Shown here piece after piece: positions 1 through 53,171 of a stretch of 53,171 bases of DNA. The stretch comes from a virus (lineage: Duplodnaviria > Heunggongvirae > Uroviricota > Caudoviricetes). The DNA lies in the IMG/VR virus record IMGVR_UViG_2721755711_000003, positions 1-53,171 of that record; one strand, 5' to 3'. The notes under the pieces were generated by a model. That model worked only from the letters and a program-made list of their open reading frames with translations, ran no database searches and was not told the DNA's origin. Numbering within the stretch: the first letter of the stretch is position 1; the number at the start of each line of letters is the position of its first letter. The translations under genes and the position numbers were made by a program.

Positions 1-1236
1 CTACGATAACCGCGCATTCAACATGGCTACCTGTTCGTCGTTCATGTCATCAATCCACATACCGTAAATTTCATACACCATCTGCGCAGTTTCATGCCCC
101 ATCTGGCTGGCTATAAATGCCGGGTTCGCTCCTGCCGTCAACAGCCAGCAGGCAAAAGTATGCCGCGTATGGTACGGATTACGGCGGCGAATACCAGCAC
201 GTTTTACTGCTGCATTCCACCTTGCCCCCAAACTGCTTACCGAGTAATAAGGTTTCTGTTTTCCGTTACACATCCTGGGCATGAAAACAAAATGCAGTTT
301 TTGCTTTTCGGTTCTGCCGTACTCCCTATGATAAAAGGTGATTTCGCTTTTGCGATGATGTCCGGTCAGTTTGTATTGCTCCTTCAGTGCTTCAAGAGCA
401 GGCTGCAGTAGTGTTACTGTCCGGATCCCGGCATTTGTTTTTGGGGGACCGAACATATCAAGTATCGTCAGGTTTCTTCTGACATTCACAATTCCCTTCT
501 CGAGATCCACATCCTCCCACGCCAGAGCTGCCAGTTCCCCGTGACGAAGTCCTGAGTAAACGGCAAATTTCCACAAGTTCTGGCTCTGTCCTTTTTCACT
601 TTCCATTAATGCATTGAATTCTGTTTTAGATAACGGGTCAGGCTTTATTCTGTTTCGCTGTAATTTTTTTACTCCTTCAAATGGTTTGGTTGATATAAAT
701 CCCGACTGATACGCAAAACGTAACAACGAACAGAGTAGGGCGATATAGTTATCAACTGTGCGTACGGTTCTTCCTTTTTTGTTGGATCTTGGATTATCCA
801 GGTAAAGCGTTTCTCCATGCAGCAGTTCATTCCGGTAGTTTAAGATATCGCTATAACGAATATGCGATATCGGGGTACTCTCACAAATTATTATCTTGAG
901 TGTTTTTAATTGTGATTTCGTTTTCTTCATTGTGTTTGTTGTTAACTCTGTCTCTTTAATTTTTGTCCAGATATCACAAAGCTCCCCGAACGTTTTTATG
1001 ACCCTAGTTGTCACCATTTTTGCTCCAGTGCTGGACTGGGGGAAACGTCTTAAATACTCAAATTCACCGGAATTGATTTCATGAACTATCAACGCTCTTA
1101 AATTCCCGGCTTTTTTAATGTTACTGTTAGTAACCTCCCAGCCTTTCAATGTTTCCCGGCATCGTTTTCCTCGAAACATGAACCAGATGCGAATGTATTT
1201 ACCTCGAATCTCGACACCTGTTGGTAATTTAGACAT
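1..1236 (-). CDS. int: phage integrase (tyrosine recombinase family)
   Basis: 411-aa minus-strand ORF ending at the window edge; sequence character and position next to an excisionase-like ORF match Rac/lambdoid integrases. attL would lie outside the window. Confidence 0.8.
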   Translation of the reverse strand: MSKLPTGVEIRGKYIRIWFMFRGKRCRETLKGWEVTNSNIKKAGNLRALIVHEINSGEFEYLRRFPQSSTGAKMVTTRVIKTFGELCDIWTKIKETELTTNTMKKTKSQLKTLKIIICESTPISHIRYSDILNYRNELLHGETLYLDNPRSNKKGRTVRTVDNYIALLCSLLRFAYQSGFISTKPFEGVKKLQRNRIKPDPLSKTEFNALMESEKGQSQNLWKFAVYSGLRHGELAALAWEDVDLEKGIVNVRRNLTILDMFGPPKTNAGIRTVTLLQPALEALKEQYKLTGHHRKSEITFYHREYGRTEKQKLHFVFMPRMCNGKQKPYYSVSSLGARWNAAVKRAGIRRRNPYHTRHTFACWLLTAGANPAFIASQMGHETAQMVYEIYGMWIDDMNDEQVAMLNARLS

Positions 1237-1237
1237 A

Positions 1238-1453
1238 TCATGAGTCTTTGATAAACTGATTTATCTTTGGATAGTTGTACCAGATAATCCCTCGCTTACT
1301 GTCTGGCTTCCCTAAAGGAGATACTCGTTTGAAGTGGAAGCCTTCCACCCAACAGTTCTGGCGGTATGCTTCAATTTGTCTGGCCCCCAGACCAGTACGA
1401 AGCATCAGGCCGTATTCAACCATCCACTCTTCATTAAAAATCACTTGTGCCAT
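1238..1453 (-). CDS. excisionase-like protein (YdaQ/Xis-like)
   Basis: Small ORF directly upstream of int. Start chosen at the internal Met (MAQVIF...) preceded by GAGGTG 6 nt upstream, giving 71 aa. Confidence 0.55.
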
Positions 1454-1552
1454 CGCATCACCTCTGGCGGGCGACAATATTAGACTGAAATTGACGCCCG
1501 ACGTTGATTATTAATAATCAGCTATGAAGTTTTAATTTGAATACAATGCAAT

Positions 1553-1741
1553 TCACGAGGACTGAAGTTTCTCGCAATTAAAATTTATCAGTTTTACTTT
1601 CTGCTCTCTGGAAACGCCTGCTTCTTTTTTACCTGAGAGCATTTTTTCGCATTCTGATTTCGTTAGTTTAGATTTTGAATATCTTGTCCAGTTAGTAGGA
1701 GTGCCACCTTCCTTTTCAATAGTGGCGGTAATTTTATACAT
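1553..1741 (-). CDS. small hypothetical protein (YdaC-like position)
   Basis: Internal ATG at 1741 preceded by GGAGG; the longer 86-aa ORF overlaps lar by 80 nt, so the short form (62 aa) is preferred. Confidence 0.4.
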   Translation of the reverse strand: MYKITATIEKEGGTPTNWTRYSKSKLTKSECEKMLSGKKEAGVSREQKVKLINFNCEKLQSS

Positions 1742-1928
1742 GAACACCTCCATTATTATTTCCAGTGGTTCGTTTATTCCATCTTTCGAGTGCTTCTTTT
1801 TCACTTCCACCATAACCGGTTCGGGATTCGCATCCGTTACACTTCGCTCGGTAATATCCTGAAATGGCTTTCACCGTTACTGATGGACAACCACAAAACG
1901 GACATGGTTTGACTTTTTCATACCGCAT
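1734..1928 (-). CDS. lar: Lar-family restriction alleviation protein
   Basis: About 64 aa with a PCPFCG...CNGC zinc-ribbon motif typical of Lar/RalR; located between xis-like genes and the recombinase as in Rac. Confidence 0.6.
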   Translation of the reverse strand: MRYEKVKPCPFCGCPSVTVKAISGYYRAKCNGCESRTGYGGSEKEALERWNKRTTGNNNGGVHV

Positions 1929-1991
1929 TGTCTTTTCTCTCATAAAATAAAGTTTTGTTATGGCGGTGAGGCTACACCGCCATAGTAAATA

Positions 1992-3095
1992 TCAGGAGCC
2001 GATATATTCTGGTTTCATATCTGTCAGTGTCGTTTTATACGCCTCATATAATTCTCCCAGATGTGGTCGTGCAGCATTCAGCGTATTTTCCAGAGCAATA
2101 AATTTTTGTTCTGCTTCTGGATCACCTGATGAAGGCAGGTCATTTATCATCTTCTCGATACTGGCAATAGCATTGAGACGGTGATGACGCCGAACCACTT
2201 TTCCTTTAAGCTCGGCAAAGAATTCGCCGATCTGGTTTTTCTGATCCTCTATCTCTTGGCGTAATGCAGTGGTTTCCTCAGTCGTTGCCGCGCTTTCGAC
2301 ACGCTGCCGGAATTCATCAATCCACGCTTCGTCAATACGCTGTTCGATGGTTTTTGTTCGCTGCTCGCTTACCTCGCTATAATTCTGTACCGGCACAGGA
2401 TTGATGATTTTTTCCTGTGGCTCTTCCAGTTCGTCTGGGGTATACACGCCCAGGATGACGTCAGGACAATAAAGGCGAGCCCAGTATTTCAACGCCAGAT
2501 AGGCGAGCTGTTGTTTCGGGTTTGAGGTCCATAAAGGAGAATTACGCGTAATCACGCTGGAAAGAAACACCGGTTCTCCCCAGGTAATCTCACTTTCACC
2601 GCGAAGAACTGCACCAACTCGAACTGAGAGACCATACTCATCTTCACTGGTCCAACATGGGATCGTTTCTTTTTTCTCATAGATTCCGCCTCCTTTGGCC
2701 GTTTTCTTAACGGTCTCCACTCGGGTGCGAGAGCATTTCTCCCAGTCTCCCTCGTACTTGTAATGGAAGCGGCCTACAATTGCACTTGAGCTAGAGATCA
2801 CAGCGTTAACCAGTTGTGCTTCATAACCCAGAACTCCGTTTACCAGGTGTGTTTTCTGAGCCACAGCGTAGGGGTTCATGCCCCATTGCATGGCTTGCAT
2901 GATGATTGCCATGCAGTCGGCATGATTTCCGCGAAGGTGATCGGGAACTGTGACGGTGGCCTGTGACATCAACCCGGCTACTGCCTGAAGTTGCGTCAAC
3001 GCCTGAACGTTAAAAATAGTGTTACTGGCAGAAATGGTATTTGGTGTCTGCTCTGTCGTGATGATATTGGTATTTTGCATGGTCAGGTTCTCCAT
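1992..3095 (-). CDS. single-strand annealing recombinase (RecT/Bet-like)
   Basis: 367-aa ORF directly downstream of, and 1 nt overlapping, the RecE-like exonuclease gene; acidic C-terminal tail. Assignment rests on synteny; it does not match my recollection of K-12 RecT. Confidence 0.5.
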   Translation of the reverse strand: MENLTMQNTNIITTEQTPNTISASNTIFNVQALTQLQAVAGLMSQATVTVPDHLRGNHADCMAIIMQAMQWGMNPYAVAQKTHLVNGVLGYEAQLVNAVISSSSAIVGRFHYKYEGDWEKCSRTRVETVKKTAKGGGIYEKKETIPCWTSEDEYGLSVRVGAVLRGESEITWGEPVFLSSVITRNSPLWTSNPKQQLAYLALKYWARLYCPDVILGVYTPDELEEPQEKIINPVPVQNYSEVSEQRTKTIEQRIDEAWIDEFRQRVESAATTEETTALRQEIEDQKNQIGEFFAELKGKVVRRHHRLNAIASIEKMINDLPSSGDPEAEQKFIALENTLNAARPHLGELYEAYKTTLTDMKPEYIGS

Positions 3096-6000
3096 TAAGC
3101 CAGATGCAGTGCTTCAAGACGACGAAGATCAAAGTCGTTTAATTCGTCGGTATAACTTTCGGTAATCGGTGCTGGCCAGTTGTTTGTCTCTAGGGCTTCG
3201 TTTATCTGGCGTAGCGTCCGGCGATATTCCTGTCGACCAAGTTCCAGGAGTTCCTGCGAGGCTTCCACGACAGCCACCCAGTGATAGCCAGCATCTTTGT
3301 TGACGAAGATCCAGAAAAATTTGTCCAGGTTTGCCACATCGCAATACATTGCGGCGCTGAGGTGATAATCACGCTCAATAATTTCACGGTGCAGGCGATC
3401 TTTAAGTCGTTCCTGCCGCACATAACCGAGGCTGACTGACTTCACGTCAGCGCAAATGCTTTCGTATGGCAGCCGGATTTCGATATCAGGACGGACCCTG
3501 ATTTCCAGCCCGGTTTCTTCATCAAACCCGAAATAGCTGATTTCAGATTTCCGATCCGGGTGGTTGAGTAGCCTTGCTGCATCGGTATTGTTTTGCAGTG
3601 CCGCGTGAATATTTTTTGCCTGTTCATACATATCCGGACTGATAAACGTTTTCCCGGCGTTTTCTTCTTGCTGGCGTTTTTGCCAGTCCTCCAGTGTCAC
3701 CAGTTCCGGGCGAATTTTCCGGGCGATTTCGGTTAATTGCTCTTTTGTGCCACTGATGTTGTAAGGCAAAGATTTAGCACGTTCTTTTTTTGCCAGTTCT
3801 GGGTCTACAGTTTCAATTTGATCCAGAAGCTGCTCCCGTGCTCCACTGGTTTTCAACAGAGGAGGGAGGCTTGCGTTGTATTCTTTAATACAGGCTTTCA
3901 TTGCTGATGCTGTATGTTTTTCCCCCTCAGGAATACGCCGAAATTCCACCGGAAGCGAACCGTAAAGGATGCCTGTTTCTTCGGCCCCAGCACTTACAGA
4001 TAGTGGCTGTATAAGAGTGCTGTTGTAGCTTTCGATCCACTCTTTCATCTGCTCTGGTGTCATCAGTGCTGGCAGACTGGCATTGTGTTTTTTAATGATG
4101 GCGATCAGTTCGTTAGAAGTAGTAACCACATATTCAGGAACCGGTACCGGAATGGCATATTCATCAGCGAATTTATCCGTTTCCAGAACATAGCTGTGAA
4201 TGATCCGCCCACGCAGCAGTGCATCACTTTCCTCGTTCGGAATAGTTCCGGCAATGTGCCGCCCGTGGTAATACATCAGGCTGATACGGGCATCCTTCAG
4301 CATCGTGCTGCTTATTCCGTTGGCGGAGTGATAAACCTCGTTCGGGAGGTTTTCATAGCGGCCTGGCTCGAAATATGACGGCCACATGATTTCAGTTGCT
4401 ACAGGAGCTGACGCTTTGCCAGTTTCATCACTGCAATCGCGATGCGGATCGCTGCCAGCATTCTCATTGTGCGGATGTTCAGCGCCTTCCATTTCCTCCG
4501 GATCTTTTTCCTTAGCTTCAACCTGATTCTCTTCAACGAATGTTTCCTGGTATGTTGCGTCGCCCATCACCGCACCACAGTCAGGGCAGTTATCCCCGCC
4601 AGTCTGACCGCAGGCATTGCAGACTATTTCCGGTTCCTGTTGCACTACTGGCTCAGGTTGTTTCGCATCCGGGCTGATTTTTTCCGTTTCTGGCTGGTTC
4701 TGGTACACAGAATCGCGAGTCTGGATCCCCTTAACCCATTTCGGATCGTTCGGGTCGCTAATTCCGTCAACAAATTCACCACGTGATGCAGCAAGCAATT
4801 TATCGGCATCGACAGGATTTTTTGATGGAATGTTTTTCCGGGCTTCATGGAGTTCTGCCCGCAGTTCCTGATATTTCGCATCAACAGAATTTACCTGTGA
4901 CTGAGCATCCAGCGGCTGCGTGTTCTGATGATGTTCAGTTGCATTCGGTTCCACTGTTTCAGCCGTTGCCTGTTCATCTGCCATTGCGCCAGATGGTTGT
5001 GGTTTTTCTTCATCGTCCTGTTTTCCTTCTTCTGTTACTCGCTGCGGCATCGGGGCCGAGGAGCGACCGCAGGCAATATCCACGATTTCCGGATCAGGGT
5101 TGGCATGATCGGTTTCAGTCAGTACTTTGTTCAGATATTCAGTGACGTGTGCGGGGATGACCTCGATCCCAATTGGTGCTTCTTTCACGGACGCAACCAC
5201 GATGGCGCGGGAATAATCCAGCCCGCCAGGCATGGTGATGAATTTGTCGCGGAAAACAGAAAAGGGTGGTTTATTTTCAGCGATAATTTCCTCAATGCGT
5301 TTAGCGTGTGCCGGATGAAGGTTATAGATGTCCACGTCCATTGAACGGGCCAGTACGCCAGTGGCTACATCGCGCGCCAGTGACGTCAGATCGTGGACGA
5401 AACCTTCGCCGCGATCTGTGAGGTTCCCGCCGCCAGCATTAGCACCGGAAGCCGTGCGAGTGATGCGTGAAACACGATTCCCTTTTCGCCATTCTTTTGT
5501 CAGAAGACCGCGATCAATGTGTTCGGTATCCAGCCAGGCTGAAATGAAATTCTTAAATTCATAGGGCTGATGTTTTTTAGTGATAGAGAAAACTGCCTTA
5601 ATTGCATCAGTCAAGCGGAGCAGGGCGGCATTATCCAGAGTTGTCGGTTCTGCCATGCTGCGTATGGCCAACAGCAGATTCTGGACATAGCTGTTTTCCT
5701 GATCCATCTCAAGAGCAGTAATGTGTTCGCGTTGTTCTCGGGTGGCATGATGCAGGTATTTCCGATCCCCGGCCGCATACGTAAAAATGTGCAGAAGACG
5801 CTGTGTGAACCGCAAAGTGGCTACAGAGACTTCGCAATCCTGGCAATCCTCGTGGGCGTCTGCCTGCGCGTTTTCTTCCTGGCCTCCCGCCAGTTCTTTG
5901 GTTTCTTGAGCATTATCCTGGTGGTGAACGTCGTCTGGCGCTGCTCCCGGTTTTAGTTCCCATGTCATGGAGTCTTTGCTGAGTTGATAGCGTTCACTCC

Positions 6001-6220
6001 AGGTAAAATCGATCTCACCTTCAGGGGGAAGGTCATTAACAACAGGAAAATTTGTGGCAACAGCTTTAAAATAGTTGCTCAGTTTTTTACCTGACTTAAC
6101 GAGCAGATAGTCCAGAGTGGCACAGGTCGATTCAAAATCGTCACTTGCCCACAGGACGACGTCAGGTTCACCGGATGATTTTTTCGCTTTTCGTAACAGG
6201 AAGAGTGGTTTTGTGCTCAT
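3095..6220 (-). CDS. recE: exodeoxyribonuclease VIII-like (RecE-like) exonuclease
   Basis: 1041-aa ORF with a long acidic low-complexity middle region and a C-terminal nuclease-like domain; translationally coupled to the downstream recombinase. Confidence 0.6.
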
Positions 6221-6318
6221 TGTTTTTTAACCTCAACTCAGATTAAAATTACTGCGAGTGATGAATAAATGTCCCAGGTTCTTCACTCAGGCCTGCACGT
6301 TATGCAGGCTTTCTTTTT

Positions 6319-6594
6319 TCAGATTTCACCTTTTAATTTCATTGCAATCAGAGTTGCCAGAAATCCGGCTTTTTTTTCTGCGGGCAGATTCTTTCCGATG
6401 TGAACCAGGCTCATTTTTGTGACACCTTCATCAAGTGTTTTTACGTTGCCTGATGGGCCGTCGATATCAACCACAGTGAATGGGGTTTCTTTATTTTCTG
6501 TTTTAATCACGTAGCCAATACGCTTTCCTTCCAGATTAACCTCGTGAACAATGTCATCAGTAGTTACAACAGTGGCTTCATAACTGGTAATCAT
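6319..6594 (-). CDS. racC: RacC-like small protein
   Basis: Internal start MITSYEAT with AAGGAGA 6 nt upstream gives 91 aa; Rac-like position after recE. Confidence 0.45.
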   Translation of the reverse strand: MITSYEATVVTTDDIVHEVNLEGKRIGYVIKTENKETPFTVVDIDGPSGNVKTLDEGVTKMSLVHIGKNLPAEKKAGFLATLIAMKLKGEI

Positions 6595-6668
6595 GTTTTT
6601 CTCCTTAATTAAGGTTGAGCGAATCCCTGCCATTGCTGGCATAAATTCAGTTTCGCATAGTCAGTTAA

Positions 6669-6845
6669 TTAAAGTTCGTGTGCCATCTGGTCTTTTTCGG
6701 CACAACTTTCACTACAATATTTTTTCATTTCCGTCGTTGGGATAACTCCACGCATGAAATGAAGTGGTCTTTTAATACTTTTGCTTTCTTCAATTTCTTT
6801 ATTGCAAAGGTGGTAAGCACATTTTATTTTCTTAGTCATCACCAT
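6669..6845 (-). CDS. ydaE: small Cys4 zinc-binding protein (YdaE-like)
   Basis: 58-aa ORF below the track threshold, translated by hand ([17 protein letters not shown]...[18 protein letters not shown]); four Cys in two pairs; start overlaps the kilR-like stop. Confidence 0.4.
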
Positions 6846-7060
6846 GACTCCGCCTTTACAGGTAAACCATCACGACCGAGGAAGACTTTAATCATGCAGT
6901 CAGTAATGCATGTTTTTGTGGTCAGGTTACGAATATAAAGTTTTCGCTTTTTAATATTGTTTGCCGAGGCGATATATGTCCGACCTTCATGAAGAACATA
7001 ATCGCCAGGGGTCACACACTGACGTGGTATTTCATCAGTTCCGAAGTGATGAGCAATCAT
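6839..7060 (-). CDS. kilR: KilR-like host-killing / division-inhibitor protein
   Basis: Start at the internal Met (MIAHHFGTD...) with GGAGA 5 nt upstream gives 73 aa; Rac-like position. Confidence 0.45.
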
Positions 7061-7484
7061 AATTATCTCCATTTTTACAAATGAATTTTGTCGATGCGGT
7101 GCCTGGTGCCTCCAGGTGACGTTAACCAGTTAACAATTAACGCCGGATATTTCACCCATAACTCTGCTACGAAGGACAATAGCTTTTTAACTGTTCCGCG
7201 TGCGCTTAGCCGCATTCACCGCATCACAAAATTCACTTTAAAAAGGGCGGACATCAGTCGAACTTCAAGAAAAAACTGATGCCGCCAAGACTACACACAG
7301 CAGTGTTGTTATTCACAACCGGAGGCGCACTCCCACCATTTAAATTTAACAGACAAGACCGACTCTTTATGGATATCGGAAATGCGCCTTCGTGTTGTGC
7401 CCGGTTTTATTTCACCACCTCCGGGCTTTGGTGGCCTCGGCTATACCCCTACAGCGAGAATATTGAATTAATCCAAATAATGGA

Positions 7485-7637
7485 TTAGCAAGTATTTCTG
7501 GCAAGCCAGCGACGTGCGCCCGTTTCAGTTTTGAATGTCTTGCTTTTGGTATAAGTCATGGCGGTGAACGTTCCATCCTGGTTGGGGAACACGCCACACA
7601 CCAGGGATTCGTTGTTGCCGAGGTCGATTTTTTGCAT
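7485..7637 (-). CDS. ydaF: small protein YdaF-like
   Basis: 50-aa ORF translated by hand (MQKIDLGNNESLVCGVFPNQDGTFTAMTYTKSK...); below the track threshold. Confidence 0.4.
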   Translation of the reverse strand: MQKIDLGNNESLVCGVFPNQDGTFTAMTYTKSKTFKTETGARRWLARNTC

Positions 7638-7647
7638 TTTTCGCACC

Positions 7648-7782
7648 TCACATTTTGTTGTTGCGGATAGAGGCTTCTGCCTGCCAGAGATCCCAGTCGT
7701 TGCTGCGTAGAGCCTGTACAGCCTGGCTGTAAGTGATACCGCAACAATCCATCAAATACTGAACTACTTCGTAATGCACCAT
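7648..7782 (-). CDS. ydaG: small protein YdaG-like
   Basis: 44-aa ORF translated by hand (MVHYEVVQYLMDCCGITYSQAVQALRSNDWDLWQ...) with GGGAGAGATAAA immediately before the ATG. Confidence 0.4.
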   Translation of the reverse strand: MVHYEVVQYLMDCCGITYSQAVQALRSNDWDLWQAEASIRNNKM

Positions 7783-7974
7783 TTTATCTCTCCCTTTAAC
7801 GCCGGGTTGCGGAACTAAAACCTACAGCGCCGTGCTGTTCTTGATAGAAATATTAGTAACGCGGATATTTTAAGTCAACAGTATGGCGTATAATATTTTT
7901 GATTTGGTAACTATGTAAATGTTTTTTCAAGGGAAAAATATTAGTTATACAGCTGATTTGCAGAAGTTATGGCA

Positions 7975-8007
7975 CAAAAAAAACCGACTAAGACGTCGGT
8001 TTTTTTG
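7975..8007. terminator. bidirectional rho-independent terminator
   Basis: A-run, ACCGAC / GTCGGT stem with a 6-nt loop, then T-run; lies just downstream of the racR-like gene. Confidence 0.55.
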
Positions 8008-8032
8008 TTGTGGATGGGGTAGTGAGCGGTGG

Positions 8033-8494
8033 CTACTGGTTACGTTTCTTTAGTGCCAGCATGTTCTCGAAGGCTTCCTCGTAGAGCTTGTTTAGTCCAC
8101 GTAGCTGGTTAAGGAGTTTGGCTTTTTCTGACGCAGGTAGAATCTCGAAGAGGTTAAGCAACTCTGCCTGTTCTTCATTGACCAGCCTCCATCCTTTGCC
8201 TGAAAAGCTATCATCATAAGTATCTGATGATCTTACATAATTCATTAAGTCTTTAAGGTCTTCTCGAATGTCCTCTGGTTTTACCTTTAACAGAGCCGCA
8301 AATTTTAGCGCAGCATCGGTATTTACCGGTATCTTGCCGTTCAGATACTGGCTAACGGTGCCTTGAGATTCGAATCCCAACAACTCAGCCGCCAGCTCTT
8401 GAGTCAGCTTCAGCTCTTTTTTTCTTGCATTCCATGCGGCTTTTAAATTCTTGCTCGCTTCTGGAGTTGCAATCACTTCGCGTGTTTTTTTCAT
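8033..8494 (-). CDS. racR: prophage repressor, RacR-like (HTH)
   Basis: 153-aa ORF with an N-terminal HTH-like segment (LTQELAAELLGFESQGTVSQYLNGK); divergent from the Cro-like ydaS. Confidence 0.65.
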   Translation of the reverse strand: MKKTREVIATPEASKNLKAAWNARKKELKLTQELAAELLGFESQGTVSQYLNGKIPVNTDAALKFAALLKVKPEDIREDLKDLMNYVRSSDTYDDSFSGKGWRLVNEEQAELLNLFEILPASEKAKLLNQLRGLNKLYEEAFENMLALKKRNQ

Positions 8495-8601
8495 ACATAG
8501 AGTTTATTTGTTTTACCAATATTATCAAAGATAGTTTGACTATTGATCTTTAAAATTAGTGGGGCTAATATTTGCTCGAGGCATAACGTAGAAGGTTGGC
8601 T
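8495..8601. promoter_or_regulatory. divergent promoter/operator region between racR and ydaS
   Basis: 107-bp AT-rich intergenic region between divergent regulator genes, with inverted AAAGAT-core motifs (TATCAAAGATA ... TTGATCTTTAA). Confidence 0.4.
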
Positions 8602-8877
8602 ATGAACTTAAGAGACTATTTAAAAGAGAAACATATCACCCAGCTACAGTTTGGGAAGCTAACGGGTTTATCTCAGGTGCACGTAAGTCGAGTGCTGGGG
8701 GGCTATGAAAGATTCAGCCCTGAAAAAGCATTACGTGTTGCTGAAGTAACGAATTTCGAGGTTACACCTCATGAACTCCGGCCTGATATCTACCCGAATC
8801 CAACCGACGGTTTACCTGTTGGATGTAAGGCTAACACACAAAATACACAGGAGTTGATTCATGAAAATCAGGCATGA
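8602..8877 (+). CDS. ydaS: Cro-like HTH regulator, YdaS-like
   Basis: ATG at 8602 with GAAGG upstream (the track ORF begins at a TTG); HTH-like segment ITQLQFGKLTGLSQVHVSRVL. Confidence 0.55.
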   Translation: MNLRDYLKEKHITQLQFGKLTGLSQVHVSRVLGGYERFSPEKALRVAEVTNFEVTPHELRPDIYPNPTDGLPVGCKANTQNTQELIHENQA

Positions 8878-9283
8878 GCACATCGAATCAGTGCTGTTAG
8901 CCCTGGCAGCCGAAAAAGGGCAGGCGTGGGTCGCTAACGCAATTACTGAAGAATATCTGCGCCAGGGGGGAGGTGAATTGTCTCTGACACCAGGCAAGGA
9001 CTGGAACAATCAGCAGAACATCTATCGCCGTTGGTTAAAAGGTGAAACGGAAGCGCAAAGGGAAAAAATTCAGAAGCTGATCCCAGCAATTCTGGCAATC
9101 CTTCCGCGGGAGCTGCGTCACCGACTCTGCATCTTCGATACCCTGGAACGCCGTGCATTACTGGCGGCGCAGGAAGCGTTGAGTACGGCAATTGATGCGC
9201 ATGATGACGCAGTCCAGGCCGTTTACCGTAAAGCGCATTTCGGCGGTGGTGGAGCGTCCGACGATTCTGTTGTAGTGCATTGA
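8861..9283 (+). CDS. ydaT: YdaT-like protein (proposed toxin partner of YdaS)
   Basis: 140-aa ORF overlapping the ydaS 3' end by 17 nt, GGAG before the ATG; matches the Rac ydaT position. Confidence 0.5.
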   Translation: MKIRHEHIESVLLALAAEKGQAWVANAITEEYLRQGGGELSLTPGKDWNNQQNIYRRWLKGETEAQREKIQKLIPAILAILPRELRHRLCIFDTLERRALLAAQEALSTAIDAHDDAVQAVYRKAHFGGGGASDDSVVVH

Positions 9284-9302
9284 TTGAATAGGGTATCCAA
9301 TA

Positions 9303-9716
9303 ATGAAAATCAAACCGTACATAAATGCCGGAAATCTTACTCCCGGCGAACTACGAGACTGGATCCTGAAACTTGCAAAAAATGCAGAAATTGCGGGTTG
9401 GGGTACAGAAACTTCGGTTCGGAAGCTTCAGAGCGCAGAACTTAGCCTGCGCTCAGTTATGGACGATTTATCCCCAAGAATTAATTTTCTGGGGTCAGAG
9501 CAAATAATTCGTTCGGAAGGTCACTCCAGCGAAGTTGCGGAAGTTCTGAATACTCTGAGGGTAACTTTTGCTGCCGTTCGCGATATTCAACGAACCATTC
9601 TCTCATTGATTTCTCAGCTTCAAGAAATTGATAGTCGCATTCCTGACGGGGGTCATAGAGAGCGTCTTCCAGAATGTGAAGAGCAAGGACAGGGGAAACA
9701 GATAAGGGATCAGTAA
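9303..9716 (+). CDS. hypothetical protein (uncertain; overlaps a convergent ORF)
   Basis: 137-aa ORF, weak ribosome-binding site; overlaps the minus-strand ORF 9481-9936 by 236 nt, so at most one of the two is likely fully real. Confidence 0.3.
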   Translation: MKIKPYINAGNLTPGELRDWILKLAKNAEIAGWGTETSVRKLQSAELSLRSVMDDLSPRINFLGSEQIIRSEGHSSEVAEVLNTLRVTFAAVRDIQRTILSLISQLQEIDSRIPDGGHRERLPECEEQGQGKQIRDQ

Positions 9717-9936
9717 TACGTTTTTCACTTGCCTGGTATAGCAATCTCGCCAGCGAATCATAGCTACTGGGGCTCAGGAGAGAATCCCGTGAGTGATTTG
9801 TAAGAATCAGGTGGAAGCGGGTGAGAACTATAGCCCTGCATGTTACCAGGTTAACCATGTCGTGGTCGTGCTGGTTAATTTTGTACACAGTGCGCATGTG
9901 ATTTTTAATTTTTTGGCAAACAGCCATTAAAGACAT
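9481..9936 (-). CDS. hypothetical protein, opposite in orientation to the early operon
   Basis: 151-aa ORF with AAGGAGG 6 nt upstream of its ATG (reverse complement of 9937-9950). Confidence 0.4.
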   Translation of the reverse strand: MSLMAVCQKIKNHMRTVYKINQHDHDMVNLVTCRAIVLTRFHLILTNHSRDSLLSPSSYDSLARLLYQASEKRITDPLSVSPVLALHILEDALYDPRQECDYQFLEAEKSMREWFVEYRERQQKLPSEYSELPQLRWSDLPNELFALTPEN

Positions 9937-10015
9937 GTCGAACCTCCTTTGGTTCTGTTGATTGGGGAATCACAGATTATATCCGGAGGAAGGTTCGACA
10001 CCAGATGAGGCAATT

Positions 10016-11140
10016 ATGGTTAAGGCTAAAAACATGCCAAATCCCATGCCAAAAACTAAGGCAAACAATGAGCCTTATCGCAAGGTAAAAATAACGATAT
10101 GGGATGATCCCAAATTTAGGGCGTTATCTCCTCTGCCTCCAAGTGGACAGAGTTTGTTTATTTATCTGCTGACCAGTCCATTTACCGGGATTATTCCTGG
10201 GTTGTTTAAAGCCGGGCGGGCAGCAATGGCTGAAGAGTTGGGGTGGGATATCGAAGCCTTTGACTTAGCCTTAGGCGAAGCCATGAATCTTGGCATGGTG
10301 AAAGCAGATATCAAAGCCAGAGTTTTTTGGCTCCCGAATGCTGCGAAACACAATCCGCCAAACTCGATAAATGTCATTAAATCCTGGGCAAAGGCATTCG
10401 CTTTAATTCCTGATTGCCCTCTCAAATGGGAGGCCAGGGAATCGCTGAGAGCCGCGTCCTACGGGGTTTCTGAGGCTTTGGGGATGGCATTCGATAAGGC
10501 AATCCCTTTGCCTGAGGATAAGCCTAAGGATAAGGCTAACGCTTTGTCATGCGGTATCCAGATAACAGATAACAGATATATAAACCCCACACATAACGCG
10601 CGCGTGCGCGAGGGTGCTCCGGCCAGTGAGGCAAATGGCGTGCCGTTGCAGACAGCGGAACCTGATTACCTGGAAGGCCTGAGCGAACCCATCGGGAAAT
10701 TTCCGATGACCGATGGCTGGCATCCGTCGCCGGATTTTCGACGACGGGCTGCGCTGTGGGGCGTGGATCTTCCTGAGCCGGAATTTACACCAGCTGAACT
10801 TGCCGCCTTCCGGGACTACTGGGCAGCGGAGGGCAAAGTGTTCACGCAGGTTCAGTGGGAGCAGAAATTCGCCCGTCACGTAAATCACGTCAGGGCGCAG
10901 GTTAAACCAGTCAGCAAGGGGGTGAGCCATGCAGCCGCACCAGGTGGCGCCGCATCACGGGCAGTTCAGGAAATTCGGGCAGCACGTGAGCAGTGGGAAC
11001 GTGAAAACGGATTTATCAGCGACGGAAACGGCGTGGAAGCTGTGGGAACTCATGGGGGAGGTTTATTCGAACCGCTGGACCCAGAAGAACGGGGCCGCAC
11101 CTTCGAAGCTCTGGATTGCACAGATTGGCGCGATGACTGA
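10016..11140 (+). CDS. replication initiator, lambda O-like
   Basis: Sits directly upstream of the P-like gene and contains iteron-like repeats in its middle, as lambda ori does within O. Start chosen at ATG 10016 (GAGG 5 nt upstream). The 3' end overlaps the P-like gene by 211 nt, so the true C-terminus is uncertain. Confidence 0.45.
   Translation: MVKAKNMPNPMPKTKANNEPYRKVKITIWDDPKFRALSPLPPSGQSLFIYLLTSPFTGIIPGLFKAGRAAMAEELGWDIEAFDLALGEAMNLGMVKADIKARVFWLPNAAKHNPPNSINVIKSWAKAFALIPDCPLKWEARESLRAASYGVSEALGMAFDKAIPLPEDKPKDKANALSCGIQITDNRYINPTHNARVREGAPASEANGVPLQTAEPDYLEGLSEPIGKFPMTDGWHPSPDFRRRAALWGVDLPEPEFTPAELAAFRDYWAAEGKVFTQVQWEQKFARHVNHVRAQVKPVSKGVSHAAAPGGAASRAVQEIRAAREQWERENGFISDGNGVEAVGTHGGGLFEPLDPEERGRTFEALDCTDWRDD
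10490..10600. repeat. iteron-like direct repeats plus AT-rich tract (candidate replication origin)
   Basis: GATAAGGC, GGATAAGCC, GGATAAGGC, then AGATAACAGATAACAGATATATAAA, followed by a GC-rich CGCGCGCGTGCGCG block, all inside the O-like ORF. Confidence 0.4.
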
Positions 11141-11594
11141 GCAGCAAATCCGGCTGGTCTGCCGCCAGTGCATGGACCGCTGCCGGGCGGGTGAAACATG
11201 GCCTCCGGACCTGGCTGAGTTTGTGGCGCTGATTTCGGAAAGCGGGGCAAATCCATTTGGTCTGACGGTGGATAACGTGATGGAGGAATATCGCCGCTGG
11301 CGCAATGAGTCTTGGCGATACGACGGAAGCGATAAATACCCGTGGTCTCAGCCTGTGCTGTATCACATTTGCCTCGAGATGCGTTCAAAGGGGATTGAGC
11401 GCCAGATGACCGAAGGGGAGTTAAAACGGCTTGCAGAACGGCAGCTGACGAAATGGGCAAAGCATGTTGGTAACGGCCTGAGCGTTCCGCCAGTCCGGCG
11501 GCAACTGGCAGCACCAGAACGCCCGTCGGGGCCAACACCAATTGAGTTGCTGAAACAGGAATATGAACGCCGGAAGGCAGCTGGTTTTGTTTGA
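10929..11594 (+). CDS. replication protein P-like (DnaB helicase loader)
   Basis: C-terminal two-thirds align by eye with lambda P as recalled from memory (DKYPWSQPVLYHICLEM ~ ESYPWKSNAHYWLVTNL; MTEGELKRLAERQ ~ LTDAELRRKAADE); AAGGGGGTG precedes ATG 10929. Confidence 0.65.
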   Translation: MQPHQVAPHHGQFRKFGQHVSSGNVKTDLSATETAWKLWELMGEVYSNRWTQKNGAAPSKLWIAQIGAMTEQQIRLVCRQCMDRCRAGETWPPDLAEFVALISESGANPFGLTVDNVMEEYRRWRNESWRYDGSDKYPWSQPVLYHICLEMRSKGIERQMTEGELKRLAERQLTKWAKHVGNGLSVPPVRRQLAAPERPSGPTPIELLKQEYERRKAAGFV

Positions 11595-11628
11595 GATTGG
11601 TAAATAATTTTTAACGGGAGAAATTTTA

Positions 11629-12414
11629 ATGGAAACGTTGATTGATACGTTAAAAGCGATGCAAAAGGTGACGTGCACTGAGCTTGCTACCAGTTTGGGC
11701 ATTGCACCGGCTGAGGCGATTAAAATGTTGCGGGAGTACGAAGAGCAGGGAGAAGTTGTATCGGTTAATGGTTACTGGTCTGTTTCAGAACGACAAAGTG
11801 GCGTGAAAGAAAAAACAGTGCCGGTGTGTAAAGCGGAAAGAAAATCCCGCATGGTGGTCAGCAGAAAAGACCGTGAGCCACTGAATCGCTGCGACATCCT
11901 GTCCACACTTGCTCATGGTGGGGCAATGACCACCGCTGAGATTGCAATTGCTGTGGGGCGTGCTGATTGCGTCAGGTCGCTGGTTTCTGCGATGGAAAAG
12001 CTTTGCCGCGATGGCATGGCGATTAAGCTGGGACAGGGGAAGGGGTGTAAGTGGATGCTGGTAAAAGAAACCGGGGAAAATTTACCAGCAGAGCCGAAAT
12101 TTGTATCGGTAGCGAAAACTGATGGTAAAGCCTTTCCTCAGCCAGCGGGGGTTGCGTTACCAGTACAGGAGGTTGCAACACAGGAAGATATTAAAACAGA
12201 AACTGTGGCGGACATTGTGCAGTCGCTGCCATCGTTTACCGAAACGCGTGCGAATGACCTGATTTTACCATCGCTGCACATGGCAAACCGCGAACTGCGT
12301 CGGGCGAAAAATCATGTCCGGAAGTGGGAGCGAGTCTGCGCGGCGCTGCGGGAGCTTAACAAGCACCGGGATATTGTACGGCAGATGAATTGTTCCAGAG
12401 AGGATGTGAAGTGA
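11629..12414 (+). CDS. hypothetical protein with two predicted winged-helix segments
   Basis: 261-aa ORF; helix-turn-helix-like segments near residues 15-45 and 100-130. Confidence 0.45.
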   Translation: METLIDTLKAMQKVTCTELATSLGIAPAEAIKMLREYEEQGEVVSVNGYWSVSERQSGVKEKTVPVCKAERKSRMVVSRKDREPLNRCDILSTLAHGGAMTTAEIAIAVGRADCVRSLVSAMEKLCRDGMAIKLGQGKGCKWMLVKETGENLPAEPKFVSVAKTDGKAFPQPAGVALPVQEVATQEDIKTETVADIVQSLPSFTETRANDLILPSLHMANRELRRAKNHVRKWERVCAALRELNKHRDIVRQMNCSREDVK

Positions 12415-12725
12415 GATGGCGTGGCTGGGTGCGGGCTGAAATCCTTATTCTGCGGCAGTGCGCGGGAACAATGAAGGTAAAAAGCATCGGCAGTCTGATT
12501 GGTCGTAGTGAGGCGGCTGTCAGGACGAAAGCCCGGGAGATGGGAATAAGTCTGATTCTGCGTGGTGATTTTCACCAGTCAGCAAAATATCTTCAGAGCG
12601 ATATTGAGCTGGCGCGACAACTGCATCAGCGTGGCGTGTCCAGGAGAGAAATCGCCATAAAATTTGGAATGCCGTTGCGCACAGTGAATAACTACGTTTA
12701 TTTCAACAGGAGGGTTCTGGAGTGA
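12411..12725 (+). CDS. HTH DNA-binding protein
   Basis: GTG start overlapping the upstream stop (GTGA), with GAGGA upstream; two HTH-like segments. Confidence 0.4.
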   Translation: MRWRGWVRAEILILRQCAGTMKVKSIGSLIGRSEAAVRTKAREMGISLILRGDFHQSAKYLQSDIELARQLHQRGVSRREIAIKFGMPLRTVNNYVYFNRRVLE

Positions 12726-13012
12726 GGGTTTATATCGCCGGTCCAATGACGGGCTATGAAAATTTCAACCGTGAGGCGTTCCACAAGGTGGAAGAGGAAC
12801 TGAAACGGGATGGGCACACAGTCTTAAATCCGGCAGTACTTCCGGACGGACTGACGCAGCCGCACTACATGGATATTTGCATGGCAATGATTCGCTGCGT
12901 GGATGCGATTTACATGCTGAAAGACTGGCAGCGGTCGGCAGGTGCCAGGGCAGAACTGGCACTGGCGGAGAAGCTGGGGCATGCGGTTATTTTACAGAAG
13001 GCGATGCAGTGA
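12722..13012 (+). CDS. nucleoside 2-deoxyribosyltransferase-like small protein (DUF4406-like)
   Basis: N-terminal MRVYIAGPMTG motif typical of that fold; start overlaps the upstream stop. Confidence 0.5.
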   Translation: MRVYIAGPMTGYENFNREAFHKVEEELKRDGHTVLNPAVLPDGLTQPHYMDICMAMIRCVDAIYMLKDWQRSAGARAELALAEKLGHAVILQKAMQ

Positions 13013-13149
13013 ATATGTTCTGGATAATCAAAATTGAGCTGTTTGTTATTGTTTTCCTGATCAGTGCATTTCTTGCGTATTTTCATGAAAGGAGATCACT
13101 CAATAACTGAACCGCCCCGGGTTTCCTGGAGAGTGTTTTATCTGTGAAC

Positions 13150-14040
13150 TCAGGCTGCCAGATCATCGTTTCCGATGGAAGCATAATAAGCTTTTTCTGC
13201 TTCTGCCGGTGGGATATGGCCCAGCCTTTCCAGCAATCGTCGATTGTTATACCAGTCCACCCACGTGAGTGTGGACAGCTCCACTTCTGTCCGGTTTTTC
13301 CAGCGCTTACGGTGTATTACCTCCGCTTTGTAAAGGCCATTGATGCTCTCCGCCATCGCGTTGTCATACGAGTCACCAGTACTCCCTGTTGATGCCAGTA
13401 AGCCGGCTTCCTTAAGCCGCTGCGTGTAGGCCAGCGATACATACTGAGAACCTTTATCACTGTGGTGGATTGTGCCGGACGGCCGACGGGCCCACAACGC
13501 CTGCTCCAGTGCATCCAGCACGAATGCCGTTTCCATGGATGATGAGACCCGCCATCCCACGATGTATCCGGCGAACACATCAATGATGAACGCCACATAA
13601 ACGAAGCCCTGCCATGTGTTTACCCAGGTAAAATCAGCCACCCACAACTGGTCAGGACGTTCTGCCACGAACTGACGGTTTACGCGGTCGCATGCGGCAA
13701 CGGCTTTCCGGCTGACGGTAGTGCGGACCTTTTTACCCCGGAGAACACCGGCAAGTCCCATAACCGCCATGAGACGTGCCACAGTGCATCTGGCCACTCT
13801 GATACCTTCCCGTAACAACTGACGCCAGACTTTACGCACACCGTATACCTGGTGATTTTCATCGTATACGCGCTGTATCTCTTTCTTCAGCCAGTCATCG
13901 CGCTGCGCACGGGCACTGCGTTTATCAGGATGATGTCGCTGTTGCTGACAGTGGTAATACGTTGACGGGGCAATATGCAGTTCGCTGCATACCGGTCCGA
14001 CCCCGTACTGCTCACGCAGCTTATCCAGCAGTGGCATCAT
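13150..14040 (-). CDS. IS3-family transposase OrfB (integrase core)
   Basis: 296-aa ORF with a DDE-type transposase core, overlapping orfA in the arrangement expected for a -1 frameshift fusion. Confidence 0.85.
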
Positions 14041-14363
14041 TTTTTCCAGAGGCGGTCGAACTCCGCCTTCGCAAAATAAGCGGAAGCCTGGCGAAGGATA
14101 TCGTTACTGCGGCGCAGTTCACGATTTTCACGTTCCAGCTCTTTCAGACGCTGACGTTCAGCGGTGGTGAGCCCACCATCACCGCCCCCGGTATCCCGCT
14201 CATGCTGGCGAACCCAGACACGCAGAGTCTCCGGCGTACAGCCAATTTTTGGGGCAATGGAACAAATTGCCGCCCACTGTGAATCATACTCATCCTGACT
14301 TTCCAGAACCATACGAATCGCTCGCTGACGGACTTCGGGGGAAAAACGAGTATTTTTAGTCAT
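14037..14363 (-). CDS. IS3-family transposase OrfA (HTH)
   Basis: 108-aa ORF with HTH and leucine-zipper-like C-terminus, starting just inside the IS629 right inverted repeat. Confidence 0.8.
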
Positions 14364-14578
14364 CCTGTTTACCTCTTTCTCAGGGAGTTTAGTCTCCAGG
14401 ATTCCCGGGACGGTTCAACTTCCATCGAGATCGGGTAATAACATTTGAACAGATCGCTGAATAACATCGATGGAGATCACTTTTGACTCATTTTGTTATT
14501 CAGTGATCTCCATCAATGTTATTGGAACTTCACAGGTGTGTTGATCTGTATCTTTTGCCATTCCGGTAAAGGATACCT

Positions 14579-16120
14579 ATGCCAACAGTTCCAATTTCTA
14601 TGAGAAAACTTAAAGAAATTCTTAGGCTTAAATACGGTGTTGGACTCAGCCATCGACAAATTGGTCGTAGTCTTGCAATCTCCCCTTCCGTTGTATCCAG
14701 ATATGCTAATCGGGCGGCTCAACTTGGCATAAAGCAGTGGCCCTTACCTACAGGATGGGATGATACAAAACTAAAACATGCGTTCCTTCAGACCCAGGTT
14801 AAGATGAAGAAGCACTCTCTGCCTGACTGGGCTACAGTACACCGGGAACTGCGTAATAAATGCGTGACGCTGCAGCTACTCTGGGAAGAATACTGTGAGC
14901 GTAATCCAGGCGGTTTTTACAGCTATAACCATTACTGCCGGATGTACCGTGAATGGCTCAAAACCACTTCACCATCAATGCGTCAGGTACATAAAGCTGG
15001 CGAAAAACTTTTCGTTGATTACTGTGGACCTACCGTTGGCGTTACCGACCCTGAGACCGGAGAAATAAGAACTGCTCAGGTCATCGTAGCTGTTCTCGGG
15101 GCATCAAGTTACACATGGGCAGAGGCCACCTGGTCTCAGCAGCTTGAAGACTGGGTGATGAGTCATGTTCGCTGCTTCCAGTGGTTGGGTGGCGTTCCTG
15201 AACTTGTTGTTCCGGACAATCTGAAAAGCGCCACATCCAGGGCATGTAAGTATGATCCTGACGTTAACCCTACCTACCAGCAGATGCTTGAGCATTATAA
15301 TGTCGCAGTTTTGCCTGCGCGGCCACGTAAACCGAAAGATAAAGCCAAAGCTGAAGTTGGCGTTCAGGTTGTTGAACGCTGGATCATGGCCCGAATCAGG
15401 CATGAGATCTTCTACAGCCTTGCATCGCTTAATCAGCGCATTCGGGAGTTGCTGGAAAGACTGAATAACAAAATAATGCAGAAGTTGGGTTATTCACGTG
15501 CAGAACTCTTCATCCAGCTTGATAAACCCGCACTGAAGCCTCTTCCTGAAGCCAGTTACAGTTACACCCTGGTGAAGAAAGTCAGAGTTCATGCCGATTA
15601 CCACGTGGAAATCGACAAACATTACTACTCGGTTCCATGTTCGCTGTTAGGCCAGCAACTGGAAGCATGGATCTCCGGAGAACTGGTAAGACTCTTCAAT
15701 CAGGGGCAGGAGGTTGCTGTGCACCCGCGCAAGCGTACTTATGGCTACAGTACCCGCAACGAGCACATGCCTGAAGCTCATCGACAGCATGCCACCTGGA
15801 CGCCAGAGCGTCTTCTGGAATGGGCGGGGCACATAGGCAGTGAAACTCATAGTTATGTGCTTCATATACTGAACTCTCGTCCACATCCGGAACAAAGCTA
15901 TCGCTTCTGCCTTGGACTCCTGAACCTTCATAAAAAATACAGTAAAGCCAGACTTAATGCAGCATGTGCAAGAGCTCTGAAAACAAAGGTATGGCGTCTG
16001 TCAGGTATTAAATCGATCCTGGAAAAAGGTCTGGATAAACAACCTGTTCAGGATCCAAAACCAGATCTGTTATCCACGATGGAACACGAAAACGTACGCG
16101 GCAGTGAGTATTACCACTGA
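14579..16120 (+). CDS. istA: IS21-family transposase IstA
   Basis: 513-aa ORF with N-terminal HTH and a DDE-type core, followed by an IstB-like ATPase gene. Confidence 0.75.
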   Translation: MPTVPISMRKLKEILRLKYGVGLSHRQIGRSLAISPSVVSRYANRAAQLGIKQWPLPTGWDDTKLKHAFLQTQVKMKKHSLPDWATVHRELRNKCVTLQLLWEEYCERNPGGFYSYNHYCRMYREWLKTTSPSMRQVHKAGEKLFVDYCGPTVGVTDPETGEIRTAQVIVAVLGASSYTWAEATWSQQLEDWVMSHVRCFQWLGGVPELVVPDNLKSATSRACKYDPDVNPTYQQMLEHYNVAVLPARPRKPKDKAKAEVGVQVVERWIMARIRHEIFYSLASLNQRIRELLERLNNKIMQKLGYSRAELFIQLDKPALKPLPEASYSYTLVKKVRVHADYHVEIDKHYYSVPCSLLGQQLEAWISGELVRLFNQGQEVAVHPRKRTYGYSTRNEHMPEAHRQHATWTPERLLEWAGHIGSETHSYVLHILNSRPHPEQSYRFCLGLLNLHKKYSKARLNAACARALKTKVWRLSGIKSILEKGLDKQPVQDPKPDLLSTMEHENVRGSEYYH

Positions 16121-16131
16121 TACGGGATCCA

Positions 16132-16881
16132 ATGATGAATCATCTTTACGAACAACTGACCGCACTTAAACTCACCGGCTTCCGTGATGCGCTTAAAAAG
16201 CAACTTGCTCAGCCGGGCACATACCAGGAGCTGGGCTTCGAAGAACGCCTGTCATTACTGACAGCAGAAGAACTAACCTGCCGTGAAAACAGGAAGGCAG
16301 AGCGTCTGATCAAACATGCACGGTTCAGACTTAATGCTGAGTTATCAAAGCTGGATTATCGTAACAATAGAGGGCTGGACAGGGCCCTCATCCGTTCACT
16401 CAGTCAGGGAAACTGGTTAACCCTGAAACAAAATATTTTACTGACCGGGGCCACCGGCAGCGGTAAAACGTTCCTGGCATGTGCACTTGGTCATAATGCC
16501 TGCCGACAGGGATACAAGGTCTACTATTATCGCCTTAAAGCGCTGATGGAACAGTGCTATCAGGGGCATGCTGATGGAAGATACAGCAAACTTTTGACCA
16601 GGCTGAATAATAGCGATCTGCTGCTTCTGGATGACTGGGGGCTGGAACCTCTCTCATCAGAACAGCGTAGCGACCTGCTGGAAATAGTGGATCTGATGTA
16701 CCAACGAGGCTCAATCATCGTAGTGAGCCAGTTGCCGGTGGAAAACTGGTACAAAATGATCGGAGACTCCACACATGCGGATGCCATCCTAGATCGACTG
16801 GTTCATGGCAGTATCAAGATCGAACTTAAAGGAGAATCAATGCGGAAAATACAATCTCCGTTGACCGAAGGAGATCAGTGA
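16132..16881 (+). CDS. istB: IS21-family helper ATPase IstB
   Basis: 249-aa ORF with Walker A (LTGATGSGKT) and Walker B (LLLLDDWG) motifs. Confidence 0.8.
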   Translation: MMNHLYEQLTALKLTGFRDALKKQLAQPGTYQELGFEERLSLLTAEELTCRENRKAERLIKHARFRLNAELSKLDYRNNRGLDRALIRSLSQGNWLTLKQNILLTGATGSGKTFLACALGHNACRQGYKVYYYRLKALMEQCYQGHADGRYSKLLTRLNNSDLLLLDDWGLEPLSSEQRSDLLEIVDLMYQRGSIIVVSQLPVENWYKMIGDSTHADAILDRLVHGSIKIELKGESMRKIQSPLTEGDQ

Positions 16882-17102
16882 AGGTAATTTAAAAACGGTT
16901 CTGTGAAAGTGACACGAACCGATCTCCATCGATGTTACTCACCGATCTCCTTCACGGTAATACGCATTTCTGGCAGCGGCTTTTATTATCTGGGAAAATC
17001 CTTTTCGACATATCAGTCCACTGTTTGCAATCAGGGTGTTAATAGCATCGGTTGTAGTGGTGTGGTTAATTTGTTTTGCATTATTTTAATGGAGTTAATG
17101 TT

Positions 17103-17414
17103 ATGAACGAAATCAAAGAAATGCCGGTAGAACGTGATGCATATGGCTGCTGGATACATCCTGAATATGAAAAATTTTGTGATGGCCGGGAGTATATTTC
17201 GACGGAAGAATTTAATGCCTGGATGAAGGCGAATAATCTTCAGTGGACCATTCGCGCAATGGATGAAGATGATTTTAATCCGGATGCGGATGGTCCTGAT
17301 ATTTCCGCATGGGAGCCGGAACGACCAGAGGGTGATGGGTGGTTTATTGGCTCCATTCATGACACGGAAGACGGCCCGGTTTGTGTATGGATGAGAAATA
17401 AGGTTCAGGCATAA
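17103..17414 (+). CDS. hypothetical phage protein
   Basis: ATG 17103 (MNEIKEMPVERDAYGCW...), 104 aa; first gene after the IS block. Confidence 0.45.
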   Translation: MNEIKEMPVERDAYGCWIHPEYEKFCDGREYISTEEFNAWMKANNLQWTIRAMDEDDFNPDADGPDISAWEPERPEGDGWFIGSIHDTEDGPVCVWMRNKVQA

Positions 17415-17540
17415 AGCGATAAACAAACTGACAATAAGACACTGAAATTTAAATCAGAAGTGATTTTTATTAAATCCTTAACCGGAGGGATTTCTGCACC
17501 CTCAAAACATCAGGAGGCCGCCCGAAAGGGCGGTAAGACA

Positions 17541-17714
17541 ATGCGAAAATTCAAAATAGTTATCGAAACGAGGATTGTTGGTAACGTGCGTGAAGATGTA
17601 TTTGAAGTGGATGATGATGCGACTCCTGAGGAAATAGAAAACGAGGCAATTGATGTTTTCTTTAATCACTGCAATTACTCAATTTACGAAATAAAAGACG
17701 AAGTGGAAGAGTAA
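17541..17714 (+). CDS. hypothetical small protein
   Basis: ATG 17541 preceded by AAAGGGCGG; 57 aa, acidic. Confidence 0.35.
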   Translation: MRKFKIVIETRIVGNVREDVFEVDDDATPEEIENEAIDVFFNHCNYSIYEIKDEVEE

Positions 17715-18077
17715 ATGGCGACTTTGACCAAAGAAGAACGGTTTACCAAAGAGCAGTTAATAGCCCACGCAGAGGAGGCTATTGAATCACAGAGACTGTG
17801 CATACCAGGCACAATCGACCATGACCTCATTCGCGCATATAAGATGGATATTGCTGTTCTGGAAATTGCACTGCAATCGCTGGCAGCAGCGCCAGTTGGT
17901 AAATTTTATGAATACAAACCAGTGGGGTATCAGCGTCTGGTCGACGAGTTAACTATGCAGGTAAAGCAGTTAGCCTGGCAACTGAGGAAAGCGAAGCCGG
18001 ACTGCAAACTGCCGGATAAGGCGATGGACTACCTGGAGCGAAACGGACTGACAAGCGTGGAGGATGTTTTACGATGA
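17715..18077 (+). CDS. hypothetical phage protein
   Basis: 120-aa ORF, contiguous with the upstream gene. Confidence 0.45.
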
Positions 18078-18157
18078 CCTGGCCTGAAGCATTCACAACG
18101 GCAGGAATTGCGATGGCGGTGGCGCTGGTGGTGTATTCGATTTTCTGCTGGGGATAA
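18074..18157 (+). CDS. small hydrophobic peptide
   Basis: 27-aa ORF ([27 protein letters not shown]) whose ATG overlaps the upstream stop (ATGA); one predicted transmembrane segment. Confidence 0.25.
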
Positions 18158-18163
18158 CAAAAG

Positions 18164-18187
18164 CCAGCCCATTAGGGCTGGTTTTTT
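18164..18187 (+). terminator. rho-independent terminator
   Basis: CCAGCCC / GGGCTGG stem, ATTA loop, then TTTTTT; shared by the convergent genes on either side. Confidence 0.55.
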
Positions 18188-18473
18188 AAAGAGGTAGCTT
18201 CATGATGGCTGCCAGTGCGCCAACAGCAACGACGAGCATCCCGCCAAATCTGACAGTCAGTTGCAGGGTGAGTTTATCAATTTTTGCATCAATGGCAGCA
18301 ATGTCATTTTTTAGTTCAGTTTTAACATCGTTCAGGTCGCGCTTTGTAGCGACTTCTGCCGCTTCGTGAGAATCCTTTACTGCAGCAGATATGGCGCGAG
18401 CTTGTGCTGCAGGCATTCCGGCGGCTTCTAGGGTTTCAACGAATTTCAGAGTATCAAAATAGACCTGAGCCAT
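18186..18473 (-). CDS. coiled-coil membrane-anchored protein (DUF1640-like)
   Basis: 95-aa ORF, helical N-terminal part and hydrophobic C-terminal segment (MLVVAVGALAAIMKL). Confidence 0.45.
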   Translation of the reverse strand: MAQVYFDTLKFVETLEAAGMPAAQARAISAAVKDSHEAAEVATKRDLNDVKTELKNDIAAIDAKIDKLTLQLTVRFGGMLVVAVGALAAIMKLPL

Positions 18474-18674
18474 GGTATTAAGTCCTTCGTTGTTGGGGAA
18501 TGTTGTTATTTTAGCTTGTTATGTCTGTTGACGACAACAGACATCCGGGGCTATAGCACTATAAAACCGTTTAGGAGTAGCATGGCTGGGGTGTTGTCAG
18601 CAATGAGCAATTGGTGGTGTGATGCGGTTGTGATGATAAGAAGAACAATACCCCCCCGTGGGATTGTGGAGGGA

Positions 18675-18845
18675 TTATTTATTGGGTGTATTGATGTCTT
18701 GAAGAGTGACTTTTATTTCTTCACCTGAATCTGCATTTTTGAGGACATATACAATGTCGTCATTAAGAATGTGCACTACGAGCCATTCTCCATCTTTTTC
18801 ACGTAAGTGAACGATACTGCCTGTTGATATGCCATGAACGGTCAT
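18675..18845 (-). CDS. hypothetical small protein
   Basis: 56-aa ORF translated by hand (MTVHGISTGSIVHLREKDGEWLVVHILNDD...); weak ribosome-binding site. Confidence 0.25.
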   Translation of the reverse strand: MTVHGISTGSIVHLREKDGEWLVVHILNDDIVYVLKNADSGEEIKVTLQDINTPNK

Positions 18846-18931
18846 TTCTGCGTCTCTCGTGTTGTAGGTATAAGGTTAGTATAGCCAAGAATGCATGAAA
18901 GGCATAGCAGGCTATAAAGTAGCAAAAGGTG

Positions 18932-19069
18932 ATGTTAATCGTCCTGATCGTCATCTGTTTAACCGTCATAGTGACGACACTGGTAACGAGGAAAGACCTC
19001 TGTGAGGTACAAATCCGAATCGGTCAGACGGAGGTCGCTGTCTTTACAGCTTACGAACCTGAGGAGTAA
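18932..19069 (+). CDS. hok: Hok/Gef-family type I toxin (hokD/relF-like)
   Basis: Hand translation MLIVLIVICLTVIVTTLVTRKDLCEVQIRIGQTEVAVFTAYEPEE closely matches Hok/Gef toxins as recalled from memory; an in-frame TAG lies just upstream; followed by a fold-back hairpin and terminator. Confidence 0.6.
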   Translation: MLIVLIVICLTVIVTTLVTRKDLCEVQIRIGQTEVAVFTAYEPEE

Positions 19070-19138
19070 GAGACCTGGCGGGAGAGAAATCTCCCGCCTC
19101 CTCTGATGTGTCAGGCATCTTCAACGCCCCCGTACTTA

Positions 19139-19159
19139 ACCCGCTTCGACGGGTTTTTT
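19139..19159 (+). terminator. rho-independent terminator downstream of hok
   Basis: ACCCG / CGGGT stem, CTTCGA loop, then TTTTTT. Confidence 0.55.
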
Positions 19160-19322
19160 GTTACGATTATTTTTAATCAAACAGGCTTTTTGTGTTTTTG
19201 TGATTTGTTGTTCTTGAGGCTAATTACGGGGGAAATAGAATCTCATTACTTGATTGGCGCGCAGGGAGAAGAGGGATGGCCCCCAAACAGGGGAAAGTTA
19301 TTTATCCAGAAGGATTCTGCTG

Positions 19323-19496
19323 ATGAAAATCGAAGAATTGCGTGAAATTTTTAGTGAAAATGGCCTCTATGCTGTGCGCGTTGAGAATGGGGAAGTTATC
19401 TACGCAACGTTAATTCCTGATGATCATGTAATTTTATCTATCGAGGCATTCATTGAATACCTGGAAAGGCTCGGTTTCAAGGTAGTTTGGGAATGA
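19323..19496 (+). CDS. hypothetical small protein
   Basis: ATG 19323 with AAGGA upstream; 57 aa. Confidence 0.35.
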   Translation: MKIEELREIFSENGLYAVRVENGEVIYATLIPDDHVILSIEAFIEYLERLGFKVVWE

Positions 19497-19555
19497 GTTA
19501 TAATTCGTAAGCCAGCCTGAACACCTGGCAACCTACAGCGCTATTGGAGAAAGCA

Positions 19556-20155
19556 ATGGCGCATATACAACTGGTCAAACAAACCTCTTCCGGATTACTT
19601 CTCCCGGCGACGCCGGAGAGTTGCGATTTTCTGTATCAAATCAAAATAGGTGAGTGGATACACGCAGACTTTAAGCGTGTGCGTAACTACGCATTCCACA
19701 AGCGTTTTTTCAAACTCCTGCAACTGGGATTCGATTACTGGACTCCGATCGGTGGGGCGATCACACCTCGAGAACGAGAAATGGTATCAGGATTCGTTGA
19801 TTACCTGTGTGAATCAGTAGGCCGGGAACATACGCCAGCTCTGAGCGAAGCCGCAGAGCAATATCTGAATACAGTTGCGACACGCAGAACCCGGGATACG
19901 GCATTGCTTAAGTCATTTGACGCTTTCCGCGAGTGGGTAATCATTCAGGCCGGATTTTACACCGAGCATTTTTATCCGGATGGTAGCCGTGGGCGCAGGG
20001 CGAAATCAATCGCGTTTGCGAATATGGACGAAACCGAGTTTCAGCAGGTTTATAAATCTGTACTGAATGTGCTGTGGAACTGGATCCTGTTCCGTAAATT
20101 TTCCTCTCCGGAACAAGTCGAAAATGTGGCCGCGCAGCTGCTGGAGTTTGCGTAA
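19556..20155 (+). CDS. nin-region protein (DUF1367-like)
   Basis: ATG 19556 with GGAG 6 nt upstream (track ORF begins at a TTG); 199 aa; sits before the Q-like gene. Confidence 0.5.
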   Translation: MAHIQLVKQTSSGLLLPATPESCDFLYQIKIGEWIHADFKRVRNYAFHKRFFKLLQLGFDYWTPIGGAITPREREMVSGFVDYLCESVGREHTPALSEAAEQYLNTVATRRTRDTALLKSFDAFREWVIIQAGFYTEHFYPDGSRGRRAKSIAFANMDETEFQQVYKSVLNVLWNWILFRKFSSPEQVENVAAQLLEFA

Positions 20156-20445
20156 TGGTGAATTTGCGTAAAGCGGCGCGGGGCCAGATGTGCCAGGTCA
20201 GAATTCCTGGCTACTGCAATCACAATCCCGGAACGTCTGTGCTGGCACATTACAGGCTGGCGGGGACGTGTGGAACAGCGACAAAACCACACGATATGCA
20301 GGCGGCGATTGCCTGTAGCTCGTGCCACGATTTAATCGACGGGAGAGTAAAAACCATCGATTACACCAAAGAAGAATTGCGCCTGATGCATGCAGAAGGT
20401 GTTTTTCGCACACAAGAAATCTGGAGAAAGGAGGGATATTTGTGA
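20155..20445 (+). CDS. Cys/His-rich nin-region protein (DUF1364-like, possibly nuclease-related)
   Basis: 96-aa ORF with a C...C / H / C..C..H pattern; start overlaps the upstream stop. Confidence 0.45.
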   Translation: MVNLRKAARGQMCQVRIPGYCNHNPGTSVLAHYRLAGTCGTATKPHDMQAAIACSSCHDLIDGRVKTIDYTKEELRLMHAEGVFRTQEIWRKEGYL

Positions 20446-20984
20446 TTTACCCAACGAATACAGGAAAAAGCGGAGAACACCTTCGTCTCACTACGCTGGA
20501 AAGTGTCTGGTTTCAGGGAAAACTGCGTATGTGGGGGCGCTGGTCGTATATTGGTGGCGGTAAGACAGGGAATATGTTTAACCAGATGTTGACCTCTAAA
20601 AAGCTGACAAAAACGGCAATTAACGAGGTGCTCCGGAGGATGAAAAAAGCAGGTCTGGACAAGCCTGAACTTGAGGCTTTTTTGCGGGATATGATTAACG
20701 GCAAGCAAAAGAGCTGGCTGGCACATTGTGCCGATTCAGAGGCATTAATAATCGACAGAGTTATTGGCGAAGTTATGGCGGATCATCCGGGATTGATTTG
20801 TATTCTCCGGCAACGCTATGAGGGGCGGGGGATGACTAAGCGAAAAATGGCTGAATTGCTAAATGATGCACACCCAGAGTGGTGTTTTAGCACATGCGAA
20901 AAGCGAATTGCTAATTGGTTGGCTGTTGCTGAGTATGCGCTATACATTCCCATGCGAGAATCATTTGCTCAAAAAATGGCTTGA
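20442..20984 (+). CDS. late-gene antiterminator, Q-like
   Basis: GTG 20442 preceded by AAGGAGGG; last early-region gene, followed within 100 bp by a terminator and then tRNAs and lysis genes. Assignment is by position. Confidence 0.5.
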   Translation: MIYPTNTGKSGEHLRLTTLESVWFQGKLRMWGRWSYIGGGKTGNMFNQMLTSKKLTKTAINEVLRRMKKAGLDKPELEAFLRDMINGKQKSWLAHCADSEALIIDRVIGEVMADHPGLICILRQRYEGRGMTKRKMAELLNDAHPEWCFSTCEKRIANWLAVAEYALYIPMRESFAQKMA

Positions 20985-21066
20985 TTTTTTACGTACAAAC
21001 TGCTTCAATTTTGGTACGCTTCGTAAAGCTGTATCACGAGGCGTATAGCAGACATGGACACCTGAA
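20981..21066 (+). promoter_or_regulatory. candidate late promoter region (pR'-like)
   Basis: TTGATT ... TTCAAT with about 17-bp spacing overlapping the Q-like stop, then a short leader ending at the terminator; analogous to lambda pR' and its short 6S transcript. Confidence 0.3.
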
Positions 21067-21090
21067 AACCCGCTTAATGTGGGTTTTTTT
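21067..21090 (+). terminator. rho-independent terminator (tR'-like)
   Basis: ACCCGC / GTGGGT stem with one G-U pair, TTAAT loop, then a T7 run. Confidence 0.55.
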
Positions 21091-21703
21091 ACGCCCGAAA
21101 AGTGGTGCGGTACGTTAAACGTGCCCGAGGCTGTGAATACGGTTTTTTAGCTCACTGATTTTCTCGACAGGAATTATTGGTATGTCAAAATGCTACTGAC
21201 AGATAAACTGAAAAATGCACAATAAGAGAAGAACGGGAAACTTATTATCAAGCAGAATACGAGACGCGAACTAAGATAGGTGACCGTGCTGGCAGTTTCA
21301 TTGTTCATCTGCCAGCGTTTGACACAGGTTGTGTACTGGCTGCGAAAGCGCGTGGGGTGATGAGTTCTGCGTTCACATACAGGGTGGTGTGAAGCCAGCT
21401 TTTTGTGTATTCAGATGGCATTCTGATTTTGTTTGGAGTTTTTAATATCAAGGGATTACGCATCGGGTCGCCAGCTTAATACAATGTATTTAGTAATGTG
21501 ATGCTTAGTATCACTTATATTATTACGACCCCCTTTTTTAGAGGGGCGATATGGCGTGTTTAGTAATTTTTTATTCAAACAAATTTACAATTACATAGTT
21601 GGTAAATATTGCATCCTGATTATTTATTAGTATTATTTTTGTGGTTCCGAGGGAATGATACATTATGTATCGGGGCATCTCATCTCACTCCCGAGGAACC
21701 AAC

Positions 21704-21779
<76 letters not shown>

Positions 21780-21782
21780 TAT

Positions 21783-21854
<72 letters not shown>

Positions 21855-22156
21855 CTCTTGTAAAACAAACGAGGCATAGCTTTATCAGCACTGGCGAATT
21901 TTCGCGGAGAACAGCTTTGTAGGTACTATTGTTTTTCTTCATGCTGTAATATCTGAACGGTTACAGTTTCAGTGCTGCTTTTTTTGTATTACATAATGGT
22001 ATGTGATTATTACTTGTAAACGTCGTTAGCAGAATGAGTCGTTACCTGTTCCATGCGCACACGTACAGTAAGCCAGGGTGGCTTTGTAGGTTGACGACTC
22101 ATTCTGGTGGCGACCATATATAAATATAATTCTATTACTACACGATGAATGCTCTG

Positions 22157-22182
22157 GCCCGTCTCCTGACGGGCATTTTTTT
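22157..22182 (+). terminator. rho-independent terminator in the late leader
   Basis: GCCCGTC / GACGGGC stem, TCCT loop, then a T-run. Confidence 0.55.
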
Positions 22183-22310
22183 ATCCATATACAGGGTTCG
22201 TACCAGCGGACCTTTTTCACATCTGTGTCCTGCACACACCACACCAGAAAACACCAGATAACACCACACAAAAGGCATCTGCGGGTGCCTTTGATGGGGT
22301 GTTTTTTTAC

Positions 22311-22332
22311 GGGCCGACAGAGGCCCTTTTTT
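22311..22332 (+). terminator. rho-independent terminator immediately upstream of the first lysis gene
   Basis: GGGCC / GGCCC stem then TTTTTT, 8 nt before the AGGAGA ribosome-binding site of the 22351 gene. Confidence 0.5.
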
Positions 22333-22350
22333 ATTTACAGGAGAAAAAGT

Positions 22351-22740
22351 ATGTCTGAACCCTTATCCGGTTCCGGCACGGCTGCGGCGCTCGGCGGGGC
22401 GACGGTATTCGGGCTGTTTACCGGAACGGATTTCGGGATTGTGTTTGGTGCATTCGCAGGGGCGCTGTTTGTGGCCACGATACCACAGAAGATTTCTGTC
22501 TGGCGTGTGGCAGCGCATTTTCTGGTGTCGTTCATTGTTGGCGTGCTGGGGGCGGATGTGATGGCGTCTTACCTGGTTGAAAAACTGAATCTCCACAGCA
22601 CATCTCTCGACGCGCTTTGCGCGGTACTGGTATCGGTGGTGTCGGTGAAGATTCTCTCATTCATCCACCAGCAGGATATCGCATCGCTGGTATCCGGGCT
22701 GTTCTCCCGTCTGCGGGGTGGAGGCGGTAATGTTAAGTAA
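22351..22740 (+). CDS. membrane protein, putative holin
   Basis: 129-aa ORF with several Gly/Ala-rich hydrophobic segments; first gene of the late operon, just before the endolysin. Confidence 0.45.
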   Translation: MSEPLSGSGTAAALGGATVFGLFTGTDFGIVFGAFAGALFVATIPQKISVWRVAAHFLVSFIVGVLGADVMASYLVEKLNLHSTSLDALCAVLVSVVSVKILSFIHQQDIASLVSGLFSRLRGGGGNVK

Positions 22741-23005
22741 CCTTCCCGGATTACTGAATGTGGTGTTAAGCACGGTTATCGTGCTGACGCTCTTTTTTTA
22801 TCGTCGTGGTAAGTCGAGACACAAACCGCTGATGTCGTGGCTGGCCTGGCTGCTGATGCTGCTTTATGCCTTTGCGCCGCTTTGTTATCTGTGTGGTCGC
22901 TTTCCACCCGGTAACTGGCTGGTCGTCCTGATTAACCTGGTGTTCTGCGTGCTGGTGATACGAGCACGCGGGAACGTATCAAAAATCCTTTCATTACGGA
23001 GGTGA
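22730..23005 (+). CDS. small membrane protein (holin or antiholin-like)
   Basis: ATG 22730 with GGAGG upstream; about 91 aa with 2-3 hydrophobic segments; between the putative holin and the endolysin. Confidence 0.4.
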   Translation: MLSNLPGLLNVVLSTVIVLTLFFYRRGKSRHKPLMSWLAWLLMLLYAFAPLCYLCGRFPPGNWLVVLINLVFCVLVIRARGNVSKILSLRR

Positions 23006-23007
23006 GT

Positions 23008-23385
23008 ATGCCCGGTAAATTCAGATTCAGTCGTCGAAGTGAGAAAAATCTGGAGGGCGTCAAACCACAGCTGGTTGCTGTTGTTCGTCGCGCTCTGGAG
23101 TTGTCGGAGGTTGATTTCGGTATTACGGAAGGCCTGCGCAGTAAGTATCGCCAGAAACAGCTGGTTGCAGAAGGGAAAAGCCAGACCATGAACAGCCGCC
23201 ACCTGACCGGTGATGCGGTGGATGTTGTGGCCTACATTGGAAGCCAGGTGTCATGGGACTGGCCTCTGTACGAGAAAATCGCGCAGGCATTTAAGCAGGC
23301 TGCCGCAGAGCTGGGAACTGCCATCGAATGGGGCGGGGACTGGCGGACGCTTAAAGACGGCCCACATTTTCAATTGAAGCGATAG
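23008..23385 (+). CDS. endolysin, peptidase M15 family (L-alanyl-D-glutamate peptidase type)
   Basis: ATG 23008 with GGAGG upstream; about 125 aa with motifs (SRHLTGDAVDV, DGPHFQL) typical of zinc M15 phage endolysins. Confidence 0.65.
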   Translation: MPGKFRFSRRSEKNLEGVKPQLVAVVRRALELSEVDFGITEGLRSKYRQKQLVAEGKSQTMNSRHLTGDAVDVVAYIGSQVSWDWPLYEKIAQAFKQAAAELGTAIEWGGDWRTLKDGPHFQLKR

Positions 23386-23455
23386 CTTGCAAAACATACA
23401 GGGCCGCCATGAGCGGCTTTTTTATTGCTCAAAAAACGAAAGAACGGAGGTACGT

Positions 23456-23737
23456 ATGTACGCACTGAAAAAAATCACGGTAACTAAAGATGGTCGTCAG
23501 GTTGAAGAAGTGCATGTTCTGGGGAATATGTATCGTCTGGAGTTCTATCCGCGTGACACTCATCTTGCAGCAAAAATTGAGTATTGCCTGGGCGGGGATA
23601 TTCCATGTATTCCGGTAGAAAAAGAGGATGAGGCTTACATTACCACGCTGACCGGAGACACGGTGCGTTGTATCTGTCGCGGTGACAGTAAAGCCAGGAA
23701 TGAAATAGCCAGATGCCGCACCCAAGGCAGTAAATAA
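23456..23737 (+). CDS. hypothetical protein
   Basis: ATG 23456 with GGAGG upstream; 93 aa, Cys-containing, no transmembrane segment. Confidence 0.35.
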   Translation: MYALKKITVTKDGRQVEEVHVLGNMYRLEFYPRDTHLAAKIEYCLGGDIPCIPVEKEDEAYITTLTGDTVRCICRGDSKARNEIARCRTQGSK

Positions 23738-23746
23738 AAAACAAAA

Positions 23747-23776
23747 CCCCGGCTGCTGGAACAGTCCGGGGTTTTT
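23747..23776 (+). terminator. rho-independent terminator
   Basis: CCCCGG / CCGGGG stem with an extended loop, then TTTTT. Confidence 0.6.
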
Positions 23777-23867
23777 AGTTTTCACGTCAAAGAGGAAATT
23801 GTGAGTAGTGAGTACGGAGAAAATCCTCGTGGGAAAGTATAAAAGATTCTTTTTGAGGTTGTCCATT

Positions 23868-23981
23868 ATGAAAGGTATTGAAGTGGAAACTCCCGCGAGC
23901 CTTGATTTGACAAGGGCTGCGGCCTTTGCAATTCGCCTTGTGGCGGTCGCTGTTCTGATTTGGGCTGTGCGTTGGTGGTGA
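23868..23981 (+). CDS. small membrane peptide
   Basis: 37-aa ORF (MKGIEVETPASLDLTRAAAFAIRLVAVAVLIWAVRWW) with a C-terminal hydrophobic segment; GAGG upstream. Confidence 0.25.
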   Translation: MKGIEVETPASLDLTRAAAFAIRLVAVAVLIWAVRWW

Positions 23982-23982
23982 C

Positions 23983-24165
23983 ATGAGCCGAAAACACTGG
24001 ACACACAGAATGCCTCGAACGGCGGTGAAATGGGCGCTGGTAGCGATACTGGTGCCTTTTTTCCTGGTGGGATGTGTCAGCCTGGATAAAGCGCGCCAGC
24101 TTTTTGATACAGCTTCTCAGGTCTGTGAAATTGTCGACGGTGTTCGGCAGTGTCTGCAGAACTGA
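23983..24165 (+). CDS. small lipoprotein
   Basis: 60-aa ORF with a signal peptide and lipobox (FFLVGC); starts 1 nt after the preceding stop. Confidence 0.4.
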   Translation: MSRKHWTHRMPRTAVKWALVAILVPFFLVGCVSLDKARQLFDTASQVCEIVDGVRQCLQN

Positions 24166-24336
24166 TCGCCTGTAAGAGCAGAATATTTTGCTGAAAAATG
24201 AAGGATGTGTCAGCGTCCGGAAAGCATGAAATTCTGTGTTTGTGGCTACTCAATTAAATAAATTCTTTCTGTCGCCGCGAATACTCAAATGTTGATCAGC
24301 GCCCGGTGCGGCGACGGGCTTCGATATCAGGAGACG

Positions 24337-24636
24337 ATGATGGAAAAAACAGAAAACAAACCGATTGTAATTGGTGCTGATGCTGCTCCGTTTAAGTTTG
24401 AGTTGTCTCAACTGGTGGAGATGCGCATCAGTGATGAATGGGGTGAGGTTAAAGCCCGCGCGCAGTATGCGGATGGCGAAAACCAGTACTTGATCCACTA
24501 CAAGGCTGCAGATGGTCGCGCCACGACGCAGTGGTTTGGTGAGTCAATGCTGGAAGCAACAGAAGATGATCGTCATCCGGGTTGTCCGGTATTTGCCGGC
24601 ATGGAATTACCGGAAGGTGCGGTTGTTACAGAGTAA
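24337..24636 (+). CDS. hypothetical protein
   Basis: ATG 24337 with AGGAG upstream; 99 aa, acidic. Confidence 0.4.
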   Translation: MMEKTENKPIVIGADAAPFKFELSQLVEMRISDEWGEVKARAQYADGENQYLIHYKAADGRATTQWFGESMLEATEDDRHPGCPVFAGMELPEGAVVTE

Positions 24637-24841
24637 CAGACATTACAGCAGCCCTTCAGCGAGGGGCTGCGATAATGTGAGAAATAAAAAACCGGTCACA
24701 GGGAACAGCTACACAGAACCGGCCGGCGAAGACCGCCAATATCACCCGAGCATCGGTACAACATACTTATGACAATAGACGGTATTGATGTAAATGCAAT
24801 GTTATGCATCGACGAAAATAAAAAACCGGCAGGGGAAATCC

Positions 24842-24979
24842 ATGGAAGATTTGCCGGTGGCGAAAGAGGGCCATGTTTTTAACCTTAGTCGCAGAGTTAC
24901 GGAGTGCAACTACGAATGCTGCCGGTATATGGCTGAATGGCGTTTCAATGATGTACGTCATCTTATCTGTAAATGTTAA
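24842..24979 (+). CDS. small Cys-rich hypothetical protein
   Basis: 45-aa ORF (MEDLPVAKEGHVFNLSRRVTECNYECCRYMAEWRFNDVRHLICKC), 5 Cys. Confidence 0.3.
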   Translation: MEDLPVAKEGHVFNLSRRVTECNYECCRYMAEWRFNDVRHLICKC

Positions 24980-25034
24980 TGATAAATGCTCTCCACTGGC
25001 TGCTGTTAGTTTTTTATTCATAAAGCGAGGTTGT

Positions 25035-25823
25035 ATGAGCGAAAAATTGAATATTGTCTATCGACTGTTACAAGAGTTGTCTCCGTATGTGCACAATGCA
25101 AGGACACACTCTCCTGAACAGGTGACACAGCTGGTTGAAAGCATTAAGCAATTCGGCTGGACAAATCCGGTGCTGATTGATGAAAAGGGTGAAATTATTG
25201 CGGGGCACGGGCGTGTTATGGCGGCTGAGGCGCTCAAAATGGATTCGGTTCCGGTCATTGTTCTGTCTGGTCTGACGGATGATCAGAAAAAGGCGTACCG
25301 CCTGGCTGATAATCGCCTGCCGATGAGTGCTGGCTGGGATGAAGATCTGTTACGGATGGAGCTGTCGGACCTAATCAATGCTGATTTTGATATCTCCCTG
25401 ACAGGATTCTGCCCGACAGAAATTGACGAACTATTAACGGATGTTTTGCCAGGTACAGCGAATGAGGATGAGCCGTACACGACGAAAATTGATACGCCTG
25501 TTTATGAGCCGTCAGGGGATGAACCGGATATCAGTGAACTGTACGACGATACGAAAACTCAGGAGCTGGTCAGCCGGATACGTACGGCGTCCCTTGAGCC
25601 TGATATCGAAAAATTCCTCCTGTGCGCGGCAGAACGCCACACGGTGTTTAATTTCAGCAGAATTGCAGACTATTACGCTCACGCCCCCGCTGAAATTCAG
25701 GGCCTTTTTGAGGAGTCGGCACTGGTGATCATTGATTATCAGCAAGCCATCGAAAATGGTTTTGTCCGGATGACGCAGCGCATGGTGGAGATCATGCATG
25801 GCGGGGAGGAGGAATATGCGTGA
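25035..25823 (+). CDS. ParB-like nuclease domain protein
   Basis: ATG 25035 with GAGG upstream; N-terminal region with the ParB/sulfiredoxin-type motif (VLIDEKGEIIAGHGRVMAA); acidic C-terminal half. Confidence 0.6.
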   Translation: MSEKLNIVYRLLQELSPYVHNARTHSPEQVTQLVESIKQFGWTNPVLIDEKGEIIAGHGRVMAAEALKMDSVPVIVLSGLTDDQKKAYRLADNRLPMSAGWDEDLLRMELSDLINADFDISLTGFCPTEIDELLTDVLPGTANEDEPYTTKIDTPVYEPSGDEPDISELYDDTKTQELVSRIRTASLEPDIEKFLLCAAERHTVFNFSRIADYYAHAPAEIQGLFEESALVIIDYQQAIENGFVRMTQRMVEIMHGGEEEYA

Positions 25824-26748
25824 TGATTTTTGCGCCTTTATTCTGACTCACGGGCGACCGGACAAAGTTCTGACTTACCGGACGTTGCGTCGTGCTGGCT
25901 ATACCGGGAAAATTTTTATCGTTGTTGATGATGAAGATAAGACACGGCATCAGTACATAGCTGAATTTGGTGAACAGGTGCTGGTGTTTTCCAAAGCCGA
26001 TATCGCCAGTCGTTTTGACGAAGCCGATAATTTCGGTGACCGCCGCTCAATTTTTTACGCCCGTAATGCCTGTTTCGACCTGGCAAAAATGGTCGGGTGT
26101 AAATACTTCATTCAGCTCGATGATGATTATCACGAGTTCCAGTTTCGGGTGGATCGCAACTATGACCAGGCCTATTTCCCGATAAGGAAACTGGATGCGA
26201 TCCTTTCTGAAATGCTGGCGTATTACGAATCAATACCCGCGCTTTCCATCGCTATGTCGCAGGGCGGGGATTTTCTTGGTGACAATGGCGGCCATGCTTC
26301 GTGGGTGAAACGCAAGGCAATGAACAGCTTTATCTGTTCGGTTGATCGACCGTTCTCATTCATGGGGCGCATTAACGAGGATGTGAATACGTACACGAAT
26401 CTCGGTCGCTGTGGTGAATTGTTTATGACGATCGGTGCTGTCCAGTTAGGGCAGAAACAGACGCAGAAAAACAGCGGCGGAATGACCGAGCTGTATCTGG
26501 ATTCCGGAACCTACGTTAAAAGTTTTTACTCCGTCATGTATGCGCCCTCGTGCGTAAAAATCTCACTGATGGGGGCCAGCCATAAACGCATTCACCATCA
26601 GGTCACCTGGAACAACGCTGCAGTAAAAATCCTTCACGAAAAATACAGGAAGAAGACACCCTGCATATCAATGGGGGTGACAAATGATTCCGTATTCGAA
26701 AGTCGAGTCTCTGGCAGCGTGCCGGATGACTGCACAACAAATCGCTGA
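25816..26748 (+). CDS. hypothetical protein, possible GT-A-fold nucleotide-sugar transferase
   Basis: ATG 25816 with GGAGGAGG upstream, overlapping the ParB-like stop; N-terminal strand-helix-strand with FIVVDDED and a later QLDDDYHEF (DXD-like) motif. Fold assignment is by eye only. Confidence 0.4.
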   Translation: MRDDFCAFILTHGRPDKVLTYRTLRRAGYTGKIFIVVDDEDKTRHQYIAEFGEQVLVFSKADIASRFDEADNFGDRRSIFYARNACFDLAKMVGCKYFIQLDDDYHEFQFRVDRNYDQAYFPIRKLDAILSEMLAYYESIPALSIAMSQGGDFLGDNGGHASWVKRKAMNSFICSVDRPFSFMGRINEDVNTYTNLGRCGELFMTIGAVQLGQKQTQKNSGGMTELYLDSGTYVKSFYSVMYAPSCVKISLMGASHKRIHHQVTWNNAAVKILHEKYRKKTPCISMGVTNDSVFESRVSGSVPDDCTTNR

Positions 26749-26935
26749 CGTTCTGGATGTTGATCTGAACCGACTGAAAGAAAATCGGGAAGCAATGACA
26801 GATTTTTACGCATCCATCCGTAAGGGCAGAGCGAAAGGTGAAGCCGAACTACGGGCGGCATTGTTTAAGCTTGCCAGAAAAGGGGATGCCTTTGCCCTGC
26901 GTGAACTACTCAGGGTGGATAAAAATCAGGACTAA
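26684..26935 (+). CDS. hypothetical small protein
   Basis: 83-aa ORF overlapping the upstream gene; helical with an HTH-like segment. Confidence 0.35.
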   Translation: MIPYSKVESLAACRMTAQQIADVLDVDLNRLKENREAMTDFYASIRKGRAKGEAELRAALFKLARKGDAFALRELLRVDKNQD

Positions 26936-26938
26936 CTA

Positions 26939-28030
26939 ATGAGCAGACCGGACTGGGGGGCGTTGCAGCAGGAATATATTGCTGAATACACCCGCTCCGG
27001 TGTATCTCCGGTGGCATGGTGTGAGGCAAGGGGACTGAATTACGCAACAGCCCGTCGTTACATCAAAAAACCTCCGAAAAATGCGCAGACAGAAATGCGC
27101 AAAACTGCGCAACAAAGTGCGCAGAAAAAATCTGCGCAGACTGCGCAAAAGCGGAACGGAAAATCTCAGAAAAAAAAGCCAGTATCCGATGCGTGCCTGA
27201 ATGAGGGCGACGCGGAGGAATTTTCGTTCTGCCCCGATGAATTCGGCATTTCTGACCAGCAGGCTAAGTTTGCGATGCTTGTTGCTCAGGGGAAAAAGCC
27301 GACAGAGGCATACCGACTGGCTGGTTATGAGGGGCAAGGTGCGACAGCTAACAGCAACGCCAGCCGTATGCTTAGAAATGCCAGGGTTTATCGTGCTATC
27401 AGCTACTTCCGCAATCAGTATCAGAAACGCTATACCGCAGACCTGGATTTACTGGTGAGTCAGTTGATGGCTATTGTCCAGGCCGACCCCAATCAGTTGG
27501 CACAATTTCGCCGTGTTAACTGCCGTTATTGCTGGGGCGAGAATCATCTCTACCAGTGGCGTGATATTGCAGAATTCGATAAGGCAGCGGCACAGGCCTC
27601 CAGAGATGGCAAACCCGAGCCGGAATATGGAGGCCTCGGCTTTGTTGATAACGCCATACCCAATCCGGATTGTCCGAAGTGCTGCGGTGAGGGAACGGGA
27701 CAGCTTTATATGGCTGATACCACTCTGCTTGATGGGGATGCGCGACAATTATATGCAGGGGCAAAGCTCGGGAAATTTGGTGTTGAGATCCTGCTGGAGG
27801 ATAAGGCTGCCGCCCGGCGCGAACTTATCAAGCTGATAATGGCGACGAAAGGAAGTTCTGCTGGTGGTGCAACTGACAGTCGCAATGATCTGGAGCTTGA
27901 AGGACTGAGGCTTCGCAACGAAAAGCTGCGCACTGAGATTGAAAACCTCAAAAAAGGCGTGGGTGGTGAGAATAACGAAATAATTATCCACAACTCTCTG
28001 CCGATGCCGGGAGTGGATAATGTCGATTGA
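26939..28030 (+). CDS. terminase small subunit
   Basis: 363 aa; N-terminal HTH-like segment and the motif AYRLAGYEGQGATANSNASRMLRNARV typical of small terminase; directly upstream of the large terminase. Confidence 0.6.
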   Translation: MSRPDWGALQQEYIAEYTRSGVSPVAWCEARGLNYATARRYIKKPPKNAQTEMRKTAQQSAQKKSAQTAQKRNGKSQKKKPVSDACLNEGDAEEFSFCPDEFGISDQQAKFAMLVAQGKKPTEAYRLAGYEGQGATANSNASRMLRNARVYRAISYFRNQYQKRYTADLDLLVSQLMAIVQADPNQLAQFRRVNCRYCWGENHLYQWRDIAEFDKAAAQASRDGKPEPEYGGLGFVDNAIPNPDCPKCCGEGTGQLYMADTTLLDGDARQLYAGAKLGKFGVEILLEDKAAARRELIKLIMATKGSSAGGATDSRNDLELEGLRLRNEKLRTEIENLKKGVGGENNEIIIHNSLPMPGVDNVD

Positions 28031-29348
28031 AATCTACCTCCCAAAACCTCATGAGGGGCAAATAGCTGCATGGACGGCGGCAATAGAGGAACGCTTCCAC
28101 GCGGTATGCTGTGGTCGTCGCTGGGGTAAAACGGTGATGCTGGTGAACATCGCTACCAGTTTCGCTACGCGGAAATTTGCCGTTCCTACCACTGGGCAAC
28201 TTATCGCGGGTAGGGTGGGGATTTTTACCGCGCAATACCGCCAGTACCAGGAAATCTGGGATGAAATTAGCGCCGTTCTGCAACCGCTGATCCTCAGTCA
28301 GTCAAAAAATGAAAAGCGCATCATTCTCCGTAATGGGGGGCGCATCGACTTTTGGGTAACGGACAATAACAAACTGGCCGGGCGTGGGCGTAAATATCAC
28401 GCTGTGCTGATTGATGAGGCCGCATTCACTAAATCGCCGGAAATGCTCGAGGAAATCTGGCCCCGAGCGATACGCCCGACGCTTGTCGATTACCGCGGCT
28501 GTGCGTGGGTATTTTCCACACCAAACGGTATCGACGAGAGCAATTTTTTCTACGCGATATGCCACGATGAATCCCTGGGATTTGTTATGCACCATGCGCC
28601 AACTTCATCGAATCCGTATATTCCGAAAGAAGAACTGGAGGAAACGGAGAAGAAATCCGATCCGCGCGTCTGGCAGCAGGAATATCTTGCAGAGTTCGTA
28701 GACTGGTCCAAAGACGCGTTACTCGATGTCGATAAGCTGCTGGTGGATGGCCAGCCGGTTGAGATGCCGCGACACTGCGACATGATTTTTGCGGTAATGG
28801 ATACGGCGCTGAAAGGCGGGACGGAGAACGACGGGACAGGCGTGGTTTACTTCGCGTATGAGTCCACGTATTCCGATGAGCCGAAACTGACCGTTATCGA
28901 CTGGGATGTGACGCAAATTAAAGCGTCGCTGCTTCCTGAGTATATCCCCGGTGTTTATGACAACCTCGAGCGGCTGGCGCAACTCTGCCGCCCGCGCCTG
29001 GGGAGTCAGGGGGTATTCATGGAGGATGCCGCAATGGGCGCAATCCTCAACCAGAAAGCGGAAACCGAAGGCTGGGATATGACGCCGATTAAATCAGCGT
29101 TAACCAGCAAAGGGAAAGACGAGCGCGCGGTGCTGGCTTCCAGCCACCATTACCAGGGTAAATGCAAAATTACCCGCGAGGCTTACGACAAAACCGTTTC
29201 ATTCAAGCGCACAACCGCAAACCACCTCATCAAACAAATCGCCGGGTTCCACCTGGCAGACAAAGACGCGCATAAACGTGCTGATGACCTTTTCGATTGT
29301 TACACCTATGGATTGATCATTGCGCACGGTAATTACGCGGCGTTGTAA
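28020..29348 (+). CDS. terminase large subunit
   Basis: 442 aa; Walker A-like CGRRWGKT, Walker B-like AVLIDEAAF, C-terminal nuclease-like region. Confidence 0.8.
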   Translation: MSIEIYLPKPHEGQIAAWTAAIEERFHAVCCGRRWGKTVMLVNIATSFATRKFAVPTTGQLIAGRVGIFTAQYRQYQEIWDEISAVLQPLILSQSKNEKRIILRNGGRIDFWVTDNNKLAGRGRKYHAVLIDEAAFTKSPEMLEEIWPRAIRPTLVDYRGCAWVFSTPNGIDESNFFYAICHDESLGFVMHHAPTSSNPYIPKEELEETEKKSDPRVWQQEYLAEFVDWSKDALLDVDKLLVDGQPVEMPRHCDMIFAVMDTALKGGTENDGTGVVYFAYESTYSDEPKLTVIDWDVTQIKASLLPEYIPGVYDNLERLAQLCRPRLGSQGVFMEDAAMGAILNQKAETEGWDMTPIKSALTSKGKDERAVLASSHHYQGKCKITREAYDKTVSFKRTTANHLIKQIAGFHLADKDAHKRADDLFDCYTYGLIIAHGNYAAL

Positions 29349-29366
29349 AAAATCAGGATATTTTTG

Positions 29367-30803
29367 ATGGCAGAGATCGAGATTACTGGCGGCCTCGGTT
29401 CGGCACTGATGCGTATTCTTGAGGCTGAAGAAATTCAGCCGGGAACCGATATCGGCTATGAACTGTGTAAGCTGCTGTGGCAATTCCATCCTCTGGGCGG
29501 AAAACTTGTCGAAAAACCCATACTGATGGCGATGTGTAAGCCGCGACAGTATAACGTGGAGACAGATCCTGACGAGAGGGTTGTGCGGCGTTTTCAGGAG
29601 GTATGGGAACGTATGAAAGTCAACGAGAAGATTAAAAATCTGTTTTTTCTGTCTCGTTGCTACGGTGCCGCAGCGATCGGCGTGGGCACCGACAGTGTTT
29701 CATGTCGTGAACCGCTTCCGACGTTCGGACTGACAGAAGAGGATGTGTATATCAACGCGTGGGATCCGTTGAACGCTTCCGGTTCGATGGTGACTGACCA
29801 GAACCCAAACAGTCCGTTTTTCCAGGAAGCCAATAAAAAGCTGAAGATTGGCGGAAAAGACTGGCATCCGTCACGCACGTTGAAAATTTTCAACGGCACA
29901 CCGATTTATCTGGAGTTTCAGAGTTCATCGTTCGGATTCACCGGGCGAAGCGTGTTTCAGCGCGTTCTTTATTCCCTGAAATCCTATATCAACACGATGG
30001 AGGCGAATGATCTCGTCAGTCAGAAAGCGGGCGTACTGGTAGCTAAAGTTGTGCAAAACGGTTCGAAACTTGACGGGATCATGGCTGCCGCCACGGGACG
30101 AAAAAGGGAAAATGTCAAAGAGGCAAAAAATAAAGGTGTGCTTAGTATCGGGAAGGATGAGGACGTTACCTCGCTGAATTTACAAAACATCGATGGCGCG
30201 CTAAATGCCGCCCGCGACAACATTATTTCCGATATTGCATCAGGTAGCGATGTTCCCGCGATTCTCATCAAGGAGGAGGCTTTCTCGAATGGTTTCGGTG
30301 AAGGAACTGAGGATTCGAAAGCTATCAGCCAGTATATCGATGGTGTACGCCAGCAGATTGAACCTGTGATGGATTATTTCGAACGCCTGGTGCAGTACAT
30401 CGCCTGGAACGAGGAATTTTATCAGTCGCTGAAAAATGATTACCCGGACATCATAACTGATGACTATAAAACCACGTTTTACCAGTGGCGACGTGAATTT
30501 ACCGCGACATGGCAGGAGCTGGTGGAGGAGTCGCCGGACAAACGCCGGGAAAGCGACAGTAAAGTGATTCAACAGGCGATAGCACTTTTCTCTGCCGTGT
30601 CGCCACAGGTTGATCCTGAAAACCGTGCCGCCGTCACTGAATGGCTGGCAAGCCTTGTTAATGCCACGCAAACCTATGGCGAAGCTCCACTCATCATTGA
30701 TGTGGACGCGCTGGCGAATTATGAACCACCGAAGCAGGAGACGCCTGATGGCAATTTCCAGCCGGGCGGTGAGGAAGAAGAAACGGATCAGGACGCTATA
30801 TGA
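29367..30803 (+). CDS. portal protein
   Basis: About 478 aa immediately after the large terminase; acidic C-terminus. Track ORF begins at a TTG; ATG at 29367. Confidence 0.55.
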   Translation: MAEIEITGGLGSALMRILEAEEIQPGTDIGYELCKLLWQFHPLGGKLVEKPILMAMCKPRQYNVETDPDERVVRRFQEVWERMKVNEKIKNLFFLSRCYGAAAIGVGTDSVSCREPLPTFGLTEEDVYINAWDPLNASGSMVTDQNPNSPFFQEANKKLKIGGKDWHPSRTLKIFNGTPIYLEFQSSSFGFTGRSVFQRVLYSLKSYINTMEANDLVSQKAGVLVAKVVQNGSKLDGIMAAATGRKRENVKEAKNKGVLSIGKDEDVTSLNLQNIDGALNAARDNIISDIASGSDVPAILIKEEAFSNGFGEGTEDSKAISQYIDGVRQQIEPVMDYFERLVQYIAWNEEFYQSLKNDYPDIITDDYKTTFYQWRREFTATWQELVEESPDKRRESDSKVIQQAIALFSAVSPQVDPENRAAVTEWLASLVNATQTYGEAPLIIDVDALANYEPPKQETPDGNFQPGGEEEETDQDAI

Positions 30804-31581
30804 GGTTCTGACGGATGCCGTTAACTACTACGTAAATCACGGGTGGGATAGCGAAAAATCATTGCTCGAATGGTGCCGGAAACTCCGTGTAGCCGCTCAG
30901 CGAGAAACCCCTGATGATACCGTAGCCAGAAAACATCTCACCGCCATCTACAGCCGTCTTGTCATCGACGGCGGGGCATTACGGGAGCAGCCTCCTGACG
31001 GCCCTAAAAAAGTCACTGTTGAAAAACTGAAACCTGAGTTTCGCAAGGAACTCGACAGGCGAATTTTCGCCAGTGCCAACCTGATAAAACTCAACCGCGA
31101 ACAGGCCATCGAGAAAACCATACAGCGTTTTCAGGGGTGGGTTACGTCCATTCCGCCTGACGGGGTGAGCGAAATTGATCGCCGGGAAGTGAAGTCCGGT
31201 TTTCAGAAGTCCGTGAAGGATATGGATTTTATCAGTCGCCGGGTGGCAATTGACCAGGGGCATAAGCTGGCAAGCAACGTTAAGTATCTGCTGGCTGTTC
31301 AGAGTGGAGCGATTGCTCTGCGCTGGCATTCTAACTGGCGGCGTCCGGGCTACAAATACCGACAGGACCACAAAGAGCGCGACGAGAAAATTTATCTCCT
31401 CCGCAATTCGTGGGCGCTGGAGCAGGGGCTGATTAAGCCCGTATATGGTTTTTATGACGAAATCACTGCTGCTGGGGAGGAGGTTTATTGCAGTTGCGAT
31501 GCACTGCCGATCTACGCCCCTCAGAAACTACCCGACGAATTTTTAACGGAGAAGGGCAAACGTGAGTTTAACCGAGCTTGA
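30748..31581 (+). CDS. head morphogenesis protein (Mu F-like minor capsid)
   Basis: ATG 30748 with AGGAG upstream; 277 aa; position after portal. Confidence 0.45.
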   Translation: MAISSRAVRKKKRIRTLYEVLTDAVNYYVNHGWDSEKSLLEWCRKLRVAAQRETPDDTVARKHLTAIYSRLVIDGGALREQPPDGPKKVTVEKLKPEFRKELDRRIFASANLIKLNREQAIEKTIQRFQGWVTSIPPDGVSEIDRREVKSGFQKSVKDMDFISRRVAIDQGHKLASNVKYLLAVQSGAIALRWHSNWRRPGYKYRQDHKERDEKIYLLRNSWALEQGLIKPVYGFYDEITAAGEEVYCSCDALPIYAPQKLPDEFLTEKGKREFNRA

Positions 31582-32884
31582 AGTGGCAGAACGCATCAGG
31601 GACGGAACCGTACCGTCTCCGGTGAAATTCTCCAACATGTGGCTGGTGAATTTGCGAATAACCGGAACCGGGCTTGCCTATCGCGCCGGGCTGAAAGAGC
31701 ACGTCTGGCGTGATCCAAAGCTCTATCTGAACGAGGAGTTTTTAAGGCGATGCAATGGCCTTCCGGTTATCGCAAACCATCCTGACGACGCAGTTCTGAC
31801 GGAGGAGGACTTTAAATCGCGGATCGTCGGTAGCGTCATGCTGCCGTATATCCGGGGTGATGAGGTATGGGCGGTGTGCCGCGTTTACCTCCAGAGCATT
31901 GTTGAAGAAATCACTGAGGGGGATGTTTCGACAAGCCCGTCGGTGGTGTTCAACAGCACATCAGGAAATGTGGAAGTACAGGAAGGTGACACCAATTTTT
32001 TAATCGAAGGCGTTCCTTTCCTGGTTGATCACATCGCCCTGGTGACGAAAGCCCACGGCTCGCTGGGCGTGTGGGATAAAGACCGGATCCCCGCAGGGGT
32101 TGAAGTGACAAACACAGGTGAAATCGAGATGGAAAAAGAAGAACTCCAGGCCCTGTTACAGGGGGTTGTGAGCGATGCCCTGCAAGGCATTAATCAGAAA
32201 ATCGATGGTGTCGTTACGCGCATGGACTCACTGGAACAGCGGGACAAAGCGCGGGCGGATGCCGAAGAACAGGCGAAAAAAGAGGCCGAAGAAAAGGCCA
32301 AAGCCGATGAAGCCGCAGAGGAACAGCGTAAAGCTGATGAAGCTGCGGCAAAGGAGGCGGAAGAAAAAGCCAAAGCTGACGAGGCGGCAGCTAAAGACGC
32401 TGAGGAGAAAGCAAAGGCTGATTCCGAAGCGGAAGAACAGCGTAAGGCTGACGAGGAGGCAGAAAAAGAACGCAATGACTCTGCCCTGGCAGAAGCGCAG
32501 GCAAAAGCCGACTCCGCATTCAGTGCCTGCGGTAAAAACGCGCCAGCACCGTTTTCTGGTGAAAATGCGCTGGACTACCGCAAGCGTGCGCTAATCGCTA
32601 TGCAGAAACACTCTCCGGCACATAAGGACGTCAATATTCGCGCGATTGCGGATTCTGCAACGCTGGCTGTGCTTGAGGACGCAATTTTCAGTGCCGCCCG
32701 TCAGTCCATCGAAAAAGAAATGATGAGTACGCAGGGGCAACTGCATAAACGTATCCGCAACGATGAAGCCGGGCGTCGCATTACTGAATATCAGGGCGAT
32801 CCGAACGTCTGGCTGAGTGCCTTCAAAATTCCGGGGCGTCGTCTGGCAAAAATTAACACTCAAGGGAGCCTGAACAATGGCTGA
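31562..32884 (+). CDS. putative prohead protease / scaffold protein with an acidic repeat domain
   Basis: 440 aa; GTG start; a central (A/E)EKAKADEAA-type repeat forming a long charged helix. Confidence 0.45.
   Translation: MSLTELEVAERIRDGTVPSPVKFSNMWLVNLRITGTGLAYRAGLKEHVWRDPKLYLNEEFLRRCNGLPVIANHPDDAVLTEEDFKSRIVGSVMLPYIRGDEVWAVCRVYLQSIVEEITEGDVSTSPSVVFNSTSGNVEVQEGDTNFLIEGVPFLVDHIALVTKAHGSLGVWDKDRIPAGVEVTNTGEIEMEKEELQALLQGVVSDALQGINQKIDGVVTRMDSLEQRDKARADAEEQAKKEAEEKAKADEAAEEQRKADEAAAKEAEEKAKADEAAAKDAEEKAKADSEAEEQRKADEEAEKERNDSALAEAQAKADSAFSACGKNAPAPFSGENALDYRKRALIAMQKHSPAHKDVNIRAIADSATLAVLEDAIFSAARQSIEKEMMSTQGQLHKRIRNDEAGRRITEYQGDPNVWLSAFKIPGRRLAKINTQGSLNNG
32266..32472 (+). repeat. in-frame imperfect tandem repeats (about 30-42 bp units)
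   Basis: EEKAKADEAA / EEQRKADEAA units repeated about six times at DNA and protein level inside the scaffold-like gene. Confidence 0.5.
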
Positions 32885-33494
32885 TATTAACTTTCATCCG
32901 TTTAAAAACCGTGGAGCATTTGGTGGCCTTTTTAACGTCGAATCCCGTGGGCTGATGCAGGGGGATGCGCAGGATGATCCGGCAATTCGTCTGCAACTTT
33001 GCTCCGGACGACTGGACAGCAAAATCAGTGAACCGGTATGGGGTGGTGTCGGTGTTATCGAGTGCATCGCTCCCGCGAAAGACAGCGTTAACGGGGCGGT
33101 TATCAAGCAGGCCACGAAGGACGCCTGTAACGCCTTTACTGTCTTTAATCAGGCATTTCATGGCATTACCACGCCGGATAATCCGGTGCCGTTATATCTC
33201 GCGGGTGGCTTTGTTCACTATTACCGCGTCGGTTCAGGTGCCCGCATTCCTCTCCCTGTCAGTGCAGAAGTTGTTGCGCTGGCTGATGGAAATAACACCG
33301 TTGCTGCCTGTGGTTTTGTGTGGGATCTGACGAAAAACATGATTGATGTTTATTCGGGATCACCCGGCACTAATCCGAAAGTGGATATTAAGCTGCTGAT
33401 GGTTTCAGTTGACGGAAACCTGACGGTGAAAAAAGAGGATGGCGGTAACGTTGTCTGGGAAATCGGCAAACCGTGCGGCCTGTTTTTAATTTAA
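32877..33494 (+). CDS. hypothetical head protein
   Basis: 205-aa ORF between the scaffold-like and capsid-like genes. Confidence 0.4.
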   Translation: MADINFHPFKNRGAFGGLFNVESRGLMQGDAQDDPAIRLQLCSGRLDSKISEPVWGGVGVIECIAPAKDSVNGAVIKQATKDACNAFTVFNQAFHGITTPDNPVPLYLAGGFVHYYRVGSGARIPLPVSAEVVALADGNNTVAACGFVWDLTKNMIDVYSGSPGTNPKVDIKLLMVSVDGNLTVKKEDGGNVVWEIGKPCGLFLI

Positions 33495-33508
33495 GGGGAT
33501 ATTAATTA

Positions 33509-34537
33509 ATGAGCGCATTTACTCCTGCGACTACTATTGTGTCGCCGTCAATGGTGCTGCCGGAAATGATCGTGCAACAGAGCATGGCTTCCGGGGCGTT
33601 TGAAGTCCTGGCTGGTGGTGCTCCGGCAGTAAAAATCAGTTCCAGTGATTTGATGGTCTATCAGAAATATCTGCGCATGACCTCGCAGGCGCAGGTCAGC
33701 CAGTCTCTGCCGGGCCAGTTACCGTCTTCCAGTATCTCTGGTGGCTATGACGGGATGATGACTTACCGAATTTCTTCCCGCTCGCAATACAGCTATCTCG
33801 ATACTGATGCAGCAGATCGCTGGGGCTATTCTCTGATTGAAGGCCTGCGCCTGGCTAACCGCCAGGGACACGCTCAAATGTTGCGTAATATGCTGCTGTA
33901 CGGTGTTGAAGCGAAGAATAACGAAGGGATCACCAACTCCCCGAATGCAGTGACGCTGAATCTGGGCAACGACAGCAAAGGTAACGATTCGTACACCACC
34001 TGGGATTCCGGCGAGATGGCTAAATTTATGCTTGGCCTGATTGCTGACCAGAAAACCCGCATGTTGCTGCTGGGGCAGCCATTAACGACTGTTATTCTGA
34101 GTCCACAGCGATTCATGAAGGCGCTGGAGTGGACAGGAATTGTTGAGCTGACCAGTTATCAGCGTCCTGGTGGTGGTACCGGAACGGTGGGAACGATGGT
34201 TAAAGATGTCGCCGATAAGGCGACAGGCGACGACATCATTTTCTGCCAGGACGACACGCTGATCGGTAAAGGCGCTGGTGGTAATGACCTGATCATCGTT
34301 ACGAACCCGACGATTGAGGTTCCGGAAGCGCGTCATACCATTAACACCAATATTTTCTCCACGCTGGTTCCTAACCAGCAGGCCGTCAACGTGATGTTCT
34401 GTGATATGGCAGCGCCGACGGAAATACCATCCCCTATGCCGGATGGTGGCCTGACCACGTTGTATACCATGCGCGCGACGCCGGGCTGGAACTTCCGCCC
34501 TGAGGGGATCACCCTGTTGTCTGCCAAATACGCATAA
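33509..34537 (+). CDS. major capsid protein
   Basis: 342 aa; follows the scaffold-like gene and is followed by a strong terminator, as expected for a highly expressed capsid gene. Confidence 0.55.
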   Translation: MSAFTPATTIVSPSMVLPEMIVQQSMASGAFEVLAGGAPAVKISSSDLMVYQKYLRMTSQAQVSQSLPGQLPSSSISGGYDGMMTYRISSRSQYSYLDTDAADRWGYSLIEGLRLANRQGHAQMLRNMLLYGVEAKNNEGITNSPNAVTLNLGNDSKGNDSYTTWDSGEMAKFMLGLIADQKTRMLLLGQPLTTVILSPQRFMKALEWTGIVELTSYQRPGGGTGTVGTMVKDVADKATGDDIIFCQDDTLIGKGAGGNDLIIVTNPTIEVPEARHTINTNIFSTLVPNQQAVNVMFCDMAAPTEIPSPMPDGGLTTLYTMRATPGWNFRPEGITLLSAKYA

Positions 34538-34556
34538 ACGTTCAACCTGATAACGC

Positions 34557-34581
34557 GGGGAGCTAAATGCTCCCCTTTTTT
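34557..34581 (+). terminator. rho-independent terminator
   Basis: GGGGAGC / GCTCCCC stem, TAAAT loop, then TTTTTT. Confidence 0.65.
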
Positions 34582-34594
34582 GTGGGAAAAATTT

Positions 34595-35065
34595 ATGAAG
34601 CTCTACATCGCTAACTGCTCACGTCAGCCGCACACGTTCAACTACAAACTCCCCGAAAAAACGCAGTCGTTCGGTGTGACAATTCCGTCCGGACGTCAGC
34701 ATATGATCGAAAATCAGTCCGATATTATCGACCACATCATCCGACAGCATGAGCCTTACGGATTCCAGCGTTGTGACAAGGTGGACAAGAATTTTTCTGG
34801 TATCTGCTATTCCATCGATAAACCTGTGAGCGTTGGTCGCATTGAGGATTGCGCGGAGCAGAAAACGGAAAATCTGGAATCCCTGTCAGAAGAAATTCTC
34901 GCAGCCAGCGCCGTATCGCTGAATAACGCAGTGGATCAGGCAGTGATTCAGAGTGGCGAAAAACCTCAACCAGGTGGTATTGAAATGGAAATCACCGGGG
35001 AAGCGGTTAACACCGAACAGGAAAATCCGCCCAGCACAAAGCGAAATATTAAGGTTAAAAAATAA
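34595..35065 (+). CDS. hypothetical head-tail joining protein
   Basis: ATG 34595 (MKLYIANCS...); 156 aa. Confidence 0.4.
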   Translation: MKLYIANCSRQPHTFNYKLPEKTQSFGVTIPSGRQHMIENQSDIIDHIIRQHEPYGFQRCDKVDKNFSGICYSIDKPVSVGRIEDCAEQKTENLESLSEEILAASAVSLNNAVDQAVIQSGEKPQPGGIEMEITGEAVNTEQENPPSTKRNIKVKK

Positions 35066-35505
35066 TGACCCTGCGTCCGTCACTGGAGGGGTTTATTCGC
35101 TTTGTTCGTGACGACATGAAAGTACCGGTTCACGCTATTGCTGACGATGATCCGACGCTGGAATGTTGCTTTCAGTCTGCGATGGAGCTAATCCCTCACG
35201 ATCAGGGGCTGGAGCGTTTACCCATCATCTATGTGCGAACGGTTTATAACGCTGCCGCCTCATTTCTCCTGAATTTCGCTCCCGGCTCGTGGTTTGCCGA
35301 CCTGAGAAAAAAACTCAACCTTGGGAAACTGGCTACCGGGCTTGTCAGCGCGGCAGCAGACCAGGGGACATCGGGTTCGATCACCATCAGCGACGCGCTG
35401 AGTAATCTGTCTTTGCTGGATTTGCAGATGTTACAGGATCCGTATGGACGACAGGTTGTTGCGGTGCTGATGCAGATGGGCACGGTATGGGGTTACACGC
35501 CATGA
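35065..35505 (+). CDS. hypothetical structural protein
   Basis: 146 aa; start overlaps the upstream stop. Confidence 0.4.
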   Translation: MTLRPSLEGFIRFVRDDMKVPVHAIADDDPTLECCFQSAMELIPHDQGLERLPIIYVRTVYNAAASFLLNFAPGSWFADLRKKLNLGKLATGLVSAAADQGTSGSITISDALSNLSLLDLQMLQDPYGRQVVAVLMQMGTVWGYTP

Positions 35506-35942
35506 AACTTTGTTTTGGGGTTATCGACCAGCCGTATGACTACGGCGACGAACCGGGAAAAACCACGTTTGACGTGGCCTGTGACCTCGAGGAGCGATAC
35601 GAAATTTTTACGCACTTCTGGGAAATGCATAAGGACGAGATTATCCAGGAGGCAGGTACTGAACTGGCGTACCAGTTGGTCAATCACTTCAAGTATAAGG
35701 CTCCGCTACCTGGCGAGCATTTTCTGGAAGGGACCGGGAAGATTTTCCATATTTTTCTGGAAACTGAAGAAATGGCCGGGATGACGATTAACGGAAACCC
35801 TGTGCCAACTCAGGCCGCGCTACTGGGCGTTAACTCCAGGCTTAAGGACAAATATACCGGGGAGCGGCGCCCGTCATTCATAGACGGTGGCCTGTTTAAG
35901 GGCAGCTTTATAGCGTGGATAGATAACAATGCCGAGTCTTGA
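35487..35942 (+). CDS. hypothetical structural protein
   Basis: 151 aa (true start may be the internal Met at about 35502). Confidence 0.4.
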   Translation: MGLHAMKLCFGVIDQPYDYGDEPGKTTFDVACDLEERYEIFTHFWEMHKDEIIQEAGTELAYQLVNHFKYKAPLPGEHFLEGTGKIFHIFLETEEMAGMTINGNPVPTQAALLGVNSRLKDKYTGERRPSFIDGGLFKGSFIAWIDNNAES

Positions 35943-36873
35943 GGAATTAGCCGAACAGCACAGTTCGCAGCTCTCATCCGTTCTTAAATCCGCAGTTGAA
36001 ACCATCTCGTCAGACCAGGAAATCACGTTCAGGCTCTATGTCCGGCAGGTTCTGCCGCTGGATGGCTTTGTCTATTGGGTTAATGCGGAAATCATCAGTT
36101 GCGATGAACTGTGTCGCCTGAATATTGAGTCACCAACTCGTCTGAAAATCAAAGGCAGCCTGCATCGTCAGGTTATTGCGATTCAGGACGAGTCTGTCTC
36201 GAAGGATGTGAACAACATTATTTTCACGCCTGTTCAGCAGGTTGATGATTTTAATGTGGAAAATCCCGATGCGATCTATCTCGGTGAGTACGGAGGCGTC
36301 CAGTTCGCTTTTTCACGAATGGAGAGCCGTTATCAGCAGTCGGGTATTTTTCATTATCGCGGCATGGCGATTTTACCAACCATGCGTTCCCAGATTATCG
36401 ACTGCGAGGAGGATATCAGCGACGAGCAGATCATCTCCAACAGCATCCCGATCTGGCTGCAAATGAAAGATGCCGCGACCGTGTATCCGTCTTACCTGGT
36501 ACCGCAGAACCTTCGCCCTCCGTATATCGCGGTGGATGTTCGCAACAGTATTCCGTTGCAGGTGGCTCCCGTTGTTTTCGGAGGTGAGCGGTTCCAGCTA
36601 GTCCAGGATTCGGTTCGCCTGACGCTTTACGGATTCAGCAACAAAATGGCGCTGGATCTTGTCGACTCGGTGGTGAACAGGGCGCTGGAGGAGGAAAAGT
36701 TTGGTGTAACCAATATTCCGGTGGTTCAGGACGCAAAGTCGGGACAGGTTGAAATCAACGCTCTGGCGAAGAAAAAGATTGTCGATTTTGACGTGAATTA
36801 CTACCAGAGCACCGCCCGGGAAATATCCCGGCAGTTGATTGAAAAAGTTATTTGTAAATATGAGGTTAAATAA
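35929..36873 (+). CDS. hypothetical structural protein
   Basis: 314 aa. Confidence 0.4.
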   Translation: MPSLEELAEQHSSQLSSVLKSAVETISSDQEITFRLYVRQVLPLDGFVYWVNAEIISCDELCRLNIESPTRLKIKGSLHRQVIAIQDESVSKDVNNIIFTPVQQVDDFNVENPDAIYLGEYGGVQFAFSRMESRYQQSGIFHYRGMAILPTMRSQIIDCEEDISDEQIISNSIPIWLQMKDAATVYPSYLVPQNLRPPYIAVDVRNSIPLQVAPVVFGGERFQLVQDSVRLTLYGFSNKMALDLVDSVVNRALEEEKFGVTNIPVVQDAKSGQVEINALAKKKIVDFDVNYYQSTAREISRQLIEKVICKYEVK

Positions 36874-38210
36874 TGGGATTTAATATCGTCACGGTGAATG
36901 TGTCCCAGACCATCGGGGCCATTCCCTCGAATTTGCAGCAGATGTCTGCGGTTCTCTCGTTTGGTTCCACGACTCATGAGCCGGGAAAACCCGTATTACT
37001 CACCCGTAATCAGGACATTAACGAACTGGTTAAAAATCCGATTGTTGCCTTGTCGGCAGCTGTCGCAGGAAGATCTGCGGCAAGCGTCATCGTAACGATG
37101 ACGCTTCCGGAAGGGAGCAACATCCGACGCGAAAACAGTTCTGAGGTGAAAATTGTTGTTTCCGGGTGTTCGCCCGACGCGTGGAATGGCGAATATACTG
37201 CTACCGTCACGGATGAAAAAACACTGACCTGGACTATTACTGGTTCTCAGCTTTCCGGTTCTCCAGTGACGCTGGGGCAGTTTTCTATTGCTGGCAGTGA
37301 AAATCTGGTGACGGCAGTAAACACGTTTTTTGCCCAGGGAAATTCAGTGGGGATTTACCTGCTGGAGCTGGGAGTACAGAAAGGCGGAGTCAGTAAGGAA
37401 ATCGCTGCGCTGAAATCTTATATGGAAGATCCGCTCCAGCGTTTTTACGCTTATCTGGTACCGCAGACGTGGGATGGCGACGCGGAGTTTATCAGTCTGG
37501 CAAAACTCCACACCGCCAACGAAGCGATGCAGTATTTCTTCGTGCTGACGAAAACGCCGGACGACACGAATTACGTTTCGCCTTATGCCGGTATTAAGTC
37601 GGTTATTGCAACGGCGGATGATACGTACCCGGCGACAAACGCGGCAGCAGCCGTAATGTGGAACTATGTTTCCGCATCACCTTCAGAAATCAACAAGGTG
37701 CCGCCGATGGCATTTCGCTATCTACAGGCGGTAAACGCCCACAAGGGCAAAAATTCCATTCTGGCCACGATGACGAAGCAGAATATTAACTACGTCGAAA
37801 CGGGGGCTGAGGGCGGAATCTCCAACACGATTCTGGTGAAAGGCGTTACCAGTGACGGTAACGATATGACGTACTGGTATTCCGTGGACTGGGTGCAGAT
37901 TAATGTCGATATGCAGCTCGCCAACACGGTGATCAACGGCAGCAATAACCCAATTAACCCGCTTTACTACAACCAGGACGGGATCGACCGTCTACAGCAG
38001 GTCGCACAGGCGGTGTTCAATACGGGCGTATCTTACGGCCTGGTCAACGGCCAGCCTGTCGTCGATGCAGTGCCTTTCCGCCAGTATATCAACACGAATC
38101 CGAATGATTACGGTATCGGGCGTTATGCGGGCCTTTCGGCCTCCTATACGCCGATGCGCGGATTTGTCGAAATCATTTTTAACATCAATGTGACAATGCA
38201 GCTTTCGTGA
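36873..38210 (+). CDS. tail sheath protein (contractile tail)
   Basis: 445 aa; followed by a small tube-sized gene, chaperone-like gene and tape measure. Confidence 0.5.
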   Translation: MGFNIVTVNVSQTIGAIPSNLQQMSAVLSFGSTTHEPGKPVLLTRNQDINELVKNPIVALSAAVAGRSAASVIVTMTLPEGSNIRRENSSEVKIVVSGCSPDAWNGEYTATVTDEKTLTWTITGSQLSGSPVTLGQFSIAGSENLVTAVNTFFAQGNSVGIYLLELGVQKGGVSKEIAALKSYMEDPLQRFYAYLVPQTWDGDAEFISLAKLHTANEAMQYFFVLTKTPDDTNYVSPYAGIKSVIATADDTYPATNAAAAVMWNYVSASPSEINKVPPMAFRYLQAVNAHKGKNSILATMTKQNINYVETGAEGGISNTILVKGVTSDGNDMTYWYSVDWVQINVDMQLANTVINGSNNPINPLYYNQDGIDRLQQVAQAVFNTGVSYGLVNGQPVVDAVPFRQYINTNPNDYGIGRYAGLSASYTPMRGFVEIIFNINVTMQLS

Positions 38211-38221
38211 GGGACTGAACC

Positions 38222-38665
38222 GTGCCTAATCCAATGATCCCTGTTGGCACCCTTAACCGGGTTCGCGCCAGCGTTAAATTCACCTCTCATTCCGAACTGA
38301 ATGTGTCCGCCTCATTTCTGGCAAAAGAAGGCGTCGAATTGTCCTTTCAGGGCAATATTACGGAGTTTTTACCCGCCATGACGGGAGCCGTGCAGTCGCC
38401 GCAGCCATACATGATTTTACAGGCGCGTGTTCATCTGCTGCGTAGCCAGGCGCTGGGAAAACAATTCAAGGCTCAATGGGAAAAGAACGCCACGATCGGC
38501 GACGCAAAAGTGTATAGCGACAGCACGGTATTCGGTGACTTCGATATCTATAACACGGCGATCACCAACGTGCAGGATATGACCTTCGCCGGGGGCGAGC
38601 CTGGTGTAGCCATCACCATTACCGGTACGTATTACATCAACTCTGAAATGTGGGATCTGGTATGA
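38222..38665 (+). CDS. tail tube protein
   Basis: 147 aa immediately after the sheath-like gene. Confidence 0.45.
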   Translation: MPNPMIPVGTLNRVRASVKFTSHSELNVSASFLAKEGVELSFQGNITEFLPAMTGAVQSPQPYMILQARVHLLRSQALGKQFKAQWEKNATIGDAKVYSDSTVFGDFDIYNTAITNVQDMTFAGGEPGVAITITGTYYINSEMWDLV

Positions 38666-39279
38666 AAATCGCGCGAAATTTGAATCTGATTATTCCTGTC
38701 CGGACAGAAAAGGGGAACGGCTGGATCCATGCCACGCCGATCAGCAAAGAGGTGTTTAAAGAGCATTTCTTTATTCTGAGTAAAACCTTTTCTGCCATTT
38801 TTTCAGAAGGTCTTGGCGTCGTTTCGGGGCCGCGTATCGCCTGCCTTATGCTGGAACGGATCTCCTCAGATATGAATATCTGGGATGGCGAAAAGGGCGT
38901 TCGCAATACGCTCGTGAATGAAATCATTCGTCTTGCGAATCTGGTTTACCCAGTCGAAGGGAAAGGCTACGACACGATCCCGCTTGATATGGCGCTAGAG
39001 CGCGGCATCGTTGAATTTGATGATGTGGCAGGTGAACTCGTTTTTTTTACATGCGTCTCGTCGATAAACACACCGGAGCAGACGGAACAGATGATGCTGG
39101 TAGTCAGTGGAATGTGGAACAGTCGCACTTCATCCTTGAGTCTTACGGAATGGATTGCTTCATTGCCGACATTGAAGCCTGTCGCCAGTTCTGGCGCGAC
39201 GGCGAGCACGTTATCAGCGACATCCTCGACTACTCAGCCGGAGACGGATTCAGCGACATCTGGGCAAATTCCGGTCTGA
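38662..39279 (+). CDS. tail assembly chaperone-like protein
   Basis: ATG 38662 overlapping the upstream stop; 205 aa with a Ser/Thr-rich C-terminus; precedes the tape measure. Confidence 0.35.
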   Translation: MKIARNLNLIIPVRTEKGNGWIHATPISKEVFKEHFFILSKTFSAIFSEGLGVVSGPRIACLMLERISSDMNIWDGEKGVRNTLVNEIIRLANLVYPVEGKGYDTIPLDMALERGIVEFDDVAGELVFFTCVSSINTPEQTEQMMLVVSGMWNSRTSSLSLTEWIASLPTLKPVASSGATASTLSATSSTTQPETDSATSGQIPV

Positions 39280-39342
39280 ATGTAAAAACAGCAGCTCAGT
39301 TTCGTGAGCTGCGTAAATGCACGACGCCGGGAGGGGTATTGA

Positions 39343-41316
39343 ATGTCAGGTAATCAGATGCCAGTTCTGACACTGGACGTTAATGAAGAACACCTTAAGC
39401 GACTTGAGGCGATATTTGAAAAGTATCGCAATGGGCTGATGATTGGCCCTGCGGGGACGCCGCTTAAAATACCTTCAAATACAGGTCTAGGAGGTGGCAC
39501 GCAGCAGGCAACCTCGGGCGGAGAAGCCAATCAGGCTCCCAGGAAACCATCTTCACCTGCGCCCACCGATGGACGTTTAAGGGATGAAAAAGGGAGCTTT
39601 GTCGGTAGCGGAAAAACACCTGATTCGCTGGTGAGCAACTATAAAGGTCGCGGCGAAACGATGTTTGATAAGTATCTCAGTAGTCTGGGTAAAAACGCTC
39701 AGGGGACGCTGAAAACTTACAAGCAGATCAATTCAACGCTTAAAACGACCAATTCACGACTGAAAACGCTGTTTAAAACGACTGTATCCTGGGGGAGCAA
39801 AATTGCGGCGCTTGGTTCGGTCGGTGCTTTCGGGTACGGATATATGGCGAGCAAGGTTGCAGCGCAATACAGCGTGGCTCAGGGGCTGGGTATGGAAACC
39901 GCACAGATGCAGGCCGCACGTGCCACCTATTCGCCATATTTTTCTGGCACAGAAGAACTGGTTCAGCATCTGGCGAACGCACAGAAAAATCCGAATGATC
40001 CAAACTATGCTGGTCTGGTCAGTCTTGGAATTGATCCTCGAGATGGTGCAGCAAAGAATCTGCCCAAACTTATGAGCGCGCTTGCATCTCTCGTTAAGCA
40101 ATATAAAGGTTCAGGACTTACTCAGGGGATTCTCAACGGACAAGGGCTTGGATTTGTTGATGTCGCGACAACTAACCAGGTGGAAGCGAATCTGGACAAG
40201 ATCCCCCAACTGAACGAGAAATTTGCATCAAATACCAGGTTGCTCGGTGCTTACCTCACGCCAGCTATGCAGTCAGGTTATCAGGATACGGTGAGTAACC
40301 TGATGGTAAATGGAAACAGAATATCAAATTCCTGGTATGCAGCTCTCGCCAGATATAACCCACTAATCACAGGTGCATCTGATGGGCTGACATCCAATAT
40401 TGAAGGTTTTCTGAATGGTGGAAATTTTCAGAAAATTCTCACTGAGGCTGGCGAAGGGCTGGAGAAACTTGGTAAGTGGCTGAATAGCGAACAATTTAAA
40501 AATGATCTTGACGATTTTTCTCTGGCGGTGAGCCGGATTGCAAAAGCAATATGGTCAGCTATCAAATGGATCGGTGGGGAAGATAAATATCTCCCCGGAA
40601 CCGGAGTTGGTGCTGAACAGGCAGATCCAGTTCTTGCGGCATTTGGGAATAAATATCTCGGTGGTGCGTTGCCGGGAGCAAACCCGATGACAAATCAGTA
40701 TACGGGTGAGTTTTATAAACAGGATGATGTATATAAAAATTACCGTATGCCTAATGATTTAAAGAGAAATATTCAGAACTTTGTAGAGCAAGCCAATAAT
40801 ACTTATCGACTTCCTAAAAATATGATGTCAGCTATCGCGGAGGTTGAATCTTCGTGGAATCCTCTGGCAAGAGGAACTCCAGATGAAAAAGGTAGATTCG
40901 CTAAGGGGTTGTGGCAATTCTGGGATAGCACCGCAAAACAGTATGGTCTGGTGGGTGATGATGTTTATGACCCAAATAAATCCACTCTTGCGGCTGGCCG
41001 CTTTTTAAATGATCTGAACCGGCGTTATAAAGGCGATGTGGCAAAAATGCTTACGGCATATAACGGAGGTCGTATTGATAGAGATGGAAATCTAAGTTTG
41101 AGAATGGAGACTGTAAAATATTTAATTAAATTATTGCCTCAGATACAGGGAGCTTTGGATCAACACCCTGGTATTATGAATCAGCTAAGAAATGCCAGAG
41201 ATAACCTTCAGGGTGCTGGCAAAAATGCCCGCGCAATAATTGAGCTTCAGGTGCGACAATCGCCGGGTTCCGACATACTGGCACAACTCGCCGGAACGCA
41301 ACAAATACCGGGGTAA
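39343..41316 (+). CDS. tail tape measure protein with C-terminal lytic transglycosylase-like domain
   Basis: 657 aa; helical Gly/Ala-rich N-terminal part; C-terminal region with transglycosylase-like motifs (AIAEVESSWNP, GLWQF, TAYNGG). Confidence 0.6.
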   Translation: MSGNQMPVLTLDVNEEHLKRLEAIFEKYRNGLMIGPAGTPLKIPSNTGLGGGTQQATSGGEANQAPRKPSSPAPTDGRLRDEKGSFVGSGKTPDSLVSNYKGRGETMFDKYLSSLGKNAQGTLKTYKQINSTLKTTNSRLKTLFKTTVSWGSKIAALGSVGAFGYGYMASKVAAQYSVAQGLGMETAQMQAARATYSPYFSGTEELVQHLANAQKNPNDPNYAGLVSLGIDPRDGAAKNLPKLMSALASLVKQYKGSGLTQGILNGQGLGFVDVATTNQVEANLDKIPQLNEKFASNTRLLGAYLTPAMQSGYQDTVSNLMVNGNRISNSWYAALARYNPLITGASDGLTSNIEGFLNGGNFQKILTEAGEGLEKLGKWLNSEQFKNDLDDFSLAVSRIAKAIWSAIKWIGGEDKYLPGTGVGAEQADPVLAAFGNKYLGGALPGANPMTNQYTGEFYKQDDVYKNYRMPNDLKRNIQNFVEQANNTYRLPKNMMSAIAEVESSWNPLARGTPDEKGRFAKGLWQFWDSTAKQYGLVGDDVYDPNKSTLAAGRFLNDLNRRYKGDVAKMLTAYNGGRIDRDGNLSLRMETVKYLIKLLPQIQGALDQHPGIMNQLRNARDNLQGAGKNARAIIELQVRQSPGSDILAQLAGTQQIPG

Positions 41317-41319
41317 AAG

Positions 41320-41988
41320 ATGTCACTTAATTACTTTGGACAAGCTTTCAAACTGGCGTTTGAAGTTTCGCCCATTCTTTTAGTTGATGGCATAGCGTCG
41401 AAAATTCCCGGCGGGGTGATGCCGATTGCTGTTCTGACCGAAGGACTAAGTATCGCGAACGGTCTGCTGCATGGAGAGATTCATACACGCTCGATGGCGG
41501 CATTCACGCCAATGGCCGGGACAACGCTGGTCCAGCAGGATATTTGCAACCTGAATTTCTATAACCAGGTAACGGCAGCGAATGCGACCGTCAGGAAGCC
41601 TAACCGGGTAGTCATGCAGATGATCCGTCCGGTATCAACGGAGGACGGTGGCTACACCACTAAGGGGATGACGTTTACGGCGCTGAAAATGGCGCTTGAT
41701 ATGCATAACCAGTATGGCGGTTGTTATACCGTTATGACTCCCTCGTTTATCTACACGCGCTGCCTGATGCGGTCGTTTATCGATACATCTGGTTTCTCTG
41801 AGCAGAACAAGCAAGTGCAGCACACCTGGCTGATTGAGTTTGAGCAACCATTGTCGTCTGTCGAACAAACAGTAAAGACGCTGGCTAGTGTTCTGGATAA
41901 ATTTGATAAAGGGATGCCGTCAGACGGGCCGCTATCGTGGTCAGGCATTAAGAACCAGGTCGTGCAGGAGTTTGGTATTGGCTTATGA
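41320..41988 (+). CDS. tail / baseplate protein
   Basis: 222 aa following the tape measure. Confidence 0.4.
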   Translation: MSLNYFGQAFKLAFEVSPILLVDGIASKIPGGVMPIAVLTEGLSIANGLLHGEIHTRSMAAFTPMAGTTLVQQDICNLNFYNQVTAANATVRKPNRVVMQMIRPVSTEDGGYTTKGMTFTALKMALDMHNQYGGCYTVMTPSFIYTRCLMRSFIDTSGFSEQNKQVQHTWLIEFEQPLSSVEQTVKTLASVLDKFDKGMPSDGPLSWSGIKNQVVQEFGIGL

Positions 41989-42251
41989 CAACGTTAATTC
42001 CTTTTAAACCTGACGGGCGAGGCCCGTTTCAGTTCACGGCCAGAATTGGAGAATATGAAACATTCGCCCGCGTTCCGTTTAATCTGTATGCAAATCGTTA
42101 CTACCTGGAACTGAAAGACAGTTCTGGCGACGTGATTGTGTACATGCCGTTGATCGCGTCACCTGACAGTTACGACATCAATCTGGCGCTGCCTTGCTCA
42201 CCGGGGAAACTTGTTTTTCGCGAAAGTACGAATCAGTTTGAGGTTTCGTAA
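41985..42251 (+). CDS. tail / baseplate protein
   Basis: 88 aa; overlapping starts on both sides. Confidence 0.4.
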   Translation: MTTLIPFKPDGRGPFQFTARIGEYETFARVPFNLYANRYYLELKDSSGDVIVYMPLIASPDSYDINLALPCSPGKLVFRESTNQFEVS

Positions 42252-43258
42252 TGCGTTATTACCGACTGGAAATTATTAATCCTAAAACAGGCAAGCCGCC
42301 AGTGGATAGCAATGGAAAACCCATTGGACCTTTTGATACCAGTGAAACACCAGGATGTGGGTTGCATGTTGAATTTGACTTTGAAGTAACCGGCCTGGAT
42401 GTAGTCTGTTCGGGCACGATGCTGACGATCTATGGATTACCAATTGACATGCTGAAGCAAAGCGTAAGCTTGCAGGGTTGTCTGGTCCGTATGAAAGCAG
42501 GCTTTGTTCAGGGGTTACCACTGGCAAATAAGGATCAACAGGGGGAGGTAATCTATGGTGAAATTTATCTGGCCTATGCCAACTGGATCGGCACGAACCA
42601 GACTTTAAACCTGGTAATAAATCCAAGCATACGCAAAACCGATGACGGTAAACCTTTTTCAATTGAGGGGCAGGGGGAAGCAGGCGAAAGGGTTGGCGAT
42701 GTTTTAGTCCGCGCTTTGCAAAAAGCATATCCCAATAAATTGATTGATTGCACAGTCAGCGACAACCTAGTTTTGCCAGAGCCGTGGACGGGTAAATATA
42801 CAGAGATTGGTTCTCTGGCAATGGTCGTAAAAAACGCCTCTATTGCGATGATGCGTAATGAAAGGTATAGCGGAATCGCCATCAGTATTCTTTCCGACAG
42901 AATACGAATCTACGATAACGCATCGGCAAAGTGGGGTGAGCCAAAAACAATTCATGCCCATGAACTGGTCGGGCAGCCGACATGGGTAGCGCCGTTTACC
43001 GTCAGCTTCAAATGCCCGATGAGGGGCGATATCAGATGTGGTGATGTGGTTAATTTGCCGGAGGGGCTTTATTCGGGCGCCGCGTCGATTGTGATGGCTA
43101 ATACAATGGCTCCTGGCGTTATCTCCAAAAACTCGACCACGTTTACCGGGAAATTTCTTGTGAAATCGGTCAGACACATTGGTTCGTATCTGACAGCCGA
43201 TGGCGATGCCTGGGTGACGGTATTCGAGGCATATGCTGAGAACTGGGCGAGGGTGTAA
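42251..43258 (+). CDS. baseplate hub-like protein
   Basis: 335 aa; position between tape measure and spike-like gene. Confidence 0.4.
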   Translation: MRYYRLEIINPKTGKPPVDSNGKPIGPFDTSETPGCGLHVEFDFEVTGLDVVCSGTMLTIYGLPIDMLKQSVSLQGCLVRMKAGFVQGLPLANKDQQGEVIYGEIYLAYANWIGTNQTLNLVINPSIRKTDDGKPFSIEGQGEAGERVGDVLVRALQKAYPNKLIDCTVSDNLVLPEPWTGKYTEIGSLAMVVKNASIAMMRNERYSGIAISILSDRIRIYDNASAKWGEPKTIHAHELVGQPTWVAPFTVSFKCPMRGDIRCGDVVNLPEGLYSGAASIVMANTMAPGVISKNSTTFTGKFLVKSVRHIGSYLTADGDAWVTVFEAYAENWARV

Positions 43259-43971
43259 TGTCAAACGCTCAAAAAATACCGTTTCTCCGAACGCTGTCGG
43301 AGATGATGACCAGTTCTGGTAACCAGCAAGCCGAGCTTAAAGGCCGTGAATTGCCCTGCCATGTTGTCGATGTCAGCGGGCAGATAGTGACAGTTCAGTT
43401 TGATATGCTCCCCGAGGGGATCAACTTTCCGCAGATAACAATCCCTGTCGCCACATTCCCGTATATCCGTTACCCGATACAGCCGGGCGATCGAGGAGTA
43501 ACAATTGCCGCTGATGTATCCCTGCGCGGTGTGTCCGGGTTGGGAACTGGTATGGCGACGCTCTCTTACTCGATGTCGCTCACTCCCCTGTTTTTCGTGC
43601 CACTGGCAAACAAGGACTGGTCCGACGAAGATCCGCAAAAAATCGTTTTGTACGGTCCGGATGGCGCGATCCTCAAAACAGAGGACGGCAGTAGCTCGGT
43701 AACGGTGGCTCCGGAAGAAATCAGGCAAAAGTCGAAAGCTGTTTACCTTGAGGCCGAAGATATTTTCCTGAACGGGAAAATTCACCTCAACGGACCGATC
43801 GTCCAGGACAAAGCCCAGATGAAGGATACAACCGCTTCGCTGATTGGCCCTCTTAAGGTCGAGAAAGATGCAGTTATCAACGGCGTGAGCGCCAGCGGCC
43901 ACAGCCACGATGTGACTGGCGTTCAAAGCGGCGGCAGCACGATCACGTCGAAGCAACCAAATCCGGGTTAA
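43258..43971 (+). CDS. baseplate spike protein (gpV-like)
   Basis: 237 aa with Gly/Ser-rich C-terminal region. Confidence 0.45.
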   Translation: MSNAQKIPFLRTLSEMMTSSGNQQAELKGRELPCHVVDVSGQIVTVQFDMLPEGINFPQITIPVATFPYIRYPIQPGDRGVTIAADVSLRGVSGLGTGMATLSYSMSLTPLFFVPLANKDWSDEDPQKIVLYGPDGAILKTEDGSSSVTVAPEEIRQKSKAVYLEAEDIFLNGKIHLNGPIVQDKAQMKDTTASLIGPLKVEKDAVINGVSASGHSHDVTGVQSGGSTITSKQPNPG

Positions 43972-44009
43972 CCGGTTAATTTCACTTTAAATTCTATCCA
44001 TAAAGCGAA

Positions 44010-44042
44010 AGCCCCGACTGGGCAAACAGTCGGGGCTTTTTG
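44010..44042 (+). terminator. rho-independent terminator
   Basis: AGCCCCGACTG / CAGTCGGGGCT stem, GGCAAA loop, then TTTTT. Confidence 0.65.
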
Positions 44043-44073
44043 TTTCTGACCTTGAATAAGGCAAGGAGAAGTC

Positions 44074-44211
44074 GTGTTTGATTTTAGCAAACTGATTCGG
44101 GAGATTCGAGTTATGGCTGAAAAATTATCCACCTGGAAGTTTTTGCTTATTTGGTTGGTCTTTCTGATTCTTGCGTCTGGTTATTTTGTTGGTCAGATCC
44201 GATGGTGGTGA
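44074..44211 (+). CDS. small membrane protein
   Basis: GTG 44074 preceded by AAGGAGAAG (in-frame ATG at 44113); hydrophobic WKFLLIWLVFLILASGYFVG segment. Confidence 0.3.
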   Translation: MFDFSKLIREIRVMAEKLSTWKFLLIWLVFLILASGYFVGQIRWW

Positions 44212-44218
44212 GGGCGCG

Positions 44219-44566
44219 ATGAGAACATGGGGCCGCGTCAACGACGCGAACGGCAACAAAAAATGGGTTGCAGTAGAATCTGACACCAACGGTGATTTCT
44301 CCTACGGCTGGCTGACGACGCTCATTCAGACGTTAAAGCTGGGGTTGGGGGAGTCGCCGTTTTACGCGAATTACGGCATTCCAGCGCAGCAGTGCATCGT
44401 GCAGCAGATTTACCCGGACTACTATGTGAACATGGTTCAGCAACAGTATGCCGGGTATTTTGCATCGCTGGCAATTTCAAAAGTAGATGGGGCAGAGAAC
44501 CCCACCTATAACATCGATGTTGTGTTTTTTAACGGAACCAGTTACCGGACGCAGGTTCCGGTTTGA
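44219..44566 (+). CDS. hypothetical protein
   Basis: ATG 44219 (MRTWGRVNDANGNKKW...); 115 aa. Confidence 0.4.
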   Translation: MRTWGRVNDANGNKKWVAVESDTNGDFSYGWLTTLIQTLKLGLGESPFYANYGIPAQQCIVQQIYPDYYVNMVQQQYAGYFASLAISKVDGAENPTYNIDVVFFNGTSYRTQVPV

Positions 44567-45111
44567 GGCAAGTTTTCGGGCATCAATTGGGCCAGTGGCG
44601 TGTTAAGAAGTTCATCGCGTGGCATGACAATCCATCCACTTTTGCGTAGTAAGTGAATTGCCCATTCTGTGGTGATAACTGAGCCTGATTTGTGGTGCTC
44701 AATGTGGGTAACCGAGCCGTTTCTGACGCGCATGATGATGTCAACATTCAGAGGGGATTGTGTGCTGGTGGTATCTTCGCGCAGCTTCTTCTCGCACTCG
44801 ATGAAGTATCGGCGGATCTGGCGTCCTTTTTCGTTGCGCTCGACCATTGCCAGTTCTTTGGCGGTGTCTAGGGTGAGGTGGTAGTCCTTGCGGTTATGTC
44901 CTCCTCTGCCTCCTAACGATTGCTTTCCTGTTTTGGAAAGCAAAATGTAATCTTGATTTTCTGTAAATCCGTATTCTGCGATGCGGGATGTAATCCAGGC
45001 TGCGAAAACCTTACCTACACCAAGAAAAGCGTGCAGATCACGAGCATTACAGAGTAGGGCGGTTTCGTTTGAGATAGTTCCGTTGAAAACGGGGATTAAT
45101 TGTATTGTCAT
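44542..45111 (-). CDS. antirepressor-like protein (AntA-type N-terminal domain)
   Basis: 189 aa on the opposite strand inside the baseplate cluster; N-terminal region LLCNARDLHAFLGVGKVFAAWITSRIAEYGF typical of antirepressor domains. Confidence 0.55.
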   Translation of the reverse strand: MTIQLIPVFNGTISNETALLCNARDLHAFLGVGKVFAAWITSRIAEYGFTENQDYILLSKTGKQSLGGRGGHNRKDYHLTLDTAKELAMVERNEKGRQIRRYFIECEKKLREDTTSTQSPLNVDIIMRVRNGSVTHIEHHKSGSVITTEWAIHLLRKSGWIVMPRDELLNTPLAQLMPENLPQTGTCVR

Positions 45112-45183
45112 AACGACCTCACTGATTTTTTCGAATTTCCACTATCGGAGTGGAGCCGGGAGGTTCGAAACGGCTCAGTGAGG
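45112..45183 (-). promoter_or_regulatory. structured 5' leader of the antirepressor gene
   Basis: Perfect 9-bp inverted repeat (CCTCACTGA at 45117-45125, TCAGTGAGG at 45175-45183); one arm contains the GAGG ribosome-binding site; two internal hairpins. Confidence 0.4.
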
Positions 45184-45443
45184 CCGCGGACTTATTCCCC
45201 TTTCGGGTGTTGTATTCGTCGCCCTCCCGACATTGTTCGGGGATGTGACCGCACATTGTGCCATCACTAAATAGCAGGCATAAAAAATCCAACACTAACG
45301 GGGTTGGTTGTGACCGCACTGAGAAGAGGTTTCGACGCCTCATGCGCTTAATCATACTCAACTGGGCGCGGTTGTAAAGTATGAACTTGAACGGACATTA
45401 AGAATGGGTAAAATTTAATCTCCTGTTTTTAAGGAGATTACGG

Positions 45444-46190
45444 ATGATTAAGTTTAAATTATTTGTAGTGTTTGCTTTTTTATTACAAATCGGAACTGCG
45501 AATGCGGTATCTTTTGATTGCTCGAAAGCTAAATCATATTCTGAAAAGTTAATTTGCAGCAACAGTGAATTATCTGAACTTGATGATAAATTAAATTCTT
45601 TATATCAAAAAGTAAAGTTAGAGAGCGCTGATAAGAAAGCTTTTAGAAAAATTGTTTCAGACTTGTGGAATGAAAGAGAGAAGTGCAAAACAGAATCATG
45701 TGTTCGACAATGGTATTCTAATGCATTCAGGGAATATTCATCTTTAAATGAAATTAATGAGAACATAATCAATGAATCAAAGAATTACGCTGAATGGTAT
45801 ATTGATGGTGCACTGATAATATTACCTCCACTGGAAGGTGTTAGTAAAAATAGATTCCTGATGTATGGCGATGATGGGACAATAGCTATTTTTATTGCTT
45901 CAAAATCTAAAGGCAATGGATTTTGCGATAATTCAGTGCAAATTGATGGGCCATTAGAGTATCCACCAATTTTGATTAATGGTGAATATTATAAAACTTA
46001 TAAATCATGCTTGTATGGAAATGGTTTTATAGTACCAAAAACTGAAATTGGTAAAGCGGTTCTGAAAGAATTGGTTATGAAAATGAAGCCTATAAAAATT
46101 TCTTTTGGAGACGGCGATGAATTTAACTATCCTCCATCAAATGTAAAAAGAATGCTTGAGAGGGTGGAAAAAATGAAACAGGCAAAATAA
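45444..46190 (+). CDS. secreted protein with LprI-like (DUF1311-like) N-terminal domain
   Basis: 248 aa; signal peptide MIKFKLFVVFAFLLQIGTANA; Cys-containing N-terminal region (FDCSKAKSYSEKLICSN...LNSLYQ); clearly lower GC than flanking tail genes; own terminator. Confidence 0.55.
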   Translation: MIKFKLFVVFAFLLQIGTANAVSFDCSKAKSYSEKLICSNSELSELDDKLNSLYQKVKLESADKKAFRKIVSDLWNEREKCKTESCVRQWYSNAFREYSSLNEINENIINESKNYAEWYIDGALIILPPLEGVSKNRFLMYGDDGTIAIFIASKSKGNGFCDNSVQIDGPLEYPPILINGEYYKTYKSCLYGNGFIVPKTEIGKAVLKELVMKMKPIKISFGDGDEFNYPPSNVKRMLERVEKMKQAK

Positions 46191-46198
46191 GTTAACTT

Positions 46199-46221
46199 AA
46201 AACCGCTTCGGCGGTTTTTTT
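46199..46221 (+). terminator. rho-independent terminator
   Basis: AACCGC / GCGGTT stem, TTCG loop, then a T7 run. Confidence 0.65.
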
Positions 46222-46232
46222 ATGGGGTAGAT

Positions 46233-47459
46233 ATGTCTGAAATACCAATTACTATGACCAGTGCGGGTGCGCAGCCTACGCCACCCAATGATTTGCTCGC
46301 AAATCTTATCACCAGAGTTGCTGAAAAAGTACCTGGATATACAGCCAACCTTCCGGCAGGACTTATTACAGACCTTGCCAGCACGGCAGTAGGGGCGCTG
46401 GCATTAATAGACCAGGCGCGGGTTGATCTTATTAACTCCGTAAGCCCATACGGCGCGAATATTCCGTTACTGATGCAACTCGGAAACATATATGGAGCAC
46501 AGAAGGGATTAAGTACAAATACGGCGGTATACGTGGTGTTTGAAGCGTTGCCGGGGTTTGGTATCCCTAAAGGATTTGTGGTTGGAGACGGTAACTACCA
46601 GTATGCGGTTTCCCGCGATACTGTGGTACCGGAAAGCGGGCAGACTGAGCCAGTTTACTGTGTGGCCACAACGTCAGGCTCATGGGCTGTACCGGAAGGG
46701 ACCGTGACGCAGGTTATTACATCAGTACCCAAAGACCAGCCTGTAAAATGCACGAACCTTACCGCAGGGATGCCAGGTCAGGAGGAGCAGACGTGGGCAT
46801 CTTACCGCGCCGAAGTCATGGAGTCTGGCATGTTTGGTGTGCAGGGAACACCGGATTGCTTTAAAGCGATGCTCAAATCAGTAAGCGGTGTGCGCGAAAA
46901 CCTGATTTCTTTCCGGCAGTCGTCGCTGGGGAAATGGGTTGCGGTTGTTGGTGGCGGTGATCCGTATGATGTGGCTTATGCGATTTACAAATCTGTACCG
47001 GACATTTCGAAACTGACCAACGATGTTAGCAATCCATCCGGTGCGGCAGTGGAAAAACGCACGGTTTCAATAACCGTTTCGCCGGACGTTTATCAGGTAC
47101 CGTTCGTTATCCCGTCATCACAAAACGTCATGGTGCTAATCACCTGGAACACGGTGTCTGATGATTATGTTGATCCGGCGGGTATTGCTATGGCTGTGCA
47201 GCAAAACGTTGCTGATTACATCAATTCAATTGAAGTCGGACACCCGATAAATCTTCTGCGTATCCAGGATATTTTTACCAGTTCCGTCAGGTTGCTGGTT
47301 GATGCGACGTTGATCTCAACAATCAGTGTGAGCATTGGTATTAACGGCCATATTGTTCTTCCGGCGAAAGACACAAGCCTGGTTTATGGCGATACCTATT
47401 CCTATTTTTCAACGGTGGCATCACAGGTTCAGGTCAACAAGTATGCAATATCTGACTGA
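46233..47459 (+). CDS. baseplate protein (gpJ-like)
   Basis: 408 aa; resumes the tail module after the moron island. Confidence 0.45.
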   Translation: MSEIPITMTSAGAQPTPPNDLLANLITRVAEKVPGYTANLPAGLITDLASTAVGALALIDQARVDLINSVSPYGANIPLLMQLGNIYGAQKGLSTNTAVYVVFEALPGFGIPKGFVVGDGNYQYAVSRDTVVPESGQTEPVYCVATTSGSWAVPEGTVTQVITSVPKDQPVKCTNLTAGMPGQEEQTWASYRAEVMESGMFGVQGTPDCFKAMLKSVSGVRENLISFRQSSLGKWVAVVGGGDPYDVAYAIYKSVPDISKLTNDVSNPSGAAVEKRTVSITVSPDVYQVPFVIPSSQNVMVLITWNTVSDDYVDPAGIAMAVQQNVADYINSIEVGHPINLLRIQDIFTSSVRLLVDATLISTISVSIGINGHIVLPAKDTSLVYGDTYSYFSTVASQVQVNKYAISD

Positions 47460-48069
47460 GAAAATTCTCCCTGCTTATCCATTTGTGCAGTACAGAGATG
47501 ATCCGAATGTTGTTGCGTTCTTTGATGCATACAATGAAATTGCTCAGGAATACCTCGATTCACTCAACAATCTGGCATTGCCATGCTGGACATCAGAATC
47601 AATAACCGGGCAATTGCTGGACTGGATTGCACTCGGGATTTATGGCGTTGAAAGGCCTTTACTACAGGTTTCCGAGGAGGCTATTGCACGCGGTGCATAC
47701 GATACCATTGAATACAATACGATCCCGTATGCGGCAATGCGGAATTACGTTCCGGGGCAGGCATCGTATGTTCCTGATGATTATTTCAAGCGAATATTGA
47801 CGTGGAATTTTTATAAGGCTGACGGCTCGCACTTCTGCATTGACTGGTTAAAGCGACGTGTGGCGCGGTTCATTCACGGAAAAAACGGGATAGACCCGCC
47901 GTTGCAGCACACTTTTGATGTGAGTGTGACTGTATCGGACAGTGTTTTTTCTATTCAGATACCAGAATATGGTGATGGTATAGGCTATTTTCTGAAAGAT
48001 GCCATTGACCAGAAATATGTAAAACTCCCTTTTATTTATTCCTATGCAACAACGGTGATTCAAAAATGA
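47443..48069 (+). CDS. baseplate / tail protein (gpI-like)
   Basis: ATG 47443; 208 aa; between the gpJ-like gene and the tail fibre. Confidence 0.4.
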   Translation: MQYLTEKILPAYPFVQYRDDPNVVAFFDAYNEIAQEYLDSLNNLALPCWTSESITGQLLDWIALGIYGVERPLLQVSEEAIARGAYDTIEYNTIPYAAMRNYVPGQASYVPDDYFKRILTWNFYKADGSHFCIDWLKRRVARFIHGKNGIDPPLQHTFDVSVTVSDSVFSIQIPEYGDGIGYFLKDAIDQKYVKLPFIYSYATTVIQK

Positions 48070-49559
48070 TTCTTGGATTTGGCAATAACGTTGTTTCAGC
48101 ACTGGCTGGCGATATCACGACGATTCAGACTGATATTCCGGTGATGCCGGGCACGGGAGCTAAATTTGCAAAATTGCTTTCTGCCGATTTTGAAAATAAA
48201 TCGAACGGGCAACGCGTCTATGCAAAAATTACGCTTACCGATAATAAAGAGTCTGCATTTGAGATTTGTCACCTGGTATCAGTAAGCGGCGATGTGCTGA
48301 AAGTCATTCGTGGGCAGGAAGGAACAACCGCGAAAGGTTGGTCCCTTAATGACGTTGTGGCTAACTTTGCCACGCGTGGTTCGGAAAACTATTTCGTACA
48401 GATAGCGCAGCTTCAGAGCGGTCATTATATTGCGGGTGTTGCTGGTGGCACTGCAAACACACTGACGCTGGAGCTTCCCTCGACGTTTTTTGTTAATGAA
48501 GGTACAGATTGGACACTACGAACCCCGATTATCGTTTTCCCCGTTCAGAACAATACCAACGCGGCGACACTTCAACTAACACTAGGCGGAAAGGTTCTTG
48601 GTACGTTCCCACTTTATAAGGGGAACAAGTCCGAGCTGGTAGCGAATGATATCATTAAAGGTATTCCTTTGATTTGCCTTCTTGATAACGAGAAAAGCTA
48701 TTTCAGCGTGATAAACCCCGGCAATATCTATTCAGATTTTGATCTGCGATATGTAAAAAAATCTGGTGATTTGATGACCGGGGAGCTGAAAATCCGTGGT
48801 GTTAATGCGCTGAGGATTTTCAACGACGCTTTTGGCCTGATTTTTCGTCGTTCGGAAGAGTGCCTGCACCTTATCCCTACCAGTGAAGGTCAGGGCGAGA
48901 ATGGCGATATTGGCCCATTAAGGCCATTTGCTATAAATCTGAGAACAGGTGCTATATCTGTCAGCCACGGGGCCAAAATTGATGGTGGGCTGGCGCTTGG
49001 TACGGATAACGCACTGGGCGGTAATTCCATTACTCTCGGAGATAACGACACCGGTATAAAACAAAACGGCGATGGCATTCTGGATGTTTATGCTAATAAT
49101 CAGCGCGTATTTCGCTTTCAGAATGGAGTTGCTATTGCTTTTAAAAACGTTCAGGCCGGGGATAGTAAAAAATTCACGCTATCCAGCTCCAACAGCTCCA
49201 CGAAGAACGTAGGGTTTAATTTATGGGGTAATCCATCCAGACCTGTAGTTGCAGAACTTGGTGATGATTCCGGCTGGCATTTCTACAGTCAGAGAAATAC
49301 AGACGATAGCGTCACATTCGCTGTAAATGGGCAGATAACTCCATCAAACTACGGAAACTTTGATGCCCGCTATCAGACCAAAACAGGCGGCGTGCAGGAT
49401 GTACGTCTGGGAAGCGCCATTGGTATTGGACGCGGGGGAAATGCGCCATCAGGTCATTTACTGAGTGGTGTTGATGGCGGTGAAAGTGTGAACTGGGCCA
49501 ATGCACGCCCGGTGCAGGTTCTGATTAATGGCGTCTGGAGAAATGTAGCGAGTTTGTAA
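48066..49559 (+). CDS. tail fibre protein
   Basis: 497 aa, Gly/Asn/Ser-rich, followed by a tail-fibre-assembly-like gene. Confidence 0.55.
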   Translation: MILGFGNNVVSALAGDITTIQTDIPVMPGTGAKFAKLLSADFENKSNGQRVYAKITLTDNKESAFEICHLVSVSGDVLKVIRGQEGTTAKGWSLNDVVANFATRGSENYFVQIAQLQSGHYIAGVAGGTANTLTLELPSTFFVNEGTDWTLRTPIIVFPVQNNTNAATLQLTLGGKVLGTFPLYKGNKSELVANDIIKGIPLICLLDNEKSYFSVINPGNIYSDFDLRYVKKSGDLMTGELKIRGVNALRIFNDAFGLIFRRSEECLHLIPTSEGQGENGDIGPLRPFAINLRTGAISVSHGAKIDGGLALGTDNALGGNSITLGDNDTGIKQNGDGILDVYANNQRVFRFQNGVAIAFKNVQAGDSKKFTLSSSNSSTKNVGFNLWGNPSRPVVAELGDDSGWHFYSQRNTDDSVTFAVNGQITPSNYGNFDARYQTKTGGVQDVRLGSAIGIGRGGNAPSGHLLSGVDGGESVNWANARPVQVLINGVWRNVASL

Positions 49560-49561
49560 TC

Positions 49562-50110
49562 ATGATGCACTTAAAAAATATTACGGTACAAAACCCTAAA
49601 ACAATTGAGCAATACCAGCTGGCGCGACAGCATAAATTTTTATTGTGGCTGTTCTCAGATGATGGACAGGAATGGCACGAAGCCCAGGAAAAATTTCTAC
49701 CAGACACCCTGAAAGTTATTTATGTTAAAACTGGCGAAGTGGTCTGGGTCGGAAAAGACATCACCTCAATCTGCCCGGAAAATAAAAGCGTGATTGAGTT
49801 GCCGGATATTACCGCTAATCGTCGCATTGAAGCATCAGGCTACTGGTTTTACCGCAATGATGAATTTGTTTTCGACTACAAACTTAAAGCGGAAGACGAG
49901 CGTGATGCCCTGTTAAAACAGGTCAGTATCATGACCAGCGAATGGGAAAAAGACCTGCTGCTGGGATTAATCAGCGACGAAGACAGGGAAAAGCTGAAAG
50001 CGTACCGCATTTACGCGAAATCGCTGCAGGCGATGGATTTCAGCACCATCACTGATAAAGCCTCATATAACGCCATTGAATGGCCCGTCTCTCCGGAAGC
50101 CTCTTCCTGA
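49562..50110 (+). CDS. tail fibre assembly protein
   Basis: 182 aa directly after a tail fibre gene; C-terminal ...NAIEWP motif typical of this family. Confidence 0.5.
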   Translation: MMHLKNITVQNPKTIEQYQLARQHKFLLWLFSDDGQEWHEAQEKFLPDTLKVIYVKTGEVVWVGKDITSICPENKSVIELPDITANRRIEASGYWFYRNDEFVFDYKLKAEDERDALLKQVSIMTSEWEKDLLLGLISDEDREKLKAYRIYAKSLQAMDFSTITDKASYNAIEWPVSPEASS

Positions 50111-50133
50111 TTTAATTTATCGCGAGAAAAACT

Positions 50134-51558
50134 ATGTCTGTAGTGATATCAGGTGCGCTGATTGATGGCGCAGGCATCCCCATGTCCGGATGCCACATAA
50201 TTCTGAAATCCCGGGTAAACACCTCAGAGGTGGTGATGCGCACAGTTGCCGACGTGGTGACAGGAAACTGTGGCGAGTACTGTTTTGAGGCGCAGACCGG
50301 AAAATACTGCGTATATCTGAAGCAGGGCTGGCGCGACGAGTACTGTGTTGGAGATATTGCTGTATACGACGACTCAAAGCCCGGCACACTGAATGATTTT
50401 CTGACCGCCCCCGATGAAGGCGACCTCAAGCCCGACGTGGTGAAACGTTTTGAGGAAATGGTGGCGCAGGCGCAGCAGAGCGCGGAAACTGCAACAGAAA
50501 GTGAACGACAGGCAGGGCAACATGCAGACGCTGCCGCCCGGGCAAAAGAAGAGGTAAAAAAACTGGCGGAAGGTGTTCAGCAGAACGCCGACGCGGTTGC
50601 GGAGGGTAAACAACAGGCCGAAAATCTGGCCTCACGGGTTGAGGATACCGCCGCGGAGGTCAGGCAGGATGCTGAAGCCGCGAAAAAGGCCGCATCCGGT
50701 GCAGAGCAGGCCAGAGCAGATATTGATACTGCGTTATCTGCGACACTGAAAACGGCGAATCGTTTATCAGAGCTGGCTGATGAAGGTGAAGAGGCTCAGC
50801 AGGAATCCCGTGATAATCTTGGACTGAAAAGCGCAGCCACAATGACGCCACAGAGCGACATTCGTGACCGGACTGAAGGCCGTCTGGCGACACCTGGCGC
50901 ATTTGGTTTTGGGCATATTTTTCTGCCCGCAGAGCGTATCCGTTTTAACACAGAGGATGATTTTCTGGCATGGGTAAGGAATGCGACGCCGGGTGAATAT
51001 TTTGTTGAGGGTGGCAGTAAAATCATATCCGGAGGTGTGTTGTTTAACGGGGTGGTCAGCATCCGGTGGGTTGAGGCACGCAATAATCCACCGGAACCGC
51101 GATATACATCAAAGGCCATTATTTTCTACGGTATCAATGGCGATGTTTATTACAGCCGCTACTGGACAACAGGTAATGGTTATCTGACTGGCTGGGAAAA
51201 TCTGAAGATTACCTCACAGGACATTATCTCTCTTTTGTCCGGTATTGCTCCCGGCACCACGGACGGCTGGTACGGTGCAGGCAGTCTTGTACTGGCGGCT
51301 TATAACGGTAAGGGAAACGCAGACACCGACCGCCGGATAAAGCGCGGTTACAACTATCCGGGGTCACGCCTGAGTGCGGTTGAATTTATGTGTTACGGCA
51401 CGACCGGTAGCGGGGTTGGATATAACGGCAGCGTTTCCGTATATGTGCGGGGTTCTGGTGGTGGTATGCCGGGGTCATATCGTGCACTGTCAGGCGATGA
51501 ACTCGGGTCTGCCGGGTCAGCCAGTGTCATGATTGGTTTGTTCATACGTATTGCGTAG
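50134..51558 (+). CDS. second tail fibre protein (side-tail-fibre-like, with coiled-coil middle)
   Basis: 474 aa; alanine/glutamate-rich helical segment (residues about 100-210); Gly-rich C-terminus. Confidence 0.5.
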   Translation: MSVVISGALIDGAGIPMSGCHIILKSRVNTSEVVMRTVADVVTGNCGEYCFEAQTGKYCVYLKQGWRDEYCVGDIAVYDDSKPGTLNDFLTAPDEGDLKPDVVKRFEEMVAQAQQSAETATESERQAGQHADAAARAKEEVKKLAEGVQQNADAVAEGKQQAENLASRVEDTAAEVRQDAEAAKKAASGAEQARADIDTALSATLKTANRLSELADEGEEAQQESRDNLGLKSAATMTPQSDIRDRTEGRLATPGAFGFGHIFLPAERIRFNTEDDFLAWVRNATPGEYFVEGGSKIISGGVLFNGVVSIRWVEARNNPPEPRYTSKAIIFYGINGDVYYSRYWTTGNGYLTGWENLKITSQDIISLLSGIAPGTTDGWYGAGSLVLAAYNGKGNADTDRRIKRGYNYPGSRLSAVEFMCYGTTGSGVGYNGSVSVYVRGSGGGMPGSYRALSGDELGSAGSASVMIGLFIRIA

Positions 51559-51565
51559 GTGTTTT

Positions 51566-52129
51566 ATGGAAATAAAACGCATCGAAAATGCGCGTTATCT
51601 TGAAAATGGCGCGATTGACTGCGGGGTGTTGTTTGATGGCATGGATGAACCGGTTCCGTATACGGCAACTGCCACGGATACAGCAGAGACAGGGCAGCGA
51701 GTCTGGCAGGAGCTGCAAAGCGGGAGATGGGGAGAAATAACGCCGTTCACCGTCACGTCAGAGATGCTGGAAGCAGCAAAAGCAGCCAAACGCCGGGAAA
51801 TTGAAGCATGGCGTACAGAGCAGGAGGCGCAGCCATTCATTTTTGAATGGAACGGTCATAGCTGGAACGGGGGACCGGATTCGATGGCCCGTCTTTATCC
51901 GGTGGCGATGGCATCGAAATCCGACACAGCACGGGACGTCATGACGTGGGGCGATGCGGAAAATCAGCAGGTAAAGTTGTCAATGCAACAACTGGATGAG
52001 CTACTTACTGCAATGGTTCAGGCGCAGGTTGATCGCAATGATGAAATTTATCGCCGTCAGCGAGAGATGAAAGAAGCGTTAAATACACTGAAGGATCTGA
52101 GCTCAATCAGAAAGCTGGCAATTAACTAG
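51566..52129 (+). CDS. tail fibre assembly / chaperone-like protein
   Basis: ATG 51566; 187 aa immediately downstream of the second fibre gene. Confidence 0.4.
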   Translation: MEIKRIENARYLENGAIDCGVLFDGMDEPVPYTATATDTAETGQRVWQELQSGRWGEITPFTVTSEMLEAAKAAKRREIEAWRTEQEAQPFIFEWNGHSWNGGPDSMARLYPVAMASKSDTARDVMTWGDAENQQVKLSMQQLDELLTAMVQAQVDRNDEIYRRQREMKEALNTLKDLSSIRKLAIN

Positions 52130-52217
52130 TAATTTACGGGTGATTTTGGGCTTTTGTTACACATTCGCAACGAAGAATTGTGTGCCATTAGCCCAAGAAA
52201 ATTATATTTTAATGATT

Positions 52218-53171
52218 TCAACAGTTACTAGTGTGTTTCTTGTTATAATCGTCAAGTAAAAAATCTTTGTGTTTTTCAGCCAGTAAACCTACTTCCCCCC
52301 ATTTCAAAATATGTGTCCAGTATCCCATGCCGACAGATGATATTGGAGCGTAAAAAATAATAATTCTATTTTTTGCATTTTCGTCCGTTATACCACGAGA
52401 AATTGCAGTGTTATTTTCTATTCGCACTCTGAAATCAGGATAATAACAAGAATCTTTTAATTTTAACCATACGGTTGAATGATTAGTATGTTGTTCTATT
52501 GAACTTATTTCACCAAAATAAAACCCCGGTTCTTCTTGTTCAGAGCGGATATCAGAAATACTTTTTAATGCATCGCAAAAAATATAACTGTGAGCGAGAC
52601 CAGTGCCAGTGGTGATAAATATCTCTTTATAGTAGTTTTCTTGAAAGTTAGTACATAGAGCTTGCACGCTTGTTATCTTACTGGGCAGATTGAATGTTTC
52701 ACCTTGATGACGAGAGATGGGAATTTCAACAAATACCCCATTTTTACTTTCAAAGTACATTTCCGTTGGAGTGGCGGAAGAATCTGTATTATCACGATAT
52801 ACAAGTTCTGGTCGTTCCTGCATGAATCCGGATATGATAATGACATCATTGTCGCTAACAGCTTTTTGGGCTTCTTCTTCACTAGAATAGCGTTTCCCGA
52901 TAATAGCTCCGCTTCTCAACAAACAAAAAGGAGCATTTGGATTTGGGTAGTGGCGGAAGAGAGCTTCTCGCCCGTCAGTCATAATCGTTATACTTGACTC
53001 TGATGGTATACGATTAAGTGGCTCATAACATTGGGGACAAATGAGATGATCTTTCATTTCTTCTTGATATTCTAATGGTCCAACACTTGTACGAACTAAC
53101 TGTGCTGTACTGTGTATGCTTTTATCCCATACAGGATCGAAATAAGCATAGGCAATGCGGCGGCTAGTCAT
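52218..53171 (-). CDS. hypothetical protein, AT-rich cargo gene (function unknown)
   Basis: 317-aa minus-strand ORF whose start codon is the last three bases of the window; visibly lower GC than the adjacent tail-fibre genes; CPQCYEP motif near the N-terminus; no family recognised. Confidence 0.5.
   Translation of the reverse strand: MTSRRIAYAYFDPVWDKSIHSTAQLVRTSVGPLEYQEEMKDHLICPQCYEPLNRIPSESSITIMTDGREALFRHYPNPNAPFCLLRSGAIIGKRYSSEEEAQKAVSDNDVIIISGFMQERPELVYRDNTDSSATPTEMYFESKNGVFVEIPISRHQGETFNLPSKITSVQALCTNFQENYYKEIFITTGTGLAHSYIFCDALKSISDIRSEQEEPGFYFGEISSIEQHTNHSTVWLKLKDSCYYPDFRVRIENNTAISRGITDENAKNRIIIFYAPISSVGMGYWTHILKWGEVGLLAEKHKDFLLDDYNKKHTSNC

Follow-up and report, generated by a model that had tools for sequence, protein, structure and literature searches.

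The junction between the immunity and replication genes in the phage genome analyzed here raises the question of whether two long open reading frames (ORFs) that overlap on opposite strands can both be protein-coding genes and, if so, how two such genes would be expressed and transmitted together. Long antisense overlaps in prokaryotes are widely doubted, and the few that have been accepted, mostly on the basis of expression data, are for the most part young, poorly conserved ORFs that in most of the published cases lie inside an older gene. The window (the entire stretch of DNA that was analyzed, 53,171 nucleotides in length) corresponds to positions 1 to 53,171 of the IMG/VR record IMGVR_UViG_2721755711_000003, from a virus of the class Caudoviricetes. 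A first-pass annotation of this window had pointed to a plus-strand ORF of 137 amino acids (aa) and a minus-strand ORF of 151 aa that overlap by 236 nt, and had treated the two as alternatives. The ORF list bears out both ORFs and the extent of the overlap (9481-9716, on opposite strands), and the AAGGAGG ribosome-binding site proposed for the minus ORF is indeed present at 9949-9943. What does not stand is the choice between the two, given that, as detailed below, both appear to be genes that share about 160 nt of dual-coding sequence. The features of the two genes are:

9303..9716, plus strand: the plus gene, 137 aa with an ATG start (ORF list), belonging to PHROG 37051, where no function is assigned
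9481..9936, minus strand: the minus gene, 151 aa with an ATG start at 9936-9934 (ORF list), representing a predicted all-alpha orphan family
9943..9949, minus strand: the Shine-Dalgarno (SD) sequence AAGGAGG of the minus gene, 6 nt upstream of the ATG, read from the sequence

The surroundings of the pair are those of an immunity/replication junction, as originally proposed. The upstream neighbor (8861-9283) matches the Pfam family YdaT_toxin (6.7e-12), and YdaT is the functional counterpart of lambda CII (PMC9986795); a DnaT DNA-binding domain is recognized in the downstream ORF (5e-18), which is followed by a lambda-P-type protein. The plus gene is presumably part of the early-right operon because its start codon lies only 20 nt past the ydaT stop. 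Judging from the comparison of related loci, the plus and minus genes appear to comprise a single, co-inherited two-gene cassette of approximately 635 bp located between the cII-like ydaT and the replication genes, with the 3' ends of the two genes interpenetrating in a tail-to-tail arrangement. Among the 80 viral loci that carry the conserved leader described below, matches to the HMMs of the plus and minus families identify exactly the same 25 loci, that is, the two components co-occur in 25 of 25, and a single intact partner is seen in L007 (minus gene) and in L047 (plus gene).

Existing annotation tends to conceal one or the other member of the pair. In E. coli, the RefSeq/PGAP annotation includes the plus ORF only (WP_040092190.1), gene callers outside E. 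coli mostly report the minus gene alone, and both ORFs are annotated in one GenBank phage record, such that both families exist as called proteins, in different genomes. Because the pipelines each keep one ORF (RefSeq the plus ORF in E. coli, the others the minus ORF), each family looks smaller than it actually is, and the case illustrates a practical failure of annotation. A tblastn search of the phage collection returned one near-identical record and no others. Among E. coli strains, positions 9200-10000 are matched with 100% identity in F2_407_2_2 and OkiPb01716 and with 98.8% identity in M8.

Homology searches with both translations, as advocated in the first-pass annotation, nevertheless yielded divergent homologs of each family. 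As a lone protein query, the plus ORF retrieves only relatives with at least 86% identity, a result that, taken by itself, would suggest a shadow ORF. In the DNA of divergent loci, the antisense plus frame is also open and its non-overlapped N-terminus is conserved (KPYINAGNLTPGELRDWIL, QPIINAADLSPKDLRVWLS, KPYIHAGNLGPKEFRTWII, KPVINAGSMGPDELEVWLL), and a plus-family profile built from these divergent translations detects 24 database proteins, down to about 40% identity, including members from Klebsiella and Salmonella at 40-50%. The plus protein also matches phrog_37051 in PHROGs (3.8e-92), a family of unknown function. For the minus protein, the protein search retrieves full-length, 151-aa homologs from Salmonella, Serratia and metagenomes, free of indels down to 49% identity, and an exhaustive profile search among 1.84 billion representatives recovers 23 clusters, all of approximately 150-160 aa, in which the most conserved motif is the C-terminal LPELRWSDLPNELF. 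The proposition that the plus gene alone is real, as the PGAP annotation of that single ORF in E. coli would have it, and that the minus ORF is an artefact, is barely tenable and appears already refuted by comparison: apart from the indel-free homologs and the 23 clusters, the 73 non-overlapped minus codons, the SD and the ATG are conserved, the minus frame would seldom be open given the plus protein alone (0.008-0.056 per lineage in the simulations below), plus third positions are suppressed in the core of the overlap, and, far from the conservation of only the plus frame with stop codons in the minus frame of related phages that the first-pass annotation had envisaged as the opposite outcome, no minus-frame stop codons were seen in otherwise intact relatives.

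Cassettes were gathered from contigs that encode homologs as well as from viral, genome and metagenome collections, resulting in a sample of about eight deep lineages (from Escherichia, Salmonella, Klebsiella and Serratia, with proteins approximately 40-58% identical) along with shallow variants. In every deep lineage, both frames are open, each with its own ATG and SD. The ATG, the SD and the N-terminal motif KPxINAGxL of the plus gene are conserved in all deep lineages, the SD being strong in several of these (AAAGGAGG, ACAGGAGG), and the SD of the minus gene is almost invariant across the alignment denoted A4 (10 sequences). Most lineages share an overlap length of 236 nt; elsewhere it is 239, 233, 212 or 158 nt, and the shortest natural overlap, 158 nt, is found in L038. 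Neither ORF seems to be the shadow of the other, and we consider it very likely that both are genuine protein-coding genes.

The two frames are in the phase pos1:pos1, pos2:pos3, pos3:pos2, so that any third-position change that is synonymous in one gene falls on a second position of the other, and the shared ~160 nt use this, the most constraining phase. Within the overlap, two segments can be distinguished:

9481..9640, both strands: the probable dual-coding core, ~160 nt, minus codons 99-151 opposite plus codons 60-112
9641..9716, plus strand: the apparently unconstrained C-terminal tail of the plus gene, 76 nt, facing constrained minus codons 74-98

To describe the constraint on each frame, divergence was expressed as the mean pairwise value among the deep lineages for each codon position (pos1/pos2/pos3). 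Outside the overlap, both genes display the codon-position pattern of coding sequence, with divergence of.40/.28/.51 in the minus-only part (codons 1-73) and.50/.39/.62 in the plus-only part. In the overlap opposite the plus tail, the minus frame (codons 75-98) diverges at.23/.19/.64 and the plus frame at.30/.63/.24, with the value of.63 at plus second positions; in this stretch, the minus gene apparently evolves like a normal gene that overlaps no other, and the final ~25 codons of the plus ORF appear to be unconstrained. The core (9481-9640) is constrained at all positions, at.24/.22/.29 in the minus frame (codons 99-150) and.23/.28/.24 in the plus frame. Purifying selection on both frames is seen in 9481-9640, whereas in 9641-9716 the minus frame alone is constrained.

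Synonymous changes follow the same pattern. Among pairs of identical residues, the fraction encoded by different codons in the minus gene is.25 in the core vs.50 in the minus-only part and.61 in the tail overlap (p = 1e-6), and in the plus gene.19 in the core vs.62 in the plus-only part (p = 4e-10; Mann-Whitney test in both cases), so that the suppression of synonymous changes in both genes is confined to the core; given that the lineages are few and related, these p-values, as well as the simulation probabilities below, are optimistic. Recent recombination was considered as a cause of the low variation in the core and was rejected, because first and second codon positions in the core are no more conserved than those in the adjacent tail overlap.

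The chance of an open frame was estimated by simulations in which one protein was held fixed and its synonymous codons were resampled. With the plus protein fixed, the minus frame is open with a probability of 0.008-0.056 per lineage; with the minus protein fixed, the plus frame is open over the core with a probability of 0.12-0.35 per lineage, the product over 7 lineages being ~4e-5, a value that overstates the significance if the lineages are not independent. Furthermore, the identity of the plus frame in the core is.578, against a conservative null of.445-.50, and the maximum in 300 simulations was.538. By these comparisons, the overlap appears to exceed the chance expectation, and the core is likely to be truly dual-coding, with ~160 nt apparently encoding essential parts of both proteins.

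The structural models of the two proteins can be set against these boundaries. The AlphaFold2 model of the plus protein, built from a 21-sequence alignment, consists of three helices (residues 14-31, 35-64 and 72-112) and has a mean pLDDT of 74, with 84-95 over residues 40-110 and less than 50 for residues 116-137; the tail past residue 112 is predicted to be disordered. The confident part of the model stops at residue 112, which is also the end of the plus-frame constraint and the position of the plus ORF stop in L038, and the plus tail is absent or shorter in L038 and L005. The plus protein is thus modeled as a ~112-residue three-helix, coiled-coil-like domain with a tail that is probably dispensable and disordered. 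The AlphaFold2 model of the minus protein is all-helical and weak (pLDDT 61), consistent with a 151-residue helical orphan.

Together with the plus paralogs that persist next to no intact minus gene (see below), these observations bear on the possibility that only the minus gene is real and the plus ORF is a shadow ORF, open by chance owing to the codon composition of the minus gene. Although the chance of an open core is fairly high in each lineage (0.12-0.35), the last ~25 plus codons seem to be free of constraint and most callers outside E. coli report the minus gene alone, a shadow ORF would hardly account for the conservation, as protein, of the 59 non-overlapped plus codons with their ATG and SD, for the restriction of minus-gene synonymous suppression to the stretch opposite the plus core, for the confident model up to residue 112 or for the divergent plus-family proteins in the databases. 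We regard this possibility as highly improbable and largely refuted already.

Several loci retain one intact partner only; these natural 'knock-outs' exist for either gene and seem to provide controls for both directions, the frame of the absent partner having decayed. In L046, a tandem plus paralog (P0035) lacks an intact minus gene; the plus sequence is kept, and the antisense strand carries a decayed minus remnant (..RHEWW..DFPVLQRSALLSELSGLMSEN) that has lost both its stop codon and the invariant W, D, P, N and F residues. Downstream in L046, there is another, divergent plus/minus pair with a 194-nt overlap. In L047, a lone plus paralog is present, and the minus gene is deleted to its first codons. 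In L007, from Trabulsiella, the minus gene is intact, the N-terminal domain of the plus protein is replaced, and the hydrophobic positions of the plus core are decayed (QQTILS -> QQTSQS).

This decay is pertinent to another alternative, namely, that both genes are real but the constraint on the core reflects a nucleic-acid element, such as an RNA structure, an antisense-pairing region or a recombination site, with one of the C-terminal regions being a passenger. The pair does adjoin an element that is conserved and structured, there is a hairpin immediately beyond the core, and the C-terminal third of the minus protein is modeled with low confidence; however, on the loss of a partner it is precisely that partner's conserved residues that decay, the conservation of first and second positions in both frames equals that of the clearly coding parts, with no indels over ~50% protein divergence, the plus core corresponds to helices 2 and 3 with pLDDT of 84-95, and no part of the minus family is more conserved than its C-terminal motif. 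Antisense pairing alone imposes no sequence constraint because both strands change together. We consider an element of this kind an improbable explanation of the core.

Long antiparallel overlapping genes in bacteria are considered rare, and few have been accepted (PMC9927249, PMC7103648, PMC8850804), examples being pop/ompA, laoB and nog1 in EHEC and two pairs in Pseudomonas aeruginosa (PMC7103648, PMC5810103, PMC9927249, PMC8850804). The pair described here resembles these in that the proteins are encoded on opposite strands, one of the two is annotated by pipelines, and purifying selection serves as evidence. Unlike the bacterial antiparallel pairs, it consists of two independent, similarly old genes, arranged tail-to-tail and both endowed with conserved non-overlapped parts. 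Furthermore, the evidence is of the opposite type: whereas the published pairs are known mainly from expression, this pair is known from sequences, and the case for it is comparative (about eight lineages, ~50% identity), resting on two orphan families with conserved domains of their own and on selection acting on both frames across several enterobacterial genera.

The question of how the two genes would be expressed turns attention to the sequences that flank the minus gene:

9937..10007, minus strand: a conserved leader/inverted-repeat element of ~70 nt, directly upstream of the minus ATG, with a variable inner hairpin
10013..10040, minus strand: a candidate sigma-70 promoter of the minus gene, TTGGCA-16-CATAAT, 10/12 matches
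9431..9454, no strand assigned: a G+C-rich hairpin, GAGCGCAG-N8-CTGCGCTC, within the plus gene, 27-50 nt past the minus stop

In the predicted RNA fold of the leader (-27.3 kcal/mol, z = -4.4), the stretch CGAACCUUCC pairs with the SD and the AUG start codon of the minus gene; the 5' arm is CGAACCTTCC. The consensus helix is present in all 10 sequences of A4, the mean column identity of the leader in this alignment is 80% where the proteins are ~50% identical, and similarity between lineages breaks off abruptly 5' of TGGTG, the 5' edge of the leader. A promoter of the minus gene had been anticipated at 9937-10000 on the minus strand, but the only consensus-like match lies further upstream, at 10040-10013, and is not conserved elsewhere: TTGGCA-16-CATAAT is specific to this replication module, and no upstream promoter conserved across lineages was found. 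The predicted transcription start of this candidate (~10006) coincides with the start of the conserved leader, and a weak conserved promoter candidate, nTGGTG-17..19-TAnnCT, is present inside the leader itself.

At the other end of the minus gene, the hairpin at 9431..9454 may act as a weak terminator of the minus transcript or form a stem at its 3' end. It is present in the window group, L005, L006 and L003, is absent or weak in L031, L038, L040 and L033, and lacks a good U-tract; a search across lineages for a conserved intrinsic terminator of the minus gene produced none that is convincing, and Rfam gave no match around the locus. A potential YdaT operator, TTGATT-GGGG-AATCAC at 9958-9973, was rejected, its spacing being 4 nt, in contrast to the published spacing of 6 nt (PMC9986795), and the sequence not being conserved in other lineages.

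Taken as a whole, the locus is probably best explained as a dual-coding, co-inherited cassette that combines antagonistic expression with partnership between the two proteins. Rightward early transcription would reach the replication genes only by crossing the entire minus gene, and the plus and minus mRNAs would be complementary over at least 236 nt; from such crossing transcription and complementarity, mutually antagonistic expression is to be expected, by way of transcriptional interference and the formation of double-stranded RNA. In the lysogen, where the early-right promoter is repressed, the minus gene would be expressed, and its translation would be further gated by the pairing of the leader with the SD and AUG; during lytic growth, the plus gene would be expressed and the minus gene silent. 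For such an antisense switch between the lysogenic and lytic states, we consider the chances to be about even.

A leftward transcription unit in a comparable place is well known in phage lambda, where oop, a 77-nt non-coding RNA with an intrinsic terminator, is transcribed between cII and the replication genes, convergently with the early-right operon. The minus gene likewise constitutes a leftward unit between a cII-type gene and replication genes, that is, in an analogous position. Unlike oop, it is a gene for a 151-aa protein and overlaps its partner rather than ydaT, and no sequence similarity to oop, Rfam match or convincing terminator was found.

The strict pairing of the two families suggests a partnership, and the plus protein may therefore act on the minus protein, modulating or neutralizing it, one possibility being self-immunity to a host-benefit or defense factor that is expressed in the lysogen. 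The first-pass annotation had compared the minus ORF, which runs against the early operon, to lysogen-expressed exclusion genes. The part of this claim that concerns its position holds up well, in that the minus ORF is a conserved, real gene of lower G+C content than its flanks in a variable slot; the exclusion role itself found no backing, the searches of PADLOC, Pfam, NCBIfam, PDB sequences and folds being empty or uninformative. In particular, neither protein has a meaningful match in Pfam, NCBIfam or PADLOC (the sole NCBIfam match scores 10.7 bits against a cut-off of 434.6 bits), none of the 10 minus-family clusters that were checked contains a Pfam domain, the minus protein lacks a PDB sequence match, and PDB sequence profiles retrieve only a designed helical filament (8e-4). 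Foldseek comparison of the plus model with PDB and BFVD returned only generic coiled coils, all with E > 0.07, and that of the minus model, a weak one, returned nothing. Across these Pfam, PADLOC, NCBIfam, PDB sequence and fold searches, no toxin, antitoxin, exclusion or defense family or fold was recognized for either protein, and we consider a role in defense or exclusion possible but doubtful.

The same searches are relevant to the rival that survives best, a toxin-antitoxin or abortive infection module, in which the minus gene would encode a leader-controlled toxin and the plus gene, via its protein or its antisense transcript, would supply the antidote. The strict co-occurrence of the two families and the location of the cassette in a prophage accessory slot are compatible with such a module, and the convergent, complementary transcripts with a sequestered SD recall type I toxin mRNAs; yet neither protein shows similarity to a toxin, an antitoxin or a PADLOC model, the minus protein is not small and hydrophobic as type I toxins are, and in L007 the minus gene is intact next to a disrupted plus gene. 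The loci with one intact partner, L007 and L047, argue against an obligate toxin-antidote dependence, and we judge this alternative unlikely, short of the dual-coding cassette with antagonistic expression and partner proteins that we favor.

Under the favored reading, the minus gene fits the profile of an accessory or moron-type gene, because it appears to be a conserved gene of low G+C content that runs against the early-right operon in a slot that in relatives is vacant or occupied by other genes. Prophage morons include lysogen-expressed exclusion and defense genes such as SieB, RexAB and BstA, the latter with cognate self-immunity (PMC8585504). The minus gene shares with these its accessory character, its location in a variable lambdoid slot against the lytic operon, and its deviant G+C content, and a self-immunity of the BstA type would explain an obligate partner, a likeness of logic only. 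Unlike SieB, RexAB and BstA, to which it has no homology, the minus gene has a 3' dual-coding overlap with its partner, and its promoter and terminator are candidates.

The slot itself is variable across phages. The cassette follows a cro-type gene or ydaT, is joined on its downstream side to at least four different replication modules, and in one case is located in a P2-like prophage, downstream of cox. The G+C content of the cassette segments is.43-.49, compared with.53 for ydaT and.53-.57 for the replication genes. In E. coli RMDEC465 (L048), the site is empty, the leader directly following the ydaT stop with no leftward gene; in E. coli PapRG-04-4 (L049), the same leader precedes an unrelated leftward gene of 83 aa that, together with a rightward gene of 98 aa, forms a convergent, non-overlapping arrangement between ydaT and ydaU. 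In the Rac prophage of E. coli K-12, ydaT and ydaU are probably almost adjacent; the slot would be absent, and K-12 Rac is therefore unusable as an expression reference.

A pattern search with the 3' half of the leader identified 89 viral contigs, of which 80 loci were analyzed. The ORFs behind the leader fall into 11 groups separable by BLASTP, including at least seven unrelated full-length families; the remaining groups comprise the minus family itself, a truncated version of the minus gene and a short ORF of 56 aa. Other leader-linked cargo includes a gene of 97-99 aa with a partner of 92-117 aa and a gene of 152-156 aa. Given the presence of the leader before unrelated genes and at the empty site, the leader appears to be a backbone element, with the gene pair as its cargo.

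A more far-reaching, and tentative, generalization is that the slot between cro/cII and the replication genes of enterobacterial temperate phages is an undescribed hotspot for convergent modules, in which leftward, lysogen-expressed cargo with a shared ~70-nt hairpin leader is antisense-interlocked, often by dual coding, with a rightward early off-switch or self-immunity gene, the overlap serving as a device that makes lysogenic and lytic expression exclusive and the genes inseparable in mosaic recombination. Our search of the literature for a hotspot or an overlapping pair at this position returned nothing specific, and neither the pair nor the leader or the slot turned up in the searchable literature. 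If the combination of leader and convergent pair is general, it would offer a new place to seek prophage functions in host benefit or defense, as well as a simple RNA-level switch between lysogenic and lytic expression.

Conserved elements next to diverse cargo are known from T4-type phages, in which PeSL (promoter-early stem-loop) cassettes comprise a stem-loop element that borders diverse non-essential ORFs and marks points of cargo exchange (PMC2839356). The likeness is conceptual only, a conserved stem-loop element combined with diverse cargo. Unlike PeSL, the leader occurs in another phage group, has a different sequence, contains within itself the start codon and SD of its cargo, and is present in one copy per locus, and its promoter or recombination activity is putative.

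Because the leader is also present without a leftward gene, its role may instead lie in the rightward mRNA or in recombination; on the plus strand, the SD of the replication gene is located ~10 nt past the end of the leader hairpin. In the 10 sequences of A4, no two-sided changes were detected in the helix, and a wider collection of leaders, in which one arm was fixed at gathering, contains one-sided changes only, which point to both strands. At the empty site of E. coli RMDEC465, both arms of the helix differ from those in the window (GCCGAAC...GTTCGGC vs GTCGAAC...GTTCGAC).

The approximately 70-nt block that precedes the leftward gene of the cassette, hereinafter the leader, is conserved as an inverted repeat and is present at the following positions:

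Window 9937-10007, minus strand: leader, upstream of the ATG of the minus-strand gene
L048 (E. coli RMDEC465, empty site) 1585-1652: leader copy
L049 (E. coli PapRG-04-4, with a different convergent gene pair) 2146-2216: leader copy

The inverted repeat base-pairs with the Shine-Dalgarno sequence and the AUG of the leftward gene. The element is common to several unrelated leftward genes (89 viral contigs) and is found in the empty site as well, immediately 3' of the ydaT stop codon. It may function as a leader, a promoter, a processing site of the rightward mRNA or a recombination junction, and may act on either strand. The apical loop of the leader holds a palindrome, TTGATT-GGGG-AATCAC (window 9958-9973), whose half-sites, here 4 nt apart, resemble those of the YdaT operator, published as TTGATT-N6-AATCAA (PMC9986795); this palindrome is not kept in other lineages, so the operator-like appearance is probably coincidental.

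The leader also bears on the adjacent gene for a DnaT-domain replication protein (window 9962-11140), for which the annotated starts disagree:

TTG 9962: mechanical ORF call
ATG 10016: GenBank phage record, with GAGG 5 nt upstream
10226: PGAP

The ORF that begins at TTG 9962 reads through the conserved leader and thereby gains a spurious-looking peptide, MGNHRLYPEEGS.PDEA; in L049, the same leader-encoded peptide is joined to ydaU.

Convergent partner ORFs, with overlaps of 86 to 323 nt, also accompany other families of cargo, that is, leftward genes behind the leader:

L050, L055, L069: cargo of 97-99 aa
L058, L063: cargo of 152-156 aa
L116, L087: further leader-linked loci with convergent partner ORFs

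The partner of the 97-99-aa cargo has a conserved non-overlapped N-terminus, K-I/V-S/T-I-S/K-Y-N/D-G..I.I.PI (three lineages), and the phase of this overlap differs from that of the plus/minus pair in the window. The slot may thus be one where extended antisense overlap is commonplace.

The cassette itself is subject to duplication and decay, as shown by locus L046 (4001-5097), where the plus-strand family is duplicated in tandem and one partner has been lost: the strand antisense to the first copy (120 aa) holds a decayed remnant of the minus-protein C-terminus, and behind it comes a second, very divergent plus/minus pair (126 and 157 aa) with an overlap of 194 nt. Separately, P0004, a 151-aa minus protein from E. 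coli, contains a short internal frame-shifted stretch (residues ~127-139), after which the frame is restored, and reads VFRTSATSLRVIF instead of EYSELPQLRWSDL. The stretch falls within the dual-coding core, and the plus protein must change too; either decay of this gene copy or an error in sequencing may account for it.

One further structure lies just beyond the stop codon of the minus-strand gene:

Window 9431-9454: perfect 8-bp G+C-rich hairpin, GAGCGCAG-N8-CTGCGCTC

The hairpin falls within the codons for the plus protein's conserved SAE.SLR motif and is present in four of the eight deep lineages; it might stabilise the 3' end of the leftward transcript or act as its weak terminator.

Positions 9200-10000 of the window are 99.6% identical to PP818812.1 7655-8455, 'Actinobacillus phage vB_Apl-pPE4', which has a Rac-like gene order as in the E. 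coli prophage region; this looks like a doubtful assignment of Actinobacillus as the host, a recent phage transfer or a contaminant.

Follow-up and report, generated by a model that had tools for sequence, protein, structure and literature searches.

A sok-less hokD-type remnant in a Rac-like prophage of Escherichia coli, probably inactivated by a 5' deletion and start-codon mutations

The window, that is, the whole stretch of DNA analysed in this work, is the 53,171-nt viral sequence IMGVR_UViG_2721755711_000003, and the hok locus described here is found at 18,908-19,161. The DNA is from E. coli and corresponds to a Rac-like prophage at ttcA, whose gene content includes recE/recT, ralR, kilR, ydaS/ydaT and a P-like replication gene. 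Sharing the strand of the early genes, the hok locus occupies part of the nin region, and on its 3' side it is followed by DUF1367, DUF1364 and DUF1133 (Q-like) genes, tRNAs and the lysis genes. Canonical prophage hokD-type loci sit in this same nin slot, which has the replication genes on one side and the Q-type antiterminator on the other. The prophage of strain F2_407_2_2 is 98-99.9% identical to the window, which differs from it by an uninterrupted integrase ORF and by an extra 3.9-kb insertion with IS-like ORFs (13077-16963).

Several other elements were observed along the prophage. The integrase ORF (window 1-1236, minus strand, 411 aa) is unbroken, whereas in NZ_CP074756.1 (3164007-3166308) the same gene is split by IS903B, the comparison of this region revealing differing lesions of this prophage in different strains. 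With respect to the otherwise 99.8%-identical NZ_CP074756.1, the 3.9-kb insertion at 13077-16963 breaks the early/nin region upstream of the hok locus. A strong match to RalA (RF02694; 225 bits, gathering score 170) is found at 1557-1735 on the plus strand. In the RalR/RalA type I system of the Rac prophage, RalA serves as the antitoxin RNA, and ralR is annotated in a near-identical genome; the prophage has one seemingly intact type I toxin–antitoxin system (RalR/RalA) besides the hok locus. In the late region there is a match to sRNA-Xcc1 (RF02221) at 45147-45231 on the minus strand (72 bits, gathering score 53). Finally, downstream of the hok terminator, a promoter-like TTGAGG-16-TAGAAT (19214-19241, plus strand) precedes a 57-aa ORF at 19323-19496 (plus strand; PHROG 340, E=9e-18), of which PGAP marks just the fragment 19323-19400 as a partial pseudogene and whose slot is that of rem in other backbones.

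The features of the hok locus, of its left neighbourhood and of the insertion are, in window coordinates:

13150-14040, minus strand: IS-like ORF in the insertion
13966-14082: ALIL frameshift pseudoknot (Rfam RF01497, 121 bits)
14579-16120, plus strand: IS-like ORF in the insertion
16132-16881, plus strand: IS-like ORF in the insertion
18675-18845, minus strand: small ORF of 56 aa, intact and conserved; left neighbour, outside the hok system, which defines the comparator loci
18846-18907, no strand: intergenic DNA of the left flank, up to the deletion junction 18907/18908; aligns to the comparator loci of E. coli M3 and CP55 to the right of the small ORF
18895-19005, plus strand: chimeric 36-codon frame, with an ATG from the left flank joined by the deletion, and ended by a derived TGA (19003-19005)
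18908-18913, plus strand: residual hok 5' UTR, its last 6 nt (CAGGCT), everything upstream being deleted
18914-18916, plus strand: former start codon of hok, ATA; ATG in 9/9 canonical loci compared, ATA in 11/11 allele copies
18920-18922, plus strand: former codon 3 (CAG, Gln), now stop TAG, in 11/11 allele copies
18929-19069, plus strand: residual Hok frame, from GTG 18929 or ATG 18932 (internal Met7 of HokD) to TAA; 46/45 aa, MKQQKA lost
19077-19098, plus strand: hairpin of 9 bp capped by a GAAA tetraloop; judging from its position, the last stem-loop that 3' processing of hok mRNA would leave
19119-19133, plus strand: fbi (fold-back inhibition) element, orphaned; derived substitutions at 19120, 19128 and 19133, its 5' partner tac deleted
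19138-19161, plus strand: intrinsic terminator of the former hok mRNA (stem 19138-19155 plus T-run)

The residual frame retains a clear Hok signature. It scored 75.8 bits against the Pfam HOK_GEF profile (PF01848; cut-off 22, E=1.9e-21), aligned over profile positions 2-42 of 42, and matched PHROG 251, ‘MokW-like host killing’, with E=1.6e-24 over positions 7-50 of 50; the peptide shares 91% identity with canonical HokD residues 7-51. By protein domain, the residual ORF is a Hok/Gef family member, and both the hokD/relF-like identity and the 45-aa ORF that an earlier note had proposed are borne out, with 46 or 45 aa depending on whether the frame is opened at 18929 or 18932. NCBIfam models were uninformative, as the 45-aa protein and the canonical 51-aa protein both remained under the cut-offs. 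No frameshift or internal stop occurs in the frame (18929-19069), but a transition to a stop is possible at only about 2 of its roughly 70 G/C sites, so that the absence of an internal stop is weak evidence against decay. In full-length Hok proteins, which number about 48-55 aa, the membrane helix is preceded by a short basic N-terminus; the residual ORF, which starts at Met7, is shorter and has lost this segment. RefSeq/PGAP takes the start at 18932 and presents the product, WP_072278258.1, as an intact ‘Hok/Gef family protein’, and likewise WP_072095544.1.

Where the canonical HokD start reads ATG AAG CAG CAA AAG GCG ATG, the window reads ATA AAG TAG CAA AAG GTG ATG. The N-terminal codons had been described as replaced by an in-frame TAG; the TAG at 18920-18922 is indeed there, whereas the codons themselves were mutated rather than replaced (ATG>ATA, CAG>TAG, GCG>GTG), the last of these changes creating the GTG candidate start at 18929. 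The AGGAG Shine–Dalgarno (SD) sequence of hok was lost via the deletion described below, and its ATG is now ATA. The predicted anti-SD pairing is -1.0 kcal/mol at both 18929 and 18932 and -0.7 kcal/mol at 18895, a level that equals the median of all ATGs in the window, compared with -8.5 kcal/mol for the hok start and -5.6 kcal/mol for the leader start in canonical controls. The residual 45-aa frame presumably undergoes no meaningful translation.

The frame that overlaps this region from 18895 on, which had been read as a possible mok-like leader, is real (18895-19005, 36 codons), but it is not such a leader: its ATG belongs to the flank, it has no SD and a derived TGA cuts it short, C>T at 19003 being nonsense in this frame and synonymous in hok. 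The chimeric frame shares its register with the mok annotated in phage Rac and overlaps the candidate hok starts; the Rac register arises only because of the way in which the deletion joined both sides.

Regarding transcription, a simple consensus match over both strands of 18538-19213 gave no sigma-70-like site, though such a scan cannot prove absence of transcription. The same consensus scan revealed no promoter-like site upstream of 19077 within the scanned stretch, and no antisense promoter at ~18880-18940, where the earlier note had suggested that one be sought. A -10-like TATACT spotted by eye on the minus strand (18883-18878), which is conserved with the M3 and CP55 loci, was rejected as an antisense promoter, as it is directed at the small ORF and not at hok, and lacks a usable -35.

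Alignment to other hok loci, also proposed in the earlier note, was run and revealed a 173-196-nt deletion. The comparators were defined by the left neighbour: homologues of the 18675-18845 ORF, with a protein identity of 66-70% (nucleotide ~75%), lie beside intact hokD in E. coli M3 (L004) and CP55 (L005). They are annotated as hypothetical there, the ORF itself is unannotated in the identical RefSeq genome, and it has no informative match in Pfam or PHROG. In both M3 and CP55 the same left neighbour is followed by a complete hok/sok locus with an intact 51-aa hokD. Compared with M3, 196 nt are missing from the window, and compared with CP55, 173 nt, the junction being at 18907/18908 with an AG microhomology. 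The window tracks the left flank of these loci to ...TGAAAGGCATAG (18907) and picks up again at CAGGCTAT, 6 nt ahead of the former start codon. The flank alignment reaches ...TGAAAGG(A)CATAG, with a score of 26.5 versus 10.5 for the hok SD side. Three bases at 18903-18905 had been considered as substitutions destroying the SD; re-alignment places them in the left flank, the SD having gone with the deletion. An apparent clustering of changes at the 5' side (p=0.0098 when these bases are counted) is not significant without them (p=0.18).

The same breakpoint is evident in BLAST comparisons. About 4,400 of the 5,426 complete E. coli genomes match at 90-95% identity, only from 18906 rightward, and phage records have the same sharp homology boundary as the genomes (18906); the full stretch 18700-19250 is present in eight of the 5,426. 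The likeness to hokD from 18906 onward far exceeds chance. No un-deleted ancestor with the same left flank at >=95% identity was found in these genomes, in IMG/VR or in JGI metagenomes, and one candidate for this role (L016) was discarded as a chance match of 26 nt.

The deleted stretch held a putative hok promoter, tac, the leader start, sok together with the site that it targets, and the AGGAG SD. Rfam sok (RF01794) matches four canonical loci (L003, L004, L007 and phage Rac, L006) with 111-115 bits (gathering score 59) over ~170 nt ending 6 nt into hok. In the window, it yields no match, either within 18000-20000 (E<=1) or, at the gathering score, over the entire sequence, and no second hok or trans-acting sok was found there. 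In the hokW-sokW system, the complementarity of sokW covers 71 nt of the hokW 5' UTR (Takada et al. 2021, PMC8621323), and the deleted stretch contains the positions of the published sokW probe and cloning primers. A -10-like TAGAAT/TAAAAT box, putatively the hok promoter, stands just upstream of the canonical mRNA 5' end and also falls inside the deletion.

The canonical leader ATG, with a GAGG SD, is located 57 nt upstream of hok and in five of six loci it is in the hok frame, giving 70-aa forms, whereas in phage Rac the leader ATG is 58 nt upstream, in the +1 frame, and is annotated as mok. A leader with its own SD, the translation of which is needed for that of hok, is therefore absent from the window, since the canonical ATG at -57/-58 lies inside the deletion. 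As a side observation, the leader ATG is at -57 in L003, L004, L005 and L007 and at -58 in Rac (L006), where a 1-nt indel gives the classical +1 mok frame, and N-terminally extended Hok proteins of 70 aa are annotated by NCBI on about a thousand or more contigs. It is worth a look whether the ‘Mok’ of most prophage hokD-type loci is perhaps really an extended Hok.

Canonical mRNAs of five loci were folded from the conserved 5' end through the terminator. In the minimum free energy structure, all five pair nt 1-14 (GCGGGUGCUUGAGG), corresponding to tac, with CCUCAACGCACCCGC, just upstream of the terminator, as in the tac-fbi fold-back mechanism of the hok family summarised in PMC9841398. Of this pair, the window retains fbi alone. 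The conserved 3' fold-back mentioned in the earlier note thus holds for the hairpin and the terminator and not for the true fbi (19119-19133), which has lost its partner and carries three substitutions; a sister sub-lineage has an additional 1-nt deletion at 19127, within fbi.

The rest of the 3' region, described beforehand as a GC-rich hairpin followed by a terminator, is present as such, with the hairpin at 19077-19098 and the terminator at 19138-19161. Across 12 loci the hairpin contains two covarying pairs (GC/GU/AU), and 98% of the alignment cells are paired; the only broken pairs are singletons, in two of the five distinct copies of the deleted allele. The compensatory changes may be older than the deletion. 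In hok of plasmid R1, the equivalent stem-loop shields the processed mRNA from exonucleases (PMC9841398). The fold of the 3' region has z=-4.0, none of 200 shuffles being as stable. The terminator is weakened in this allele at its UUCG loop, where the closing C-G pair is broken by 19149 G>A in all copies.

Sub-threshold matches to isrK (RF01394) were also observed in this region: window 19078-19159 (25.2 bits), L006 1673-1753, L007 1673-1754 and L015 530-611 (minus strand). In the hokD 3' UTRs of Rac, mEp460 and K-12 the scores range from 25 to 33 bits against a gathering score of 50, short of the threshold for IsrK membership. The likeness between the hokD 3' UTR (hairpin, spacer, terminator) and the Salmonella Gifsy-1 sRNA IsrK may be a structural coincidence or reflect a distant common origin; in the paper on IsrK, no connection with hok is drawn.

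The allele was found in 11 copies, eight in the 5,426 complete E. coli genomes and three in IMG/VR contigs, one of which was re-found in the metagenome scan. The junction and the lesions are identical in every copy and the allele therefore has a single origin. Two prophage backbones carry it: DUF1367/1364/1133 genes lie downstream in one, Rem-like and DUF968 genes in the other. The hosts come from the USA, Japan and the Gambia. There is one 45-aa protein cluster versus very many 51- and 70-aa forms, and among the complete genomes no alleles of 95-99% identity were found. The copies differ at one ORF site only, which leaves no power for detecting selection within the allele.

On the branch of this allele, the former CDS has acquired 10 derived substitutions, each of them a G:C>A:T transition. 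Of these, seven are non-synonymous or stop changes, versus 57% expected for random GC>AT transitions (p=0.53); the coding changes are consistent with neutrality, and purifying selection is undetectable. Over 18908-19160 we observed 18 derived changes, 15 of them GC>AT, all lying inside the remnant. Over the 120 nt that follow the terminator, there is no difference from the nearest canonical locus (p=0.0007). Three of the amino acid changes, A10V, A22T and T36I, each occur singly in intact alleles, and these sites look recurrent. Two intact alleles (P0002 and P0003) were rejected as relatives: they have single homoplasic sites in common with the deleted allele and none of its synonymous or 3'-UTR changes. 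The long AT-biased branch may stem from decay of a pseudogene, from mosaic ancestry or from a burst of mutation at this site.

A functional hok/sok system is absent here, as sok, the leader and its SD, tac, and the SD and start codon of hok have all been lost. We conclude that the locus is probably an inactivated, antitoxin-less remnant of hokD/hokW type that makes neither toxin nor antitoxin. The earlier note had left open a functional toxin or a decaying copy; the evidence favours the latter, and a functional toxin is disfavoured by the missing sok, SD and start. One ~173-196-nt deletion took the putative promoter, tac, the leader start, sok with its target and the hok SD, and in the same allele the start codon became ATA and codon 3 TAG. 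Most likely the toxin is no longer made, the antitoxin is not needed, and the 3' two-thirds of the hok locus decays neutrally while being carried in the nin region of the Rac-like prophage. The loss of sok may have made inactivation of the toxin necessary or advantageous, the order of the events being an inference. Several observations run counter to a remnant, namely the complete Hok domain, the persistence of the allele across backbones and countries, the hairpin kept perfectly paired by compensatory changes, and the occurrence of A10V, A22T and T36I in intact alleles; read-through from the phage early operon may also occur during induction. In a recent survey of Hok, about 10% of Hok CDSs have no recognisable SD (bioRxiv 10.1101/2025.08.07.668861).

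The lesions have laboratory counterparts. According to FASTBAC-Seq, a chromosomal hok without Sok is lethal, and its suppressors are mutations of the promoter, of the mok or hok start codon (2nd or 3rd position) and premature stops (PMC9841398). The window allele has matching lesion classes (loss of the putative promoter and of the leader, a third-position change of the start codon, a premature hok stop), which suggests that the loss of sok and the silencing of hok are causally linked. R1 hok/sok has the same architecture of tac-fbi, last 3' stem-loop and terminator, although R1 Hok is only about 44-50% identical, and the R1 suppressors are single laboratory-selected substitutions whereas several lesions are joined here in a natural allele.

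Among natural loci, hokW-sokW of Sakai prophage 5 and the canonical lambdoid hokD loci encode the same toxin family and occupy the same nin slot (PMC8621323). The window is homologous to the canonical hokD loci from codon 1 through the 3' hairpin, fbi and terminator, at about 92-94% nucleotide identity, but their putative promoter, tac, leader ATG and GAGG SD at -57/-58, sok, AGGAG and 51-aa ORF are all deleted or mutated in it. The closest natural parallel is hokD (relF) of the K-12 Qin prophage, which is also 5'-truncated and sok-less (no Rfam sok match), with the same 3' UTR, and in which the canonical homology starts at the SD, ~10 nt or less from the window breakpoint. The left flanks differ, and the window deletion is therefore independent of the K-12 event. 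Moreover, AGGAG, ATG and 51 codons are retained in K-12 hokD, which follows relE at a distance of 71 nt and is oriented alike, whereas the SD, the start and codon 3 are gone from the window allele, which is preceded by minus-strand genes. Over-expressed RelF is toxic. Pedersen and Gerdes are said to have found, in 1999, that K-12 hokA, hokB, hokC and hokE are inactivated by IS insertions, point mutations or rearrangements. These inactive K-12 loci and the degenerated CDSs of the Hok survey are, like the window allele, naturally disabled copies that persist in genomes; compared with the K-12 loci, the window has a clean microhomology deletion that removed the antitoxin together with all 5' control elements.

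Three other readings were weighed. It is unlikely, although it fares best among them, that a 45/46-aa Hok is still made after induction from N-antiterminated early (pR-type) read-through, as an antitoxin-free toxin or lysis helper like HokW of Sp5, possibly helped by ribosomes that translate the chimeric frame 18895-19005 across the Hok start. HokW appears only after induction and roughly doubles phage release (PMC8621323), and the intact Hok domain, the nin-region position on the early-gene strand, the spread of the allele over prophage backbones and the overlap of the chimeric frame with the candidate starts would all fit such a role. However, neither start nor the chimeric frame has an SD, and two minus-strand genes, a bidirectional terminator-like hairpin at ~18150-18180 and, in this window, the IS-bearing insertion all lie between the early promoter region and the locus. 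The basic N-terminus (K2, K5) is gone, and by the positive-inside rule membrane insertion could fail or invert; in addition, the substitutions are neutral in pattern and all tested Hoks have >=48 aa (bioRxiv 10.1101/2025.08.07.668861). In a narrower form, which we regard as very unlikely, the 45-aa Hok would be translated only from early-operon read-through after induction, the loss of promoter and sok having turned it into an antitoxin-free, transcriptionally gated lysis helper in which ATA and TAG force initiation at Met7.

It is quite unlikely that the 3' RNA part (19077-19161) has been retained in its own right, as a small RNA of weak IsrK-like resemblance, a terminator or a module boundary, with the coding part irrelevant. 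The recurrence of the sub-threshold isrK matches, the stable fold, the covariation in the hairpin and the 120 nt shared with a canonical locus beyond the terminator would be expected from such retention. Yet every isrK score is far under the gathering score, the IsrK paper ties nothing to hok, the simple consensus scan gave no promoter-like site upstream of 19077, and this allele has a broken loop-closing pair in the terminator and hairpin-breaking singletons in two of five distinct copies, while the known role of the hairpin in hok mRNA fully accounts for the covariation. Finally, the proposal of the earlier note that this is a working type I toxin–antitoxin locus, with a mok-like coupling frame and an unrecognised antisense RNA, is most improbable and largely refuted computationally: although the overlapping frame is in the Rac mok register and the hairpin and terminator are conserved, both an antisense RNA gene and a conserved coupling frame are absent, the sok region and the leader start with its SD being deleted, the minus strand having no promoter-like site by simple consensus scan, the flank-derived frame being truncated, and fold-back regulation being unable to operate since tac is gone.

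The locus is most likely an ordinary dead remnant and opens no new biology. Degenerate hok CDSs are a known minority, and a locus of this kind is known, although this deletion allele is absent from the literature searched. In the Hok survey, 5.1% of unique CDSs have fewer than 40 aa, 2.6% have internal stops and about 15% have no recognisable SD, the ‘degenerated’ CDSs being set aside (bioRxiv 10.1101/2025.08.07.668861); with 45 aa, the window ORF passes that length filter and would count as a Hok homologue. This is a caveat for annotation and counting, as protein-homology surveys with a 40-aa cut-off would count as a toxin a remnant that has no antitoxin, SD or start codon and no promoter-like site by consensus scan, and WP_072278258.1 and WP_072095544.1 are probably best treated as products of a pseudogene. 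The allele, in which the expression signals of the toxin were lost together with the antitoxin in one deletion and the start codon and codon 3 were mutated, is a natural counterpart of the laboratory suppressor screens.

Follow-up and report, generated by a model that had tools for sequence, protein, structure and literature searches.

The leader of the antirepressor gene ant is probably an immunity RNA module of the kind represented by c4 of phage P1, by phage N15 and by IsrK of Gifsy-1, assembled around an RNA of the sRNA-Xcc1 family. It lies on the minus strand of the window, by which we mean the whole stretch of viral DNA that was analysed (53,171 nt). As the loop of this RNA is complementary to the ribosome-binding site (RBS) of ant itself, sRNA-Xcc1 probably works like P1 c4, and the best reading of the module is one that follows the same logic as C4 antisense immunity on a different RNA scaffold. 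Control of an antirepressor matters for prophage induction, since these proteins determine whether the prophage remains silent.

The ant locus and its neighbours

The two genes that diverge from the region under study are the following.

44542..45111, minus strand: ant, the regulated gene, encoding a 189-aa antirepressor of the AntA/AntB family (PF08346, E = 1e-25, Pfam)
45444-46190, plus strand: LprI-like gene, divergent from ant, placed in the LprI family by the annotation of an E. coli chromosome that is identical over the corresponding stretch

Protein families at the locus and in its relatives were assigned by Pfam match. Positions 45100-45460 are 100% identical to a prophage region of E. 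coli TUM9812, whose annotation lists, between baseplate genes, an LprI-family protein and an antirepressor of the antA/AntB type, and close copies of the ant leader are carried by Shiga-toxin-converting phages. In the window, ant and the LprI-family gene are inserted amid baseplate genes (44171-44566 and 46233-47459), and ant shares the 25 nt at its 3' end (44542-44566) with the 3' end of the convergent ORF 44171-44566; in TUM9812 additional genes, a YafO-family toxin gene among them, separate the baseplate genes from ant. At about 30-32% G+C, the LprI-family gene differs from its flanks, which have about 50%; it has its own promoter-like site at 45387-45414 and looks like foreign cargo.

A strong G+C-rich hairpin at 44000-44045 (AAAGCCCCGACUG...CAGUCGGGGCUUU), with A- and T-runs on its flanks, has the appearance of a bidirectional terminator. 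A weak Rfam match to SSRC10 at this place reflects terminator resemblance only, and the same is true of a weak match to sar (44004-44070), for which reason antisense control of the P22 sar type was rejected. Elsewhere in the window, Rfam identifies RalA, the antitoxin sRNA of RalR and a type I toxin-antitoxin RNA known from the Rac prophage (1557-1735, plus strand, 225 bits), an ALIL pseudoknot (13966-14082, minus strand, 121 bits), and two adjacent genes for tRNA-Thr(TGT) and tRNA-Gly(TCC) (21704-21855, plus strand). ALIL is the frameshift element of IS3-family transposases, and would suggest an insertion sequence within the prophage.

An sRNA-Xcc1 RNA in the ant leader

The elements of the leader are listed below in the direction of ant transcription; paired fractions given for 16 leaders refer to an alignment of 16 close enteric leaders.

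45351..45378, minus strand: promoter-like site, -35 TTTACA (45378..45373), 16-nt spacer, -10 TATGAT (45356..45351), agreeing with consensus at 10/12 positions
45326..45341, minus strand: b1 hairpin, GAGG-CGUCGAAA-CCUC, displaying the b1 box UCGAAA (45335..45330), which is complementary to b'
45314..45322, minus strand: a1, upstream target box UCAGUGCGG, an 8/9 direct-repeat copy of a2, complementary to the a' loop
45306..45319, minus strand: 14-mer, copy 1, as RNA GUGCGGUCACAACC, made of the a1 3' end, a conserved GCGGUCA flank and the 2 nt that begin the stem of hairpin T
45282..45307, minus strand: hairpin T, terminator-like, CCAACCC (45307..45301) / GUGUUGG (45295..45289), then A and UUUUUU (45287..45282)
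45245..45267, minus strand: hairpin P0, GUGAUGGCAC / AAU / GUGCGGUCAC, 13 nt 5' of the sRNA
45241-45254, minus strand: 14-mer, copy 2, made of the P0 3' arm and 4 nt
45147..45231, minus strand: sRNA-Xcc1 family RNA (RF02221), 85 nt, found with the Rfam covariance model
45175..45183, minus strand: a', antisense box CCUCACUGA in the hairpin-2 loop, identical to the upstream arm of the stem proposed in the preliminary description
45164..45170, minus strand: b', antisense box UUUCGAA in the junction from hairpin 2 to the P1 3' arm
45139..45153, minus strand: hairpin P3, CCACU-CCGAU-AGUGG, between the sRNA and the downstream target, 92% paired in 16 leaders
45129..45135, minus strand: b2, downstream target box UUCGAAA, pairing with b'
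45117..45125, minus strand: a2, downstream target box UCAGUGAGG, containing the SD GAGG; the pairing reaches 45113

The match to RF02221 covers model positions 1-87 of 87 with 72.4 bits, compared with a gathering score of 53 (E = 1.2e-12), and is also recovered by a gathering scan of the whole window with Rfam. The fold is that of the family, with a closing stem around two hairpins and the conserved AAUACAAnACCCGnAAGGGGAA core in the first: the closing stem P1 has 9 bp (GUCGGGAGG, 45231..45223, with CCUCCCGGC, 45163..45155), hairpin 1 (45220..45189) is long and carries the conserved core AAUACAACACCCGAAAGGGGAAU, and hairpin 2 occupies 45187..45170. The isolated RNA refolds into this structure, P1 and hairpin 2 included, and the 16 leaders show 100% pairing in every one of its helices, namely P1, the two of hairpin 1 and that of hairpin 2. 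The AAUACAAnACCCGnAAGGGGAA core is near-invariant and conserved across many phyla, from Proteobacteria to Bacteroidota, Acidobacteriota and Planctomycetota.

RNAs of the C4 type have a 5' end generated by RNase P, with NCCA next to a tRNA-like acceptor stem. Directly after P1 stands UCCA, which in relatives is ACCA, GCCC or ACCC, and the same bases also form the 5' arm of P3. The 3' end of the sRNA lies 36 nt ahead of the AUG of ant, and in the window neither a U-run nor a terminator follows it.

The RBS-sequestering stem is a box/target pair

The preliminary description had proposed that the ant mRNA leader can form a 9-bp long-range stem which buries the RBS, a structure that implied translational control. 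The stem is real, 45117-45125 (plus strand, CCTCACTGA) being the exact reverse complement of 45175-45183 (plus strand, TCAGTGAGG); in the minus-strand RNA these become a downstream arm UCAGUGAGG and an upstream arm CCUCACUGA, and the former does hold the SD GAGG (45120..45117), 5 nt ahead of the AUG at 45111. The folding of 45105-45190 on the minus strand, which had been suggested as a check, places the stem both in the minimum free energy (MFE) structure and in the centroid, and lengthens it to 13 bp with two G-U pairs. This fold has an energy of -35.9 kcal/mol (z = -5.5), equalled by 0/200 shuffles, and the stem encloses a second helix, UUUCGAA/UUCGAAA, together with one hairpin, CCACU..AGUGG. 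The stem is still part of the MFE structure when the fold is extended to a 251-nt leader; the sequestered state of the leader (-49.1 kcal/mol) lies 7 kcal/mol below the Rfam fold in which the RBS is free (-42.1 kcal/mol).

The stem is one of two pairs of antisense box and target, namely a'/a2 (9-13 bp, SD included) and b'/b2 (7 bp). What had been taken for a leader stem is the loop of a small RNA (a') pairing with the RBS (a2), and the inner helix is the junction b' paired with b2. The earlier interpretation was right about the stem and about translational control, and missed the sRNA identity of the upstream arm, the second box pair and the second copy of the target. Post-transcriptional control of ant is very likely, because the RBS-burying fold is the preferred one and is kept by compensatory changes across many phages.

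Comparative tests of the box/target pairing

The pairing was examined in a sample of 120 viral and 120 bacterial loci bearing the hairpin-1 core, the tested sets being 81 non-redundant viral loci and 84 loci from bacterial genomes (about 160 in total). Because a whole-family MAFFT alignment misaligned the variable loops and was set aside, column counts were confined to the 16 close enteric leaders, and the wide locus set was evaluated by alignment-free comparison of cognate with non-cognate pairs.

Throughout the viral and bacterial loci, the a' loop covaries with the SD region (a2) of the next gene, and b' with b2. In the 81 viral loci, where an ORF with an SD begins 70-125 nt past the core and a2 takes 70 distinct sequences, the cognate duplex of loop and RBS has a mean energy of -16.9 kcal/mol, compared with -10.3 for non-cognate pairs, and the longest a'/a2 complementary run is 8.0 nt in cognate pairs vs 5.9 nt, a mean reached in 0/10000 permutations; the median location of the run is -17 to -9 relative to the start codon. 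The same holds for the b'/b2 run of the viral loci (6.8 nt vs 5.7; 0/10000 permutations) and for the a'/a2 run of the 84 bacterial loci (7.3 nt vs 5.95; 0/10000 permutations). Moreover, the upstream site matches the a'b' boxes of its own locus, with a duplex energy in 79 viral loci of -29.5 kcal/mol for cognate and -21.7 for non-cognate pairs. In one relative (L012) the a'/b' boxes read UCUCGUUGA.

At the level of single columns, 7/20 pairs of a'b':a2b2 are altered on both sides among the 16 leaders, and 81% of the cells are paired vs 39-61% when the register is slid; the covariation score was reached by 0/500 shuffles. For a1b1:a'b' the corresponding values are 7/12 pairs and 93% of cells (0/500 shuffles), to which the a1/a' helix contributes both-side changes at 5/6 pairs and the b1/b' helix, which is 100% paired, at 2/6. 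Several pairs alternate between G-U and G-C, which fits pairing of a minus-strand RNA rather than DNA sites.

A subgroup from Xanthomonadaceae and Rhodanobacter (L133, L143, L195 and others) is without an obvious a'/a2 match and may use another target. In loci of Pseudomonas (L126, L155, L182, L186 and others) the RNA is followed by short ORFs of <50 aa (MPDYPTF...) whose SD is still matched by the loop.

The upstream half of the leader

The promoter-like site listed above has counterparts in the aligned enteric homologs, which show TTGAC / TATnnT at the same position; transcription is predicted from these motifs to start near 45344, giving ant a leader of 233 nt. Within 43482 to 46621 no LexA box (CTGT-N8-ACAG) was found with up to 1 mismatch, and LexA control of the type described for the antirepressors of Gifsy and 186 (Tum) was ruled out on the absence of a box near the promoter. 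The scan yielded no second promoter between hairpin T and the sRNA, comparable to P51b of P1, and by eye only a poor TGnTATTTA could be recognized there.

Hairpin T is a candidate terminator, judged by its position and shape. It is weak and almost invariant in the 16 leaders, with one mismatched pair and 87% of the cells paired, and the terminator scan did not report it; in other clades stronger terminators stand at this position, and in N15 an annotated one. The 3' arm of hairpin T with its tail (GUGUUGGAUU, 45286-45295) is 9/10 complementary to the sRNA core AAUACAACAC (45207-45216), a match that could be an antitermination contact, or chance. Hairpin P0, which follows, has 4/10 pairs altered on both sides in the 16 leaders, for instance GUGGUUGCA/UGCAACCAC in L018.

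The preliminary description had also pointed to a duplicated 14-bp motif as a pair of candidate operator sites shared by ant and the divergent LprI-like gene. The duplication itself holds, at 45241-45254 and 45306-45319, with a 13/14 match; the motif has only these two occurrences in the 53-kb window, where about 0.03 would be expected, and two copies were found in 0/100 shuffles. A similar GCGGNCA.A.CC string is present at both places in most relatives. Both copies fall inside the predicted transcript, since both are downstream of the sole good promoter match on the ant strand. The operator role assigned to them is not supported and is taken up with the other alternatives below.

Downstream genes and distribution of sRNA-Xcc1 units

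Most of the downstream genes with a Pfam match in the 81 viral loci have antirepressor-type domains: P22_AR_C (16), Bro-N (12), KilA-N (12), AntA (8), ORF6N (8), P22_AR_N (7) and Rha (7), in overlapping counts in which two-domain proteins enter twice. In about a dozen viral loci the downstream ORFs, of 79-85 aa, had no Pfam match. The same families are found downstream in bacterial genomes, with the addition of SymE toxins. The leader elements travel with the sRNA in other phages, where the upstream genes are unrelated, and some copies from phages and Haemophilus (L096, L116, L139) have their own terminator after the RNA and no adjacent target.

On one viral contig (L072, 7577-9493), units that repeat about every 380 nt form a tandem array of an sRNA-Xcc1, an isrK, a C4 and four more sRNA-Xcc1, so arranged that C4, isrK and sRNA-Xcc1 occupy equivalent positions. 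The array resembles a five-copy island reported in Xylella. C4, isrK and sRNA-Xcc1 are neighbours in equivalent positions in Xylella as well (PMC12189769). Both units of the array that were analysed (8261-8347 and 8643-8728) are followed by 127-aa ORFs with no Pfam match. Shigella phage POCJ13 (L124, 311-395 and 846-931) has two sRNA-Xcc1 units, each directly 5' of an annotated antirepressor gene. In Vibrio phage VPBES (L125, 1618-1706), tail genes surround a unit that is accompanied by a small ORF and a gene for a DNA-binding protein, a placement like that in the window.

Proposed mechanism and alternative explanations

According to the mechanism that we propose, transcription from the promoter-like site at 45351-45378 would first produce a copy of the target, with b1 in a hairpin and then a1, followed by the weak terminator-like hairpin. 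A read-through transcript would contain P0, the 85-nt sRNA, P3, the second target copy (b2, and a2 over the SD) and ant. Pairing of a' and b' with b2-a2 would occlude the RBS, so that Ant would not be translated. The sRNA may be released or accumulate, as the cases of c4 and of the 88-nt sRNA-Xcc1 of Xanthomonas suggest, and it may then act in trans on ant mRNAs with the same box, superinfecting relatives included, the variable a'/b' boxes serving as a putative specificity code. Such accumulation and box-specific action in trans would fit the 88-nt species of Xanthomonas, the target-less copies with a terminator and the diversity of the boxes.

For b1-a1 and the terminator, two roles can be envisaged. 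The site may be an sRNA-dependent attenuator; the upstream target site has an attenuator role in N15 and P4. Alternatively, a short terminated transcript may mimic the target and thereby titrate the sRNA, the way IsrK has been shown to do (PMC4825925). Four features of this model are inferences: that the RNA is expressed, that it is processed, that it acts in trans, and what the upstream site does.

The likeliest of the alternatives, in line with the preliminary description, is a purely cis-acting leader, in which the stem in each ant mRNA keeps translation low and no separate or trans-acting RNA exists; we regard it as unlikely. In its favour, the local segment and the full leader both have the sequestered fold as their MFE structure, the window shows no terminator behind the sRNA, and covariation of a' with a2 is equally expected from a helix in cis; in fact, given that this fold is already the MFE in cis, neither trans action nor processing is required for the conservation of a'/a2. 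A simple clamp, however, needs no second target upstream, and here such a target covaries with the same boxes. Furthermore, the upstream arm of the stem belongs to an autonomous and widely conserved RNA fold, found as an 88-nt RNA in Xanthomonas (PMC2996969), copies with their own terminator and no neighbouring target exist (L096, L116, L139), and tandem arrays mix sRNA-Xcc1 with C4 and isrK, all of which count against a leader that acts in cis only.

Quite improbable is a riboswitch-like or protein-responsive switch, in which the anti-SD stem would form unless a ligand or protein, bound at the hairpin-1 core, stabilised the sRNA-Xcc1 fold and thereby exposed the SD. Two mutually exclusive folds that differ by 7 kcal/mol would suit such a device, as would a core (AAUACAAnACCCGnAAGGGGAA) whose conservation across many phyla exceeds what helix maintenance needs; yet this core could equally be a determinant of processing or stability, and variable, target-matched loops with duplicated targets are hallmarks of antisense regulation and not of ligand sensing. 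The downstream genes, moreover, are regulators or toxins and not metabolic genes, and we know of no ligand or protein candidate, which also counts against a switch.

That the 14-mers are DNA operators of a repressor acting on the divergent ant and LprI-like promoters is very improbable: the duplication is well above chance, the motif has a weak GTG-N4-CAC dyad symmetry and copy 2 forms part of an inverted repeat (10+3+10) that can be read as an operator, but both copies are inside the predicted transcript, 25-100 nt past the start predicted for the ant strand and at a distance of 125-200 nt from the LprI-like gene, copy 1 shares sequence with a box that shows covariation with the loop of the sRNA, the inverted repeat of copy 2 keeps its pairing through G-U, which is relevant to RNA only, and the elements accompany the sRNA in phages with unrelated upstream genes.

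Beyond this locus, we lean, by a small degree, to a more general view of sRNA-Xcc1 as a very widespread, programmable antisense regulator of the C4 type, located 5' of antirepressor or toxin genes in mobile elements and provided with a two-box code and an upstream decoy or attenuator, and not as a virulence sRNA of Xanthomonas. We did not find this view stated in the searchable open-access literature.

If the antisense module proposed for ant is correct, a concrete and testable function would be at hand for an Rfam family that has none assigned and whose annotation is solely that of an sRNA from a plant pathogen. The variable boxes would then predict which prophages cross-repress each other's antirepressors, and the combination of a scaffold, two short boxes and a decoy would offer a compact, naturally occurring plan on which orthogonal translational repressors could be built. 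Should the wider view also be true, immunity RNAs would have a second scaffold in sRNA-Xcc1, and a new annotation would be due for thousands of Rfam hits that are now orphans.

Comparison with known systems

In the literature, sRNA-Xcc1 is described as a virulence-linked, trans-acting sRNA controlled by HrpG/HrpX, with predicted chromosomal or plant targets. The title of a 2011 paper by Chen et al. presents it as integron-borne and HrpG/HrpX-controlled. In Xanthomonas campestris it is a discrete RNA of 88 nt, demonstrated by Northern blot and end mapping (PMC2996969), and the RNA of the window is like it in covariance-model family, size and fold. Its position just 5' of the harmful gene symE in integron cassettes of Xanthomonas (10.1101/2025.06.18.660453), and in APSE phages 5' of an ORF6N gene (10.1101/2020.03.17.996009), has been recorded with no mechanism drawn. 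In the open-access literature, no link of sRNA-Xcc1 to c4, to pairing with the RBS of the adjacent gene or to antirepressor control was found.

Among phage antisense RNAs, sar of P22 (immI) resembles the present case in that an antisense RNA blocks translation of the antirepressor at its RBS; it differs in that its transcript comes from the other strand and crosses the start of ant, whereas here the RNA is on the same strand, upstream, and has short boxes. Identity with the 'microRNA-size' RNA 24B_1 of the Stx phage phi24B, proposed to target an antirepressor (PMC4426718), was discarded, the 20-nt sequence of 24B_1 being unlike the leader on visual comparison.

Another parallel is the Gifsy-1 IsrK / STnc1160 / anrP system of Salmonella, which has, as predicted here, a promoter, a short target-like RNA ending at a terminator and a read-through transcript with an RNA and an antirepressor, and in which alternative long-range structures likewise set whether translation occurs (PMC4825925). 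Leader pairing of this kind was proved there by compensatory mutagenesis (PMC4825925). The Gifsy-1 read-through transcript contains a processed, stable RNA (PMC4825925), and in the window processing is a prediction. Another difference is that the short RNA of Gifsy-1 activates translation in trans, through the small upstream orf45 and translational coupling (PMC4825925), whereas no equivalent of orf45 is evident here; the Gifsy-1 RNAs belong, moreover, to the isrK and C4 families.

There is also a correspondence with C4. The features of the C4 type found here are an antirepressor leader on the same strand, two boxes directed against an RBS target and an upstream a1 b1 copy. Citron and Schuster are said to have described, in 1990, the biology of c4 in P1/P7 (immI: c4-icd-ant). 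The window differs from P1/P7 in that ant follows directly, with no icd-like ORF, and RNase P processing and an immunity phenotype, with antirepressor synthesis repressed in trans and heteroimmunity specificity set by the RNA, are c4 traits that are at most predicted here by analogy. In N15 the leader of the ant operon contains, in order, a c4-a1b1 match (also isrK), an annotated terminator, a C4 RNA (78.8 bits), b2 (UUCUCAAC) and then a2 (UACAAGAUAGGA) covering the SD.

Membership of the Rfam families themselves was rejected, as C4 (RF01695, clan CL00128) has no match at E <= 10 in 43900-46400, and isrK (RF01394) and c4-a1b1 (RF03163), both of which match N15, have none at E <= 10 either, 45280-45345 included; the kinship with c4 is accordingly architectural and not a demonstrated homology. 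Hairpin 1 is long here, with a conserved internal loop, and in C4 it is a short UUCG hairpin; the closing stem has 9 bp here and 17 in C4. Within that architecture, c4 of P1/P7 (PMC12197685), C4 of N15 and the RNA described here are all small structured RNAs that belong to an antirepressor operon leader and are encoded on the same strand as the operon, with a closing stem, two hairpins and antisense boxes in the hairpin-2 loop and the junction. In each case the boxes match a downstream target at the RBS and a duplicate target upstream, and their sequences vary among relatives; furthermore, the C4 and sRNA-Xcc1 consensus sequences share a UAUG 5' flank and a CC-rich 3' tail (CACC in the C4 model).

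Follow-up and report, generated by a model that had tools for sequence, protein, structure and literature searches.

Proteins of the CoiA and DUF7830-DUF6035 group, represented in Pfam by CoiA_N (PF25164), DUF7828 (PF25165) and DUF7830 (PF25169), carry a zinc ribbon with the signature C-x2-C ... [FY]-x-H ... C, and in CoiA and DUF6035 proteins this ribbon is followed by a PD-(D/E)xK nuclease. OB folds that end in a C-terminal helix are found in Ten1, Stn1, RPA32/RPA14, archaeal RPA, the HIN-200 proteins AIM2 and p204, and the anticodon-binding domains of AsnRS, AspRS and LysRS. With respect to genomic behaviour, the closest described systems are the validated single-gene defence cargoes of prophages and P4 hotspots, and P2 Tin, a lysogenic-conversion gene that stops T-even phages by poisoning their SSB, gp32.

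Here we describe a 317-aa protein encoded at the end of an E. coli prophage. The protein has the ligand pattern of this ribbon signature, with matches to the Pfam models of the group that stay below threshold, but where CoiA and DUF6035 continue with a nuclease we could detect none, and the ribbon is instead followed by a middle segment unique to this protein and by an OB fold. Identity to the OB-fold proteins listed above was 5–17%, the wider architecture was unlike theirs, and the OB domain of the 317-aa protein is acidic, not basic. A CoiA_N-like zinc ribbon and an OB fold have not previously been described together in one protein.

The gene resembles the validated single-gene cargoes in behaving as a one-gene cassette with low GC and a patchy distribution, and its family, like them, sits at prophage ends, in integrase islands and next to defence genes. 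It differs from the systems and candidates collected in PADLOC-DB v2 in that no PADLOC model matches the protein. Like tin of P2, it is a single, AT-rich, non-essential gene located at one edge of the genome of a temperate phage, and a catalytic domain can be recognised in neither product; Tin, however, has 253 aa rather than 317, and is co-transcribed with old. Homology to Tin was rejected (BLASTP E of 2.4 or worse; hhalign probability 0.3%), and the Tai tail-assembly-inhibition family proved to be unrelated in both location and target.

Position, composition and mobility of the gene

The window, by which we mean the whole 53,171-nt stretch of DNA analysed here, is a prophage trimmed at gene boundaries, running from intR (1–1236, minus strand) to the 317-aa ORF. 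Its sequence matches E. coli C5 (NZ_CP010122.1) at 100% identity, and in that record the ORF corresponds to WP_061351682.1, annotated as a hypothetical protein. A sequence-only reading of this DNA had placed a minus-strand gene of 317 aa at the window edge, past the last tail-fibre gene, and the ORF listing agreed: the complete coding sequence occupies 52218–53171 on the minus strand, with its stop codon at 52218–52220 and its ATG at 53169–53171, the final three bases of the window. In the C5 record, this ATG is preceded by a GGAG at a distance of 7 nt and by an in-frame TAA two codons away, from which we concluded that the start is genuine and the ORF complete.

The same reading had described the gene as having markedly lower GC than the phage structural genes, which our calculations bore out. 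The GC content of the ORF was 0.376, compared with 0.485 for the remaining window, and its GC3 was 0.283, compared with 0.44–0.53 for the four adjacent tail genes; far from matching the neighbouring phage genes, the gene was strongly different from them in both GC and GC3. Only 1.6% of 954-bp segments were equally AT-rich, and all the others among these fell in a second low-GC gene at 45444–46190. The neighbour of the ORF is a tail-fibre-associated gene of the DUF4376 family (51566–52129, plus strand, according to the RefSeq annotation of the identical record), which is the last gene of the structural module and lies outside the cassette. The two genes are convergent and separated by an 88-bp spacer, which contains an imperfect hairpin, TTGGGCT...AGCCCAA (52146–52196), with a predicted RNA folding energy of −21.2 kcal/mol (z = −2.55 relative to shuffled sequences). 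Judging by this fold, the hairpin may be a putative terminator serving both directions; it has no T-run and was not called by a terminator scan.

The prophage occupies the Rac attachment site: it is integrated in the 5′ end of ttcA and is flanked by ttcA and uspF. The att core is a 15-nt direct repeat, TTGTTCAGGTTGTAT, with copies located 86–100 nt to the left of position 1 and 334–348 nt past the window end. To the right of the ORF we found approximately 334 bp of phage DNA, the attR core, a stub comprising 17 codons of the original ttcA 5′ end, and finally the host gene uspF. Because attR and then uspF come next, the phage genes end with this ORF, which in E. coli lacks a partner gene upstream. 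The earlier expectation that both the promoter and any partner genes would lie outside the window therefore stood for the promoter region, which is indeed outside, and fell for the partner genes. In one contig, int, attP and the ORF follow one another directly, as they would in a tandem or circular form, and this junction identifies the ORF as phage DNA beside attP.

The 334-bp arm upstream of the ORF holds two copies of GCAAAAATGGGGCAA, which are presumably arm-type sites of the integrase, IntR. A gene positioned right at attP/attR and closely preceded by IntR arm-type repeats could be an accessory to the DNA transactions of the mobile element, either a cofactor of integration or excision or an ssDNA-binding helper of replication or recombination. 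OB folds and zinc ribbons such as those described below are typical of SSB, RPA and RecO-like proteins, and in at least seven of the genomic contexts of homologues an integrase is found one to four genes away. However, any cargo gene located at the edge of an island would be expected to have an integrase nearby. Integrases and other mobile-element machinery are missing from several contexts, and the prophage encodes its own XisR, RecE, RecT and replication proteins. Furthermore, the slot is empty in related prophages, which indicates that the phage can complete its life cycle in the absence of the gene. Taken together, we regard a role in element DNA transactions as very unlikely.

We looked for a strong promoter 5′ of the ORF and found none. 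The sole candidate within the phage DNA, TTGTAA-18-TACTAT, ends at −87 and matches the consensus at 8/12 positions. A better match, CTGACA-17-TACCAT (9/12), is present in the host DNA upstream of the ttcA stub and is directed across attR into the ORF, making integration-dependent transcription conceivable. Integration may switch the ORF on by way of the host ttcA promoter reading over attR.

Among 5426 complete E. coli genomes, the ORF was present in three, each time in the same slot, and the many draft E. coli assemblies that carry it invariably have it there as well. In related prophages with the DUF4376 gene, the interval from that gene to attR either encodes an ORF6N protein or is empty, and the homology among them ends where the DUF4376 gene ends. 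The slot is therefore variable, a point that a comparison of related prophages had been proposed to check. Between genera, DNA similarity starts a few bases before the ATG and stops at the stop codon, so that what is transferred is the ORF alone. Its GC content was 34–44% in every host examined, including Serratia, Edwardsiella and Pantoea. The ORF is thus a horizontally mobile single-gene cargo cassette that occupies the attR end of a Rac-site prophage and travels alone.

The ratio of dN to dS was 0.11 between the E. coli and Edwardsiella genes and 0.07 between those of Pectobacterium and Pantoea, and values of about 0.1 indicate a constrained protein under purifying selection. The Salmonella arizonae copy has a premature stop at codon 109, and the Phytobacter copy has a frameshift near codon 104. 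In the phage collection that we searched there were no DNA matches to the ORF, and tblastn of the same collection returned one Vibrio element, at 30% identity. The plasmids searched gave no match, and IMG/VR contained nothing beyond the same E. coli prophage.

Domain architecture and family of the protein

Scans of the protein against Pfam, NCBIfam, PHROG and PADLOC models gave no match other than a chance one to NEAT (E = 0.084), and PADLOC-DB v2.0.0 had no match to it even at E ≤ 1. Searches of PDB sequences with the protein and with a profile of 78 sequences returned only low-complexity or CxxC noise. A confident match to a housekeeping or phage structural family would have spoken against accessory cargo; we found none, and the protein had no relevant match to structural or chaperone families (PHROG; Caudo_TAP and DUF4376 in Pfam). 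When the 78 homologues were compared with the PADLOC models, the matches were isolated and weak, with PDC-M02B matching one of them at E = 1.6e-4.

A word-indexed search identified 24 clusters of homologues from Enterobacterales and one Pseudomonas, all of them labelled hypothetical and 307–317 aa long except for a single truncated protein of 258 aa. An exhaustive profile search extended the family to 127 representatives at 50% identity, mostly of 300–313 aa. Some members carry low-complexity C-terminal tails, and one such tailed variant belongs to the cyanobacterium Acaryochloris. When ten longer members were scanned with Pfam for fused effector domains, none was found, and their extensions were low-complexity tails. 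A second profile search, in a set of 5.8 billion proteins, yielded matches whose names were all “hypothetical protein.” The literature searched contained no description of the family, and its accessions were absent from the DefensePredictor supplements. The distribution of the family is patchy, spanning Gammaproteobacteria and cyanobacteria.

Modelling with AlphaFold2 gave a pLDDT of 72 from a shallow alignment, and a pLDDT of 88.7 and a pTM of 0.84 when the alignment of 78 sequences was supplied. The N-terminal domain (aa 1–113; 52833–53171, minus strand), delimited from the model (pLDDT 79–97) and the alignments, is predicted to consist of four short strands, one helix and a further strand, and contains a conserved RIAYAYYDPxW motif together with a zinc ribbon. 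This ribbon (aa 43–86; 52914–53045, minus strand) is of the C2HC type and probably of the CoiA_N/DUF7830 kind, with C45, C48, H74 and C83 accompanied by P56 and R54. Across the 78 divergent homologues, C45, C48, P56, H74 and C83 were the only invariant residues, and R54, G220 and G292 were near-invariant. The C...H...C pattern might be read as HNH-like; this we rejected, as the four invariant ligand residues leave none for catalysis.

The N-terminal domain is followed by an acidic, variable linker (aa 114–146; 52734–52832, minus strand), recognised by variable alignment columns and by the lowest pLDDT in both models. Its net charge has a family median of −5, and the 3′ end of its coding sequence specifies a conserved E141-(D/S)142...G145 motif. 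Next comes a conserved middle segment (aa 147–205; 52557–52733, minus strand), defined from conservation and the secondary structure of the model, which comprises a beta-hairpin with the motif P-I-S-R154-H155-x-G, a PSKITSVQxLCxNF motif, two short helices and a second hairpin. The C-terminal part of the protein (52221–52556, minus strand) is an OB fold at aa ~206–298, followed by a long terminal helix at aa 299–314. In the predicted structure, this fold is a five-stranded closed beta-barrel with the strand order b1-b2-b3-helix-b4-b5, the helix lying between strands 3 and 4 as is required of an OB fold, and a Foldseek search of viral structures returned only OB-fold hits. Both the protein as a whole and its OB domain are acidic (pI ~5.5), which is atypical for a high-affinity binder of nucleic acids, so an OB fold that binds protein, as in Ten1 and Stn1, is equally possible. 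The sequence-only reading had seen no domain beyond a short CxxC motif. This motif is real (C45-P-Q-C48), but the protein is not devoid of domains, since the motif forms part of the C2HC ribbon and an OB fold is present as well.

The proposed assignment of the ribbon comes from coincident matches. Sub-threshold Pfam matches to DUF7830, DUF7828 and CoiA_N fall on aa ~37–96, and among the 78 members, matches below the gathering score were obtained with CoiA_N for one (E = 0.028), with DUF7830 for seven (best E = 1.1e-3) and with DUF7828 for four. An hhalign comparison with a DUF7830-DUF6035 protein (E = 0.0078, 37 columns) paired the four zinc ligands.

In CoiA and in DUF7830-DUF6035 proteins, a ribbon of this type precedes a nuclease, which raises the question of whether the 317-aa protein is an enzymatic defence protein in which aa ~95–205 form a divergent nuclease and the OB fold serves as the module for substrate recognition. 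The candidate region stands where CoiA and DUF6035 proteins have their PD-(D/E)xK domain, and E98, E141, D142, R154 and H155 are fairly conserved within it. Moreover, in the Vibrio phage element a true DUF7830-DUF6035/CoiA-like nuclease gene is located two positions from the homologue. On the other hand, among the 25 families most often matched by the 78 members at E ≤ 0.1, there was neither CoiA_nuc nor DUF6035, nor another nuclease model. The hhalign alignment covers the zinc ribbon only. Finally, the candidate catalytic residues are not invariant, with D142 present in 47, H155 in 63 and R154 in 69 of the 78 sequences, in contrast to the zinc ligands, which are found in all 78. We therefore consider a divergent nuclease unlikely. 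No catalytic family was detected in any of the 78 members, and a protein that consists of binding modules and has no detectable catalytic domain points most readily to recognition followed by stoichiometric blockade.

Genomic neighbourhoods and proposed function

We examined 19 distinct genomic contexts of homologues and scored defence adjacency as a qualitative count. In ten of the 19, a recognised defence gene was situated within about three genes of the homologue, and four more were prophages or phage elements, namely the E. coli window and those of Edwardsiella, Pseudomonas cichorii and Vibrio. The remaining contexts (Morganella, Photorhabdus, Psychromonas, P. phoenicis and Acaryochloris; 5/19) were uninformative or suggestive at most, and no neighbour was common to all. 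By this qualitative count, defence genes recur as neighbours of the family across taxa, as is characteristic of defence islands.

The kinds of defence found near homologues include type I, II and IV restriction, Gabija-like, PD-Lambda-2, Rosmer-like, SoFic, AbiJ and AbiTii. In Serratia marcescens, the homologue lies between an SRA-HNH ScoMcrA-like protein, GmrSD and a type I restriction-modification system, and in S. plymuthica, it lies between a helicase-PLD protein and EcoRII/Vsr/Dcm. In Providencia rettgeri, a P4-type integrase island houses the homologue together with a HigB/M78/Beta-protein trio and MvaI/BcnI restriction-modification, while the homologue of Pantoea ananatis adjoins a Gabija-like pair of OLD-TOPRIM ATPase and UvrD helicase. 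The Pectobacterium homologue adjoins AbiTii, and AbiJ is near the Lelliottia homologue; in Enterobacter, the neighbours are an HTH-M78 protein and an unknown gene. Salmonella arizonae and Phytobacter have a Beta protein nearby, with or without an M78 peptidase, and Pseudoalteromonas has a Fic-wHTH protein. When 80 neighbouring ORFs, taken from nine loci, were scanned with the PADLOC models, PD-Lambda-2 A/B/C, RmrT/RmrA, SoFic, HNH, mREase_IV and PDC-S32 were identified, with a best E-value of 1e-187.

Within the phage contexts, the Edwardsiella homologue is again found after the tail-fibre chaperone gene, in a Mu-like prophage that is unrelated to the E. coli one yet uses the same post-tail-fibre slot, and it adjoins Mom/Com. 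In the early region of a Pseudomonas cichorii prophage, the homologue is near a methylase, Lar and a weak match to AbiC, and in the Vibrio element it adjoins an HNH endonuclease. The earlier proposal of an undescribed accessory gene of the defence-cargo type is thus well supported, given both the variable slot and the homologues placed beside restriction-modification, Gabija-like, PD-Lambda-2, Rosmer-like, SoFic and Abi genes.

We also considered that the protein might be a factor in counter-defence or in competition between elements, for instance an acidic protein of the OB-fold or DNA-mimic kind that shields the DNA of the element or inhibits a host system, and that it would hitch-hike in the same variable regions. 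The acidity of the protein and of its linker would fit such a role, as would the location at the very end of the phage genome, beside attP, and the anti-restriction neighbours Mom/Com in Edwardsiella and Lar, with a DNA methylase nearby, in P. cichorii. However, the Serratia, Pectobacterium and Pantoea homologues reside in chromosomal defence islands that lack surrounding phage genes, where an anti-defence gene would oppose its own neighbours. In addition, the gene has the orientation and spacing of an independent unit and runs opposite to the phage late operon, like cargo genes that are expressed in the lysogen. This makes a counter-defence function quite unlikely in our estimation.

Of the readings considered, we favour a new stand-alone, probably non-enzymatic binding protein that acts in anti-phage defence or exclusion, and we put the chance that this is correct at about even. 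The defence activity is suggested by the genomic context, and binding to nucleic acid or to a phage protein, as well as the non-enzymatic nature, by the domain content. According to this proposal, the lysogen would express a soluble, acidic 317-aa protein that serves as an anti-phage defence or superinfection-exclusion factor. Its zinc-ribbon and OB modules would bind an intermediate of phage replication or recombination, such as ssDNA or a DNA end; alternatively, the target could be a phage protein, such as SSB or a replication factor. Binding would then either block phage DNA replication or trigger growth arrest, in a stoichiometric rather than catalytic manner. By analogy, such a mechanism would be functionally comparable to that of P2 Tin, a non-homologue.

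A more specific version, which we offer tentatively and think somewhat doubtful, is that the protein is the founding member of a family of single-protein immunity systems that have no enzymatic effector. The CoiA-type ribbon and the RPA/Stn1-like OB fold would together sense a phage replication intermediate or an SSB-like protein and arrest the infection stoichiometrically, and the gene may be switched on by integration through the ttcA promoter.

If the protein is protective, it would represent a defence family that current annotation tools miss, as there is no Pfam, NCBIfam, PHROG or PADLOC model for it, and it would provide a clean case of single-gene immunity without an obvious enzymatic effector. 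Identification of its trigger could then uncover a new means by which the replication of phage DNA is sensed or blocked. The family also offers a compact model for the movement of one-ORF cassettes among post-tail-fibre slots (of Rac-site and Mu-like prophages), P4-type integrase islands and chromosomal defence islands.

We also observed a small Cys-rich ORF of ~65–95 aa directly 5′ of the gene in Edwardsiella, Pantoea and Pectobacterium, which is absent from E. coli. Its presence directly upstream in three genera suggests that some versions of the family may be two-gene systems.

Integration within ttcA and a promoter-like site at the right end

The 15-nt direct repeat that forms the att core of the prophage, TTGTTCAGGTTGTAT, lies outside the window on both sides, 86–100 nt to the left of position 1 and 334–348 nt to the right of position 53171 (17006–17020 of L001, the E. 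coli C5 stretch that is identical to the window and extends past its edge). This core sits within the 5′ end of ttcA, which is the Rac site. At attL a replacement ttcA 5′ end is supplied by the phage, and at attR a stub of 17 ttcA codons remains, adjoining uspF. In the phage arm between the cargo gene and attR we found repeated GCAAAAATGGGGCAA motifs (L001 16856–16870 and 16885–16899), and a similar sequence, AAATGGGGCAAAT, lies near attL; the GCAAAAATGGGGCAA repeats are probably arm-type binding sites for IntR.

A host promoter-like site, CTGACA-17-TACCAT, was located upstream of the ttcA stub on the minus strand (L001 17151–17179), approximately 480–507 nt upstream of the cargo gene ATG. Because this site faces the cargo gene across attR, integration could bring the gene under control of the ttcA promoter. 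In one E. coli draft contig (L013, 6331–8954), intR is followed directly by attP and then by the cargo gene, which indicates either that the prophage is in tandem or that a circular form was assembled.

Homologues of the cargo gene and their neighbors

Two homologues of the cargo gene were found to be inactivated, one in Salmonella enterica subsp. arizonae (L026 10001–10954) by a premature stop at codon 109, and the other in Phytobacter massiliensis (L028 10001–10955) by a frameshift near codon 104. The N-terminal 103 residues are identical between the two copies, and their lesions differ in kind and nearly coincide in position.

In the Edwardsiella (L032 7656–7940), Pantoea (L036 7707–7976) and Pectobacterium (L034 7766–7960) loci, the homologue is immediately preceded by a small conserved Cys-rich ORF with the motifs RHKCxxCAYExG and SQAGxVRHK...AYxxGYxDG, for which no Pfam match was found. 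This ORF is missing in E. coli, and may be an optional partner. In the Vibrio phage element PQ189354, a DUF7830-DUF6035/CoiA-like nuclease gene (L039 8438–9688) lies two genes from the homologue, and the N-terminal zinc ribbon of its product is of the same type as that of the cargo-protein family. Among the 78 divergent homologues in our alignment, a single member weakly matched two PADLOC models of PDC-M02B (E = 1.6e-4 and 1e-3); the family might in this way be connected with a candidate system that is already catalogued.

Other features of the prophage

In the early region (approximately 13150–16881), the RefSeq annotation places an IS3-family insertion sequence next to a second one, the IS21-like ISEc12, and the prophage may thus be defective. 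Genes for tRNA-Thr(TGT) and tRNA-Gly(TCC) lie on the plus strand at 21704–21855, upstream of the lysis cassette. The plus-strand gene at approximately 29367–30803, labeled “anti-CBASS protein Acb1 family” in RefSeq, immediately follows the terminase large subunit gene, where the portal gene is expected; the label may be wrong, or the gene may be a fusion.

A second cargo gene with a strongly AT-rich composition (45444–46190, plus strand; GC approximately 0.30–0.33) was observed between an antA/antB-type antirepressor gene (44542–45111, minus strand) and the baseplate J gene; its 248-aa product carries a signal peptide, and RefSeq annotates it as an LprI-family lysozyme inhibitor.
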